Source: Ostrea edulis (lineage: Eukaryota). Taken from it: a stretch of DNA of 64,000 nt. Position numbers and translations under genes: made by a program. The notes under the pieces are model-generated. The model ran no database searches and had not been told where the DNA came from. It saw nothing but the letters and a program-made list of their open reading frames with translations. The DNA lies in the NCBI RefSeq assembly GCF_947568905.1, contig NC_079165.1, forward strand, positions 28,272,001 to 28,336,000. Reading direction: 5' to 3'. Positions 1 to 64,000 of this stretch are shown piece by piece. The first letter of the stretch is position 1. Every line of letters starts with the position of its first letter.

Positions 1-936
1 ATAATCATATAATATATTTGAATTAATCTACAGTTTCGTAACTTTAAACATAACACCTTTTAAAAGCTAAAACACCCGACGGTGCTAAGTACTACGTGAA
101 AATTTCAACTAAGTTTACTTTTTTTTTTAACGAGAACAAGCCCATGTGGTAATAGGCGCCGTTTTGGTATCTATTGCCGTTTAGTGATATCACGTATTAT
201 TCGAATGAGTGATATCATGCACCTATCCAAGTGAATGATATCGCCTTCAAATCGAACACGTAAAATCATCTATAATTATAATACATTTCACTTTTGAAAA
301 TACAAGCTATAACGCGCTTCATGAAGAACATGTATGCCAGCGTGAAGCGTCACAGTTCATACCCTCATGTATTGTCAAAAGAGACATTCATTTCTTACAT
401 ATACTTACATTATGCTTTCATTTCTGTCGGAATCCCTAGCCGTTAAATTAGACGGACTACATTCATCAGTATCCATACGCACATTGTTTACAACTGGCAA
501 CACATTCACGAGGAAATGGCTATCATTACGATTTGTAGATTGGAAATGCAAGTATTAATTAAGCTGTCATTTTGGTGTCGGAAATTTTTGTTTGTAAAAT
601 GTTGATTTACTATTTCAATGACAGAAAAATATATATACTTTTGTTAAGCAAAATTACATAATTATTGTCTTCTTATGCATTCAACAACAAAAATATTTAT
701 GTATAATGCTATATGTTCAATAGAATCGAAATCTTTATTTTGATAAAACATTAAACTTACTTTTGATTTTATTCTTGATTATGGTTAAAGTTACATACAA
801 AACTATCATAATAGAATAAAATTAAAACAAAACATTACCGGTAAATAATGAATGATCTCCCCTTCCAGATGATATATTGCGACCACCGAACTAAAGGACG
901 AAATCTTTAGAAGCATCAAAAGAACAATTCTATCTT

Positions 937-1310
937 CAGTGGCGGATTTAGAGGGGGCACGGTATCTTGTTTCGGAAAATATACTAAACGATAAAAGAAG
1001 CAATAATTTCTTCCACTCCCGGAGAAATAAATGACAAAATCCTTTGATTTCTTGAATTACTTTATTGGGAGAACTTAATATTTTCCAAAACCCCCTTAAA
1101 ATTTGGGTCATTTTATTAATTTCACTTTATTAAAATGATAGAAAATAGTACAAATGACTTAATAGGAGAATTATTTCAAGCCCCATATAATCTGTAATAT
1201 CCAGGAGCTTTCGGGGGCTTCCCCCCTGGACTCCCACCAGGGCTTCGCCCTGCACCCACTGCCTCATAAAGTGGCGCCCCCCGTAACCACAATTCCTGGA
1301 TCCGCCCCTG
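937..1310. mobile_element. Non-autonomous TIR element (MITE) with 5-bp TSD, possibly hAT5-like
   Basis: The termini CAGTGGCGGATTTAG and CTGGATCCGCCCCTG are flanked by ATCTT at 932-936 and 1311-1315. The interior aligns by eye with the reverse complement of 16486-16846. Confidence 0.8.
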
Positions 1311-1873
1311 ATCTTCCCAGTGTGGCTTCAATAAGATAACACTGAACGTAATCTATAATACAAACAATTATTTTGAATGAGTGAAAAAAAACAACCCAGA
1401 AATTATTTAGAATGATTTTCAAATTAAAACTAAAATAAAAAACTACGCTCTTATTTTGGTAACTCTGGCGGATGCTTCTTCAAGAGATTAATAAAAAGCA
1501 AGATCTTATCATCATATGGGGGTAGTTGTTTTTTCAAACATAGTTTGAACAAGTTGCTGCCCTTTAAAAAGGGACTACAATACGTGGACCATAGGCATGC
1601 CTTTCTAACAGAAAACAGATTTTTTTATAAAAAGAATAAGTCAATTATTGCTAGAATTGTACTAATTGATATAGAATATTTGTAGCTTTGACCTTTGAAA
1701 TAAGAGTTATCCTTGATCTGGACCTTACTAATATTCAAATTCAACAAGGGGGCATCATCGGGTCTAAATAATAAAGTTTGAGTTTCATACCTTAATTAAT
1801 CCATTCTCTACCCAGAGTTCCGTGCGCTACTATAAGTGAAGCTTGTGTAACGCGCCCTCTGGTGAGAGAATGA

Positions 1874-2083
1874 CCTTAATCCGATGATATAAATCTGAAG
1901 AAAAAAAACCCTTAATCCAATGATATGAATCTGGCAACAAAATGCCTTAATCTGATGATATAAATTTGACAACAAAATACCTTAATCCAATGATATAATA
2001 TTAATCCTCACAGACTAGAATATCGATTTTCCCGTCAGGTCGAGAAGAAAAAACTAAATTTTCTCGACCTGACGGAAAAATCG
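1874..2083. repeat. About 4 copies of a 35-36 bp tandem unit followed by a 23-bp-arm hairpin
   Basis: CCTTAATC.A/GATGATAT units start at 1874, 1910, 1945 and 1980. Arms 2024-2046 and 2061-2083 match at 22/23 positions with a 14-nt loop. Confidence 0.8.
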
Positions 2084-3764
2084 AGCGATTTTCCGATTGG
2101 CTCAGGTGAATTTGTGCATGCGCAAGATGACTATTCCCCCTAGCATCCGGTTTGATCTCGCTAATATATTTTCTACGTGAACCTCAGGGTTCACGCAATA
2201 AGCAATATAGATATCAGTATACCCAATCTCTACATCCAGTTCAAGGTCGAGGCGTTTTGAAGTTTCTCTGGTGTGTGGTCGCGTCGTACTTGCACATAAT
2301 TATTGTAAGGGAAAAAAAGGTTGTTTTACCGGAAGAGGCCGCCAAGGTTGGAGAGTGCTAATATATAAGATTTTATCCTTATGCGAAAATAGTGACCAAT
2401 TAAATTTAAATTCAATTTGAATCGTTAGATTATTAGTTACATTTATCGCGCGGATGTGAGGTAAAAATTGTGGCTAAATCATGCCGGAAGTTGACTTTGT
2501 CCTTTGACAATCAGTTTTGTAGCAGCGATGATTTGTTGATCATCAATTAAAATGATGTTTAGTTTGCAGTATATAAATTCAAATGCTTTATGATTTATTG
2601 ATGATTACCAAACATGAGGCGTACATCAGGTGGGTCCTTAGTCCTGGATTTTTGGGGTTTAGGTAGCATTTTTTTGTTTGGAATGAATAAATTAACATTC
2701 AGAGTAATGAAAAAAGGCAAAACAGTAAAGGGTTTCCATATTAATTTTCATTACATACACCACTAAAGTCATATACCCCGATGTAGATTTTTATGAAATT
2801 CATTGGAAACAGTTATTTGTTGTTATTTTAATATAAAAACAACAAAATATTTTTTGAATTGCATTTATTTATCGGGAAACATGTCAATAACTAAAACACA
2901 TGTCATTTTCAATATGTTCATCAAGTTTTAGAATAATATGTGCAAAATTATTGAATTAGCGTTATTCCCCAAAATGTTAAAAAAAAAAAAAAAATGTGGA
3001 CGCATTTTCCTTATAGCATGGTTTACATATCATTTTTTCTGTTTATATTAGTAGAGTTACATGTGTTATAGTTATTCATGGGAAAAAATCCATACCTTTC
3101 CTTAATAATTTCAAATCTATAGCTTCCAGATTATGTATACCCCCATCAAAAACTGAAGTCTGGTACCATACAGCTGAGCTATTTAAAATCACTCGGGATT
3201 AAAATTTTATGTAATTTCATGAAAAGACACAGATAATGATTCCTTATCACCTTGGTAAAATGTTTGTCAAAAATAAAGGAAATCTATCGCATTATGTACT
3301 TGATAAATAATTGAATGAAAACAGAGTTATTGTCCTTGGATTCAATATTTTGAAACATATCATTGACTATTCAAATATAACTAAGAATTTTGAAATATTT
3401 TATGGCTAACAAGATTTTTTACAATAACTATTGAAAAAGATTCCAACAAAATTTATGTTCCTATCATTAAATCATTGACTTTGCAAAATCCTATGACGTC
3501 ACAGGAGTGTGGAACTACGTTAACCACAATTGTCCTGATTTCTCAATATTCAGTATACCTTAGATTAAAACACTCATTCAAATATTGACAAAAATGTTTT
3601 GTGAATGTATAATTTTCAGGATTCATGGGGCTTTTTATGGAATTTGCATTCAAATCACCCAAATGTTCCGAATATTTATTCCTTTAGTGAGCGTATTTTG
3701 TGTAAAAAAAAAAAAAAAAAAGAAGAAGACGAAAAAAAGAAAGAAAGAAAAGAAAAATAATAAT

Positions 3765-4140
3765 AATAAGTGTTTCTCACCCTCAACTTCATTCAAGCAG
3801 AATTTGCAAAATCTACTAGACCGTGGAGTTGGAGGTGTACAGTATCTCCCAACCTCAATATTGAGGGGATGTGCACTTAGTCTTAGTTTAGTGAGTAGAG
3901 ATCTGTAAGCTTTTTGTAATGTAAATTTCAAATATTCTTGCAATTTAAAATTATAATTGTATACTTGGCTATAAAATACAAGTTTTCCACAATTTGTTTT
4001 ATGTTATCAAAATGATTATATATTTTATTTTTATTATAGTTTCTCAATTCATTGCTAAATGTTTCATAGGAAATCTCTAAAGAGGAAAGTCCAATCATCT
4101 TTGTAATAATACTCAGTGATTTAGTCATGTTTGGACTAGT
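3765..4140 (-). mobile_element. Degenerate 3' fragment of a non-LTR retrotransposon ORF2 (RTE-X-like C-terminus)
   Basis: The minus-strand translation LLTKLRLSAHPLNIEVGRY...RFCKFCLNEVEGEKH matches the R.S.H.L.IE.GR plus CxxC..H C-terminal motif of LINE ORF2. It is frameshifted and cut off by an A-rich low-complexity tract at 3703-3768. Confidence 0.7.
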
Positions 4141-4588
4141 TTGTTATATGAGATGATTTTTCATCCTCTTTAAAAGCATGGGTTATTATTTTTGGGATGC
4201 AAATTCCATATTATTTAACCTACAGTAATATTTAAACATTGATTCATACATGTACACGTATATCTTAATGTGTAAAGGAAAGTACTGCAACATTAGAAGC
4301 TTTCTTATGAACACCTAGTATGTCTTTCAAAATAGTATATTGTACTTTCTCAAAAGGCAACTTTGATTGCTATTTATGTCAATCTTAAAATCAGTAATCC
4401 AGATTTCAGATGAATATGTAACAATAGGTAATATGAGATCCTGATACATTTTAAGCTATACTTGGACAGAAAAATCATTTTGAAAAAGGTATTTTAGATT
4501 TAACTGAATAATAAGCCTAGCTTTATCCTCAAGGCTAGCACTTGCTTGTCTTAAACTTAAATATAAATTTATGATGTGCATGTGAATG

Positions 4589-4589
<1 letters not shown>

Positions 4590-4652
<63 letters not shown>
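4590..4652. repeat. (AT)n microsatellite
   Basis: Uninterrupted TA run of about 60 bp. Confidence 0.95.
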
Positions 4653-4657
<5 letters not shown>

Positions 4658-5590
4658 AAGAATAACTCGTGCAGTTCACCGGGAAAGCAAGGAATCTTGG
4701 GAATTTCAGTTTATACAAAGAGGATCAGCATGTAATATCTTATACCTGACTTGCATTCGCAAGTTGAATTTCGATCATTTATTATTGAATGCTCCTTGAC
4801 AGAAAAAAGATTTTCCAGATTTAAAATGAACTTGACCTTGATTAAAGGTACTTTAAAGAAAACACTGAATAGAGACAGATCTTCATGTAATGTTAGACGC
4901 ATGGCTTGCGTTCACAACTAGCACTTGAACCCTGTTAGAGTTCGACAGAATTAAAGATACATTGATTTCAATACCGAGAGATTATAATCATATTAAAATT
5001 CATGTAATCGAAGTTCACGCGATTGAACGATTTGAGTCTAGCCTGTTCAGAATGGGTAATCCCCTCTTCTTTTTATAAAATTGTCCTGCGGAGTGAAAAC
5101 CAGGTAGCTGGATATTGGTGACGTCAGGTCTATTTTATCTTGACGAGCTCTATGTACAAGTTTATAAAATAATCAATGATTTGAAACATAAACTCTTGAT
5201 GTGCCGGTTTCTGTCATCACACGTTTTGACTTGTACCCTTTACAGACTTTAAAACCGTTTTAAAGGCGACACATCACGGGGTGACTTGGGTGTTTTGAGT
5301 ATGAATTGCCCTAGACGATGTTTTTGATAATTTAAAGAGATATATCTGTGGAAGAAACTACACCCAAGATGTTAACTTGATCAAAAACATACATTTTTTA
5401 CAAAGGATTTAAAGACCTGGGTTCTCTTCACCTTAAACGGGCCCTCGGATTTTATCACGTCCATGGTTTAAAATGCAAAATCATTTGAGCTGCGATTAAT
5501 TGATCGATACAATCCGACACTGTGAACGTTACTAATGAATGAGAGAAACACGCCGAAGAAAACCAACAGAAACCGTGGGGTAGGGCCGTG

Positions 5591-7552
5591 ATGGAGGATC
5601 CCCGAGACTCCGATCCTCTGATGTGTGGGCTGTGCCAGAAGCGATACAACGATCCCCGGATATTGGACTGTTTTCATACATACTGTTTCGAATGCTTGGA
5701 GAAACACGTACACAGCGGTCATTCTAAGGCCACCTTTCCGTGTCCGTTGTGTCAGCTGGAAATCACTATTCCAAAAACAGGACTCAAGGGACTCAAACAG
5801 AATTACTATGTCAGGGCCATACAAGCAAGCGCCGCTTTCTCTACCAACAGTAAGTGTGACGCGTGTAAAGAGAACGAACAACCGGCACATTCACGGTGTT
5901 TGGAATGTAGCAGCAATTTCTGCAAGCCTTGCATTTCCCGCCATATCAAGGCCAATGAGTCACGTGACCATCATGTGATAGAGCTACCATCCTCGGATTC
6001 AAAAAGCTTTACAAAACTCTCTCACAGGTCTTTCTGTGAGAAACACAACGAAGAGACAGTTTATTATTGCATCCTCTGCGAAACCCCGATTTGTAAGGAC
6101 TGCGTCACAAAAGTGTCCGAACACAAGGGCCATCGATACAAGAACATCGTGGAGGGGGCGAAGGAGAAGAGGAATAAAGTCAAACCTATGATTCAGAGTA
6201 TGCACGAGTACCTGCCTTGCCTACAGGACTACCTCCACGAACTATACTCGACTAAAAAACTTCTGGGTGACTACACTGAACAAACCGTTAATGAGATCAA
6301 AAGTCGGTACAAGTTCCTCCAGGAAGAACTTCAGAAAATCTGCAATACTCTTGTGGAAGGCGTAGAAGGTAAATTAAAGAATGAATTCAACCGAATAGAA
6401 ACTCATACAAAAAGCATTGAGAAAACACTTCGCTCTGTTTCCACCATTACCAAGTCAGCAGAGGAGGCAATTAATCTAGGGAGCGACAGCGAGGTCGTTT
6501 TGATGTGCCAGAGACTACAAAACAGATTCAAGCACGCCGACAAAGAGATTCCGCAGATCGGTTTACAACCAGCTGTCAGCAGCAATTTCCACGTCGGTGA
6601 ACCCCATGGCGCTAACCTGGAGGAGATGTTTGGGACCTGTGACACCTCTGACATCCAGCTACCGATGTTGCCGATCCCCTGGGGTCTAAAAATAGCTTTG
6701 AATTTCGACGTCCAGCTCATGTATAGTTTCAAGGTTGCGAACAACATAGACACTGTCCATGCTATCGCACCACTTTCTGAAAAAGAAGCCTGGATATGCA
6801 ACGGATGGGGGAACCAAGAAATGCACCTCTACTCTAGAGAGGGAGAGAAACTCAGGACCCTCAAACTGGACATTCAGATTGACGACATCATTACTAAGCC
6901 AAATGGCGACATCTTGGTGTCTAGTTACGATGACAAGAAAATTATACGGCTGGACGGCGATCTTAACCAGACCGACTTTGTGAAGCTGGACCTGTATCCG
7001 GGCGGAATGACGTACACCAAGAAGAACGAGCTGCTGGTCTGTGCGGTAGACAGTTACGTCACCACCAGGAACTCCAGATCCAGACGAATGATCATAAGGA
7101 TCAGCGAGGCGGGAAGAATCATTGACATGATCGAAGACGATGGATTCAGCGCCATCTTTACAGCGCCTTATCGTCTGCACGAAAACATGTTGGGAGATAT
7201 CGTGGTGTCCGATCGAGAAGAAGCGGAAGTTCACACGACAACCATTACTTTGGACGGATTCGTTAAGAATAAATACATTGGACAGAGAGACTACAGAATG
7301 AAGAAGCCGTTTAATCCATTTGGAATCGTTTCCGACAAACAAGGCCACGTGCTGGTGGCGGACTGGAGCAATCATGCGATTCATTTACTGGATCTAAGCG
7401 GGCAGTTCATTGGGTTTCTCATCACAGAGAATTATGGGATACGGGGACCGAATGCCGTGGCGTTAGATAAGGAAGGACATCTATGGATAGGCGACACAAA
7501 ATCAACTGTGTGGATATTTAAATACTCCAGACGGGTGGAAAATAACACGTGA
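5591..7552 (+). CDS. TRIM-NHL E3 ligase (RING, B-box1, B-box2, coiled coil, NHL propeller), TRIM2/3-like, single coding exon, 653 aa
   Basis: RING is CGLC...CFHTYCFEC...CPLC; B-box1 is CDAC...CLEC..NFC..C...H; B-box2 is CEKH...YCILC...C..C...H..H. A heptad region and NHL-type repeats follow (PFNPFGIVSDKQGHVLVADW; GPNAVALDKEGHLWIGD). An in-frame TGA at 5540 makes ATG 5591 the first Met. Confidence 0.93.
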   Translation: MEDPRDSDPLMCGLCQKRYNDPRILDCFHTYCFECLEKHVHSGHSKATFPCPLCQLEITIPKTGLKGLKQNYYVRAIQASAAFSTNSKCDACKENEQPAHSRCLECSSNFCKPCISRHIKANESRDHHVIELPSSDSKSFTKLSHRSFCEKHNEETVYYCILCETPICKDCVTKVSEHKGHRYKNIVEGAKEKRNKVKPMIQSMHEYLPCLQDYLHELYSTKKLLGDYTEQTVNEIKSRYKFLQEELQKICNTLVEGVEGKLKNEFNRIETHTKSIEKTLRSVSTITKSAEEAINLGSDSEVVLMCQRLQNRFKHADKEIPQIGLQPAVSSNFHVGEPHGANLEEMFGTCDTSDIQLPMLPIPWGLKIALNFDVQLMYSFKVANNIDTVHAIAPLSEKEAWICNGWGNQEMHLYSREGEKLRTLKLDIQIDDIITKPNGDILVSSYDDKKIIRLDGDLNQTDFVKLDLYPGGMTYTKKNELLVCAVDSYVTTRNSRSRRMIIRISEAGRIIDMIEDDGFSAIFTAPYRLHENMLGDIVVSDREEAEVHTTTITLDGFVKNKYIGQRDYRMKKPFNPFGIVSDKQGHVLVADWSNHAIHLLDLSGQFIGFLITENYGIRGPNAVALDKEGHLWIGDTKSTVWIFKYSRRVENNT

Positions 7553-7644
7553 CCGCATACTCAGTAGTTAATAGTCGGATCTACTTTGTACAAATAACAC
7601 GTGACCGCATACTCAGTAGTTAATAGTCGGATCTACTTTGTACA
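7540..7644. repeat. Exact 52-bp tandem duplication spanning the TRIM stop codon
   Basis: AAATAACACGTGACCGCATACTCAGTAGTTAATAGTCGGATCTACTTTGTAC occurs at 7540-7591 and 7592-7643. Confidence 0.95.
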
Positions 7645-7754
7645 TTGCATATATTCCTTTAGTAATAGTTGTATTTTTATATTTGCCCTATTATTGTATT
7701 AATTCTAGCCATGTTCGATATACACCGTATGTATTTCATAAGTTATTCATTATC

Positions 7755-7760
7755 AATAAA
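7755..7760 (+). promoter_or_regulatory. Candidate polyadenylation signal of the TRIM gene
   Basis: AATAAA about 200 nt after the stop codon, followed by a T-rich tract. Confidence 0.5.
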
Positions 7761-8329
7761 ATCAATTAGCGATTGAAACTGCATGCATTTTTTAAATTTC
7801 TTTATTTTTTCATGATTTTGTATAGAAAAAAGTCTTTAAATAATGTTTGAAGTGTGTGCTATCATGTTAAATTGCATGTAAAATGTTTATTTAAATTCGA
7901 ACATTTGGAAGGTGTGGGTTGTAAAATTTGGCAAAGTGAAAGGTAATTTAATTGATATCTCTACTGTGTTGATAAGTGCCATATATGTGGCATGTCGCCC
8001 GAAATTCCTCTGGTGGACGACTTAAAGCGTTCCTACGATCAGATGGGACTGTAAGTAGAATACCAGACTTCGGTGGAAATAGAATCGATAGGTATCGATA
8101 TATCAATCAATAAATTCTACAATCGATGATATGGTTGTGGAAAACTCCACCCCTACCACTGGACAAAACAATCAGTTTTTCATGATGGGAGAATTCAAAG
8201 ACTTGTCAGAGGAAACCAAAAGCAAATTTTGATAATTGATGTGTATGATTAATTTGACTTGGGTGAAACTTGTTTAACGAAAACCGGGGAATAATCCCAG
8301 TATAGGTGCTGTATCAACGAATATATTAA

Positions 8330-8612
8330 GGACGTATACGCATCTAAGACATTTGATATGGATAAAAAGTGGAGGATATGTACAACAATATTTTGAAATT
8401 GGAAACTTTCAAATTTACTTTGCTTAGTCAAAAAATGCAGTTTTGGTTAAAAGAAATCTGAGAAAAATTAAAAAACCCTGCAGTCGACGTGCTTTTTAAA
8501 AAAATCTTTTATTGATTTTCATCATACATATATGGCAATTACATTTTAATCAGTACAATAACTGTTAAAACAGATAATTCATGTAGTCGACGTGCTGAGC
8601 TACTCAGCTAGG
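8330..8612 (-). mobile_element. Interspersed repeat with a tRNA-like segment (inverted homolog of 36330-36560)
   Basis: The reverse complement (CCTAGCTGAGTAGCTCAGCACGTCGAC...GCAGGGTTTTT...CATTTTTTGAC...CCTCCACTTTTTATCCA) aligns by eye with 36334-36530. Confidence 0.65.
8494..8584 (-). mobile_element. 91-bp retro-type insertion with a 12-bp TSD
   Basis: AGTCGACGTGCT is duplicated at 8482-8493 and 8585-8596. A T-run and TTTATT (AATAAA on the minus strand, 8508-8513) lie at the left end. Confidence 0.65.
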
Positions 8613-8684
8613 CGAGAATTTTGTAAATGAATAGACAAATATTGCTGATATTAATATTTTCATCCATGTTTTAAAAGGAAGTCA

Positions 8685-9516
8685 GCCATTATGACGATGT
8701 AGAGTACATCCTTAAAGCAAAACTCTGGCCATTTAATTCAAAATGGTTATTACTTTAGATTCATCAGGATACAGCAATATTTTCAAGTCCCAGAACCCGA
8801 TTAATAAAAAATGGTTAAATGAAAGTGAAACTTAGATTGTTTGACCAATTTCAGTAAACCTGGAAATTCGATGTCTCAAATCCTCCGAAGGGATTAAACT
8901 ATAGTATATTTAAAGAAAACTTTGGCTTTTAATATTATTTAGACACCAAAGAAAGAATAACTTTTTGTCGATTTAGAACTTGTAACCATAGATTAGTGAT
9001 AGAAACTGGTAGATGGCAAAATGTTGAAAGAAAATGCATTTTGTGTGACAAAAATGACTAAGGAGATGAGTTACATTATATTTTAGTTTGTCCACACTTA
9101 CGTTTGTACAGAAATCGTTTTATTAATTTGGAAAACAGAACAAATGTTAGTATTATTAAATACAAAAATCTGTTCCAATCTAAAAATACTATCACGTTGA
9201 AAAAATTATGTAAATTTATCACTTATATCAACACTTTGATTACTTAACTTTCATGCGCTAGTCCTCCAGAATATGTACATTGCATCATGTACATGTTCTT
9301 TATGTACTGTATATGCATAGGTGTACGTGTATATGTGTGTATGTATGTATGTATGTATGTACATGTATGTGTTTTGTTTTTTATTTCTTATTTTTTCCTT
9401 TTCTTATTTTTTCTACTCTGGATACTGACTTTGTGTATTGTGTACTGTAGTACATTGTATTTGTATTTCTCTATACCTTTTGTACATTGGTTTATGAGAA
9501 TAGATCATCAATCAAT
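8685..9516 (+). mobile_element. 5'-truncated LINE (RTE-X-like) 3' end with (ATCA)n tail
   Basis: Translation ITFCRFRTCNHRLVIETGRWQNVERKCILCDKND*GDELHYILVC shows a CCHC motif with a premature TAA at 9059-9061. The 3' UTR ends in ATCATCAATCAATC. Confidence 0.8.
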
Positions 9517-10239
9517 CGGTCAGATCTGTGGTGTGAGTGATGTTAGAAATCTTACGGCTTTTTAACTAAAATCAGAAATCACAATTAAGCACGAAAACCG
9601 AATTTATTGGAACTTAACTTCAATGTTATTTTATTACAATTAATTTGATTGGACAAAAGTAAAGCTGAACAAGAATTTACATAATGAAAAGTAATGACAA
9701 TGACAGGTATATGCTATTTCCAAACGTACAATGGATGAAGGAGTTGGGGGTATGGTTTTATTGTCTGTGTTCCCCGTCCCCACATTATTTTTCTGTGAAC
9801 GATCTTTTCATATAAAAAATATATAGTTTTTCGGGAGATGCCTCTTCATTATTTTGAACAGGAGCAGTATTAGTAGTGATTTTTTTTATTGAAGTTTATG
9901 GAGACCGAAATCCTCTCCCCGTTTGAAATATGATGATACCAAACAGCTATATATAGTCCATGTATGAGTTTACAGCTTTTAATATGTAGGTGATTTGATT
10001 ATGGAAATTTCATTTGCTGATTCCCTTAGCTTTTTTTCTTCAAAAGCTAAACCTGTCAATATCAAACTGGTTCTGCCTATTCCACAATTTCTTTGTTAAG
10101 GGACCAGTTAAATTTGAAAATTACTTTTGTAACTTTTTAGGTGCCTAGCTTGGGATTCTCACTGGGCTTGTACATTTACATGTAAATACATGTATGTTAT
10201 GTTTATTGCGAGTCACTTCTGTTATAGTGTTATACACAC

Positions 10240-10530
10240 ATGTTGGGCTGCGACAAACCTAAGTCGTTAAAATAGGTGACAGTTCCATCGCCAAACGCTC
10301 GGTATCATGTGCATTGGAATGTCACGGGTCCTCGGAGACGACATTAAAAACGAATGTCCTGTGTCACAGGAGATGTGGCACGCTAAAGAACCCTCACTAC
10401 TCAATGGCCATAAGTACCGAGCAAAGGCTTAAATGAAGCCCTTCACTGGTATTAGTATGAGGTGAGTATGAGTATATAATATGAGTGAAAAATTCTCGAG
10501 AGGGACGTTAAACAAGATACAATCATAATC
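10240..10530 (+). mobile_element. tRNA-derived SINE with Meta/MESC-like core
   Basis: The core GTCCTGTGTCACAGGAGATGTGGCACGCTAAAGAACCC and 3' end ATGAGTGAAAAATTCTCGAGAGGGACG plus a CAAT-type tail recur at least 6 times in the window. The family assignment is from recollection of mollusc SINE cores. Confidence 0.7.
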
Positions 10531-10649
10531 ATTATTGATTACAAAAATTAATCCACTTTTATGTTTTGATTGCTATATACAAGTAATTATGCACTGGACT
10601 CTGTAGTACAAGTCACAGACACAGTACCCGCAACGTTATTCTTGACATG

Positions 10650-10830
10650 ATAAACGGTAGAACACGATACACGCACGATAGGATAGGATACACGCACGAT
10701 AGGATAGGATACACGCACGATAGGATAGGATACACGATAAACCTGATAAACGCAAAACCTGATAAACGATCTTCACGATAGACCTGATAAACGCAAAACA
10801 CGATAAACGATCTTCACGATAAATGGAAAA
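10650..10830. repeat. 21-bp tandem repeat and array of CACGATA/CTGATAAAC motifs
   Basis: ACACGCACGATAGGATAGGAT units start at 10669, 10690 and 10711, followed by degenerate ACCTGATAAACG units. Confidence 0.85.
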
Positions 10831-11689
10831 CCTGATAGAAATGTTGTAAATTTAGAAGTAATTTAGACAGAACGAAATTTTGATACCGACATCATATTTA
10901 CATTATGTTGTTAATAATACTGGAGGATTTCAATATTCATTTTACACCTAAAACGTATAATTTCTTAATACACAGTCGTACTTTTAAAAAATATAAATTT
11001 TATTTGAATTTTTTACGCCATCACAGCTAAAATCAGAAAACTAAACTATATACGATATTTAATTCATTATTTGATATCTATATGAATTTTCCCAGCCAAT
11101 TATTCTAGAATTATATTGTCATCTAATGTTTAATATATAAATTATACAGGGGATTAACTAAATGTAATATAATGTAGTGATATCACGCTTCAGTAGCTCT
11201 CTTATTCTAATGTCTATTATCTGTGTACAGATGCATGTTTATGTATGCATTTAAATGATTTCTGGTAAGGTGATGAAATGGATGTAAAGTATTTCATAGA
11301 CCTGCATTGTTATGTTGATGTGTTTTGACATGAATATATGTGGCACTTGTTACTTAATATATGTAGTAATGTGTATTTTTTCTTTTTTATCCAGTTTGTT
11401 CTTTTTCTTGTTTGACATGCATGTATGTATCAAACAATTGACTAGTTTCATTTTAGTTGTATTCTAAAAATGTTTCATACACTATTAAAAACTAGAACAC
11501 AGTAAGTTATATATTTGATATGTAGTTGTTGTAAATGATGACAGGCTTGAAATTTTTCCATTTATATCTATTGTAATTGATCATGCGTCCGTTGTATGAT
11601 AACAATTAAACACTTTCAACCCATATCTACCATTACAATTGCTTTCAAATTTTCAAGCACTACCAAAACTTGACCAATGTCCAAAAATA

Positions 11690-12005
11690 TTATTCTCAAC
11701 ATCACACCTGTAAGAAATTTTAAAAATCATTATATAGTCATGTAGAGCAGGGAGGCCTTTACCAAAATTGTAAATTTCGTGATATTTGGGGATAGAGGTT
11801 CTAACTCCAGGGTGGGGCCAAATTGGGTATATAGTGCTTACATGTGTATATGTAAAACATTTCAATAACATCGTCTTTAATGCTCTTGATCCTTAATTCT
11901 TATTAAATAAATATTTAAAAGGAGCAGATGTCCTTTACAAAAATTGTAAATTTCATGATCCAAGGACAGGGTTGTGGTTCCAAAATTATTATAGTGACCA
12001 TTGTG
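11690..12005. repeat. Two degenerate monomers resembling the oyster Helentron-borne ~166-bp (Cg170-type) satellite
   Basis: A CCTTTAC.AAAATTGTAAATTTC.TGAT...GGGGTT motif occurs at about 11755 and 11932. The resemblance to Cg170 is from memory. Confidence 0.5.
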
Positions 12006-12328
12006 TATAACAACGTTGTATGAAGTTTATATTTCAACATGGTGAAAAGTTTCAGGACATTGTTTCTCATCCATATTTGTTATTTCCTTACAAAAAATGT
12101 ATCATTTAGTTGTGCGAAAATAAAGAATAATGTATGAACTTTTTCTCTTGTTGTTCCTGCTCATTAACATTACAGACAGAAACATCAAGTCAGCTTAGTG
12201 CTTTTTAGTACTTTCAGTACTTTAATTTTTTGGCACGCGAAATCGGAACTCTCCAGTGAATAATGGTAAATAAAACATAGCAATTACGTAAACAGATTAT
12301 CGTCTGCTTATCAAAATCATAATCAAAC

Positions 12329-15300
12329 ATGGCAGAGTTCGAAGAACCTAAAAAGTGTGCAGATTGGACAAGAGAAGAGGAAGAAGTATTAATTAGGGAG
12401 GTTTGGAAGCGGAAAGAAATACTTTTTGGCAAAATGAAAGGGGATGGGACGGTAAAAATCGGAGAAGTTCGTAACAGGGGGCGGAGAGAGGTGGCTGATG
12501 TTTTAAATGCGTAAGAAAAATAGAATATAGATCTATATATATGTATTTCACGGGAAGCAATTAGAACCTATATAGTTCTATATTTCAATTTGTATATAAA
12601 CTACAAGAGTTGTTGTCCGTTTATTTTTGTATTTTCTGTAGACAATAGATAGGCATAAATCCAATGAGAAACCTGTTATCATGGCTCTGCAAATTATCCT
12701 ATCTAATTGAAATTAATCGTTGTAGGATAGGAAAATTATATTGATGGAAGAAATAGACGTCTGAAAATGTAGGTCTTCGCACGAGTTTATTTTCAACAGA
12801 ATCGAAAAGCTCGGTCTTGAAAGCATCATTTTGTATCACAGGCCCCTGTCAGGGGGGAAGGGGTGTTAAATGAAAGAACATTTAGGCCTATAGCACACAG
12901 GTTTTTGGTTGTTTTTTTTCTTACTGTGAGATTTATTGTACAATTCCAGACGAACAAGCCTAAAGTTTGTCACATTTTTACACACTCGCAAACACAAAAG
13001 CAGACAATCTAACCCCGACTAGATCTACCAAATGAAAGGGGAATTGCACTTTTTTAAAAATATATATATATATATATATATATTTACAGTATTAGGCCTA
13101 GAGGATAAAGTAAACCTTTTTATGGAAAACGTACGTTTAAATAAATTTCAGTGAAATCTTTTATTGCATTTTTACAAATCAGTAAAAGAAAATGTAATAT
13201 CATAAAATGCAGGATTGTTTATAGGCCTAGTTTCTTTACATAATTTCAAAATAAGTTAGTCGGTAAGTGAGAAAGTTTCCCAGTTTACTTTCGGAAGGTC
13301 GGTGGTCTCTTCCCAGGTACATTGTATCTGGGTTCTCTCTTCCACCAATAAAAACTGGGCGCCACCAGATAAATGAAAAATTGTTGAGTGTGGCGGAAAA
13401 CATCAATCAATCAAAATAAGTTTATCTGTAGGCGTATTGATGATAATCACTCATCTAATTTTATGCGAAAAATTGAAATTTTGCGGCTTAAATTTGGTTA
13501 AAAAAATTGTAGTATTTTGAGGTTAGAAATTTTGCCTTGATGATTTCATATATTATTCTCAATGATCAATGTATCACAACTTGCTTAACATCATAAGAAA
13601 GAAAAATTGAACAATTTTGCATAATTAAGTGAAAAAAATATGGAAATCAGACTGCTATCAATTGACCTCACAATAAGTGTTTATAAAAGTGGATTTCCCA
13701 ATGATATGTATTGTGAAAAACTGAAGTGATGACTCACTTATGGCCACATACATACTGTATATACATGTATCTCTCTTTCTGTGTTTGCAGCAGATCCAGT
13801 TTACGAAAGAGGGAAGCACAGGACGCAGAAGAGAAGCATTACAACATAAAACAGCAAAGTGAGATATTACTTGTATCTTACAAGATATCCATTTGGCAAT
13901 ATGATATATATAAACTATCATTTACATGTTCTAAGGGCGGATCTAGAAATTTTCAATTTTTAAACATCAGAAGATTTGATTTAATATGCAAATGAGATAC
14001 ACACTCACATTCGCTATTGTGTTCGTACAATGTATGTATAACACATTAAAATTAATAATTTACATTTGAAAGGAGAAGAAAAGTTGAACCAGATTAAAAA
14101 ACCAAAAACTGATGGTGGACGTCGCTCAGTGATGTCGGCTTCGAAAGAGACACTCCTCGACAACATGGAGGGGAGACCCCGGATGGAGGGGATTGCCTGT
14201 GGAATCAACACAGAGGGTAAGATAAATAAGAAAACAATAAAGACATTTTAAAAATAACATGTTAAAGGGACATATTAGCTCTGAAAGTGATGACAATCAT
14301 TTTTTCTCAAAATCTTTAAATGGCATATGAATATATATATACATGTATCAATGACTAATAAAAGCATTTATTTTGTGCAAAACAAGAGAAAGGTAATAAA
14401 ACTGCGTTAGATAATCGCTTTTAGTGTAAAGTTATATAAAGGGAAGAATTTATTGTCTTGCAAGACAATGAATATTTAATCATTCGTGTGCCTGTTTCAA
14501 GGTTAAAAAGTATTTGGAATATAAAAATACTGGTGTTATTACTGAAATATGTAATATAGAGCAATTTTCATTGAATTCAATTTTTGTTAACAAAATTACA
14601 GATAATACACCTTTTAAGAATCTATTAAATTGCATTTTATTGTTTTGGTTTACATCATCCACACATTTATAAAATATTACAATTCAGATCAACCATGTAC
14701 GTCATCTGCACGTGCAGCGCAAGAGGACACAAATACACGTGAGTAACAAAAATCAGATAATACAAATTATAATGTCAAACAAAATGTTTCCGTTAGGTTA
14801 CATAACACTAACCAATTTGTCATATATCAATATTCAGCCTCATCGATGAACAACGAAAGCGACAATGAACAACCTACTGGTAGGATTTTATGTCTCTATA
14901 TTATTCAATTTATTTATTGACATCACCATGTTGGCATACAGTCAAAATAACAAAACAATGACATAAAACAAAAAGAAAAGAAGAGAAAAAAAATTATGAC
15001 ACAATGACTATAGCATATATAAGACATATTCATACGGTTCTTTAATGTCCATGAATTTGTTTTCTCTGCATAAACCATCAATCTAAATAGTTACACAAAC
15101 GTTTTGTATTATAATCACATGGGTTAACAATTTCTTTAATGGGATCAGTACCACAGTATAATTTATCACTAAAAATATAATATTGAAATCGAAGTTTGTC
15201 ATACACAGGACAGTAAAGTACAAAATTATTATTATGGCGCGCGCGCATGTATGATCTAAAATGTTGTTAAATGCTTGTGAACATGTATTCCAATTGGGAA

Positions 15301-15597
15301 AAAAATAATAATGCAAATATATTCTTTTAACTTGGTGTCTTGAATTTTATAGTTGGCGCTTCACACAATGGGCACCAGTTGGCAGAACTGAAGCAAACAA
15401 ATCTAAGTTGCCATAAACAGCACCTCCGCTTGGAAATTGAGAAACTGCAATATGAAAGAGAGCTTTGTAAGATGAAGCAAGATATTTTATTATTAAAACA
15501 TAAAATATTGGAGTGCAAGATCCGAGCTAAGAATCCTAGGTTTGTGAAGACACAAGAGGGGCTTCGGGTTCCAACTGAAATACTCCCAGAAGTTTAA
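12329..15597 (+). CDS. Myb/SANT-like DNA-binding protein with C-terminal coiled coil (Harbinger ORF2 / MSANTD-NAIF1 type), 6 exons, 243 aa
   Basis: Exons are 12329-12510, 13791-13858, 14073-14216, 14688-14738, 14838-14879 and 15353-15597. All junctions are GT-AG and phase-compatible (732 nt). Motifs include WTREEEEVLI..V...KEILFG, KPKTDGG, EGI..GINT and a coiled coil (LEIEKLQYERELCKMKQDILLLKHKILE). Confidence 0.8.
13288..13412 (+). mobile_element. 3' part of a Deu/Nin-domain-like SINE in intron 1 of the Myb-like gene
   Basis: GGTCGGTGGTCTCTTCCCAGGTAC...TTCCACCAATAAAAACTGG.CGCCAC...AAAAATTGTTGAGTGTGGCG is followed by an (ATCA)n tail. The family is recognised from memory. Confidence 0.6.
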
Positions 15598-15619
15598 AAC
15601 ACAATGCCTTAAGGACACC

Positions 15620-15686
15620 AGTCTGGTCCCGGCCCCGTCACTCATAGATCATTCGTTATGTACTATAACGGGACGGGGACCAGACT
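15620..15686. repeat. 67-bp hairpin mini-element
   Basis: AGTCTGGTCCC (15620-15630) and GGGACCAGACT (15676-15686) form a perfect inverted pair, extendable to about 19 bp with 2 mismatches. Confidence 0.7.
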
Positions 15687-16485
15687 ATAAGGCCATGCAC
15701 GGCGTTTAGACTCAATACGGTACTAGTAATATACTTGTATAATTTATTTTATCGTGACATTTCACATATAATTCACTTGAGTTTTAATTCGTTTCTACAA
15801 AAAATAGGAAATATCGCGTATGTCCTTACATGTAATGTCCTTGAGGTCTCTGTACACTATAATACTGAAAAAGTACCAACCGCTTTGCAGTTAGAGTGAC
15901 ACGTCTTTGACATGACTGATAAATAATGTTCTAAATGTTATTGGACAAGGAAAATATTCTTTATTTGTACATATGTAAGCAAGTCCAATCGCTATCAACA
16001 ATGTTTCATTGTCTGCCAAGATTTGCTTGTTGGAAAATTGAGGTGTTCTTTGAAATTGAAGCTAATAAACCCTTTTATGTGATAAATACAGTAATGTATA
16101 TTATACTCGGAACATATGTATGTAGATATCAATTTACCATACAATCACGTGACATATTTAACATGAAAGAATATTAAAAATCATAGTCCACTGTATAATC
16201 TGTGTGTTTGTATTATGTCATAAGATTTCGGGGGGGGGGGGGGGGGGGGGGGGGGGCATTCGTGCTATATTTGAACTAATGATGAATATGTCCGATTTCT
16301 CAATTTCAATGTGTAAAATAACGCATGGAGCTATATTATTGTACCACATTGTATTTGTTACTAAGAAAATTCTTCAAATGTTGATATAAGTTATGTGACA
16401 ATTCCTTGTTGATAAAGGTGTTACTTACTCGTTAGCTGCAGAACTCTAGCTCTCGAAAAAATATTGGGACAGATCAGAGAGCTAC

Positions 16486-16846
16486 CAGGGGCGAATCCAG
16501 GAATTGCGATTAGGGAGGGTGCAACTTTTTGAGGCAGAGGGTCTGGGTGCCCCCAGGGGGCGAAACCCCCGGATTTCACAGATTTTATAGGGCTAGAAAT
16601 ACGTCTCCTATGCAGTCATTTTTACTATATTTTCTGTCATTTTTGATAAGATGAAATTAATTTTGGAAAAAATGTAAGTTCTCCCAATAAAAGTAATTCA
16701 ATAGATAAAAAGATTTTGTCATTTTTTTCTCCGAGAGTGGACAAAATTATTGCTTCTTCTATCATTTACATTTTTCTAAACAAGAAACCACGATTTACCT
16801 TAAATTTGAAAAATTTTGGGCGGCGTCCCCCTTAAATCCGCCACTG
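16486..16846. mobile_element. MITE of the same family as 937-1310, opposite orientation
   Basis: The termini CAGGGGCGAATCCAG and TAAATCCGCCACTG are flanked by GCTAC at 16481-16485 and 16847-16851. Confidence 0.85.
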
Positions 16847-18332
16847 GCTACAGATCCACCCCTTATGAATTGACTGGTTACCTAACACGGAGCAGGCTAC
16901 GTCAGCATATGAAATCATTTGATGCTGTGAGTTTTCGGGTTGCATGGGGCTTTAATGAATATTTGAAGGTATGTTTGGACACATTTAAGTTCTTTAGGAA
17001 AATATGTTGAGAATTTTTTATATTAAATTTATGAGACGACGATGCAAGAATGCAACGACATAAAACCTCAACCGTGCGCATTTTTTTTTCTGCGTCGTAA
17101 ATCGAAGGTTTTTATAAGGGGTGTATATATGTAGTTCTCTGATATGTCCTAATATTTTTCAGAGAGTTACAGTTCTGCAACTACTTGTACTCGTTTGAAT
17201 TTTCCTTGTATTGACTTTCCGTGTAATTGATTACGTCAAAGTCAGGTGATTCACCACCATGATAAGGCCTAGTGAATATAATATGAAGGAATTTTTAATA
17301 CCCCCACCCCTCCCTATTTAAAGTTTATGGTTGAAGTGTTTATCAACACTTGCATGATATTGGCACTAACAGAAAGGAAAATACAAGAAATTCTTCTGAA
17401 TCTTTCCATCACTTTATATGCTACATTTCCAACAGGAAAAATGATGACACGGCGAAAAACATCAATGAAGTCACAGTCCGTGTTTCCGTCACAGCCCGTG
17501 TTTCCTTCTCGGTTGAGAAAAAATATAATAGTACAAACATGAGTTTAGAATTCTTGTCTGAGGATTGTTTTATGATCATAAGGCCAGAGATCAATGTTTG
17601 CTCTTCTCTTAATTTTCTATTCTTTACAGGATTTATGAGTTTGGTATTTTCACTTGTTCATCATCCTCCGAATCTTCTTTGCCAACACCTCTCATCTAGG
17701 AACCTACTCCGCTCAATTGTTTTGCCAAATTAAATACATAGCATGCACGTCGTTTGCGTTGAAAATAGATTAAATGCCTGACAAAAATAAAATGTTTTAA
17801 AAATATTATCATATATATGTGATCTCAAATTACTTTCATTAAACCGCAGAAAGGTCATATCTATATAGCCCAAAATATTGATATATATGCAGATATGAAT
17901 TTTAGAAGAAAAAAAGTACATTAACTAGATATCTGACTAGATGGGAAAAATTCCGCTATAAATGGATATCCACTTCCGCCTCATCGTAGAAACTGAAAGC
18001 AAACACAAGTCTTCAGAAGATTGTCAATGTAGGCTTTTATTTATCTCGCAGAGAAAAAGCGCAAAATCATGATTACACCAATTTGTGCATTAACTCTGAC
18101 TGTGCCAAATTTTAAATACGCTAAAATAAGTCCACATACAGTATATGATTTAATACAATATGATCTACATCACATGCATCTCCTATCTAAAGAGGACTTC
18201 CACATTAGCACGAATTATTCATATCATAATCAAAGTATTGAGAGTACTGATAGGTTGAAATACTATTAATATAAGCACTCTTTCAGAGTTTATTAAATTT
18301 CAATCATGTTCTTTAAATCAAAACAGTTCTTT

Positions 18333-21300
18333 TTAGTCTTGTACATCAAAACAGTAGACGTGTTTAGCTTTGTCGACCCGAAGACCGACCGTGGAATCGG
18401 CGAAAAAATGAATGCAGGGAAACAAAATGGCGATGAATTTCCCAGGAACTATGTCTTCCCACTTGAAGTATGGCGTTGGATCGTCGTTTGGGAGGTAGAA
18501 ACTGACGTAAATCTCTCGTCTCTCAGAATCCTGGGAAAAAAGTTTTGACATAGTCAAAAATAATCTTTAATTGCAGTTTTCTCGTAGACACCCAGTTGTT
18601 TAAGGTGTGTTGTTGATTGTAAATGTATTATATAATGAATGTCCTAGGTTTGTTGTTAATTGTAATTTTATTATAGAATGTAAATAACTTTTAAGGTATC
18701 CGAACCTCATTAGACCACGTGACTAAAAAGACGATGTCGGGACATATCGGTGTAAGTCGGAAGGCGTCGGAAATTAATAAAAGTATTTTAATAAATAAAT
18801 AAAAATGAAATAAATAACTATTTTTTTAAATTTCATTTTGTTCGTCAATCATTAAAAAATAAAATACGTTCAAGTTTGATGTTTCCGTAAAGTCTCGCAC
18901 ACACGAGATGGTGGGAAAATCTGTAATGGCTGCGCCCCTGAAAAAAGTCGTGCGGGACAAACGCGGTCGTTTTACGTCGGATATAGTCAAAAAAGGGGAG
19001 AAGGATGACAGCACAAAACGACAGAAGGGTATTAGAAACATCGTTGTCGAACATAATTACCCCATTGGACATTTTCACGACGATAACAACAGATGTGAAG
19101 AATGTTGTCCGGGAATATCACGGTTAGTGAATTCAAAAAAGATAGAAACGGAAGATTGGGGAAAGGGTAGGCGTGTTGTAGAATTGAGATGTTTGGTCGA
19201 TTCCTTAAGCCACTGTCTGTTCTGTAGGATGGGACCGTTATATCTTGCGCATGAAACTATCAAAGGTGAAATGAAGATGGGACTGGGGGGGGGGGGGTAT
19301 TTGTATATACAGTGTATTAACTGCGGGCAGCTGAATACCATCCCATATGGCAGTACATACTCCGAGCCATCGACAAGAGGACAGAGAATGTTTTCAGTGA
19401 ACACAAAGTTAGGTGCAGGTATGTACTGTGTGTTTATAATTGAGAAATTGTACAATGTTATTGTTTGCATATTCAATTATATGTCACACCCACAGAAGGT
19501 TTGAAATTTGCTGAATATGTTTTGTAGCAATGATTGACTCAATTGGAGGCCCACAACGAGTCAATAATTTCCTTACAACGCTTGATCTCCCATCAATATC
19601 AAACAAAAATCTCAAAGCCATGGAACGACGAGCTGGGCAAATAATTGAAGATTATGCAGAGAAAAGTATGGCCATTGCAACTAAAGTATCATTTGACACT
19701 GAAATGAGGTAAGTTTTTCAAAGTACACAAGGCTACAATAAAATATATGTGTGTTTCCTATTTTAATTCCCCCTAACTTAGGTAAGTAAAACATATGTTT
19801 TACGGCGTGACCGTGTTTGAGGGCGAAGCAAAAAAAAATTTGGCATTAGTATCTATATCCAGAACAGAACAAAAACAACCCGAAGTTAGCAGGATTTGAT
19901 CCGCCTATATATTGAACGCGGGAAATATAACGCAACTGATGTAAACAGTACATTGTGACGTCATATTCAGCGTCGTATTTTAGCAAATTTACAAACATAG
20001 CGTCTGAACCACAACAACAAACATGGCGTTAATGGTGGAGTGATTATATATGATTAAAAAAATAAGATTTACATGCTTTTAAGAAATTTTTGTAACATCT
20101 CAGAACGACGTGAACTAGGGTAGACGAGATTCAAAATGGAGAAATACATGTCCACGCGATAGTATTCGAATCGACGCCATTAGTACCAAAATTTTCAAGT
20201 TCCATAGGTATGGTTTAATTTTTCATTGTTTTCCTATATTTTCCTTTTAAACATGTATATACGTGTTACCTATAGGGAGAGCTCCGCTCTCACGGCCCTT
20301 CGGGCCGTGAGAGGGCTTCGCCCTCTATTATTTTATAAAAAGTTAAACATTTGATCAAAATCTTAGTTTTTGATATGCTGTAAATACAGACCTATCTACA
20401 TTAGAATACTTTTCAAACAATATGATTGATTGATTAGATATTGTTAACGTCCCTCTCGAGCATCCTTCAATCATATGGAGATGAAGGGCTGTAAAATTCA
20501 GGCCTATGTTTGGCGCTTACAGCCTTTGAGCAGGGATGGGTCTTTATCGTGCACAACAGCTGTGACACAGGACCTCGGTTTTTGCAGTCTCATCTGAAGG
20601 ACAGAGAAACTCGAATGCAAATGATATAAAACATTCCTGTATCATCAATAGAGTCTGCAGCAAAAATGTAGATGTAGGGTCGGGAAACCAAAAACACACA
20701 TATATTTTATTTAGGCCTAATATGTTTGAAAGATTGACATAATTGTTATTTGTAGTTTGTCAGAAATTTTTCAATTTAAAATACAGGGAATCATGTAGCC
20801 TTTGTAGGCACATACTGTGTGCGACTCGACACAAAACACTAGGTATTATGCTATTTGATACTTTCATTTTGTAATTTGATATGAGTGGATAGGTATTGAC
20901 TCATTAGAAGTGAGTGCCCTCCTATTTTATTCAGACTCTATCAATTGTGTGCTTCAGGAAAAATTATAAATGAATAAGTGAAACAATCAAAATATGCCAT
21001 GTACCTTCAGAAATTATCATTCATTGTAGTGACATTTCAACTATGGAAGAAAAAAATGTACCATTTGTCCATCATGCTACTTTTGATGAGGAGTTGGGTA
21101 CTGCAGCTATAGATGGTGAATTCCTAGGGTATGTAATATTAGAATGTTGAAACCTATGTTGGAAATGACAAAGTTGTTACACTTCATGTGCATATATAGA
21201 TAACATGTATACCTATGCGAGTATAAATATGATACAACTAAAATAATTTCAGTAATCCTGCATCACTTTTGAAATCTACAAGTGTGCTTCAAGACCAGGA

Positions 21301-23715
21301 GGAAAGTGGCGATTCTGGAAATGATGATGATGATGAGTAAGTGCAACAGTTCTAACATTTTCATTATATACTATAACACTAACAACAGCATATTTTTTTT
21401 AAATCTTGGGAGTGATCTGACTTGTATCAATGTACCAGTTAAACAGACACAGTGCTTGCACTTTTACAATTCATGCACCAGAGAAAAGCCTTGATTAATT
21501 GGAAATATACATTATCTTGTGTTATTTATTTCAGGAATTCTAACCCAGCGCAAGTTTGTCTGCCAGATCGAGATTCACAAAATGTTGACCATTCTCCTCA
21601 GACTCCAAAACTAGTTTGTCCATCACATGTAGATTTACAGGAAATGGACCTTGCTCTTCACACTCCACAAGGAATAGTCAAGTAATTCTCATATACTTTA
21701 ATGCTTTCATGTGATACATTTAATTTCGTTCATATATATTATCATATTGTGAACTTTAGTGCATTCTCATTCTATGTGGACATTATTTATAGTGAAACTG
21801 CACATATAGACAAAGTGTCAGGAAGGTCATTTGGAAAAGTCAAGATGAAAAGACAGGGAGTGGCTGTTTCAAAGAAGCTGAAATTTAACCCATGAACAAG
21901 AACAGGAATGACAGTTTGTGCTGACCATGGCTGGCAAAAAAGGGGATTTGATAGTCTAACAGGTAAGAGAATAAATTATAAAAGTGTAATGTGGAATTCT
22001 GCTGAAAACTGTATAAATTTTCATTTTACGCCATAAAACATTTAAACATTCAACAGGCCATACATTTTTGGTCAGCAAAAGTAAGTATGGCAATAAAGTT
22101 CTTAAAACTGTTATTAAACATCGAACTTGTTCGGTTTGCAAATGGTGGAAACGAAATAGACCTGGACAAAAGGTTCGCAATCACAAATGTGTCTGGAATC
22201 ACAAAGGTTCATCAAGACAGATGGAGGCTATGGCTGGGATTCAGGCGATAAAGGAGATGATGTCACAAAAGACACCAGTTGAAGTTATTGAGGGTGATGG
22301 AGACAATACTGTGATATCAAGGATTGAGAATGAACTGGGTGTAAGAATAAAGAAAAAACTTGACCGTAACCATTGTGTTAAAAATGTCACTAAACATTTA
22401 TATGACTTGAAGAATAGTAAAGCCGCAAAGATAAGCAATCAGGTGATTCAGCACTTCACAAAATGTATCAAGTACATCTTCGCTAAAAATCAAGGTGATC
22501 CAGATGGCATGCGGGAAAACTTGGAAGCATTAGTGCCTCACCAGTTCGGAGACCATACCAAGTGTGTTCCAAGGTTTTGTGGATACAAGAGAAGACCAGC
22601 TGAGACATACTTGCATCGAAGTTTACCGTACAAGACATCACTGAGTGACCCAGTTTTGAAAGAAAAACTTGATAAAATCTTTGAACCTGTGATTGCCAAA
22701 GCTACCTTGTATAGTGATTTAGGGTCCAGCCAAGCTTGCGAACATGCTAATCGAGCAGTCAGTTTACGAGCACCAAAACACTTGCATTATGGGGAAAGTC
22801 AAAGCCTTGACTTCCGTGTAAAAGCTACTGCAGCATGTATGAATGAAGGTCGCAAATACTTACCGGAGGTAGACAAGTTTGATGTTATATTGAGGTGTTT
22901 GTTGAGTTTTGTTCAATTTCCTGTTGTCAGTTTTGACCATTTTTTGCAGCTTATTTTTGAAAATTAATATATATTACTAACAAAAACTCTTCGATGAATG
23001 TGTATATTTTCAAAGTAAGAAAACCTTATTTACATTAACTTTAGGCTAATATTTATTGTTATAAATGAAAGGTGAAGATAACGAACAGTGATGAATCTCA
23101 TAATTCATAATTTTTGAATTACTCGAAAAGAATGATGAATTCTTTCTTGCTCATTCTTATTCTGACAGTGTATATACTATTACTTTTAGGTATTTAAAAA
23201 ATTGATGAAATCTTTCTTGCTCGTTCTTATTCAGTGTATTTACTATTACTTTCAGGTATTTAAAGAACACGGATTATCCCCTGGTCATCATACACTGAAA
23301 TATTCGGAGAAGATGGACATGGAAAGACAGAAGAGACAGGAAAGATCAAAGTTGCCTGGAAAGAAGCGCCGTCGATTGGAATTGAAGCAGGAGAGAATTA
23401 CCCAAAAAGGAGCCAATGAAGCAGCTGAAGGAGATACATATCAATCAGGTAAACAATAACTTACAAAGTGTTAGTTTATGAATAAATCTTGAAATTGATT
23501 GTTTGTATATTAGAGATACATGTATATTCATATTTCATCAGAAGTTGGACTTTCTGACCAAGTCGACATCCAGACTATTCCTGATGCAGTTCCCAAACCA
23601 GGATTCACCAAAGTCGACCACCTGAACGAAGTTCAAGAGAATAGGGTCATTATCGACCTAGAAACTACAGGATTGAGTAAGAAATATTATTGACTTCCAC
23701 ATTTTAGCTGACCTT

Positions 23716-23747
<32 letters not shown>

Positions 23748-26700
23748 TTATTGTCTGTCGTCTGTCTGTAAACTTTTTACTTGCGAATATATAAGGAAAA
23801 TCTATAAATATGGGCCAGGGTGACTCAGGTGAGCGATGTGGTCCATGGGCTCATTGTTGGAGTTTTGAATACCATTACCAATTCTGTATTTAGAGTAAAT
23901 TACATGTATATAGATAGTTTATATCAATATGTGTTTTCATAAGTTTTCAATTCAATTTTATGGATCTTTTTCAGTTCAGCGTGGACTAATGCCTCATATC
24001 ACACAGATTGCTGCACAAGTTATGGATTCTGATGCCGAGTTTTCATATTATGTTTCACCTAAAGTACCCATCAATGAAAATACTGAACAGATAACTGGGA
24101 TATCCTGGGATGGTGAACACATGACTGTGCACGGAAAGCAAGTGGCAACTGTATCGATAACAGAAGCACTTTCAAAATTTTTAATTTTTTTGAAGAACAT
24201 TAGCAATGTTGTTTTGATTGCACACAATGGAAGAGTTTTTGACTTCCGTGTTCTATCCTATGCTATATGTAGAGTAGGAATGATGAATGAATTTTCAAAT
24301 CATGTTTTAGCATTTGTGGATTCTTTGTCATCATTGCGTTCAAAAGTTCCAAAACTTGGTTCTTATAAGCAAGAATTTCTAGCAGAATATTTCTGTCAAG
24401 AATCTTACAATGCTCATGATGCAGTTGATGATGTTAAAATGCTAGCTAAGATTTTGTGTGCAAGTGGCATGACAAAAGCAGATTATGTAAAACATTCTTA
24501 TGCATCAAATTGTCATTTTTTACAAGAAGAGTTCAATCTTGTCAAGGCCAAAAATATTGGCACCCTACATTGTCTTGTTGCCAGTGGTGTTCTCAAATTA
24601 GCTACTGCAGAAAATATAGCAGGTTCTGGCCTAAATCTACAACATTTGAAACTTGTTTGGCAGAGAGATGGTGAAGATGGTCTGAGAAATATTTTTACTG
24701 CAAAAAATTGTATCGAGAAACCACGTGTTACCAAAGATAAAAAGTTGTTGGGAAATATTATTCCAAAGCTTTGTTCATTTTTTGAACAGTAAATTTGTCA
24801 TGTTTTATAAGCATGTTTTGTGTTTGACACATGTAAAGTTGATACATTAGCTATTTGGTCTTTAGATGTGAAAAGTAAACTTTATATGATAATGAGCATT
24901 TCCTAATGATTCAAGGTCAGGTCGATGTTAGTGACATTTATCATTGTTTTATTAAGAGTTCCTATGCTTTCATTGTTTGAATGATACATTTTTCATATGT
25001 CTGTTAATTTTTTTTTCCAAATTGGAATGTTGCATCAAAATGTTTCAATGTTAAGATTTTTGTAAGGGGGGGGGGGGGGGGATGTGGTTCAACATAGTAT
25101 AATGTAAGTTTCCTATGGTAAATGTCTTTATAATTGTGGTAAACAAAAATATAGGGATTGAACTTCATTTGCAGTACATTATTTGTGAAAAGTTTACATT
25201 ATCTTTTTTTAAAAAACAGCGATTTTGTACATTTCGCCGTTTTGCACTTGAATTTTTGTATTGGGGGTGGGGGTGTTCAACATAGCATATTTAAAGTTTT
25301 CTACGGTAAATATCTTTATAATTGTGCTAAACAAAAATATAGGGATTGAACTTCATTTGCAGCAAAATATTTGTGAAATTTCTGCATCATTTTTTTTTAA
25401 AATAGCAATTTTGTACATTTCACCTTTTTGCACTTGAATTTTTATTTTTCTATTTTTCATGTTTTCTCATAGTCAATCTGTCTTTTTGATGTTAGAAGTG
25501 TTTTAAAATAAAAATTATGCTATAATAATAAAAGAAAACTTTAAATGTCTATTTATTTCTTATTTTATTTCATTATTTGAAAAAAAAGTTGCAGCATAAT
25601 TGAAAAATGTTGGGAAATATAAATAATTGATAATATAAGGTAATTTTGCGGTAAATTTTCAATAAAAAACATAGATATATCTTTTAGCATCAATTACGGT
25701 CATAATACACACCTTGATTTACATTTTATAAAAATCCGCTAATGTGGGTCGGATACCTTAAATGCAGCAAACCGTATAGAAATCAACGATGTGATACGAA
25801 AATGAAGAAAAAATATCAACTTCTTCTAAGTCTTGAAAATTTTAACAAATTGTGACAATATATGACAATGGAGTCGTGGTAAAACACCAGTAATAACTCC
25901 CGTTATTCTTTATTTGGAATATGAATCTTATCATTTTGATTTATGTTGTTTGGAGAAAGAATTACACTTCATCATCAGACGGTATCAGTTTTAGAATTCA
26001 AAGAATTTGAAACAACCGTTTCGTTTTCGTTTGTTAAAAGTCCCATTTGAGAGTTTTCCCACTCCATGTAGAGACCTCACCAGTTGTAGATGAAGTCACT
26101 ACGTAAAAATTCAACAGTTAAAAACACATCTGTGCAAAAGAAACTTGCCTGTAAGAACACATTATGGCGGCCCCTGTAGGAATGAAACCTCCTGATGTAT
26201 GCTAAGAACACATTTGGAATAGCACAAATGTTGGAGGCAAAAGGACCTTTCTGTTCAACAGGGATTTCTTTAACTCGGGTTATCAGAGTATAACGAGCAA
26301 ACTCCCTCTTGGTTTTTTCTATCGCTTTTGCGCATGCGTTGGCAGTTCTTTCAATAATCAAATTCATATCTGCACCATCTGCAAAAAATGCTGGATTACC
26401 TTGCAAGGACAATTGGGCATGAGAAGGTGAAGACACCATTGTTCCTTTAGAGCCCTTACTTCCGATGTCTCCTCCGATCGTAAAAAAAATTTTTTGTTCC
26501 GAAATTGGGATCAGCATTTGCAAATTTGTACACATTGTACTGTGCTTTGATTTATCCAACTCTCTACAAATTTCTGAACAGTACACAACCGACCTACAGT
26601 TTGGACACAAGACATTTCCGGCTGCCGATTTACATCGATTACATGAAAACTCGGTATACTTTTTTATTTCTTCTGGTGAAAAAATTATATCATTTCGGTT

Positions 26701-27538
26701 TCTCCCTCCTTGTTCTTCGGGTTTAACAAGACCCATAATATAGCAATCCATGTCGCTCAGAGTCTCTCTGACTGTCGTCTGCAATCTACCGCCTCTACAG
26801 GACATTTTGTGCTTCTTCCAATCCGACGACTGGCAAGATTGGGAGCAATAATAAACTGCTCTACATTGCGAACACACAAGAGAATTGTTTTTACATTTAC
26901 AGTGTGCACATATGGGTGATAGTTCCTCTGCAATATCTGCTTTTGAACATTCGGATTTATGCCTTTTCCAGTCCTTTTTCTGACATTTCTCCGAGCAGTA
27001 CTTCTGTTTTCTACATCTGTTGCATGTCTTCATTTGACCTTCTACTCCACACAAAGAGCACGTTTCTCGTGTGATTTTATCAGCATCTTTCTCAAAATCT
27101 GCAGCTCGGTCATAGATAGCCTCCCTCTCCTCAAGTTCATTGTCAATACCACTATCTACATCTATGGTCTTTGAACATTCGGTTTTGTGTCTCCGAGTCC
27201 AATCACTACGTTGACATTTTCTAGAGCAGTATAATACCGCACTGCATCCTGAACATTTCTTTAGCTGATCTGATGGTTTACCACAGAAATGACACGTGTC
27301 TTTACACCTATCTGGACCTGTACAAAGATAAAAGTAGAGTGTATTTACAGGACCGGGTATGCTGTCCGAATAGGGCATGTGCAAAAGCCTAATAGCGAGT
27401 TTCTTAAAACGCGAGACTGCGCGACGGCGTGTTGTGTATTAACGTATGCGTTTTAAGAAACGCGCTATTCCGCTTTTGCACATGACCCTATCCGAACACC
27501 ATAACCGGGTCTATATTACACGTACGCACCTCCCCCCT

Positions 27539-27577
<39 letters not shown>

Positions 27578-27730
27578 TTCCAACAACACCAGATACCTAA
27601 AAATGTCGGATCCACACAGTGGATACAAGGTCTATTGTACAAGAATGATATAAAGTACTAACCTGCCCCTTCCTTGGGACAAAAGGTAAAGTTTTACGTA
27701 TGTAAAACATGTACAAAAAAAAGAAGCTAG

Positions 27731-27770
<40 letters not shown>

Positions 27771-30584
27771 CAATTACATGTTTATTGTATTTGGCTTGCT
27801 AATTATTACATGTTTTTAACTGCGAATGAGGTTACTCCTATTCGTCCAGTGGACTGGCCTTGCATCCACTTGTGGATCCCACACTCAGAATCCAGTGCTT
27901 TATATATACAAGCTCTAAAAAAGATGGCTAAAGATAAAAGATATACGAAAAAAAGACTTGCAATAAAACATGTAATTTGCAGTGTAAATATGTTTTTGGA
28001 TTTAATATAGTTTTAGTGCAATGTTCTCTCTCGTATATGTTAGCCATTTTATGCAAACCTTTTCGCTTGTCCTGAAGAACGGACAGGTCGTCCCGAAAAT
28101 TTGATAACCTAATTGTTTGTGTCATTGGTTATTTTACTGCTTTGTATAAATCTTGTATTTGACCTTGTATCCACGTTGTGAATCCTACACTGATAGGTGT
28201 TTATATACATGTATATATCTTTATTTTCTTCTAAAACTGGTAATATCTTTACCCAGTACTGAAAAAACCAATAATGAAGACACAATCATTTCTGAAATAC
28301 TTAATCTATGTAATATGATAGCACCATCTTACAGAATTCCGTCTGCAGACTATCCTCCCAGTCAGCCTCAACATCCCTGCCTTCCTCTGTCACTCCGCAT
28401 TCCTGTCTGTGTGTGGGCCAGTCCCGACCCTGACACGCCGAGGAGCAATACCAAGTCTTCCAACAGCCAGTGCACAGTCGGCTATTTTCCAAATTTCCAC
28501 ATACTCGGCACTCCTCTGTGTATTTCCGCCCAATGGGATATGCTTAAGAATTAAAAAAGAATTATTTATTATTTTTCAACAGTGAAATACTGCAATTTAT
28601 CCAATGAATAAAAATAGATATTTTCACGGTTGTTATTTTCTCAGCATGAAGATAATCACAGTATGAAAATATGAACCAGAACAAGCAAATTGCCGGGATA
28701 TTCATCCGCGATAAACATGTACATAATCACATTTATTTTTATATATAATCTAAAATGTTTCATGTTTGAATAATGAAAATAAAACTGACGTTAAGTTGTC
28801 TTATTGCTCAAATGTATTGGTTTATATCTGCGCAACATTGGTTTGAACGTCATGAAATAGATTTTATATCCCACAACAAAACAATATACAGCCTTGTAAA
28901 AGGCCCTAGAGTAATTTGTCTTATATAAGGCGCTATATAAATTTTCTCTATTATTATTATTATTATTAGTATACAGAGAATAGCAAAATGCAATGTAATC
29001 ATTTTCAAAAAATAAAATAAAATGTACATCTTTCTAAACGTATCTTTTCATGTTTATCTGTATTTTTAAAAAAAGAGAATACATTTGACACATATAGAAC
29101 AATTTTGAAAAAAAAAAAAAATAACGATATCGTATATAAGAATATTCTATAGACATGTGTAGCTACAACAGTTTATTAATAGATTAGAGCTGTTTGTGTC
29201 ACGTGTACACCTCACCCGCCCCTGTCAGACATGTCGTCTTGTGACCCCCTTTCCAATGTTTTCTCTGACAGTCCCTAGAACAGTACCATTCTCCCTTACA
29301 ACGACTACACCTTTGTAAATCCAGGGATCGCAGGCCACAAAAACTGCATTCATTTCCTTCATCCATTTTATTTGCTACAAATATATAGGAGGATAGCACA
29401 CTGTCTACCATTCAGAATGAATTACGAATTTCTTTATTAAATTTTTCAATTATTTTCTGTAACAATCCCGCTAGCTACAACAGACCTTGATTTAAAACAC
29501 TTTTAGACATAGAATGATTTCATATAGAACACGCAAGTCAAGAACAAGTAATCAATGTAATAAGAAACTGAGTTTTATAGAAATGTATTTCTCACAAAAC
29601 AGATCACGGAATCTTAAAAAAATAAATAAATAAGTAAATGATAAAAAAAAAAAAAAAAAAAAAACCAACAAAAAAACCGTTTATACTATTTTGTATGATA
29701 TTTTGCTTGGCCAATAATCCAAACATTTTATCTATACACCCCCCCTCACATTTTTGTACGTTCCATCATCCATTTATCCACAAGATATTGCAACTTGGGT
29801 GCAACTTTTAAAACTGACAATACGCTCAGACTTTCAATTTTAACTTTAAATTTCTATATACGGGATATGTTTGCATTCTGCGATCATTATTTATTCCAGA
29901 TCTACTGGTATCAAACTTTTGAAAAAAATCTTGTTGGAAGACAAGGGTATGTATTTATTTGATGTAATGATTGATTTGTTAGTTGAGTTGACTCCAACAG
30001 ACAAAAATTTATGTGAATGAATCAAAAGAAGATTTACAAGTACAAAAAGGTCAAGTCTTGCTTACTGTGGCTCAAAAACAAGAAATTAATGACCAGTTTT
30101 TATTTTCATAAATACCTTTTAATGTAGAAATTAAAACTATATTTCCATAAGGATTTGCAATATCACAAAAATAAGGTTTAAACCTCAAAATGCAGTATAA
30201 TCATTTTCAAAAAATAAAATAAAAAATATTTTTCTAACCGAGCCTTTTCATGATGTTTATCTGTAATTGGACTTTTGGAATAGCAATAAATCTAAAAGGA
30301 ATCTTTGTCATGCAGAAAAATTTTGTAGAAGATTATAATAACGTATACAATGTAAGAATTCTATACATGTGTAGCTACAACAGTGTATTAATAGATTAGA
30401 GCTGTTCGTGTCACGTGTACACCGTACCCTCACCGGTCCCTGTCAGACATGTCGTCTTGTGACCCCCTTTCCAATGTTTTCTCTGACAGTCCCTAGAACA
30501 GTACCATTCTCCTTTACAACGACTACACCTTTGTAAATCCGGGGATCGCAGGCCACAAAAACTGCATTCATTTCCCTCATCCAT
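18333..30584 (-). CDS. Multi-MYND zinc-finger protein (7 MYND fingers plus uncharacterised C-terminal domain), about 628 aa, at least 5 coding exons
   Basis: Minus-strand exons are 30592-30434 (ATG at 30584), 29374-29216, 28542-28333, 27317-26149 and 18530-18333, giving 1887 nt in frame from the ATG. Three phase-1/1 exons each carry one CxxC..CxxC..YC..CQ..W..H..C finger and the large exon carries four. The last intron has a CAG|GCAAGT donor and a TTTTTTCCCAG|GAT acceptor. AATAAA (minus) lies at 18294-18289. Upstream exons are not excluded. Confidence 0.8.
19819..20325. mobile_element. Probable nested non-autonomous insertion (Helentron/HINE-like) in transposase intron 2
   Basis: An 11-bp inverted pair GAGGGCGAAGC (19819-19829) and GCTTCGCCCTC (20315-20325) flanks the region. 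A perfect 12-bp stem CTCTCACGGCCC-TTC-GGGCCGTGAGAG lies at 20287-20313. Confidence 0.45.
20423..20602 (-). mobile_element. Meta-core SINE fragment nested in transposase intron 2
   Basis: Reverse complement of the SINE 3' half seen at 10240-10530 and 41976-42230, with a (TGAT)n tail at 20423-20435. Confidence 0.7.
23702..23858. mobile_element. Short Helentron-associated element (HINE) in transposase intron 9
   Basis: It starts TTTTAGCTGACCTTAGCTGAAAGCTCAAGTGAGC, contains GTCTGTC microsatellite-like units and ends CAGGTGAGCGATGTGGTCCATGGGCTCATTGTT. This is the typical bivalve HINE layout as I recall it. Confidence 0.7.
25065..25445. repeat. Two degenerate ~190-bp direct repeats near the transposon 3' end
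   Basis: TTCAACATAG...GGTAAAT.TCTTTATAATTGTG.TAAACAAAAATATAGGGATTGAACTTCATTTGCAG...TTTTGCACTTGAATTTT occurs twice. Confidence 0.8.
27351..27511. mobile_element. Palindromic (foldback) MITE-like element in a MYND gene intron
   Basis: Inner arms 27391-27412 and 27448-27469 match at 21/22 positions. Imperfect arms extend to 27351 and 27511. Confidence 0.7.
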
Positions 30585-30775
30585 TTCAATTGCTACAAAT
30601 ATATAGGAGGATAGCACAAAGACTACCATTTTCAGAAATTCTTTATTACATAATCCAATTATTTTCCGCAATATTCCCGTTAATTGAAAAAGACTTTGAT
30701 TTAAAACACTTTAAGATACGGAGTGATTCCACACAGAATACGTAGGTTAAGTTATCAATGTAAGAAACTGAGGTT
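28985..30775 (-). repeat. Tandem duplication (~600-bp homologous blocks, offset ~1.2 kb) carrying two copies of a MYND exon
   Basis: Exons 29216-29374 and 30434-30592 differ at 7 of 159 nt. The flanking intron sequence is also homologous but more diverged. Confidence 0.9.
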
Positions 30776-30861
30776 GTGTGGGAACATGTGTTTCATGTTT
30801 GTAAATAGGAGAGACTTGGAACTAATTCAAATGCGATAATTTTAACAAGTTTAATGGCGTT

Positions 30862-31010
30862 GCTGAAATGTCGTGCCTCAGGTTTGAAATACTTCAATAG
30901 TGGTGCTGAAATGTTGCGCTTCAGGTTTGAACCTCTTTAATGGTGATGCTGAAATGTTGCGCCTCAGGTTCAAACCTCTTTAGTGCTGGTGTTGAAATGT
31001 TGCGCCTTTC
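30862..31010. repeat. 43-bp tandem repeat, about 3.5 copies
   Basis: G(C/T)TGAAATGT.G.GC.TCAGGTT units start at 30862, 30905, 30948 and 30991. Confidence 0.85.
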
Positions 31011-31053
31011 CGAACTTGTTGCATTAAAGTGAAATAATATCAACTCCAGTTTA

Positions 31054-31488
31054 GTTACTGATTATCCACTATTCGGTTACTGATTAACCACTATTCAGTT
31101 ACTGATTATCCACTATCAGTTACTGATTATCCACTATTCGGTTTCTGATTATCCACTATTTGGTTACCAATTAACCACTACTTAGTTACTGATTAACCAC
31201 TATTCGATTACTGATTATCCACTATTCGGTTACTGATTATCCACTATTCGGTTACTGATTATCCACTATCAGTTACTGATTATCCACTATTTGGTTACTG
31301 ATTATCCACTATTCGGTTACTGATTAACCACTATTCGGTTACTGATTATCCACTATTTGGTTGATTATATACTATTTGGTTACTAATTAATCACTATTCA
31401 GTTACTGATTAACCACTATTTGGTTACTGATTATCCACTATTTGGTTACTGATTAACAACTATTCCGTTACTGATTAACCACTATTCG
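31054..31488. repeat. 22-bp minisatellite, about 20 copies
   Basis: Unit GTTACTGATTATCCACTATTCG with AT/AA and C/T variants. Confidence 0.95.
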
Positions 31489-31671
31489 AGAATTAAAGTT
31501 TCACCTCAGAAGTCCGAATGACTTCATCTCTTGCAACTTACTGCAACAAGTCAGACTGTCTTGTTTTCTTGCAACATGTCATTAGCTTATGTTTTCTTCA
31601 TTTGCTGAATACAAAATGGCCCTCAAAATTGTATAGCTTATTGCAGCGGTCAGCCGGTTTCGATCTTCGGT

Positions 31672-31745
31672 GACCAGAGAGCTCAATTGGTATCTAGCAT
31701 CTGACTAGAGGTTCAGGGGGCCCGGGTTCGAATCCCGGTCTAGTT
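31672..31745 (+). pseudogene. tRNA-like sequence (repeat-derived pseudo-tRNA or SINE head)
   Basis: It has an A-box-like AGCTCAATTGGT and a B-box GGTTCGAATCC (31725-31735). The acceptor and D stems are degenerate, so it is not called a functional tRNA. Confidence 0.55.
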
Positions 31746-33285
31746 GCATATTCTCCCTTCCTATTAGATTTGGTGTCGTGATAAAGACGATATAACTTGT
31801 ACTTTGGGAGAATCTATATTTATTTCAGTCCCAGCATGCACAGGTTTCCTGTTACATTCTAATTAATGAATATGACATCGAACAACACCCGACTTTCCAA
31901 GAAATGAAGCAATTTTCAAGATACCTTAACACACAAATACCTTTAAAATCTTATTAAACACCAATGGAGGGAATGCTAGATTTCATTTCCTGCAAGAAAT
32001 TTATATGACCGAAGTGAAAGTAAATGTAGCTACTTTCAATTTACTTTTTCACTTCTTCGTAAAATCATATCCCTCTTTTGGTGTCTAGTGAAAAGGTAGC
32101 AACAAGAGAAAGTGTCCTATTTCTAATTGAAGAGAGATCTAATGACAAACGCGTTATGATGATGTTACATACTAAAAAGTGGACTTCAAAGAAAGGTGGA
32201 ATCCTAATCTATAGTTGAACACGACAACTTTGTGACACAATAGGAAATACAACATGTTCTGTACCTTAGGCTTTCACGTCTGCAAAACGACCTGCTTCCG
32301 TGTTTTCGTTGAAAACAAAACGAAAGTATAACCGTGTCGTGATTTTCGTTTTTTTCAAAAACGTGTAACGCCACTAACGGTAACTGTTGTGGGTTAGTTG
32401 TCATCGAAATGAAGAGGAAAAACACGTTTTAACTATGACTTTTCAGTCTAGAAGAATAAAGTATATTGGCCAATCCCCCAGAATAATTTCTTTCAAATTC
32501 CCTGCTATTATAAAAATCTTAATAGAAACACAACGATATCGCAGTTATCGTTCTTTGCATTGCAGTTGCATGTGGACAGACTACCAATTATTTTGCTATA
32601 CATTCCTTTATAACATAGAAATTAATATAAAAAATTCCACCGCCTCAACTTACCTGAAACTTGGTACAGACTTAGAACAATTCAAGTCCAAAAATATTTG
32701 TGAATCTCAGGAAAATCCACCGCACACAAGTCCTGTTATGACATCGCAAGTAACCCCTACCCTGCATATTTCCATTTCCCTTTGAGAAGCAGGTAAACAA
32801 TGGCCTATTTACACCCTTCCTACTACACACTTAAGAGCAGAATTTCCCATTATTATAAGTTTTTAATTTTTTTCAGACCCTCTTCTTTCCATCTATGCCC
32901 TATAATAACACAAATCCACCCCACATACATCCCCAAGAATTTTTAAGAAAAAACCTCTATTTATAAACAGGCACTACTTGCGTCAATGAAATAGGGGTAA
33001 AATTAGTAGTCTGTAACCATGTGAACATTGGCGGTAGGGGAGCCGGGAGTGGGGCTAGAGTTAGGCCCTATTGGGTACAGAGAAAAGCCTCTGAGGACCG
33101 ATTTTACAACTTATGATAATTATAAACTTTTCTAGTATTCTGGGATTCGTTTACAATCGACTATTGTGGGCAATGCACCCAAAAGGTTACAGTAGTCGGG
33201 CCAAAATGCTGACATTGTCCCAAATTACAGCCAAAATGTATCATCCTCTCCCAATCTGACGGTGGTTAGATGAAAAGAGAATACG

Positions 33286-33505
33286 TTTTGTTTGTTGCAT
33301 GTCCCTTCGAGAATTTTTTACTCATACTGAGACGTCACCAGTTTTTGGCGAAGTACCACAAATTTAGACCTACATGCTTAGAGCTCAGTTCCTTCTTTAA
33401 CGTGCAAACGCCTTACACGACGCGGGACCTCCGTTATTAAGGTCATATCCGAAAGAACTGTGATTCTCACTTCTGAATGCCGAGCGACTACTACCTATGT
33501 TTTGG
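33286..33505 (-). mobile_element. Meta-core SINE copy
   Basis: GTCCCTTCGAGAATTTTTTACTCATA...TTCTTTAACGTGC...CGGGACCTCCGTT is the reverse complement of the SINE core and 3' end. Confidence 0.65.
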
Positions 33506-36329
33506 CAATTTTGAGTAACATTTATTGTAAATTGTCGATGCAACAATGGCTGTGCCCAAAGTTCAACTCCGCGATTTCAAAGAGAGAACAATTCAGTCTC
33601 TTGCCGCTTTTCTTGGGCCGACTGAGTTTGAGAAGTCTACATGTTATCAAAAATTTCCATATTGTCATAAAAATGGTACTGTAGCGATTTGGACGGTCTT
33701 CTTGCATTTCTCTTTGCAGAATTTGCTCAAATACCCTGTTTGATTGACACCTGCCTATTTGAATAGGTAGATATAGATACACCGGCTACATCTGCGTATA
33801 CACGTTGATATATTTTTTTTTGTCGGTTAGGGACAATTTGCAGACAAAACATGCATCTGCATTAGGAAAAAATCATATGACTTGGTGAAAATTTTAGCAA
33901 TATGATGACAGATTATATGCGAAGTCGCGTCTGTATCTTTTCCACGCATGAATATTTGAATAATACGAGAAATGCAGGAAAGTTTGTTAAATAAATTGAT
34001 CATATTATGCAGCTGGACGAACAACTTTTCCAAATAAAAGGGAAAAAAAAAATAATTGCACATGTGTATAACACGTCATCAGGTATTAAATTCTACCCAG
34101 CAACCCACTGTGTACAACAAACAGCACTATATCGCCCCCAAACAGAGAAATTAAATGTTATCTGATACTAAATAGATAACCTTTAAAACTTTCATAATAT
34201 TCTTATAGTATTTTGTAATTATTCAAGTTAAGAAGACACCGCGGATTTAATATGGAGGAAGGGGAGTGGGTAACGCTGACTCGGCAAAGTTTAAATCTGC
34301 ACCCCGAATTATGAACTCAGATTTTGAAATTAAGAAAAACGCTTGTAAAAATTTTCATTAATATTTTTGTTGATATGAACAAGGAATCCATCAAATAAAT
34401 AATATATAAGTAGTCGATTTCCGACTGAAGTTTCAGCATTGTAAATATATACTGGGAGCTGATAAGATATACGAGCATTTGTTCAACTTAAACAAATCTT
34501 TTAAGGCTAAAAGAAATTCTGTATTCTGTGAAGATATTCAACTTCACCAATAATCTCAATTTTGTCCTGAAAAGAAAAGAAAATGTTTAATAATTCAAAA
34601 GTGCACAAAGCTCGACCTATTTTGATAAATAATATTTTATGTCAAACACTGAACAAAAATTTGAGCAAAAAATAAAATAAAAATATCCCTGTGACATCAG
34701 TATTTAGCTTAACGTCAAAACACAGCTTTTGGAATCTAACGTAATCACAGACAAGATTTGTTTGATGGAAAACTTGAAATGAGTTATATCCGCAAAAGTG
34801 TGCAATCCTGTTATAGTATATTGTGTAAAAAAAAGAGTGCAGTATACCAGTTAAAAGGGTAAGTCCCTCTCTAAATCCACCCCAGATATATATCATACAT
34901 TACAGATATTATAAAAAAAAAAATTAATTTAAATTTCAAGGGCATTTATATTCACCTTTCTTTAAAGATTTTTATTTGCTAATTTTGTTTTTAAACAATG
35001 CATATTAGATCTATGTAAATTTCTATCAGTGTTTCTCCATGTTCATACAGTGTCTAGAGTGGTATTTTATCCTATATGGCGCTATGTATAAATATTATTA
35101 TTATTAAATTATGATAACCTAATTTGGTCCCTATAATATAGTAAACATGTGTGGGAAAAGTCATTGTGTGAGAACAGTAGTGGTATTCAATAGGTACCAC
35201 CATTCTCCCGTCAATTTTTGTAGATTGACGTCACAGTTTAAACAATTTATCGTCTGTCGTCATTTTTCATTGAAAACGTCACATCTAGTGCACGGGGGCT
35301 CTAAGTTTTTGAGAGACGCAACATACAGTACAGAAAAACAGTGGTAAAGTATTACACGTGTTCATGGAAAGTTAAAGAATACGAGGAAATAGTACATATA
35401 TAATGTCAAATGGTCACCATATCCCCCCCCCCCCCCCCCCCCCTCTAAAACATGCATCGGAAAGCTGACTATTCAATCATCAACATATGAAGTTATCTTT
35501 AGGGGTCAAATTAGGCGCATACCAAACATAGACTCAGCGTACATATTAGTCCGCCCTTTTACCTGAGGAGAAGTGCATTTACCTGACCTGGATGTTTTCT
35601 TCCCGTTGACTAAATTAAAAACACAACTTATCTTCATTTTTTTTAACACCCTTTAACTCTATTTTTGGAGGTTCTACCACATATCGCATCAATACATATA
35701 TTTGTCGCACTCATTGACCTACATGAACGTTTCCTTTCTGCAGAGTAAAAACGATGACTAACGAATTGCCCCCAGAAGCTTCTTTTTTTTTTTAAATAAT
35801 AGTGTTTTCTTTCACACCCTGTGCGTTAATACTTATGCGACACCAACCGCATGAGCAAGTTTAAAACAACTTTATATTCGTTATCAATATGTTTTTACTT
35901 GGTTCCTATTGTCTTCTAAGTCTGTGGATAAACGGGTAAAATTCCTGAAAAGGTCTGTCATTGTCCACACACAAATACTAGTATACATGCGTGGACTTTT
36001 GTAGCCGCGTGAACACCTGCCGCCTGCGCCATGTTGATGATTTAACAGTATAATATTGTGGTTTTTTGTTGTTTATCAAATCAATCCTATTACACGTAAT
36101 CACACCGACATGCAACGGGTAGGGGGTGTAAAGGGGATAATACAATGAATATAATTTTGGTGTAACCAAATGGGGGTGGGGGGGGGGGGGGTATCAAGAT
36201 TATAAAACAGTTACGCGAATGTTCAAGTTCATTGATTGTGCGTACTTATTTGGTAGTGTCATGATGGCTAACTTCCTTTTAAAACTTGAATGAAATGTTA
36301 TTATCATTTGTATATTCCTTTTTTACTTA

Positions 36330-36960
36330 TAACTGCCTAGCTGAGTAGCTCAGTAGGTTAGCACGGCGGTTGTTGTTTTGGTAGGCCGCAGGTTCAAGTT
36401 CAAAAGGAGTTTTTTTTAAAATTGTTTTCAGATCACTTTCTACTAAAACTGTATTTTTTGACACACTAAAGTAAATTCGAAAGTTTTCAATTTTAAGATA
36501 TTATTGTACATATCTTCCACTTTTCATCCACATCATTTCTATGGTGCAACATTCCTTCTGACCGATTCACAATTTTTCTTCAAATTTTGTTTTTCACTTT
36601 AAATGATCAAAATCTACAGTCCAATATGTTTAAAAGGTTTCACAAAAAATTTAGGTCATATATCAGGACAGAGCTCATTATAAAGAGTTTATTATTGGTT
36701 TTAAAAACAAAGATTGAGGTGTGTTATTGTTTACGAAATTTTCAAAATAAAATGGATATCGATCCAAGTTTATCATATGTATCACATTTCAAGTATTCTT
36801 TAGGTAAAAATATCTCATTTAAAAGTTAACTTTGTGACTGCACAAAATTAAGCTGCTTTGAATAACAAAATTAACGTTTCACTGGTGTGTTTGTAAACAT
36901 AAAAATACTCGAGCCTTTGTTTACATAACACAAAGTTAAGTCTAAAATATTGCTCTTATC
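36330..36960 (+). mobile_element. Non-autonomous interspersed repeat with a tRNA-like segment
   Basis: It is homologous to 8330-8612 (inverted). A TTGTAAACATAAA...CTCGAGCCTTTGTTTAC motif has an inverted relative at about 37830-37870. Confidence 0.55.
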
Positions 36961-37115
36961 CTTGCATTCAGAAAGTCCAATTTTTTGGTTGTCAACATTA
37001 ATGAGTTATATTTTAATTTTTAACATCAAAAATGAAAAATATCTTTTCACAAAACGTTAACATTTAATTGTACCACATGACTTCGCGACCTGTTTATTCC
37101 ATAGGAATTTCATGA

Positions 37116-37264
37116 CTACTCGGGAAACAGTCAAAACTATTGCATGTCCCGAGGTAGTTTCGAGGACCCGGGAAACTGTTGTCAGAGGCCGTAGGCCGAC
37201 GACAACAGTTTCCCGGGTCTTCGCCACTGTCGAGGGGCAATAAATTTGACTGTTTCCCGAGTAG
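37116..37264. repeat. Nested foldback: 20-bp outer and 19-bp inner perfect arms
   Basis: Outer arms are 37116-37135 and 37245-37264. Inner arms are 37165-37183 and 37201-37219. The loop contains GGCC-GTA-GGCC. Confidence 0.9.
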
Positions 37265-38004
37265 GTATGGAATAATTGTTTTATTACCTAATCTACTAAT
37301 CGGGCAATACTGAGTTTCTCACGTTACCGGAAAATAGTTCGTTACGTGACCTGGAAACAGTTTATCACGCGATTGGGTAATAGTAGGTCACGTGATGAAC
37401 TGTTTCACCCCCTGCTCATTTTGTGTATCTTTCTCTTCTGATTAAAGTTGGAAAACAGAAACAAAATATGTAAGATCAATTTATATAGTAGATTAGGTAA
37501 TAAAAAATATGTAATATCAATTTATGTAGTAGAGTAGGTAATACCACGGAATGGCTTCATGTAGTCGGAAACCTCTGTCGATTGTTAACTCTGACATATC
37601 ATTAGTATGATTCGTTGATTACTTTTAGTACTTTACTGTGAATATTGCTTGCATTTTCATGAACGTACACTATATGTTTATCTTGTTATGGACATGGACA
37701 CGATTGAGCTGAAGATTTTATTATGCTATTTTTATTGTTTACAATGATTAACTAAAGTATTTCGAATGGTCAACCAAATTTTGAATATCAGTTTTTGAGT
37801 TACAAGTGAGATACAGCACTCACAATTCTTTGTTGTGTAAACAAGGCTCGTGCCATGTTTTTGTTTACATATAGATTGCTTAATAAAAAATAGCATGTTT
37901 AAAACAAAAGGAGATGTGCTAAACGTCTCGAGCCCATGTTTCGAATGGTGATTGATGTCGAGGGTTAGTGCGAGGTAAAGAATCAATAACCCTTGACATG
38001 TGAA

Positions 38005-38416
38005 AATGAGAGGGAAGATGGATGACCCATATAAAAGGTAGATTTTTAAGAAGGACAGACAAGGTTCTTGATAGTGCAGTGTCTAAATCCCCGAGCACGG
38101 TACTATGATGGTGTGTGGGTGGTGCGGATTAGCCCAAATGAGAAAAAATCAAAACGATAAAGGTGCACCTGCTTAGAGCATGTTTTGTGCACCAACACCA
38201 GTTTGTATAAATTGCATGTAATTTAGGGTCATCATTTATTATCTACACCAATATGAATACAAACATTAACATAAAAGGGAAATATGAGTTTTCACTAGTC
38301 TGAATTAATCTGACTTTGATGTATACCCTCTACCCATATGTTTCAGAACAAACGAACAGACAACAACAACAAAAAAAAACAACCCAAAACCCCCCCAACA
38401 ACTGCCCTCTGCCACC
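38005..38416 (-). mobile_element. ~650-bp TIR element, copy R1 (truncated, most diverged)
   Basis: It is homologous to the reverse complement of 43770-44420 and ends AACTGCCCTCTGCCACC. Confidence 0.8.
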
Positions 38417-38420
38417 AATA

Positions 38421-40172
38421 GGTAGCAGGGGACAGTTCCGCACTATAAGCCTACCCCATATTTGAAGTGATATTACATGTGTAAAAATGTATACAATAAT
38501 TTTAAGATGTATGTCAAATGTAGCTGAGTGCTTGATAAAAAGGTTGATATACAACATGTAGGTGTCACCATGATTCCTAGCATATAGATGGGTGCAAATA
38601 CGAAACTAAGACATGTGGTCAGTTGCTGAAGAAAACCCGGTGAAAACGTGCATGCTCCAGCAAAAGGTCTGTAGCTGAGAGGGAAGGTGGATGGCCCCAT
38701 ATGAAAGGTAGATTTTTAAGAAGGGCAGATAGGGTTCTTGATAGTGCACAGTGTCTAAATCCCCACGCTTGGTACTGTGATGGTGTGGGGGTGGTGCGGA
38801 TTAGCCCAAATGAGAGAAAATCAAAGCAAAAAAGGGGCATCTGCTCAGAGCATGTTTTGTGCACCAGCACCAGTATTTATAGATTACATGTAATTTAGGG
38901 TCACAATTTATTAACTACACAAATATGAAATACAAGTATTGACATAAAAGGGAACAAAAGATGTTTGTAAAACACATATGCCCCCATGGTGCAAAATTGA
39001 AAAAGGTTATACACACACATCATTTAATTGAGAGTAGTATCACCAATTCAAAATACTGAGCAGACAATATCTTCTATGTCAAGAGTGGATTGACCATGTG
39101 ACCTAAAAATCAGTAGGGGTCATCAATTCCTGAAGATGTACCAGTGTACCAAGTTTGATGTATGTCAAGCAAAGAGTTCTCAAGATATTGAACGGACAGT
39201 ATATTCCTATGTCCAGTTTGACCCTTGACCTTTGACCACGTGTCCTCAAAATCATTAGTAGTCATCTTCTCCTGAAGGTGTGCCAGTGTACTAAGTTTAA
39301 TGTCTGTCAAGCAAAGGGTTCTCAAGATATTGAGCGGACAATATATTCCTATGTCCAGTTTCACCCTTGACCTTTGACCACGCGAGTGTCATCTTCTCCT
39401 GATGATGTACCAATGTACCAAGTTGAATGTCTGTCAAGCAAAGGGTTCTCAATATATTGAGCAGACAGTATATTCCAATGTCCAGTTTGACCCTTGACCA
39501 TGTGATCTGAAAATCAATAGGGGTCATCTTCTCCTGAAGATGTACCAGTGTAACAAGTTTGATGTCTATCAAGCAAAGGGTTCTCAAGATATTGAGTGGA
39601 CAGTATATTCCTATGTCCAGTTCGACCCTTGACCTTTGACTATGTGACCTCAAAATCAATAGATGTCATTTTCTCCTGATAATGTACCAGTGTACCAAGT
39701 TTGATGTCTGTCAAGCAAAGGGTTCTCAAGATATTGAACGGACAGTATATTCCTATGTCCAGTTTGACCCTTGACCTTTGACCATGTGACATCAAAATCA
39801 TTAGGGGTCATCTACTTCTTAAGATGTACCAAGTCTAATGTCTGTCAAGCAAATGGTTCTCAAGATATTGAGCGGACAGTATATTCCTATGTCCCGAGTA
39901 GATTGACCCTTGACCTTTTGACCTGAAAAACAATAGGAGTCTTCTTCTTTTCATAGCCAACCCACATATGAAATATCATTACGATCAAAAGAATGGTTCT
40001 CAAGATATTGAGCGGACAACATGTGGTCTACCGACCGACAGGTGCAAACCAATATGCCCCTCTTCTTTGAAGGGGGCATAAATATAATTTTTCATTAGTT
40101 TGTCATAATCTGACTTTGATGTATACTCCTTACCCACATGTTTCAGAACCAAAGAAACTGTCTCCCGCCACC
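38421..40172 (-). mobile_element. ~650-bp TIR element, copy R2, interrupted by a 1.1-kb HINE
   Basis: It starts GGTAGCAGGGGACAGTT and ends AAACTGTCTCCCGCCACC, with ATA on both sides. Homology breaks at 38954 and resumes at about 40083. Confidence 0.85.
38955..40082. mobile_element. Helentron-associated element (HINE) with about 6 internal ~140-bp tandem repeats
   Basis: It is inserted at an AA dinucleotide without a TSD. The unit GATGTACCAGTGTACCAAGTTTGATGTC...TGACCCTTGACCTTTGACC is repeated, and a terminal hairpin TATGCCCCTCTTCTTTGAAGGGGGCATA lies at 40053-40080. Confidence 0.85.
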
Positions 40173-40175
40173 ATA

Positions 40176-40829
40176 GGTGGCAGGGGACAGTTTCTTTGAT
40201 TTTGAAACATGTGGATAGGGGGTATATACACCAAAGTCAGATTATGACAGACTAATGAAAAAAATCATATTTCCCTTTTATGTCAATACTTGTATTTCAT
40301 GTTAGTGTAGTTAATAAATTATGACCCTAAATTACATGTAATCTATAAATACTGGTGCTGGTGCACAAAACATGCTCTGAGCAGGTTCCCCTTTCTTGCT
40401 TTGATTTTCTCTCATTTGGGCTAATCCGCACCACCCCCACACCATCACAGTAACAAACATGGGGATTTAGACACTGTGTACAATCAAGAACTCTATCTGC
40501 CCTTCTCAAAAATCTACCTCTCATATGGGGCCATCCACCTTCCCTCACAGCTACAGCCCTTTTGCTGAACCCTGCATGTTTTCACCGGAATTTCTTCAGC
40601 AACTGACCACGTGTCTTAGTTTCGTATTTGCACCCATCTATATGCTAGGAATCATGGTGACACCTACATGTTGTATATCAACATTTTTATTAAGCACTCA
40701 GCTACATTTGACATGCATCCTAAAATTATTGTATACATTTTTACACATGTAATATCACTTCAAATATGGGGTATTTCCATTTTTTGAAAAAGTTGACCGG
40801 CCTGTAGTGCGAAACTGTCCCCTGCTACC
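40176..40829 (+). mobile_element. ~650-bp TIR element, complete copy F1 (654 bp)
   Basis: TIRs GGTGGCAGGGGACAGTTTC and GAAACTGTCCCCTGCTACC match at 18/19 positions. ATA lies at 40173-40175 and 40830-40832. Confidence 0.9.
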
Positions 40830-41975
40830 ATAGGATGTGAAGAGGTAGCAATAGCCAGATCGTACGGAGACTGTTTCGTTTGGTGAGTTGTCGGCTACAT
40901 GTATGTTTCTACTCAAAGTCCCACAATCAAAGCATCCTTGTGTGGTTGTCATTTATTCATACAATACAAAGTAGGCACTTTGATGAATGTACCATGTCTA
41001 TCAAACATCTCATCTAAAGTGTACTTGTTTAACCAGATAGAATAATAGTACATTCTGATTGTAAAAAACGATTAAAGGTTGTTTCGGTTTATCGAGCTAT
41101 AGTTTTTGTAAGGTCGACGACCACTACTGTACAGGTATATAGACTAACCCTTTAAATGTAGGTGATGCTGATTAGTTTTCCATGTAAATTACCTATAAAT
41201 TGTTAATTTGACATATGAATTATTTTAAAGGTAAATATCCCCCGCACATCCTGCTTACAGAGACAGTGAAATCTAACACGGTGGTTCAGTGACTGTACTG
41301 ACATTTTGCCGGTCTCGATGTAGGTCTGACTCTTGATTGTGTAGGAATTTAGTAATGACGTTAGCAGTTCAGAAGATTAATGTACATTGATTTTGTATCA
41401 AATTACCCAAAATGCATCTCTGAATAGTATGATTAAAAACTATCGTTGTACTCATTATCCATTCACAGTCTGCTTTCTAATAGTCACATTTTTAATGGAT
41501 TTACTGAATACACGAGGAACCTCCATGAGTTAAGGATGACCCGAAAAGGTCAAGGTCACATAACTAAAGGAACTTTTTAAAAAATAGATTTTCTGTACAT
41601 GTGTGAAGGATGACACGTAAAGGTGAAAGTCACATACTGGTAGGTGTAGTAAAATCTGGATGATAAATAATACAATAAGATCATCTCGTTTTAGGGAGGT
41701 CATAGGTAAAAGTCACCACCTCCCTTATGGTAAAAAATTATTTTCAGAAGACGAAAAAGTGAAGATAACTAACGGTGATCAATATCATAAATCGAACCTT
41801 AAGTGGGATCAAGTGTTTAGGGAGATATCTGTAATTTGAGATTTAACAATGAATCTTCAGATAAAGAGTCTCTCTATCAGAAAAGGATGATCCCCTGTAA
41901 TTTGTTTTAGATCAAGTGGGCAAAGGTTGGGTCAAGGTCACATAAGTAAAACATTTGAATAATTCATCTTACATT

Positions 41976-42230
41976 TTATTTAAATGTCCCGCTCGAGAAT
42001 TTTTCATTCATATGGAGACATCACCATTGTAGGTGAAGGGCTGCAAAATATAGTCCTATGCTCGGCTCTTACGGCCTTTGAACAGGGAGAGATCTTTATC
42101 GTGCCACACCTGCAGTGACACGGGGTGTTCAGTTTTCACGGTCGCATCCGAATGACCACCCCATTTAATAGCCTTTTTACGACAAGCAAGTGGTACTGAG
42201 GACCTATTTTATAGCCCAGATCTTCACGGG
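41976..42230 (-). mobile_element. Meta-core SINE, near full length
   Basis: The reverse complement reads CCCGTGAAGATCTGGGCTATAAAATAGGTCCTCAGTACC...GGTGTGGCACGATAAAGATCTCTCCC...ATGAATGAAAAATTCTCGAGCGGGAC. Confidence 0.75.
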
Positions 42231-42271
42231 ACTAATATACGTTATGCATAGATAGTATAAACACAATGTCA

Positions 42272-42575
42272 ACTGTATACAGGGATGTTGTAAAACTATT
42301 TACTGTACAGAGATGCTGTAAAACTATTTACTGTACAGGGATGTTGTAAAACTATTTACTGTACAGATATGCTTTAAAAGTATTTACTGTGCAGAGATGC
42401 TGTAAAACTATTTACTGTACAGGGATGTTGTAAAACTATTTGCTGTACAGATATGCTTTAAAAGTATTTACTGTACAGAGATGCTGTAAAACTATTTACT
42501 GTACAGAGATGCTGTAAAACTATTTACTGTACAGAAATGCTGTAAAATACAATATTTACTGTACAGAGGTGCTGA
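42272..42575. repeat. 28-bp minisatellite, about 11 copies
   Basis: TACTGTACAGAGATGCTGTAAAACTATT units start at 42301, 42329, 42357 and onward. Confidence 0.95.
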
Positions 42576-43769
42576 AAACAATACTTGGTTCATAGGGAAA
42601 CATTTTCCCAATATCAGGAAATCAGTTAAATCACATCTATATAATAATGCGTACGCATTGTTGACTAACCGTCGTCCTGACCTACAGTTTTTATTATGAT
42701 AAACTGCAGTATATAAAGCATGTCACCAGAGAAGATAATACACAGAAATTGCAAATCTGACATCTCGGTCCTCAATGAGTGCGGGATTGGCAGACTTCGC
42801 GTCTCTGACTATTGTCTGTGAAAACAAAAGCACCGTTGTCATTATCTTCTGCAGTTGTGCAGCGACAATATAATCCCGATAATCACTTTATATCCCTGGC
42901 TCAGCGTCCGCTCCGAGGGACAAATAGATTTTTCATGTCACTAGAAAATACGAGGAAATCCATGAATTTTTGGGACAACATCTGGTCCGTTGTGAAGGGT
43001 ACGTTCATCTCCAAGCTGTTCCGATTAAAACAAAGTTTTTAAAAAACCGTAATATTAAACAATTTCGTTTGCACTTTAAGAACTGGGGTCCTCATTACTG
43101 GCAGAAAACGGTTCAATACAAGAGGCAGCTCCAGTGATTTTGCATAATTTTATATATACAAGGTTCTTATTCTGTACGCCAAAAAAAAAAAAAAAAAAAA
43201 AACATATCAAAAATCCTTTTATCAATACCCATAAATAACCCGTGAGACATACTAGACACATAAATAATGGCAGAATTACATAATTTAACAATTGATATCA
43301 TCTGGCACCTGCGGAGTTGGAATTAATCGCGACCTTACCGACTGTTCAGATCGCTGACCTTACAGAATCCAGTAGTTTCAAAAACTGTTACAGAGTCAAG
43401 CGTCAAATCGAGATAGACATCTATATCAGACAGGTGCCCGTGGTGAAACCGAATCCTGTATAAGTAATTTCGCCACTTTAATGTCAGCTTTATTCAATAC
43501 AGAATTAATAACGAATTTTTGGCGGAATCAAATTATTTCAAAATTAATCACGTTTTGAAACTTGCACGTGTATGCCCATACTCAAATAAGCACGCATGCG
43601 CATGTACTGCCCAGTTACTGAAGTTGAAGTATGTTACCTTTGTCTAAATGATATGTCATATAGAATGTCATCTTTTCATCTTACGATATAGAATAAACAC
43701 CATGTTCTTGTTTGATTATCACGCGTAGGACTACAATCATCTTCGCAAGCCAAGTGTTCGATTCGCTAA

Positions 43770-44420
43770 GGTGGCAGGGGACAGTTTCTTTGGTTTTGAA
43801 ACATGTGGATAGGGGGTATACACCAAAGTCAGATTATGACAGACTAATGAAAAATCATATTTCCCTTTTATGTCAATACTTGTATTTCATATTAGTGTAG
43901 TTAATAAATTATGACCCTAAATTACATGTAATCTATAAATACTGGTGCTGGTGCACAAAACATGCTCTGAGCAGGTTCCCCTTTTTTGCTTTGATTTTCC
44001 CTCATTTGGGCTAATCCGCACCACCCCCACACCATCACAGTACCAAACATGGGGATTTAGACACTGTGCACAATCAAGAACCCTATCTGCCCTTCTCAAA
44101 AATCTACCTCTCATATGGGGCCATCCACCTTCCCTCACAGCTACAGACCTTTTGCTAGACCCTGCATGTTTTCACCGGAATTTCTTCAGCAACTGACCAC
44201 GTGTCTTAGTTTCGTATTTGCACCCATCTATATGCTAGGAATCATGGTGACACCTACATGTTGTATATCAACATTTTTACTAAGCACTCAGCTACATTTG
44301 ACATGCATCCTAAAATTATTGTATACATTTTTACACATGTAATATCACTTCAAATACAGGGTAATTCCATTTTTTGAAAAAGTTGACCGGGCCTATAGTG
44401 CGAAACTGTCCCCTGCTACC
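43770..44420 (+). mobile_element. ~650-bp TIR element, solo complete copy F2 (651 bp)
   Basis: It has the same 19-bp TIRs, with TAA at 43767-43769 and 44421-44423, and is very similar to 40176-40829. Confidence 0.9.
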
Positions 44421-47144
44421 TAACTCTCTTCTACCACGAGAGTAAGCGAATCGGACACTTGGCTTGCGAGGATGGACTACAGTAGTTGTACAGATTTATT
44501 CTTCATTTGTCGCCGACCCCTGTGTTAACATTTCTTGTATTGTAGACACGCGGATTTACGGGTACGTAAAAATAGACCGTGCGTTAAGGAATTTTAGTAT
44601 TAGTTTCAGTTTAAGACTTCTATTTTGATTTATGGAGGGCTTATCTTTCCAAAATGTAGATCAGTTACACGTGGAAATAGCAAAAATGTGAACACTCAGC
44701 CATTATATATTTAAATTGACCTGCAAGAGTGCAGAGAGACATATTGGCCAATTGAAAGGCATATTGACCAATTGAAAGGCATATTGACCATTTGACATTT
44801 GAAAATGTAACCGTCGCTTGCAGTAGTGTACACTGAGAATGGAATAAATTCTATTGTATAATCATCAACCCGTACCAGTGGATTTATTAAGCACAGGCTA
44901 TTCTGAGGCCAGAGACTTCAGCTGAGATGCAGACCTCCGAAATAGGGGTAGACACGGAAGGGTCTCTCGACCCCCTCGCGCCGCTAAGTGCCAAGGGACA
45001 TTCCCCGCGAATATTATTTTTGTTTTTGCGTGAAATACATGAAATTCTTTCGCATAATAAATCTGAAATTCAACCCAATTTAAAGTGAGAAAAATTGAGT
45101 TTGATTAGTGGAACACGAAATTAAATACAACTTCGTTAATCATTTTCCATGCGTAATAATAATTTTAGTAATATTTTAGAACTCGGATAATGTGTAGGCT
45201 ACCACCTATTGGTCTATATGGAATATTTGCGATGGCTTGGATCAGCCGCCAAAAATTAATAATGTCATGTACATGAACATAATTACAAAGAAGGAAGGAA
45301 AATAACCTAATTGTACAACATTTAAGAATTGTACACGTACAAAATGAAATCTAATGCTGTGGATAAATTTTAGTAACTTTGTTAACATGTTGAAGTACAA
45401 ATGTGGAAAAATTGAAATTAACTTTACAAAATTGTACATGAACGTTTTAGATGATGTGATCAAGTTCGTTTGTTTTTGTTTTTTTCATATGTACAAACAA
45501 ATCTATTTCATGCTTTGGATAAATTTTGGTTACTTTGTAAACATGTGCAAGTACAAATGTGCAAAAGTTGAAAATTTGAAATAATTTTAATTAAATCATA
45601 AACTTAAAAGAAATTATACATGAACGTTTTATATGATGTGGCCACTTTTTTTTAAAAAAAATTTATCATTATCATTTATTTTATATGTACAAACATATCT
45701 ATTTCTTGTCGTCGGCCATCGTAAATACAAGCCACTGCGTACATCTCTTCCATGGTGGAATTTGGGTATATTAATGGCGTTCATTTCTCTAGTGTTGAAT
45801 TATGACACATTTAATATTAATTCTGTATTCTACACACAGTATACGGCTTCTATTTCTGGACAGGCCATTGTGCGCTTTTTATTTCTACCGATTAATCATT
45901 TAGCAATTTCTTAAGCCGCTGCTCGATGACACGACATAACGAAATCTGGAGGGTTTTCACATACTCGTTTTAACTAAACATTGTAAGAATGGCCTGTGAT
46001 CAGGACGAAAGATAGCTTGACACGTGTAAAGAGATCAGGGTACCCGGTACATTCATTAAGATAGGATTTAATCGGATCGCCACAAAGAAAAGCAGAGCAC
46101 CATTTATTGATCTGCATTTGTTGCCTTTACTTCCGTTCCGTTGAATTCTTATCCATGCGTATTTGAACTTTCTCCCTTAACTGTTTTGTAAAGTGCTCGT
46201 CGTGTTTACATTCTGTTGTAACTAAAAGCTTTTTTTTTATTATTAAGATCCTGTCAAAGAAACAATTTTCATCAAAACGCTAAAAACCCAATTAACACCC
46301 CGAATGTGCTACAACCATTGCAAGGCTCAAAGTATCCACTTTCGTGCAATCATGACAACGTTCAAAGCATGCCAGTATCTCTCTTTGATAGTATAAGTAG
46401 AAAACTTGAACGTCGACCAAACATTTGGAAATAATCACAATCATATAAACGCTTAAAGAACACATCTTTCCTTATCATTGTTCATACCTCTTGACCACCC
46501 TGACCCTTAATCGGAAATAGGTACGCTATGTTCCGATCTCCGAGGTGCTTGATGTACATGTATCAGTGTTCTCCCGTTGAGAATGGAATAAGTGTCTCCT
46601 CAAGTGCACTTTTCCACTCACAGCGTTCATATTTTGATTGCTTTATGATCTGAATACTGAACTGATATTTGTAGAAGAGAAGTTAAAGGCCTCTCCATAG
46701 ACATGTCTTCTTTAATGACAATTACATTGTTCATGGAATTACAGGTACAAGATACCTTGTTCATGGTTATCTGAATCAAATAAAATTCAGTTCGAATTGT
46801 GTCACGCTAAGGCCTATGTAATTCCACATGGGATGACAACTTCTATCAGAAATAAGGTATAAACTTTTGATTACATACGATACCTGGGGTGATATTTTTC
46901 AATCAACAAAGACAAAAGTCAAGGTCACCTCCACAACTTGGTTGATTGAAGTGAAGAACACTAGGCCTAGGTATTCCTTTTATTTTCATACAAGTTCTTT
47001 GATGAAAAAAAAATTCATTTTTGATATTCAAGGTTAACGTCACTACATGCAGCGAAAACATTATAGCATACAGAAACCTGTTTCTTGATAATATCACGTA
47101 TATAATAGAAATGAAGAATAGTCTTCAAATTAGTACAAGCCTTT

Positions 47145-47435
47145 GTTGCGGTATCCTGGTGGTCAGGACGTTCGGTTTACAAGTAAGAGGCCCGGGTTCG
47201 ACGCTCATCCCAGCACTACATCAAACCGACGTTAGACATGCTAGGTAGGCTTGTTGCCGTGCCAAGTGACCGACATTAGAAGCGAAAGTCGATGCAATCT
47301 GATTAAATAATCAGCTCCTCGATCCACTCCTCGTGTAGAGACAATATAAAAAGGAGCGGATCGAGGAGCTGATATTAATCAAATTAAAGTCTCGGGTCTT
47401 ACGGATATGACCTTAAAGCCAAGGTTATGTGTGAT
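47145..47435 (+). mobile_element. tRNA-headed SINE 5' part containing a 22-bp-arm hairpin
   Basis: It has an A-box-like TGGTGGTCAGG and a B-box-like GGGTTCGACGC, followed by GGGTCTTACGGATATGACCTTAAA. Hairpin arms are 47310-47331 and 47352-47373 (21/22). Confidence 0.55.
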
Positions 47436-47738
47436 GTTCTGTAGCCGATGACTTTCTACACACGAATGAGACTGTAACAATTTCGATGAGGTGAGAGGAA
47501 AATTGATCTTTGTTTTCCAATTCTAACGTCGAAGTTGTAGCTTTTGGCAAATTCGATCCTGTCTTTATTTTATGTAGTATTTTTCTAGTGGTCTTGCATG
47601 TGAATTGGGATGAACAAGTCCACTGAAGTAAAAACTAATACTAAACGAAACAAGATAGCGAACACAACAAACGTTAGTTATCTTTCCTCTGTAAACAAAT
47701 ATATATCAACTCAACAACAAACAACATGTGAGTGAATA

Positions 47739-48866
47739 CAGTAACATACGCTTATAGTGAAGTGCTGGGGACAAACAATTACAGTAAAACACGCTTATAG
47801 TGAAGTGCTGGGGACAAACAATTACAGTAAAACACGCTTATAGTGAAGTGCTGGGGACAAACAATTACAGTAAAACACACTTATAGTGAAGTGCTGGGGA
47901 CGAACAATTACAGTAAAACAGGTTTATAGTGAAGTGCTGGGGTCAAACAATTACAGTAAAACACACTTATAGTGAAGTGCTGGGGACAAACAATTACAGT
48001 AAAACATGCTTATAGTGAAGTGCTGGGGACAAACAATTACAGTAAAACACACTTATAGTGAAATGTTGGGGGACAAACAATTACAGTAAAACACACTCAT
48101 AGTGAAGTGCTGGGGACAAACAATTACAGTAAAACATGCTTATAGTGAAGTGCTGGGGACAAACAATTACAGTAAAACACGCTTACAGTGAAGTGCTTGG
48201 GACAAACAATTACAGTAAAACACACTTATAGTGAAGTGTTGGGGACGAACAATTACAGTAAAACACGCTTATATATAGTGAAGTGCTGGGGACGAACAAT
48301 TACAGTAAAACACGCTTATAGTGAAGTGCTGGGGTCGAACAATTACAGTAAAACACGCTTACAGTAAAGTGCTTGGGACAAACAATTACAGTAAAACACG
48401 CTTATAGTGAAGTGCTGGGGACGAACAATTACAGTAAAACACGCTTATAGTGAAGTGCTGGGGACAAACAATTACAGTAAAACACGCTTATATAGTGAAG
48501 TGCTGGAGACAAATAATTACAGTAAAATACGCTTATAGCGAAGTGCAGGGGACGAACAATTACAATGAAACAGGTTTATAGCGAAGTGCTGGGGACAAAC
48601 AATTACAGTGAAACAGGTTTATAATGAAGTGCTGGGGACAAACAATTACAGTGAAACATGCTTATTGTGAAGTGCTGGGGACGAACAATTACAGTAAAAT
48701 ACGCTTATAATGAAGTGCTGATGATAAACAATTTTGATTCGTTATAAACGTAATTCGTTATCTCTAATAAGTTCATGATACGTTTTAAAACTACAGGGAA
48801 ATAAAAATCACTTCGCTGTAATCGTGAATTCATTATAAACGTGATCGCTGTATTCGTGTTGTACTG
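47739..48866. mobile_element. Tc1/mariner-pogo-type MITE whose left end is amplified into about 23 copies of a 43-bp repeat
   Basis: TA lies at 47737-47738 and 48867-48868. The right end TATTCGTGTTGTACTG is the inverse of the CAGTAAAACACGCTTA that begins each monomer. The unit CTTATAGTGAAGTGCTGGGGACAAACAATTACAGTAAAACACG spans about 47740-48720. Confidence 0.8.
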
Positions 48867-49635
48867 TATGGCGCTAGTAAAATCTAAACTGTTGGTAGCA
48901 TTGATGCCAAAACTAAGTTTTAAAAAAGGCACAACATGTTCACATTCCCTGAAGACTTTATCAAGATTCAATTATCTTATACACGGCTTCAGTCAATTCG
49001 CATGTCTTCACGGAGATTGTTCACTATCTGGAGAGGAGAAAAACTGGATCCCTTAGTGTTAAAACGGAATGCTTTAGGGTTAAAATTCCTAGTGATGCAG
49101 AGTGCTGTATACACATTCTCTTTTTTGATTCTCTAAAGATAAGAGACGTATTGATTAGGAATTAACAACTGCAAGGGATCCCTGGGAATCAATGAAGACA
49201 TCGAGATGCTTCTGACGGAGGAAATCTTCCCTTATTTACCCTCCAATACAACGGTTGTAGAATGAAACTGACAAGGGATACAGTCTACTCGATTGATTTT
49301 GAATCGCTGCGTCTTTTAGCTATAAGGAATGAGTGATGGATGGTTGTAATAAGAGGCGACGGATTCTCTGCCAGAAGAAAAAAACCAACATAGCAACCCT
49401 TTTCAGCAATTAGTACGCAGATATGTAAAATAGGCCTCTACTGGGACAGTGCATTGATTTTCAAGGCCTTTTCCGCAGAACAAAAGACGAATATTACGTA
49501 ATATCATACAAATAGATGGAATATGTATATCGAGCAGAGCATGTTAATTTCATTATGTGGGAGACAGCTAGCGGAGCACCATATCTAACACAGAACAAAA
49601 GATTGCGTCTTAACATCATAGAACAACCTATCACT

Positions 49636-50341
49636 CATCGTCGGAAACCCACGGTTGATTACGCTTCGTTCCTCTCTCCATCACCCGTGGGTCCATTCAT
49701 ACCTATTCGCTCGTTCTCATGAATAATATCTAAAAATATTGTCCAATCAAAGTAATCGTTATAATAACGGAACTCTTCTGTTTTTAAAGGTAGCATTACT
49801 TAACTGCTACCACAGCAAATATGGCCGCGCCTGTAAAATATTGCGTGCTTTGCCAAAAGACCATCACTGACCGATCATACAGGTCTCTATCGTCAGCCAC
49901 GAGTCAGGAACAGTACAAGGATGTGTACAAACTTATGTGCGTTCCAAGCATAAAAGGATTTGCATGTAATTCCTGTGCCAACAAGCTCAACCGCGTTCAA
50001 AAGCTCAACAACGATCTGAAAACTAAATTAATTAGCATAAAAGACGAACGAGATAAGCTGTTATCCACGTTGAAAGATATGACAGGTGTTCGAAGTCTTA
50101 AAGACAAACTGTCAACGCCTAAAGGGACAAAACGAGTGTTAAGTTCATTAAAACTCACCCCAACTCCAAAATCAAAAGTAAAAGCGTCTTTTTGATTGGA
50201 CGAATTCGCTCAGGGTATACGTAAAGCGCCCAATGAAATTGCCTCATGAATTATTCATGAGAACGAGCGAATAGGTATGAATGGACCCACGGGTGATGGA
50301 GAGAGGAACGAAGCGTAATCAACCGTGGGTTTCCGACGATG
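49636..50341. mobile_element. 706-bp non-autonomous element, perfect 92-bp TIRs, 9-bp TSD (Mutator/MULE-like)
   Basis: 49636-49727 is the exact reverse complement of 50250-50341. CCTATCACT lies at 49627-49635 and 50342-50350. Confidence 0.92.
49821..50195 (+). CDS. 124-aa C2-C2 zinc-binding (ZAD-like) plus coiled-coil mini-protein inside the MULE-like element
   Basis: The ORF is intact with an AAATATGGCC start context. It has CVLC...CNSC spacing, a heptad run (KLNRVQKLNNDLKTKLISIKDERDKLLSTL) and a basic TPKGTKR/TPKSK tail. Expression is unproven. Confidence 0.6.
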   Translation: MAAPVKYCVLCQKTITDRSYRSLSSATSQEQYKDVYKLMCVPSIKGFACNSCANKLNRVQKLNNDLKTKLISIKDERDKLLSTLKDMTGVRSLKDKLSTPKGTKRVLSSLKLTPTPKSKVKASF

Positions 50342-50600
50342 CCTATCACTGGGTCCAATACTGTCTGACGTGTTTTATACCAATTGTTAAGCCGTTCTTT
50401 ACACACCAAATTTGACTACGTATTACTCCATTTATCTGATCAAATATGGGGCTTACGGCGGGTGTGACAGGTCGACAGGAGATACTTTCTGCTCCCAGGC
50501 ACCTGATCCCCTGGTACTTGTTTGACCAACTCTTAATTTTGTATTCTCTATATAGGAGTTATGAGATTAATCACTGTTCGTTATCTTCACCTTTACCTTC
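50342..50600 (+). mobile_element. Fragment of a common bivalve repeat (Penelope-like 3'/terminal region); host of the MULE-like insertion
   Basis: GGGCTTACGGCGGGTGTGACAGGTCGACAGG...GATTAATCACTGTTCGTTATCTTCACC has relatives at 57570-57730 and inverted tips at about 23066-23110 and 41750-41790. The Penelope label is from memory. Confidence 0.45.
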
Positions 50601-52785
50601 TACATCTACATTACAGTGGCGATTCTAGAGTGTGGTTGCAACCTCCCCCCCCCCCCCCCCCCCCTGGTTGAATATCTATTTGAAAAAGGTAAATGTTTGG
50701 CCATTTTGGATATTCTAAACTTCAACCCCCACCCATTTCTTGGGCGGAAAGGTACAAACTTGGATCGCAACCCCCTTTGAAAATAAAATATTCTGGATTC
50801 ACTTCTGGGTTACAAGTCAAGATGTTCGTCAGATAACACTCATTTTTCGTCGAGTTTTTCGGAGTAAAAATTATTGGTCCGATCCGCTTTACCGTAAATG
50901 TGCCGCGCCATGCTTTAAATTGTTGTAGATACAATCTTTATTCATAAAACGTTGAATTTCTTAAAAATACGGGGGTTGAAACCATGAGACAATGCTCCAT
51001 AGCTGAAAATAAGATACCGGGTCGTGTTATCTGTTGTGTACATAAAAACCAACAAACAATTGATTCGTAGATCATTGACAAATTACATAACGTAGTTCAT
51101 AGTCACATAGACGCAATTCATTACACTGTAATGCCAGAGAATTAAATCGTACAAAAGCTCGTCTGCAACTGCAGAAAACTACTATTTCCTATTTAGTCGC
51201 GCCATCTGTCAGAAAAATCGGCTAACATTTAATTTCCACTCATTAGGAGACACAGAGGTCCATCATTTTAAAGCCTCGCTTCCGTGATCGATGACACCAA
51301 ATTCCTGTCAGAGGGGATTCCATACTGAGCGAAATAGCACGCGACATGTCCTGAACCTTGTGGGAAACAGTGAAGGAGAGTATTGAGAACAGATTTAACT
51401 CCATTAAAAATTGTTCCAAAAGTTAATATACAGTGGCGGATCAAGAGGGTGGTGGATGGTGGTACGGGGGTTGCAGCCCCTCCCCTTTGCTTGAACACTT
51501 TGAAACCAAAAGGTCATTTTGTTGCCATTTTGGGGTCTTCACCCCTCCTCCTTTTGGGCTGAAAAGGTATAAACGTGGGTAGCAAACCCCTCCCTTATAA
51601 TATTTCCTGGATCCATCCATTAGTATACATGTTGACAGTCTAGACGCAGAGAAACCACAGTGATGCAGCCATTCAAACTGAAAGAAAAAAAGATTCTTTT
51701 TATTAACGCTATCCTGTGAATCTGACAAGGTCACACTTAGGCTGCACAAGCAGATGTCGGGCGCAGATTTTCGATGACCTTGAGAATTTTACTATTTCTT
51801 TATTAGATACAGGTTGTGAACATTATTCCGTGAGAAAAAGAAATACATAATGAAGATCCGTGCTGTCTGTCGCCAGCAGACTGACCAGTATACTCGATAT
51901 TATTAATGGTTTTATTACAGTTGAGCTCACGTGCTTAATTAGAAGGATGTAGGGAACGAACAGTGGTGTGTGATTAATTAAAACGCACCTGATCAAGGAG
52001 GAACCGACTTCCATTAGTTTCATACATGGTCACCCAGCATGAAAAACCTTGATTGGAGACAGACCTGGAGAAAAATGCCGCCCCGTGATTTGCATGTAGT
52101 TAACCATGTAATTATAGACATGATGTAATATCTTGAATAATATCAAAGGCATTTCAATGTTTTTAGGGATTGTCAGAAATAGGTAAATTGTCAGTTTGAG
52201 GAAGATTAAAGGTCGTGTAAATTGGCGATACAAGTGTGTTGTATATATATATTACGTGATTACGGTTATTGCAAAAGCGAGCAGGAGTTTAGTAGGAACA
52301 GTAATTAGACAGCCGAGAGAAAATAATGAAGTTTTAAAGTTCCATGGTTTAAAACCTATTCTAATTCTCTTGTATTTCAATAAACCAATGACACGTTGAA
52401 GATATCATTAACTCAGTGATTGCTAATTATAGTAAGGCCGTGTACATATACGACTTTCTGAACAATGCGAGTCTATGCATGCGTCTTTTGTTCGTTATTC
52501 TGACAGAACATACGATTTACCTTACGGTAACTCGTAATTAAATATGACCATTAATTAAGTGGTTGGTCTCTGGGGAGGAAAATCGATACATCCTGATGAA
52601 AATGTCCGCCTTGTAATACACGAGAACCCTTAAGAAAAAAACTGAATATCAGTTCTGGCATCGTACGTGTTTTAAACAAAAGCAGAATCTGCGTGTGGCT
52701 TTGAGTACCCATTTTCTTGCCCGGTTTACCTGGAATGCAAGTTACAAGCTTAAGGAAAACACAAACGCTGAATTCTCATAGTCAA

Positions 52786-53013
52786 AGAGCTTTTCTGTTG
52801 TATATTTTAGAGCCCTTCTATAGTATATTTTAGAGCCCTTCTGTTGTATATTTTAGAGCCCTTCTGTTGTATATTTTAGAGCCCTTCTGTTGTATATTTT
52901 AGAGCCCTTCTATTGTATATTTTAGAGCCCTTCTGTTGTATATTTTAGAGCCCTTCTATTGTATATTTTAGAGCCCTTCTGTTGTATATTTTAGAGCCCT
53001 TCTATTGTATATT
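52786..53013. repeat. 23-bp minisatellite, about 10 copies
   Basis: Unit TATATTTTAGAGCCCTTCT(G/A)TTG. Confidence 0.95.
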
Positions 53014-53019
53014 TTCTTG

Positions 53020-53790
53020 CGTGTGTAAGTTGTTTGCTTTACGTCCCGTCGAGAATTTTTCACTCATAGTGAGACATCACCAGCGATAGGTGAAGTACCA
53101 CATTTTTTTTTGTGACAAATTTATTGAGATCCATGTCACAAATAAGTGTACAAGTGCATACACATACATTAATGCAAGAGAGAGAGATAGAAAAAAAAGA
53201 GGAGTGGGGAGAGAGAGAGACTGATGGAGATAGACAGAGGGGTGGTGAAAGAGAGAAAGTAATGTAATGTCTTTGATACAAGTATATAAGTATGGTAATA
53301 TCAATCATAACTAGGTTTATCTTTGGAATCACTAGTTCTAAAGAAATAAGCATTATTCTGTTAATTATCAAATCATAGATGTCAGCAACAAAGCCTATCA
53401 ACCCAGGAACTGATGATTGATCTTAAAACACATATAACTACAATTAGTATACTGCAACTCAACATTGTAAATATGATGAATTTATAAATCAGTGGAATAC
53501 ATGTTTTTTTCTCTTGGACAGACTCTGATTGGCAAATACACTTATTATTATCTATATTTTACATTAAATTTTGATCTTGCTCTTTTATATCAAGTACCAC
53601 ATTTTATACCTATGCTTAGCACTCATGACCGTGGCAGTGGGGGTTCTTTAGCATGCCAACGCCTGCCGAGACATAGAACTTCGGCTTTTAACGTCATATC
53701 CGAAAGACTGGCTTACAAGTAGGCCTATAAATGCCGAGCGTTTTCTCGAAAGAGCAATCACTGTCTTAGGTTTGACGAGACCATGTCACA
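53020..53790 (-). mobile_element. Meta-core SINE split by a 485-bp insertion (53107-53591) with a 14-bp TSD
   Basis: AAGTACCACATTTT occurs at 53093-53106 and 53592-53605. A T-run and TTTATT (53120-53125) lie at the left end of the insert. Removing the insert restores the SINE sequence seen at 33340-33390. Confidence 0.8.
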
Positions 53791-54014
53791 AGCTCGATCT
53801 GTACAGCAGAGCAAGGGTACCAAGACGTTCTGAGGGTCTGTGACGAAAACCAACACCAGCTACTGATACTATCAATAGGAGCTGATACTGCCTATGGTCT
53901 ACACATATATTCAGAAAGAATATAAGAATTTCACAAGAATTTGATCAGCACTTTCATCCATAAGGCTCTTCAATGCTTAGGAGCCTGACGTAGTAGTTCT
54001 CGTTTCTGTACCTA

Positions 54015-54148
54015 CCCGTGTCGCGGCAGGCGTTGGCACGTTAAAGAACCCTCACTGCTACTGAGCGCTAAGCATAGGTCTAAAAACTGATGACGTCTCA
54101 ATATGAGAAAAAAAATCTGTCAAAGGGACATGAAACAAAGAAACAAAC
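54015..54148 (+). mobile_element. Meta-core SINE 3' half
   Basis: CCCGTGTCGCGGCAGGCGTTGGCACGTTAAAGAACCCTCACTGCT...GGGACATGAAACAAAGAAACAAAC. Confidence 0.65.
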
Positions 54149-54377
54149 GTTGTGTCTGAGAAGGAAGACTTTTTTTCGTTGGTAAGATTCACTGTATTCA
54201 CATTTCCAATGTTTTTGCCTTTGATATCTGATAGACATTTCCTTGTCAATGCGCTACAGTTGTGAACAATATTCTTATGAATCTAAATATAATACCTCTA
54301 TTTTAATGGCTGGGAATTCCAACAGAAATGATAGTAGAATCATAAATACATGAAGATATGAACTGCAATGCTTCATG

Positions 54378-55280
54378 CCGGTGTTGTAGTATAGACTTTC
54401 CCCCCGGAAAAAAGGGCCCAGTATAGATTTCCCCCCATGGGGGGGGGAGCACCCCCAGCATATAATCCCCCCCCCATGTACAAAGTCAGTGTAGAGTTTC
54501 CCCCTGGGCGGAAAAACCGCCCTGGTATAGAATTTCCCCCTCCTGTTTCCGGATTTTATCGACCGGAATCTTCGACGATATTCATAAAATAAACGAATAT
54601 TTTTTTTTTTTGGAGATGTTGAAGTTGGGTTTACACACTAAAAACTTTGAATTGCATATAGTAAATACAATGCTTCTCAAAAGACTTTAACAATGGTCAA
54701 TATCATTAGTATTTTTCGTAAAATGTCGACTAAAATATATTGAAATATCTGAAAAGGTAAAATAGATACACTGAATAGATAAAAGTAATTTAATTTTCCC
54801 GTTTATTTAAATTCGAAATTTTAATTTTAAAAAACATTAACTTCTTCCCAACTTCACTATTTCAAATGTTAGATACTAGTAAATAACGGCAAATACTTGA
54901 GATGTCTGAATGAATTTTGATATACCATTACACAATTGGAATAATTTCTTTAAAAAAACCAACAACATAAGATGATGATTGTGATACACAAGACACTGCT
55001 CAAAATTAAAAAATAATAAGAAGAATTCCTGGGTCTAGATAAGCAAAAGGATTCTAGTAATAGAACTGGAAACGGATACACTGTAGCTACAATATAAGAA
55101 GGGGAAAATCTATACTGGTACGGTTTTTCCTAGAGGGAAAAGTGGGCATGGGTTAATTCTTCCTAGGGGGAAATTCTATGTTAGGCCCATCTTTCCGGGG
55201 GGGGGGGGGATGTCTATCCCGGGCCCGTTTTTCCGGGGGGTAAAGTCTATGCGGGGAAAAATTCTATGCTACAACACCGG
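54378..55280. mobile_element. 903-bp MITE with CCGGTGTTGTAG TIRs and 4-bp CATG flanks
   Basis: The ends are CCGGTGTTGTAGTATAGA and TCTATGCTACAACACCGG, with CATG at 54374-54377 and 55281-55284. C-rich and G-rich subterminal repeats are present. Confidence 0.8.
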
Positions 55281-55660
55281 CATGCTGTTCATGAAGCGCT
55301 AAAGCGTTGCAGTTCATATCCTCGTGTATTTATACAAAAATGAAGTTTATTTCTTAATTATACCCCTTTAATTAGTTGTAGCTGAATGTAACCATGACTC
55401 CCTGTTTGGAAATAAAGCATATTCTTTTGCTCTCTCTACCGTCGCTTGCCCCCCTGTCAGCTTTCGCATTTTTGTCTTGTGTTGGAATTGTTCTACAACT
55501 AGAAGTGCTTTCTATCGAAACACATTCAGATTGTGTCTACAACCCAGATGAAACCGCAGTCATGTTGAAAACGATGTTACCAAAACCATAACAACTTGTT
55601 TCCTTCAAACTTAAAAGAGACACCTGATGTTGTAGCCATCGCGCTATTGTCTTCCCGCAG

Positions 55661-55674
55661 GTTGCCATGACAAC
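55661..55674. promoter_or_regulatory. RFX X-box-like palindrome
   Basis: GTTGCCATGACAAC is one mismatch from GTTGCCATGGCAAC. YY1-like ATGGCG motifs lie at about 55822 and 55851. Confidence 0.45.
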
Positions 55675-57265
55675 GACCTTGCTCTGCTTCCACCTTTATG
55701 TTATATCAGTGTAAGCATTTTTTCGAATTGAAGGATAAACAAAGTCTATTGTTTTTCCTCCGACTATAATGACGCTTTATCGTTGGATAAATCGAGTCAC
55801 GTGTTTTTTGTGTGTCTATAGATGGCGAGTAACAAAATTTGGACGGCACCATGGCGTCCGAAACATCATTTTATTTTTGAATTGATTGTATTTTTTACTT
55901 ATATATTTACACTCTATAAGTTTTGGTCCTCGACAAAACAAAACACTTCATTAGATACAAACCGACATATTCCCGTAAACCTCATGGTAATGTGTTGCTC
56001 ATATACTCTATTCGCCTGAATGAGAGGTTTATTTTAAAAAAAGACCAAACATTTGTGCTAATATAGGTCCATTGCCAGAATGAAGCCAGATGATGACCCC
56101 GTCAGGACTTTGCTCCAGTCAAGATCATTCACACTTGGCGTATTAGGGGTATGAAGTTGATGGAGCTTAAAGACCGTTGCACTCCGGGCTTTTTTTCTTT
56201 TAGGTTGTCACACTGAACCACATAAACTACCGATCTAGTCATAAAATATTAAGAAGTCGGGGTTGATAAACTGATTTTTTAAAAGAATGACCTATTGATT
56301 TTTTATCAAGAACGACTTGCTGCATTTAGATTATGAAATTTCAACCACCTGAAAATTTGTTAGTGTAGTGCCATCGTAGCAGCACCTTCGCACTTTGGTT
56401 AAATCGTCCTTCCCGCGAGGGAGAGTCTCATATTTACATGGTTAAAAAATGGGTTGTTTTTTTTAAAATGGTTTAAAAATGGACTCACTAATCAACCACA
56501 CAGCACCAGAAGTGATACAACTCTGTTTATTGCAGCCTGTAACACCAACATTTTAACAGTTGTGAGTTCTGCAAAATGCACTTGCGAAGGCTAATTATAC
56601 TAAGGGCTGACGGCATTGTGAATATGATTTTCCACATGAGTAAGCATGTTTACGACAGAACCCGGGGAACAACACATGTCAGAAGTAGGGGACCTGACAG
56701 ACGAAGAAAGAACATGTCAAACCTCTTTACAAAATGGCGACAAAACGGAGTATTGGGTATCTAAAAGTGCGTAAAAATACACCAAAACAATACACACATA
56801 TCAACAAATTGGCCTTCGGTAGTGTAAATGGTGCACCATGATTGTAAGGTTATGTTTTGGATGTCCTCATTCTTGACAATTACTGTGCCTTTAGGTGCTA
56901 AATATGTTCTTAGTTTTATAAATACAATGTTTATAAGCGATTGATATCCTTGATATAGTTGTTTGGTTGTCAGAGAGAGACATTGTGCAAGTCATACCAA
57001 GAAGAACTAGTTTCCAGAATTCTGGCATCAGTATATCGTTTTACGTACAACTATGTTTATGCAAAAAATACAGGCGTTTTAAGGATTTGGGTATTGTGAA
57101 AAGTTCTAAATGAGGTACGGAAATTGGCCCGCGTGTCACGAACTTTCTGTGTTTGTATCCACCGTTGTTTAAGTACACCAATCTTCCATTAGGTTTATTT
57201 TTATGTACGCACTAACACAAAACTCTCCTCCAAATGGAGTGAAATTTAATTGCTCTCGTAAACCG

Positions 57266-57370
57266 TTTTATTGCCATGTTCTGGTGTACGTCTTGGTATG
57301 TGTAAATCCTAAAGTTTGTTTTTATTGCCATGTTCTAGTGTACGTCTTGGTATGTGTAAATCCTAAAGTT
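57266..57370. repeat. 54-bp tandem duplication
   Basis: TTTTATTGCCATGTTCT(G/A)GTGTACGTCTTGGTATGTGTAAATCCTAAAGTT occurs twice. Confidence 0.9.
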
Positions 57371-57569
57371 GACCATACTTTTGTGGCAGCGTGGTCTTCA
57401 ACATCGTAGTTTCTTAAGAAATGTGATTTTGGTCAAAAACCATAAGTACGATTCATATTTAATCTGTAATAGACAAAACTGTGTAGGCAATACAACAAAT
57501 GTTTATTTTGTTTTTGCATTTATATATATTTATATCTATTTACTTCACTTTCTCCGTTTTCTTGATCAA

Positions 57570-57730
57570 TTATAGGGCCCAAAGCAGGTGTGACCGGTAA
57601 ACAAGGGATGCTTACTCCTCCTAGGTATCTGATCCTACTTCTGGCATGTCCAGGGGTCCGTGTTAACCCTACCATTAATTGTGTATTCTTTATAGGTGAT
57701 TGATCACTGTTCGATATCTTCACTTTTTCA
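57570..57730 (+). mobile_element. Second fragment of the Penelope-like terminal repeat
   Basis: GGTGTGACCGGTAAACAAGGGATGCTTACTCCTCCTAGG...GATCACTGTTCGATATCTTCAC is homologous to 50450-50595. Confidence 0.5.
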
Positions 57731-60510
57731 TAAATTTGTGGGCTCTACAGACACAAAAAAGGTCCAACTATTCATCTGTTCTTCAAATGATGACCGAATT
57801 TTACCTTCAAAATACTAATATATATGAATAATGTTGTATCTGTACAATAACATCAAATTCGGTCATCAGAGTTTAAAGTGCTTACAAGGAATTGCCACTT
57901 CCGCTTGGGGTCAAAACTTATTAAAAATGGAATATAGTAAACAAGATGATAATTTTGATATCGACCGAGTCAAAAACGTACAGATGTAATATAAACATGA
58001 ATAAGATCATGATATCGACCAGAGAGTCCAGAGATGGGAAACAAAGAAAGCAGACAGGAAGTTTGTAAAAGAAGAGATAGCTCCGGTGTCGTATTGCTTC
58101 GTGATTGTCTAAATTCGGTGAACTAACGATTGGTATAGACAACAAAAATATGCTAAAAACCTGACGGGGGTATGTGGTTCCTTTTTAGTTAGATAATTAG
58201 TACTTTGATTATGTCATTGAAGACATTTAGGCATAGTGGGAATTATCTCAATCATGAAAAGAAAACAAAAAAATCACACTACGGGTATTGTGGTGATCCG
58301 TGAGCGAGCATGTGTTGTGGTTTTCTACCTGTGAGGAAACATGCAATATCATAAAACACTTGAAACCATCCGTCGTCACTGCTTTCTGCGGTATTTCTCA
58401 TAGTCTGCCCAAGTCCTTCCCACAAAATCCATTCATAGTGTTAGTGAAAAATCAATGTAAAACAACCTATCTGACCCTACTAATTCATCGTCAGCAGTGG
58501 GTGTGTTTGAATTGGAGAAAGTATTCTTATCTCTTTATAAAAAAAACACTGCTAAATCCGATCCAATATTTAATTAATACTATTAGCATTTGACCGCTTT
58601 AGGGATGGGAATGGTTGCATGTTTTCTGTGCGCCGTTTGGCGTTCGTTCAAACAATGCACCCTGACTATTTTAAAATAGTTTCCTTATACATTTTGTGAA
58701 TGTACATTTAAATCAAACTCTCGCCCGTCGTGGATTGTATTACAAGGAGTGTACAGGTCACATTTTACATACCATACATTCAACACCTGTACTCAGACCT
58801 GTATATCGGTGTTAGTCGGTCGCGTGCCAATCTAGACGGTATCCATGTCCAAGAGTTTGTGGTCAATACCACTAATTACGTCACATAAATCGCCAATTAC
58901 GTCACATTTTTATGTTTATCTATTCGGAACGCAGCAGTTTTGTCAATAATCCATCAGTCTCTCAAAGACAGAATCAGTTAAGACACGAACATTGCTCTAC
59001 CAAACTTTCTGTTCATTTATTCATTCGGACATGAAAATAATGGCGACAGACTCTTTTGTTTGCCTTCGTAAATCGATGTTTGTTTTGAACGACGCGCCGA
59101 GTTAAGGAATAATATTGGCACATATAATATGGTAAATAATCTCTATCTACAGCCGCAATCGATGTTTTGTGATTCGTACCAAGCCAATTTCCGACAGTCC
59201 CCGTGGTACCCCTCTAATGGGCCGCTTCTGTAACTATTGGATAACCAGAGTTCCTGCAATGTCTGCTGCAGATCAGCAACCAAGATCACATCTTATACAC
59301 TTCTTCCAAATATACCAATATATTTACATTTCCAGTGTTTTTACCCTTCAAATCTTAACCAATTGAAATGACAGCCACTTCCTCATGCATGCATGTGCTT
59401 ATAAATCTTTATAAATATAGCACGGCTATTCTAACGACTGGCAATGTTCCGACAAAAATTAAAGTAAAATATAAATCTAAAAGATTTCATCTTTGAAAAT
59501 ATATGAGGGTATGAAAACCAACGCTTCACGCCAGCAATCTTTTCATGTATGCTGGCGTAAAGCATCGCAGTTCATAGTTATCAGAAATATTAGTTAAGTT
59601 TTTAAGAAACTGAAATCAAAACGAAATTCAAAAGAAATAAAATATTATGAAAAGAAGCATTATAATATTAAAGATGATAAAAGATATTCATATAAATACA
59701 TTGTTTTAAAATCTATCATATTTTATTATAATTCACAACCAATTTAAGACAAAAAATGTTGAGGACAAACTCCATTAACTATGCACTTTTATACACACCT
59801 CAACAAAGAAACGAACAAATATACCGAGACATGTCATCCATTAGGCTGTCGTTAAATACAGAGCATAGCACGACAACCAGGTTATAATGAAGCCATATTG
59901 CAGCAGGAAGACAACCGAGATGCAGTTTGAATAAAGACTTCCGGCTCGAGGTGTTTGACAAATCGTACACGGATTAAATATCATAATCAATATAGACGCA
60001 GATAAAAATGATTGTTATTGTTTTTAATAACGATAATATTACTAGTATATGCAATAATGTACAATACATGTCAGCTGATGATATTACGATCATGAATAAT
60101 TATATGTCCATTTAACAGATTTTTGTCATCTTTCGAGAGACTAGTAAAGAGTTTGACGATGTAGACAGACTTTTATTAAAGTAATAAAAGCACATTAACA
60201 TATGTATAAAACATATCGGTAGTTCATCAGCGTGGCCGCATGGCTCCCGGGTACACCTAATGTCAGTGAAGAATTGTTAACGCTTGCTTATCAGCCGAAT
60301 CCGTTGTCAAGGTGCGACCTAAATGTGTCGATTAACTGATCAGGCTTGATGACAATGGCATCCATATCCCGAGGGTGGGAGGGAAAGTGAGAAAAACAAA
60401 TGTTGCATGATGACAGTAATTACATATATATTACCAAAGGTTACGATGTTCAGGATTTAGATAAAAAGAAAATCCCTAGGTGTCTGTCATGCAAAGTAAG
60501 GTGATTACGA

Positions 60511-60549
60511 CCAATCGCGTCACTGGTTTTAAATGTAGCTCCGCCCCCA
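60511..60549 (+). promoter_or_regulatory. CCAAT box plus GC box, candidate promoter upstream of ANKRD50
   Basis: GACCAATCG at 60509-60517 and CTCCGCCCCC at 60539-60548, about 1.4 kb before the ATG. This is a motif match only. Confidence 0.3.
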
Positions 60550-61920
60550 CCGTCTGATCAACATTCTTTGTGCGGGCCTGTGATAAAAATAAACTTACGA
60601 GAGCATGGGAAATATCTATTGAATGAAACATAGTGTATTGAGATTGACCAGGCAGCGGACGTTAGTAAATAGTGTTCGTTAATCGCTATAAATCTATCGG
60701 ACATGTCACTGGTTCTGAATCTTGTGAATGTTCTGTGCTGAGTGTGGATGACTGAATTTATCTTTATTATGGTAGGTATTTCTCTGTTCTCACAATTGTA
60801 CTATATTTTCAGACTAGTGATATAAAAATCAGGTTATACATGTTTAATCGTTCGCATTTTTAAAATTATTAAGTACCCTGTTTGCATATTGATATCTGGA
60901 TCTCGGCATTGCGACAAAAAGCCCTTGCAGAGTTCGTATTGATTTTTTTATTCTGGAGGTTGAATCTGATTTCTAATGTAACGCACGTGTTGGCACTGAT
61001 CACGATCAATATATTTCGTCTTGGGGTGATTTCTGTCAAATCTGACGATTAAATCTGTAAATACTCTACCGAAGATTTTCACAATTACCCCATCCTTGCA
61101 TGTGTGTGAAATTGTTTGTAGGACGACCTTTTTATCGAGAAATGACGATCATTATAATAATACCAGCACAAATCCTCGGCAATCATATCGTTAATGAAAA
61201 CAATTATCAAAACCTACCAGTCGACGCAGCGAGTTTTGAAAACAGCAGTCTGTGAGAACAGTCGCGACTTCAGCTGCATGTACTGAAGAAGTTTTTTTTT
61301 TATCGCTCTATCAACGCTATATCATTATCGCTTTCCCATGACTGCAATTCAGCAGCTAAATTCTACAGCAGAAAATGGTCTTCGTGAAGCTGTACAGAAT
61401 TGAATTGCCGTAAAATAGCGACAGATATGGCGGAGAATATTTTGTCAGGGGTCAAGGATGAAAATTTTTCTGACTAGCCAAAATATACGTCTGTTTGGGG
61501 TAAGGGATGTCTTGTCCGCTATCTGAAAGGTGTTATCTTAATAGGCCGCTAACGATTAATACTAATCTTCTCCTGATTGTGAGCAGAAGATAAGTGTGTT
61601 ATATGTCTGTCATTTACTGGGTTAATTCGCTATGGCTCGTTTTCTGCAGCAGCTGTGATGAGGCATCGATCAGAGCAGGAGCACAGGGACAGGCATAGGA
61701 AGTACACGGTTTACACCACCACTCACAGCAATAAATAGTTCTTATTCGTCACACTAAATTTAATTATGTCAAACCTTACTCAACTCCCGGACTAGAGGTT
61801 TAAAAACACATTACGTACAATTGCGCTTGTGTCACGCAATAATTGCACTTAATATTTGTCATTTACAGAGTGAGGGAGGAGAGCGCTGCAGACGGTTAGA
61901 GGAATGAAATATTCGCAACG

Positions 61921-64000
61921 ATGACGGAGTGTCTACTGAAAGAGAAGAGTTTCTTCTGCCGGGAATGGGCTTTTAGCAAAATCAACCACTGTTTGGAAAG
62001 TCGCCCAACCTCCAAGACATGCGGGGCTCTCATCATGGGGGGTCCAGGATGTGGGAAGACCGCAGTCGGCTGCGAACTGGTTTGGCCCACCGTGCCCCAA
62101 GGTAAACAGACTCTGCTGAATAAGCGGCTGCTGGGCTACCACTTCTGTCAGGCACATGACATCGATAGTTTGTCACTGACCAGTTTTGTAAGTGGGTTAG
62201 TCGAACAATTGTCCAAGTCGGAATTAATAACAGGGTACTGCGAGAAGATAGCGACTGCTGAAGCCAAACGATTACGTCGCCCCTCAGAAATCGAACGCAA
62301 CCCCGATGAAGCCTTTCAAGAACTCGTGATAAAACCCCTGTCTTCCATTAAGCCCCCAAATCAAACACTGTTTACTTTAGTGGACTCTGTAGACGAGTCG
62401 TATTTACAGTCACTGAACGACCGGACGACCGGAAGTAAAACGATAGCTGAACTCCTCGCCAACAATCACAACAGTTTTCCAAGCTGGCTTCTTTTAGTGT
62501 GCTCGTCACGGAAACAAAGCAAATCAGTGACCCGGATGTTCACTGGTTTCCGGAAGATAAGTTTGGATGACCTCCGGAAGTCGCATGTAGTCCGAGATGT
62601 CCAGCAATATATTTTGTGTAGACTTGACCTTGAGGAAGACCTCCGCCAGCATTTGAGTCGTGACACGGCGGAAATGCTAAATCAGCTACACATCAAAAGT
62701 AATGGGTGTTTTCTTTACCTGGAGAAAGTTTTAGACGGGGTAGCTGAGAAATTCATCATGTTACGGGAGATCCGTGAAATCCCGGGGACGCTTAATGGCC
62801 TTTATTTGTGGCTCTGTCAGCGATTATTTGTGCGGAAACAATTTTCTAAAATTCAGCCAATTTTGAACGTGATTCTCGCCTCCAGAAAACCTTTAACCGA
62901 GGAACAGTTATTTTCGTGTGTACAAACGTCAAATCTTGCACTAACAAAGGAAGATTTTGACAAGAGAATGGACTTGCTTTCAAAAATATTAATTGAGGGA
63001 AACGAAGCTACTAAAATTTTATTTCACCACAGCTTTGCCGAATGGCTTCTGGATGTGAAGCATTGCACCCAAAAGTACCTGTGTACCGCTTCAGAAGGCC
63101 ATGGGATGTTAGCGATGCATTACACTGCAAACGCTGAAAATCTCATCGCTGCTGAGGTTCAGGATTTCACTTGGCATCTGGTGAGAACCAACTTTGTGGA
63201 ACCGATTCAAACATACCATCTTACACAGTGGTTATTAGTCAGTGGCGCAGATGTAGAAAACAGTTTATCAGCCGGTGTTCCGAAAGAACAAAAGGTAGTG
63301 AAACTTTTATTAGATGCCGGGGCTAAAATGCCGATAGATGCCGAAGAGGCAGAGTGTGCTAGTCTCCAAGCCAGCATGATTGAAGAGGTGGAATCCGGTG
63401 ACCAGATTTTGGAGGATGTGGACGTCCAAATTAATGAGGTGGACGGAACCGGCAGGACATTGTTGCATACAGCAGCCTACGAAGGAAATCTTGATTTAGT
63501 GAATCTTCTTTTGACGAAAGGGGCAAACATTGAGGCGGTAGATCGCAGCGGACAGACACCGTTAAATTTAGCGTCACGTCAAGGTCACGGGACAGTCGTA
63601 GCGACGCTTCTCAGTGCTTCCGCGTCAGTGAATTCTACGGATTGTGAAGGGTGGACTGCTCTGCGGTCAGCGGCCTGGGGTGGGCACACGGCCGTCGTGT
63701 GTCTGCTGTTAGACTGTGGTGCAGATGTGAACTATGCTGATAAAGACCAACGGACAGCGCTTCGTGCCGCCGCTTGGGGTGGACACGAAGACATAGTTCT
63801 TCGTCTGCTAGAGCACGGAGCAAATGTGAACAAGGCCGATATCGAAGGTCGTACGGCGTTGATTGCTGCTGCGTACATGGGTCACTCGGAAATCGTCCAG
63901 CATTTACTAGAGTACAAAGCGGATATAAATCACGAAGACTGTGATGGCCGAACAGCGCTGTCGGTCGCGGCATTGTGTATTCCGGCCAGCGAAGGACACG
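61921..64000 (+). CDS. ANKRD50: Ankyrin repeat domain-containing protein 50 (P-loop NACHT-like domain plus ankyrin repeats), 5' part, runs off the window
   Basis: The frame is open for 693 codons from ATG 61921, with an upstream in-frame TAG at 61897 and a splice acceptor at 61868. It reads [20 protein letters not shown], Walker [37 protein letters not shown], then ankyrin repeats ([39 protein letters not shown]) characteristic of ANKRD50. Confidence 0.93.

What the first reader, a model, noticed from the sequence alone, without database searches (positions are those of the whole stretch)
18695..25757. Intact-ended Kolobok-like transposon encoding a spliced DDE transposase fused to a DEDDh 3'-5' exonuclease
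Seen: a TTAA TSD, 19-bp GG..CC TIRs, and a 10-exon, phase-consistent ORF of 1049 codons. It comprises an N-terminal CxxC..CxxC region, an acidic/Pro linker over three small exons, a DDE core (ADHGWQKRG, EGDGD, SQACEHAN) with CxxC..H.C and H...H..C...C Zn motifs, a basic helix, and then a complete DEDDh nuclease (IIDLETTGL, AHNGRVFD, AHDAVDD) with a PML-C-like tail. Known: Kolobok uses TTAA, and some lineages carry accessory nucleases or helicases. Inference: a covalently linked DnaQ-family exonuclease could trim donor or target ends, or degrade DNA intermediates to evade nucleic-acid sensing. I cannot tell whether this exact architecture is already catalogued.
Basis: partly seen in the sequence, partly recalled or inferred. 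Interest (0 to 1): 0.8.

Follow-up and report, generated by a model that had tools for sequence, protein, structure and literature searches.

The report
KolobokD transposon with fused exonuclease
This is a real, recently mobile cut-and-paste DNA transposon of the already described KolobokD type, and its exonuclease part turns out to be the closest known relative of the fish Plex9 and PML exon-9 exonucleases.

Summary
The observation largely holds. Window 18695-25757 is a 7,063-bp element with TTAA on both sides and 19-bp GG..CC inverted ends (17/19). The genome holds about 16 copies, seven of them (this one included) 99.0-100% alike, and every copy end inspected at a different site has its own TTAA.

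A 10-exon GT-AG gene encodes a Kolobok-type DDE transposase (PF20700), a basic linker, a complete DEDDh exonuclease and a PML_C tail. Single-ORF homologues in scallops, oysters, mussels and krill have the same order, so the fusion is real.

One claim fails. In the 10-exon model this copy has an in-frame TGA at codon 375 (21893-21895). All six sibling copies read CGA there, and three are fully open. A 7-exon model that skips the "linker" exons avoids the stop and fits homologues better, but it uses a weak acceptor.

The architecture is already published as KolobokD (Kojima & Bao 2022, PMC9587614), which proposes the same 3'-end-trimming role. This is a new member of a known kind.

One point is new. 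The exonuclease plus PML_C module is closest to fish Plex9 and PML exon 9, a link absent from the papers searched.

The scan noted a sibling copy elsewhere in this genome (s1-279309).

The parts
18691..18694 (.). Left TTAA target-site duplication
   Evidence: Read directly. Every other copy end examined also abuts TTAA, or a one-base variant in old copies, next to unrelated flanks.
18695..18713 (+). Left terminal inverted repeat, GGTATCCGAACCTCATTAG (5'-GG end)
   Evidence: Inverted repeat I4. The identical left end is found in seven other copies.
18908..19418 (+). Exon 1: start codon and N-terminal Cys-rich region, with a poly-G run at about 19285-19297
   Evidence: GT donor. Aligns with residues 49 onward of the scallop homologue P0180. 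The poly-G run is 7 to 13 G long among copies, and lengths outside steps of three break the frame in two copies.
19528..19708 (+). Exon 2: N-terminal part of the PF20700 transposase domain
   Evidence: Pfam PF20700, 1.2e-6, profile positions 84-131. AG/GT splice sites.
19794..20325 (.). Nested 532-bp dispersed repeat inside intron 2; not part of the Kolobok family sequence
   Evidence: Absent from five of the six aligned sibling copies and shared only with the chromosome 8 copy at 53.6 Mb. Genomic contigs skip exactly 19793 to 20326. More than a dozen copies 98-100% alike lie elsewhere in the genome.
21030..21128 (+). Exon 3 of the 10-exon model (acidic linker); coding status unverified
   Evidence: AG/GT sites, phase kept, open in all copies. 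No homologue counterpart.
21253..21336 (+). Exon 4 of the 10-exon model (Asp-rich, with a variable GAT/ATG repeat); unverified
   Evidence: AG/GT sites. Length is 81-96 nt among copies. No homologue counterpart.
21535..21681 (+). Exon 5 of the 10-exon model (Pro/Gln-rich linker); unverified
   Evidence: AG/GT sites. No homologue counterpart.
21793..21962 (+). Exon 6: end of the linker, in-frame TGA at 21893-21895, then the first catalytic Asp motif ADHGWQKRG. An alternative weak acceptor lies before 21901.
   Evidence: Translation. Siblings read CGA at this codon. Joining 19708 directly to 21901 gives a 903-aa open product that aligns with P0180 in one alignment, E 6e-128.
22057..22868 (+). 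Exon 7: DDE core with the CCHC finger (CSVC...HKC), EGDGD, DRNH (the C/DxxH signature), the HQFGDHTKCVPRFC finger and SQACEHAN
   Evidence: Pfam PF20700, 2.8e-30. 34% identity to scallop P0180, E 2e-41. The motifs match the Kolobok alignment in the paper's supplement.
23256..23448 (+). Exon 8: basic stretch (KKRRR), probably a nuclear localisation signal
   Evidence: AG/GT sites. Colinear with P0180. A contig of run X1 lies exactly on 23256-23448. The localisation role is inferred.
23542..23676 (+). Exon 9: spacer and the Exo I motif IIDLETTGL
   Evidence: AG/GT sites. A contig of run X1 begins exactly at 23542 and leaves the genome sequence at 23676. Aligns with FDLETTG of P0180.
23975..24792 (+). 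Exon 10: remainder of the DEDDh exonuclease (HNGRVFD, HDAVDD), the helical PML_C / SAM-like tail, and the stop codon
   Evidence: Pfam RNase_T 4e-12 and PML_C 8e-20. Solved Plex9-type structures match at E 1e-20 to 2e-24. The AlphaFold model has pLDDT 95.7 and its best fold matches are Plex9.1, Exuperantia EXO+SAM and TREX1.
25075..25402 (.). 188-bp tandem duplication in the 3' non-coding part of the element
   Evidence: Direct repeats D1 and D2, 84-86% identity.
25739..25757 (-). Right terminal inverted repeat (CC-3' end)
   Evidence: Inverted repeat I4. Conserved in the other copies.
25758..25761 (.). Right TTAA target-site duplication
   Evidence: Read directly.

Best explanation
This is a copy of an autonomous cut-and-paste DNA transposon of the KolobokD lineage of the Kolobok superfamily. 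It inserted at a TTAA on the strand opposite to a neighbouring MYND-finger ORF; earlier scan notes place it inside an intron of that gene.

One spliced gene encodes, in order:
- an N-terminal Cys-rich region;
- a Kolobok DDE transposase with two zinc fingers;
- a basic, NLS-like linker;
- a catalytically complete DEDDh 3'-5' exonuclease;
- a helical SAM-like (PML_C) tail.

The family moved recently in this genome. Under the 10-exon model this copy is disabled by a CGA-to-TGA change at codon 375, and it also carries a nested repeat in intron 2.

Inferred mechanism: the transposase binds the GG..CC ends, excises the element and integrates it at TTAA. The tethered exonuclease acts on 3' DNA ends made during excision or integration, either trimming the non-transferred strand or flaps, or destroying free excised DNA.

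Shown here: the element boundaries, its mobility, the domain order and the presence of all catalytic residues. Not shown: any enzymatic activity, or what the exonuclease does.
For: Ends and mobility:
- TTAA plus the 19-bp inverted repeats are in the sequence.
- The genome holds 33 TTAA-plus-end matches against 0 in the control.
- Six sibling copies are 99.0-99.6% identical to this one, and eight distinct insertion sites each show both ends abutting TTAA beside unrelated flanks.
- The window copy and the chromosome 8 copy at 53.6 Mb share the nested repeat but sit at different TTAA sites, so the element moved after that insertion.

Gene and domains:
- All ten exons have GT-AG sites.
- Three sibling copies have a fully open 1050-1053-codon spliced frame.
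- Pfam finds PF20700, RNase_T and PML_C.
- The product is colinear with the scallop protein XP_069108910.1 from transposase to PML_C (E 1e-98; E 6e-128 for the 7-exon model).
- The same three-domain single ORF occurs in Mizuhopecten, Argopecten, Saccostrea, Mytilus and the krill Meganyctiphanes.
- In an alignment of 36 relatives, H83, N84, D89 and D152 of the exon-10 protein are invariant and H147 is nearly so; these are the HNGxxFD and HDAxxD active-site motifs.
- The fold matches Plex9.1, Exuperantia and TREX1.

Literature and transcripts:
- Kojima & Bao 2022 define KolobokD and describe TTAA duplications, RR..YY termini, the C/DxxH motif and both zinc fingers (PMC9587614).
- Contigs of run X1, guessed to be RNA, start and stop exactly at the bounds of exons 8 and 9.
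Against: - No run on record as RNA holds the element. No splice joint was displayed, and one X1 contig retains intron 8.
- Exons 3-5 and the 5' part of exon 6 lack any homologue support.
- This copy has an in-frame stop under the 10-exon model.
- No named KolobokD reference sequence could be compared directly. The name does not occur in the paper's stored supplements and Repbase was not available.
- The role of the exonuclease is untested, here and in the literature.
Confidence: 0.9

Rival explanations
1. The real mRNA has 7 exons. Exon 2 (ending at 19708) is spliced directly to an acceptor before 21901, the 'linker' exons 3-5 and the 5' part of exon 6 are intronic, the TGA at 21893 lies in the intron, and the window copy encodes an intact 903-aa protein.
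For: The 7-exon product has no internal stop. It aligns with the scallop homologue in one alignment (residues 52-903 against 49-878, E 6e-128), and the connector before the first catalytic Asp has the same length in both. Homologues have only 10-17 residues at this point.
Against: The acceptor is poor: the sequence is cccatgaacaag|A, with no pyrimidine tract and an AAG acceptor. Exons 3-6 all have strong AG/GT sites and short introns, keep the phase, and stay open over about 145 codons in the sibling copies. I estimate that as roughly 1 in 40,000 by chance in AT-rich DNA before allowing for the choice of exons.
Confidence: 0.3
2. The exonuclease exons 9-10 belong to a separate transcript or gene carried by the element, as with the second ORFs of some Kolobok lineages, and are not fused to the transposase.
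For: No full-length transcript was seen. In run X1, coverage is concentrated on exons 8-10.
Against: Phases are continuous across exons 7-8-9-10. Single uninterrupted ORFs with transposase, exonuclease and PML_C occur in at least five named species. One alignment spans the whole junction region.
Confidence: 0.05
3. It is a piggyBac-type or Mutator-type element rather than Kolobok. TTAA is also the piggyBac target, and Pfam names PF20700 'Mutator-like'.
For: The TTAA duplication and the Pfam family name.
Against: The termini are GG..CC, not CCC..GGG. No piggyBac transposase domain was found in the pieces scanned. Mutator elements make target duplications of about 8-10 bp, which rests on my own knowledge, whereas this one makes 4 bp. 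The motifs match the Kolobok alignment of PMC9587614.
Confidence: 0.02
4. It is a domesticated host gene, or a segmental duplicate of one, and not a mobile element.
For: Four old copies on chromosome 1 (5.12-5.64 Mb) are segmental duplicates that share flanks.
Against: At least eight copies sit at unrelated sites, each with its own TTAA and precise ends. They are 99% or more identical.
Confidence: 0.02

Closest known systems
KolobokD lineage of the Kolobok superfamily (Kojima & Bao 2022, Mob DNA 13:24, PMC9587614)
   Same: TTAA duplication, RR..YY termini, a DDE transposase with the C/DxxH motif and both zinc fingers, and a DEDDh (DnaQ) exonuclease. Reported from molluscs, arthropods and cnidarians, with the exonuclease likened to Exuperantia, TREX and ERI1 and proposed to degrade DNA intermediates from the 3' end.
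   Different: The paper gives KolobokD one short section. In the text searched it does not mention the PML_C / SAM-like tail, the affinity to Plex9 and PML exon 9, or intron-exon structure. This family has 6 to 9 introns and a possible 146-residue linker insertion. I could not compare it with a named KolobokD sequence.
Plex9 exonucleases and the PML-I exon-9 domain (CDE / PXL) of jawed vertebrates (PMC10123124, PMC13659232; PDB 9MRC, 9MRD)
   Same: Best sequence matches among solved structures (E 1e-20 to 2e-24, against 4e-3 for TREX1). Best fold match (TM 0.80, rmsd 1.7). The same EXO plus PML_C two-domain order as paddlefish 'PML-like' proteins, aligned end to end (E 7e-26). DEDDh residues are intact, as in active Plex9.
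   Different: Plex9 and PML are host genes without a transposase or inverted repeats and are restricted to jawed vertebrates. Most teleost Plex9 proteins lack the PML_C tail. Identity is only 25-33%.
Drosophila Exuperantia EXO-like plus SAM-like domains (PDB 5L80)
   Same: Third-best fold match, covering both the exonuclease-like and the helical domain. A weak Pfam hit to Exu_RNase_H_like.
   Different: Exuperantia is a pseudo-nuclease lacking the DEDD residues and is an RNA-binding host protein (PMC13659232). Identity is 17%.
TREX1 / TREX2
   Same: DEDDh 3'-5' DNA exonuclease fold.
   Different: Much more distant in sequence (E 0.004-0.4), with no PML_C tail.
KolobokE, KolobokH and KolobokP
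   Same: Kolobok transposases with an accessory DNA-processing enzyme (PMC9587614).
   Different: Their accessory enzymes are a PD-(D/E)xK nuclease, a RecQ helicase and a His-Me finger nuclease, not DEDDh.
piggyBac
   Same: TTAA target duplication.
   Different: Different termini and an unrelated transposase family (PMC9587614).

Membership tests
Kolobok superfamily | [quoted passage not shown] | tested here: met
   TTAA flanks both ends here and in every young copy, next to different flanks.
Kolobok superfamily | Termini 5'-RR ... YY-3' | tested here: met
   5'-GG ... CC-3' in all copies.
Kolobok superfamily | DDD/E transposase with a C/DxxH motif between the second Asp and the Glu | tested here: met
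   ADHGWQKRG, EGDGD, DRNH and SQACEHAN. They align with D..GWQ.RG, DxD, D.NH and QANE of scallop P0180 and of Kolobok-1_CGi and Kolobok-7_CGi in the paper's Data S5. PF20700 hit at 2.8e-30.
Kolobok superfamily | Zinc finger between the second Asp and the Glu, downstream of C/DxxH | tested here: met
   HQFGDHTKCVPRFCGY, aligned with HPFGDHSEC.SWC of P0180 and HVFGDHSYC..WCGY of Kolobok-1_CGi.
Kolobok superfamily | Placement among Repbase Kolobok families in a DDE-core tree | not testable with these tools
   Repbase is not available, and I did not retype the supplement's alignment.
KolobokD lineage | Encodes a DEDDh (DnaQ) exonuclease | tested here: met
   RNase_T 4e-12. DLET, HNGxxFD and HDAxxD are present. 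Fold and sequence match Plex9, TREX and Exuperantia.
KolobokD lineage | Second (CCHC) zinc finger downstream of the first catalytic Asp | tested here: met
   CSVC-x14-HKC in exon 7, aligned with CRIC...HLC of P0180.
KolobokD lineage | Clusters with named KolobokD families | not testable with these tools
   The name KolobokD does not occur in the paper's stored supplements. Mollusc and arthropod proteins with the same architecture are its relatives.
piggyBac | piggyBac DDD transposase and CCC..GGG termini | tested here: not met
   No piggyBac domain in the Pfam scan. The termini are GG..CC.
Mutator / MULE | Long target duplication (about 8-10 bp, from my own knowledge) and a MULE transposase | tested here: not met
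   The duplication is the 4-bp TTAA. PF20700 is only named 'Mutator-like'.
Plex9 / PML-CDE exonuclease family (as homologue, not as host gene) | DEDDh EXO domain followed by a PML_C domain | tested here: met
   PML_C 8e-20 together with RNase_T. End-to-end alignment with paddlefish PML-like protein. Vertebrate sequences form one clade among the transposon-linked ones.
Plex9 / PML-CDE exonuclease family (as host gene) | Single host locus without a transposase or inverted repeats | tested here: not met
   Here the module is part of a multi-copy transposon.

The most novel reading that the evidence does not exclude
The EXO plus SAM-like (PML_C) module encoded by PML exon 9, and by the Plex9 genes of jawed vertebrates, was acquired from a KolobokD-type DNA transposon. 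On this reading an anti-retroelement exonuclease of vertebrates began as a transposon's accessory nuclease. My evidence shows one family with the same two-domain order, a single vertebrate clade set among many transposon-linked clades, and a far wider host range for the transposon form. The root, and therefore the direction of transfer, is unresolved. No paper in the library holds both 'Kolobok' and 'promyelocytic'.
Probability: 0.35. Interest if true: 0.75.

Novelty: new member of a known kind. Interest (0 to 1): 0.35.

Why it matters
As a transposon it is ordinary for a specialist, because KolobokD was named in 2022. Its value is as a well-resolved, very young family with complete ends, target duplications, a gene structure and naturally open copies. 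That makes it a usable model for testing what a transposase-tethered 3'-5' exonuclease does, which nobody has assayed.

The more interesting by-product concerns the accessory module. It is not a generic DnaQ domain but the same EXO plus PML_C unit as fish Plex9 and PML exon 9. The origin of that unit in jawed vertebrates was not traced beyond vertebrates in the passages of the PML papers I searched.

Tried and rejected
- **RNA evidence.** No holder of the sequence is on record as RNA. Runs X3, X4 and X8 proved to be genomic DNA, since their contigs cover introns. Run X1 gave only contigs that end at exon bounds, with no displayed joint.
- **Exon versus intron conservation, and synonymous versus non-synonymous counts.** I compared this copy with the old copies L031 and L032 to test whether the linker exons are coding. 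Even the core exons show a neutral pattern (about 1 synonymous to 2.2 non-synonymous changes, evenly spread over codon positions), so the test has no power.
- **Named KolobokD sequences.** I searched the paper's supplements for the name and for this protein's motifs. The name is absent, no identical motif strings were found, and only other Kolobok families turned up for comparison.
- **Direction of transfer between Kolobok and PML.** In the tree the vertebrates form one clade, so without an outgroup any direction fits. The root shown is only a midpoint.
- **Classifications rejected.** piggyBac and MULE (see the membership test).
- **Not sent.** No binding test was run with complex prediction, because no binding claim is made.

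Full report
**What is in the sequence**

The region 18695-25757 is bounded by TTAA at 18691-18694 and 25758-25761. It has 19-bp terminal inverted repeats that differ at two positions, GGTATCCGAaCCtCATTAG on the left and the complement of GGTATCCGAcCCaCATTAG on the right.

A 10-exon model has canonical AG acceptors and GT donors at every junction and consistent phases. It sums to 3150 nt, or 1049 codons plus the stop. The exons are 18908-19418, 19528-19708, 21030-21128, 21253-21336, 21535-21681, 21793-21962, 22057-22868, 23256-23448, 23542-23676 and 23975-24792.

Pfam finds PF20700 ('Mutator-like transposase') in exon 2 (1.2e-6) and exon 7 (2.8e-30). In exon 10 it finds RNase_T (4e-12) and PML_C, PF25244 (8e-20).

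One claim fails. The spliced frame of this copy has an in-frame TGA at codon 375 (window 21893-21895), 10 codons before the first catalytic Asp.

**It is a real, recently mobile family**

The window's own genome is 895 Mb in 52 contigs, and the window lies at C2:28.27 Mb. It holds six more full or nearly full copies that are 99.0-99.6% identical, plus older and fragmentary ones at 88-97%.

Every young copy sits at a different site. Each is flanked by TTAA|GG...CC|TTAA next to unrelated flanking sequence.

The pattern of TTAA plus the terminal repeat occurs 33 times in the genome and 0 times in the reversed control. That corresponds to about 16 elements, with no large population of short derivatives sharing these ends.

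The left and right ends keep their two asymmetric positions in all copies.

The window copy and the copy at C8:53.6 Mb share a 532-bp nested repeat in intron 2 (window 19794-20325). The other copies lack it, and genomic contigs of three public runs skip exactly this stretch. Because the two carriers lie at different TTAA sites, the element moved after it acquired that insertion.

**State of the copies**

All six sibling copies read CGA at codon 375, and only the window copy reads TGA. Genomic contigs of runs X3 and X4 also read C at 21893.

Three siblings (L003, L005, L007) have an uninterrupted spliced frame of 1050-1053 codons. Two others (L002, L004) are out of frame in exon 1, where a poly-G run varies from 7 to 13 G; L004 also lacks one base in exon 10. 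One copy (L008) has a large internal deletion.

**How good is the gene model**

The spliced product aligns in a single alignment with an 878-aa protein of the scallop Argopecten irradians (XP_069108910.1, P0180). Model residues 380-1049 match its residues 229-878 at E 1e-98, spanning the transposase core, the basic linker, the exonuclease and the PML_C tail. The N-terminus (52-217) matches residues 49-212.

This supports the fusion and the phases of junctions 6/7, 7/8, 8/9 and 9/10.

By contrast, residues 218-379 have no counterpart in any homologue. Homologues have only 10-17 residues there.

An alternative 7-exon model joins 19708 directly to an acceptor before 21901.
- In its favour: it puts the TGA in an intron, yields an open 903-aa product, and aligns with the scallop protein in one alignment at E 6e-128.
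- Against it: that acceptor is weak, lacking a pyrimidine tract and ending in AAG. The four extra exons have strong splice sites and stay open over about 145 codons.

I rate the 10-exon form more likely (about 0.65 to 0.3), but only RNA can decide. Comparing old copies gave no help, because even the core exons diverge neutrally.

**Transcript evidence is thin**

No run on record as RNA holds the element. Runs X3, X4 and X8 are genomic, since their contigs cross exon-intron borders.

Run X1 is guessed to be RNA and comes from another organism label. It carries contigs about 95-97% alike that lie exactly on exon 8 (23256-23448, with 23 further letters upstream that do not fit the intron) and exactly on exon 9 (23542-23676, followed by 71 letters that do not fit the intron). 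Another contig retains intron 8.

That is what a mixture of spliced and unspliced RNA would give in a de Bruijn assembly. However, the joints themselves were not displayed, so I count this only as suggestive.

**What it is**

The features are those given for Kolobok by Kojima & Bao 2022 (PMC9587614):
- TTAA target duplications, with 5'-RR and YY-3' termini rather than the piggyBac ends;
- a DDD/E transposase sharing the C/DxxH motif (here DRNH);
- a zinc finger between the second Asp and the Glu (HQFGDHTKCVPRFC);
- in some lineages, a second CCHC finger after the first Asp (CSVC...HKC).

The motifs line up with Kolobok-1_CGi and Kolobok-7_CGi in that paper's alignment.

It is the only paper in the library that uses the name.

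**Distribution of the fusion**

An exhaustive profile search with the exon-10 protein found 1896 relatives at E 1e-3 or better. Of 12 long relatives scanned, 11 carry PF20700 plus an exonuclease-type hit (RNase_T, or Exu_RNase_H_like in P0068) plus PML_C in one ORF.

The named ones come from Mizuhopecten yessoensis, Argopecten irradians, Saccostrea echinata, Mytilus galloprovincialis and the krill Meganyctiphanes norvegica. A 1229-aa Mytilus coruscus protein has the exonuclease and PML_C without a detected transposase.

**The exonuclease module**

All DEDDh motifs are present: DLET in exon 9, and HNGxxFD and HDAxxD in exon 10. H83, N84, D89 and D152 of the exon-10 protein are invariant across 36 relatives, and H147 is nearly so.

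The AlphaFold model of exon 10 is confident (pLDDT 95.7). Its best matches among solved structures are:
- zebrafish Plex9.1 (9MRC, 9MRD; TM 0.80, rmsd 1.7);
- then Exuperantia EXO-like plus SAM-like domains (5L80), matching over both domains;
- then TREX1 and TREX2.

By sequence, the Plex9-type structures score E 1e-20 to 2e-24, against 4e-3 for TREX1.

A teleost protein of the Plex9 family (Cottoperca gobio XP_029289261.1) ranks 25th among 1.8 billion representatives. The paddlefish 'PML-like' protein aligns end to end over both the exonuclease and PML_C domains (E 7e-26).

In a maximum-likelihood tree of 120 modules, the 21 vertebrate sequences form one strongly supported clade. It sits among many invertebrate clades, 16 of whose members are demonstrably fused to a transposase. 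The tree has no outgroup, so it cannot say whether vertebrates took the module from a transposon or the reverse.

The PML papers place the origin of this domain in jawed vertebrates and do not mention transposons. No paper in the library holds both 'Kolobok' and 'promyelocytic'. I offer this link as the most novel reading, not as a finding.

**Mechanism**

Shown here: precise ends, TTAA duplication, recent mobility, one gene with the stated domain order, and complete catalytic motifs in both enzymes.

Inferred:
- The basic KKRRR stretch in exon 8 is a nuclear localisation signal.
- The tethered exonuclease works on 3' ends produced by the transposase.

I think trimming of the non-transferred strand or of flaps at the element ends or the donor site is somewhat more likely than clearance of free excised DNA to avoid sensing. 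My reason is that the enzyme is covalently tied to the transposase in every lineage seen, but nothing here tests either idea.

**Context**

The element lies on the + strand. Directly downstream, on the minus strand, is an ORF (26080-27384) with four MYND fingers. Earlier notes of this scan (s1-301991, s1-302218) place the transposon inside an intron of that gene, which I did not test further.

Another note (s1-279309) reports a complete Kolobok transposase-exonuclease element on another piece of this genome. That agrees with the sibling copies found here.

**Verdict**

The finding is real and well observed, apart from the missed stop codon. The classification is right and the architecture is already described. 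It is a new member of a known kind, of modest interest as a clean young model family, with an untested but attractive evolutionary lead toward Plex9 and PML.

Noticed in passing
window 19794-20325: A 532-bp dispersed repeat is nested in intron 2 of this copy and of the chromosome 8 copy at 53.6 Mb only. More than a dozen copies 98-100% identical lie elsewhere in the genome, and three bases (TAT) are ambiguous at the junction. It looks like a very young non-autonomous element. I did not classify it.
   Followed up: partly
window 22880-23279 and 23680-23879 (introns 7 and 9): Word depth in genomic runs is hundreds of times that of the neighbouring exons, so these introns, present in all copies of the family, contain very high-copy repeats. 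Homologues in scallops have no interruption at these positions. It is therefore worth asking whether these introns arose from repeat insertions.
   Followed up: no
window 19285-19297 (exon 1): A poly-G run encoding Gly residues is 7, 10, 11 or 13 G long among near-identical copies. Lengths 7 and 13 keep the frame, while the shorter runs leave exon 1 out of frame in L002 and L004. This is either a slippage hot spot that switches copies off, or homopolymer error in the assembly.
   Followed up: partly
G000 C1:5120942-5129148, 5221260-5229466, 5497698-5505904 and 5628318-5636524 (loci L014-L017, L023-L031): Four old copies (83-94% identical to the window copy) share identical flanks and identical defects and lie 100-280 kb apart. 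An old insertion has been carried along by a four-fold segmental duplication.
   Followed up: partly
window 26080-27384, minus strand: An ORF with four MYND zinc fingers (PF01753, 4.7e-37) lies directly downstream. Earlier scan notes say the transposon sits in an intron of this gene, on the opposite strand.
   Followed up: partly
window 25075-25402: A 188-bp tandem duplication (84-86% identity) lies in the 3' non-coding part of the element.
   Followed up: no
P0025 (Cottoperca gobio XP_029289261.1): This teleost Plex9-family protein carries two tandem exonuclease domains and no PML_C tail. Paddlefish and sturgeon relatives keep a single exonuclease domain plus PML_C.
   Followed up: no

What the first reader, a model, noticed from the sequence alone, without database searches (positions are those of the whole stretch)
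18333..27317. The MYND gene's last exon lies 7.6 kb away across the transposon and is joined by a GC-AG intron
The ORF track shows 26077-27384 and 18333-18557 as unrelated. A consensus non-canonical donor CAG|GCAAGT at 26149/26148 and a strong acceptor TTTTTTCCCAG|GAT at 18531/18530 join them in phase 0 as ...RGRHNVFLQ-DSERREIYVSFY..., followed by a stop and AATAAA. Removing the element and one TTAA leaves an ordinary 551-bp intron. An annotation pipeline would probably split or truncate this gene.
Basis: seen in the sequence. Interest (0 to 1): 0.7.

Follow-up and report, generated by a model that had tools for sequence, protein, structure and literature searches.

The report
Oyster MYND gene intron holding transposon
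It is ordinary, though, because NCBI's annotation already joins the exons.

Summary
Confirmed, but ordinary and already annotated. The window is Ostrea edulis. On the minus strand the large MYND exon ends at 26149 (CAG|GCAAGT). The 65-codon last exon starts at 18530 after TTTTTTCCCAG. Both boundaries are in phase 0.

An RNA-like run has a contig that runs from 26149 straight into 23 letters of the last exon. That 24-mer is unique in the genome. RefSeq isoforms X1 and X2 of LOC125680749 already carry ...NVFLQDSERREIY...CFDVQD.

Orthologues in Crassostrea virginica and Saccostrea echinata, and two paralogues, have an intron at the same position and phase. All four use GT donors, so the GC donor is specific to this gene.

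The insert is 18695-25757, 7063 bp, with TTAA duplicated. It is a KolobokD-like transposon lying antisense to the gene, and at least five other copies are 98.6-99.4% alike. Two public contigs carry the empty site with one TTAA and a 551-nt intron, exactly as predicted. The insertion is therefore polymorphic.

- The one marker available (26546) ties the spliced RNA to the empty haplotype. Splicing of the 7.6-kb intron on the transposon-bearing allele itself is not shown.

The parts
30426..30584 (-). First coding exon of LOC125680749 (MDEGNEC..., MYND finger 1). Boundaries are approximate, taken from tblastn.
   Evidence: tblastn of P0001 and P0016 on the window
29214..29375 (-). Duplicated copy of the first MYND exon, used only in isoform X1. 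It lies in a 1.2-kb tandem duplication. Boundaries are approximate.
   Evidence: tblastn of P0016; direct repeats D8, D11, D12
28333..28543 (-). MYND exon (...ENSRLCTGCWKTWYCSS...TEF). Its 3' end at 28333 is fixed by an RNA joint. Its 5' end is approximate.
   Evidence: X7 joint 27315->28331, cut +2, CT..AC on the + strand, depth 116; tblastn
26149..27317 (-). Large exon: four MYND fingers plus the first part of the conserved C-terminal domain. It ends ...RGRHNVFLQ.
   Evidence: Pfam zf-MYND 2.8e-37; 100% identical to P0001; X7 contigs at depth about 100-126
26143..26151 (-). GC donor site CAG|GCAAGT (the exon's last base is 26149).
   Evidence: Sequence; X7 loose end at this place
18531..26148 (-). 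Last intron, GC-AG, phase 0, 7618 nt in this assembly and 551 nt in the empty allele.
18695..25757 (+). KolobokD-like DNA transposon, 7063 bp. Its genes are on the + strand, antisense to the host gene.
   Evidence: TIRs and TTAA; absent from L004 and L008; other copies with TTAA; PF20700 transposase and RNase_T/PML_C exonuclease
18691..18694 (.). Left TTAA target-site duplication.
25758..25761 (.). Right TTAA target-site duplication.
19797..20325 (.). Nested multi-copy repeat of about 530 bp inside the transposon. Most other copies of the transposon lack it. Limits are approximate.
   Evidence: Copies join element positions 1102/1108 directly to 1632; positions 1099-1636 also occur alone in many places
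18336..18530 (-). Last coding exon (65 codons, DSERREIY...CFDVQD), followed by stop TAA at 18333-18335. It is the most conserved part of the protein.
   Evidence: 37 of 65 residues are invariant among 7 oyster proteins

Best explanation
This is the Ostrea edulis gene LOC125680749. It encodes a protein with six or seven MYND zinc fingers and a conserved, unnamed C-terminal domain. The domain is split by a phase-0 intron that is old within oysters.

In this gene the intron's donor has changed from GT to GC. The rest of the donor remains consensus (CAG|GCAAGT), which is typical of GC-AG introns removed by the major (U2) spliceosome.

In the haplotype that was assembled, a young KolobokD-like cut-and-paste transposon of 7063 bp inserted at a TTAA. 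The site is 391 nt below the donor and 164 nt above the acceptor, and the element lies antisense to the gene. The donor, branch region, polypyrimidine tract and acceptor are untouched. The intron simply grew from 551 to 7618 nt.

Shown:
- the sites and the frame;
- the junction in RNA;
- the conserved intron position;
- the element's limits;
- the empty allele.

Inferred: that the transposon-bearing allele is spliced the same way and as efficiently.
For: Sequence and frame.

RNA: run X7 behaves as RNA. It has the joint 27317/28333 with GT..AG on the minus strand, exon depth of about 100-126, and depth 6 in the flanking intron. One of its contigs goes from 26149 into GTAAATCTCTCGTCTCTCAGAAT, which is the + strand of 18508-18530. 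The 24-mer occurs once in the window and once in the 895-Mb genome, even allowing 2 mismatches.

Annotation: RefSeq isoforms X1 (630 aa) and X2 (577 aa) are 100% identical to the window's exons and contain ...NVFLQDSERREIY...CFDVQD.

Conservation: proteins from Saccostrea, Magallana and Crassostrea keep ...YLQDS[ED]RREIY.... The genomic loci have an intron at the same codon boundary:
- C. virginica: 1225 nt, GT donor.
- S. echinata: 372 nt, GT donor.
- Paralogue L002: 886 nt, GT donor.
- Paralogue L003: 150 nt, GT donor.

Empty site: L004 equals window 27459-25758 joined to 18694-17097 through one TTAA, at 99.9% identity. L008 shows the same join. L004 also has the GC donor and a 551-nt intron.

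Transposon: five other copies, 98.6-99.4% alike, begin TTAA|GGTATCC. For the two whose right end was read it is GGATACC|TTAA. The transposase and DEDDh exonuclease domains were found. These features match Kolobok/KolobokD as described in PMC9587614.

GC-AG is the major non-canonical class, handled by U2, and makes up under 1% of introns (PMC7072748).
Against: The junction-bearing RNA cannot be assigned to the transposon-bearing allele. X7's exon contig has G at 26546. The empty-site contig L004 also has G there, while the reference has T.

Read laying was limited to 6000 letters, so 18531-22599 was not examined for alternative acceptors. Only 23 letters of the last exon were seen attached.

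Contig depths are a poor measure of splicing efficiency. The evidence behind the RefSeq models could not be inspected.
Confidence: 0.93

Rival explanations
1. The gene model is right, but the transposon-bearing allele is impaired: spliced less efficiently, spliced to cryptic sites on the element's antisense strand, or silenced. On this reading the correct junction seen in RNA comes only from empty alleles.
For: In X7 the only variant seen at 26546 is G, the variant carried by the empty-site contig L004. The reference (filled) allele has T. An X7 intron contig stops exactly at 25758, the element boundary. That is what a graph branch between filled and empty alleles would give. The GC donor is intrinsically weaker than the GT donors of all four homologous introns.
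Against: All splice signals are intact and lie 164 nt or more from the element. Introns of 7-8 kb with antisense elements are commonplace in animal genes (general knowledge). Contigs drop minor variants, so absence of T at 26546 in X7 proves nothing. No joint from 26149 into 22600-26148 was seen.
Confidence: 0.15
2. The main product is the unspliced one. Transcripts read through the GC site to the TGA at 26077-26079, giving a 433/435-aa protein ending ...VFLQASFFCTDVFLTVEFLRSDFIYNW. The 18333-18557 ORF is unrelated.
For: Intron-blind gene callers produce such a protein from public contigs of this species (P0017). Proteins from relatives also stop in the intron at this junction (P0006...NVYLQASSSQRQRV). 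Unspliced contigs exist (L004).
Against: There is a spliced junction in RNA. X7 depth falls from about 100 in the exon to about 6 at 25800-25999. The last exon is the best conserved part of the protein, with 37 of 65 residues invariant, and it follows the same junction in three other genera. The read-through tail is not conserved.
Confidence: 0.03
3. The 7-kb element is an assembly artefact: a collapsed or misjoined repeat placed in the intron.
For: Two public contigs lack it. The family has many near-identical copies.
Against: The element is complete, with both TIRs and a perfect TTAA duplication at a site that has a single TTAA in the empty allele. That is the signature of a real transposition, not a misjoin. 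An X7 contig ends exactly at the boundary, as a filled/empty branch would give.
Confidence: 0.03

Closest known systems
RefSeq gene LOC125680749 of Ostrea edulis (XP_056009559-62, isoforms X1 and X2)
   Same: It is the same gene. The proteins are 100% identical to the window's exons and contain the exact join ...RGRHNVFLQDSERREIY...CFDVQD.
   Different: Nothing in the coding model differs. The record names the protein 'uncharacterized'. As far as could be seen here, it says nothing about the GC donor, the transposon in the intron or its polymorphism.
GC-AG introns of the major (U2) spliceosome
   Same: GC at the first two intron bases, AG at the end, and an otherwise consensus donor (CAG|GCAAGT). 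Removal is seen in RNA. This is the commonest non-canonical class, under 1% of introns (PMC7072748).
   Different: The homologous introns of two other oyster genera and two paralogues all have GT. This is therefore a lineage- or gene-specific GT-to-GC change, not a conserved GC intron.
KolobokD lineage of Kolobok DNA transposons (Mob DNA 2022;13:24, PMC9587614)
   Same: TTAA target-site duplication, 5'-GG...CC-3' termini (RR..YY), a DDD/E-type transposase, and a DEDDh (DnaQ/TREX-like) exonuclease downstream on the same strand. The lineage is reported from molluscs.
   Different: Placement in the KolobokD clade was not tested by phylogeny. This copy also carries a nested repeat of about 530 bp.
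Polymorphic intronic transposon insertions in bivalve genomes
   Same: Filled and empty alleles of one site both occur in public data. The element is antisense to the host gene and clear of the splice signals.
   Different: Allele frequency and any effect on expression are unknown.

Membership tests
GC-AG U2-type intron | GC at intron positions +1/+2 and AG at the 3' end | tested here: met
   GC at 26148-26147 and AG at 18532-18531 on the minus strand
GC-AG U2-type intron | Otherwise consensus donor (MAG|GCAAGT), polypyrimidine tract before the AG, and no U12-type /RTATCC donor | tested here: met
   CAG|GCAAGT and TTTTTTCCCAG, read from the sequence. The consensus itself is established knowledge.
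GC-AG U2-type intron | The intron is actually removed at these sites in RNA | tested here: met
   An X7 contig joins 26149 to the start of the last exon. The joined 24-mer is unique in the genome. The allele of origin was probably the 551-nt form.
GC-AG U2-type intron | Removal by the U2 rather than the U12 spliceosome | not testable with these tools
   Inferred from the donor sequence only
Kolobok superfamily / KolobokD lineage | [quoted passage not shown] | tested here: met
   TTAA on both sides here and a single TTAA in the empty alleles. Five other copies have TTAA at the left end, and the right end was read for two of them.
Kolobok superfamily / KolobokD lineage | Termini 5'-RR ... YY-3' with short TIRs | tested here: met
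   GGTATCCGAAC... / ...GTCGGATACC. The 24-nt arms, which include the flanking TTAA, are 92% complementary. Criterion from PMC9587614.
Kolobok superfamily / KolobokD lineage | DDD/E transposase of the Kolobok type | tested here: inconclusive
   Pfam PF20700 'Mutator-like transposase' matches three ORF pieces (3.9e-30, 1.8e-6, 1.2e-6). Catalytic residues and phylogenetic placement among Kolobok families were not examined.
Kolobok superfamily / KolobokD lineage | DEDDh (DnaQ-like) exonuclease encoded downstream of the transposase | tested here: met
   RNase_T 4.3e-12 and PML_C 9e-20 at 23929-24792. Upstream exons are joined by GT..AG joints 23449-23541 and 23677-23974 in X7.
MYND zinc-finger proteins | zf-MYND domains (PF01753) | tested here: met
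   Six stretches in P0001, E 8.3e-58; four in the large exon

The most novel reading that the evidence does not exclude
The young KolobokD insertion is a segregating structural variant that lowers or alters the output of this MYND gene. The weak GC donor, unique to this gene among its homologues, may make the 14-fold longer intron inefficient to remove. That would explain why the only expressed variant seen at 26546 is the one linked to the empty allele.
Probability: 0.12. Interest if true: 0.3.

Novelty: already known. Interest (0 to 1): 0.12.

Why it matters
It matters little beyond correct bookkeeping. The gene model is already in RefSeq, GC-AG introns are a well-known minor class, and transposons in introns are commonplace.

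Two modest points are worth keeping:
- The case is a clean, fully documented filled/empty pair for a recently active KolobokD transposon in the European flat oyster. It could serve as a marker or as evidence of ongoing Kolobok activity.
- Protein collections built by intron-blind ORF calling hold truncated versions of this family that stop in the intron at this junction (P0006, P0017). Such truncated entries could mislead domain analyses of the unnamed C-terminal domain.

Tried and rejected
1. Pfam on the last exon alone, on the tail of the large exon, and on whole orthologues gave no family for the C-terminal domain, even at E up to 10.

2. AlphaFold2 of P0001 with a 7-sequence alignment gave pLDDT under 50 for residues 385-577. 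No fold search was run on it.

3. The ESM Atlas gave only leads: fungal hypothetical proteins at 0.89-0.91 and TTC5_OB at 0.77. I did not adopt them.

4. The look-up of encoding contigs found no record for P0008, P0004 or the reference-allele 433-aa ORF. No public contig of the filled allele was obtained, so linkage of 26546-T with the insertion rests on the reference alone.

5. Read laying could not span both splice sites because of the 6000-letter limit. I chose the donor side plus an upstream intron as a positive control. The region 18531-22599 was therefore not examined.

Exons were searched by reference, and the joined sequence was taken only from database protein P0001.

7. I considered and rejected a U12-type intron: the donor is not /RTATCC.

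8. I considered and rejected piggyBac for the TTAA element: the termini are GG..CC and the transposase matches PF20700.

Full report
**Observation.**
On the minus strand the large MYND exon ends at 26149 and is followed by GCAAGT (TTACAG|GCAAGTTTCT). The small exon starts at 18530 after ...AACTTTTTTCCCAG. Both boundaries fall between codons, so the join reads ...RGRHNVFLQ|DSERREIYVSFY.... It ends in CFDVQD, with stop TAA at 18335-18333 and an AATAAA at 18294-18289.

The intervening 7618 nt contain an element bounded by TTAA + GGTATCCGAACCTCATTAG ... CTAATGTGGGTCGGATACC + TTAA. The element is therefore 18695-25757, 7063 bp.

**Whose gene it is.**
A protein search with the large exon, given by reference, returned a 577-aa RefSeq protein at 100% identity. 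It is 'uncharacterized protein LOC125680749 isoform X2 [Ostrea edulis]'. Its sequence and that of isoform X1 (630 aa) both contain ...RGRHNVFLQDSERREIYVSFYLPNDDPTPYF...CFDVQD.

NCBI's annotation therefore already joins the two exons. It does hold for intron-blind ORF callers. The same cluster holds a 433-aa product from a public contig that reads into the intron (P0017). Several proteins from relatives stop in the intron at the same junction (P0006).

Mapping X1 and X2 onto the window gives these exons on the minus strand:
- about 30584-30426;
- about 29375-29214 (X1 only, a tandemly duplicated exon);
- about 28543-28333;
- 27317-26149;
- 18530-18336.

**RNA evidence.**
One read-laying run was allowed, with at most 6000 letters, so both splice sites could not be covered. 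I laid four runs on 22600-28599 to cover the donor plus an upstream intron as a control.

Run X7 behaves as RNA:
- One contig joins 27315 to 28331 (cut +2, CT..AC on the + strand, which is GT..AG on the minus strand) at depth 116.
- Exon depth is about 100-126.
- Depth at 25800-25999 is 6.

X7 also has a contig whose match stops at 26148. Its loose letters there are GTAAATCTCTCGTCTCTCAGAAT, which is the + strand of 18508-18530. The extra matched C at 26148 is the letter shared with 18530. The 24-mer occurs once in the window and once in the whole 895-Mb genome, even allowing two mismatches. The 26149|18530 junction therefore exists in RNA.

Runs X11 and X12 look like DNA. Their low-depth contigs cross the donor and lie in introns.

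**Comparative evidence.**
The last exon has two paralogues in the genome. Orthologous proteins of Saccostrea, Magallana and Crassostrea all read ...YLQDS[ED]RREIY....

At the DNA level an intron sits at the same codon boundary, in phase 0, in all four homologous loci examined:
- C. virginica: 1225 nt, CAG|GTACGT.
- S. echinata: 372 nt, CAG|GTAAAT.
- Paralogue L002: 886 nt, CAG|GTTATA.
- Paralogue L003: 150 nt, CAA|GTAAGG.

Only the gene in the window has GC, so this is a recent GT-to-GC change in an old intron. The last exon is the most conserved part of the protein, with 37 of 65 residues invariant among seven oyster proteins.

GC-AG is the major non-canonical class. It is removed by the U2 spliceosome and makes up under 1% of introns in model organisms (PMC7072748).

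**The empty site.**
Looking up P0017 returned a 3296-nt public contig (L004). By blastn it equals window 27459-25758 joined to 18694-17097 with a 4-nt overlap, the single TTAA, at 99.9% identity. It has the same GC donor and a 551-nt intron.

A second contig from another run (L008) joins 17948-18694 to 25758-25883 in the same way. It carries a few more differences, so it is a different haplotype.

**The element.**
- Its ORFs lie on the + strand, antisense to the host gene.
- Three pieces match Pfam PF20700 (Mutator-like transposase). A downstream ORF matches RNase_T and PML_C, a DEDDh exonuclease.
- X7 shows GT..AG joints inside it, at 23449-23541 and 23677-23974.
- One other copy in the genome covers the full 7063 bp. 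At least five copies are 98.6-99.4% identical to this one, and older copies are 88-94% identical.
- All five copies fetched begin TTAA|GGTATCC. For the two whose right end was read it is GGATACC|TTAA.
- Most copies lack element positions 1103-1631. That stretch also occurs alone in many places. The window's copy therefore carries a nested repeat of about 530 bp (19797-20325).

The TTAA duplication, RR..YY termini, DDD/E transposase and DEDDh exonuclease are the published features of Kolobok and its KolobokD lineage, which is reported from molluscs (PMC9587614). I did not test phylogenetic placement.

**What is not shown.**
The spliced RNA cannot be assigned to the transposon-bearing allele.

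The only marker available is 26546. The reference (filled allele) has T, giving Lys. The empty contig L004 has G on the + strand, giving Thr. X7's exon contig also has G, at full depth.

An X7 intron contig ends exactly at 25758. That fits a branch between filled and empty alleles in that sample, but it is only suggestive.

Contigs drop minor variants. The data therefore neither show nor exclude splicing of the 7.6-kb form.

The splice signals are intact, 391 nt (donor) and 164 nt (acceptor) from the element. I infer normal splicing and put about 15% on an impaired allele.

**Left out and led nowhere.**
I did not build or search a joined model of my own. The joined sequence used is database protein P0001.

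The C-terminal domain has no Pfam match. An AlphaFold2 model from seven sequences was unusable there. The Atlas gave only leads.

**Verdict.**
The finding is ordinary and already annotated. The only addition is a well-documented polymorphic insertion of a young Kolobok element.

Noticed in passing
window 21930-23676: In RNA-like run X7 a 2218-nt contig at depth 133 joins the transposon's exon ending ...GATAGTCTAACAG (21962) directly to 23256. This skips the exon with ORF 22068-22967, which holds most of the PF20700 catalytic region. Depth over 22600-22999 is only 1-4. The skipped form goes out of frame (T G I stop). Most transcripts of this family in that sample may therefore encode a truncated transposase.
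   Followed up: partly
window 19797-20325: A repeat of about 530 bp is nested in the transposon. It is shared with one other copy (C8:53.6 Mb, 99.3% alike) and absent from at least four others. It also occurs alone at more than 15 places at 98-100% identity. It ends in a G+C-rich hairpin (20272-20328). Its family is not determined.
   Followed up: partly
L002:390-548 (G000:C8:35478080-35481268): The closest paralogue (73% identical in the last exon) has an insertion of about 157 bp inside its large coding exon, between ...IPN and VFLAYIRR, flanked by a repeated CTAATG. It is probably a pseudogene. The insert starts AAGGTGAAGATAACGAACAGTGAT, the same head as the very high-copy repeat at window 23070-23100 (depth 10^4-10^5).
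   Followed up: partly
window 29150-29542 and 30362-30751: A 1.2-kb tandem duplication (90-95% identity) contains the first MYND coding exon. RefSeq isoform X1 uses both copies and X2 uses one.
   Followed up: partly
window 27385-27500: A short inverted-repeat element (TCGGATAGGGTCATGTGCAAAAGC ... GCTTTTGCACATGCCCTATTCGGA) sits in the intron just upstream of the 27317 acceptor. It supplies the ATG that intron-blind callers use for the 433-aa ORF.
   Followed up: no
P0001 residues about 400-577 (window 26149-26480 and 18336-18530, minus strand): A conserved C-terminal domain has no Pfam match. By Atlas features its nearest neighbours are fungal hypothetical proteins (0.89-0.91) and, weakly, TTC5_OB (0.77). 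The fold was not resolved.
   Followed up: partly
G000:C1:5.12-5.64 Mb: Four equally spaced, equally diverged (88-94%) copies of the same transposon lie on contig 1. They look like one old copy multiplied by a segmental tandem duplication with a period of about 100-130 kb.
   Followed up: no
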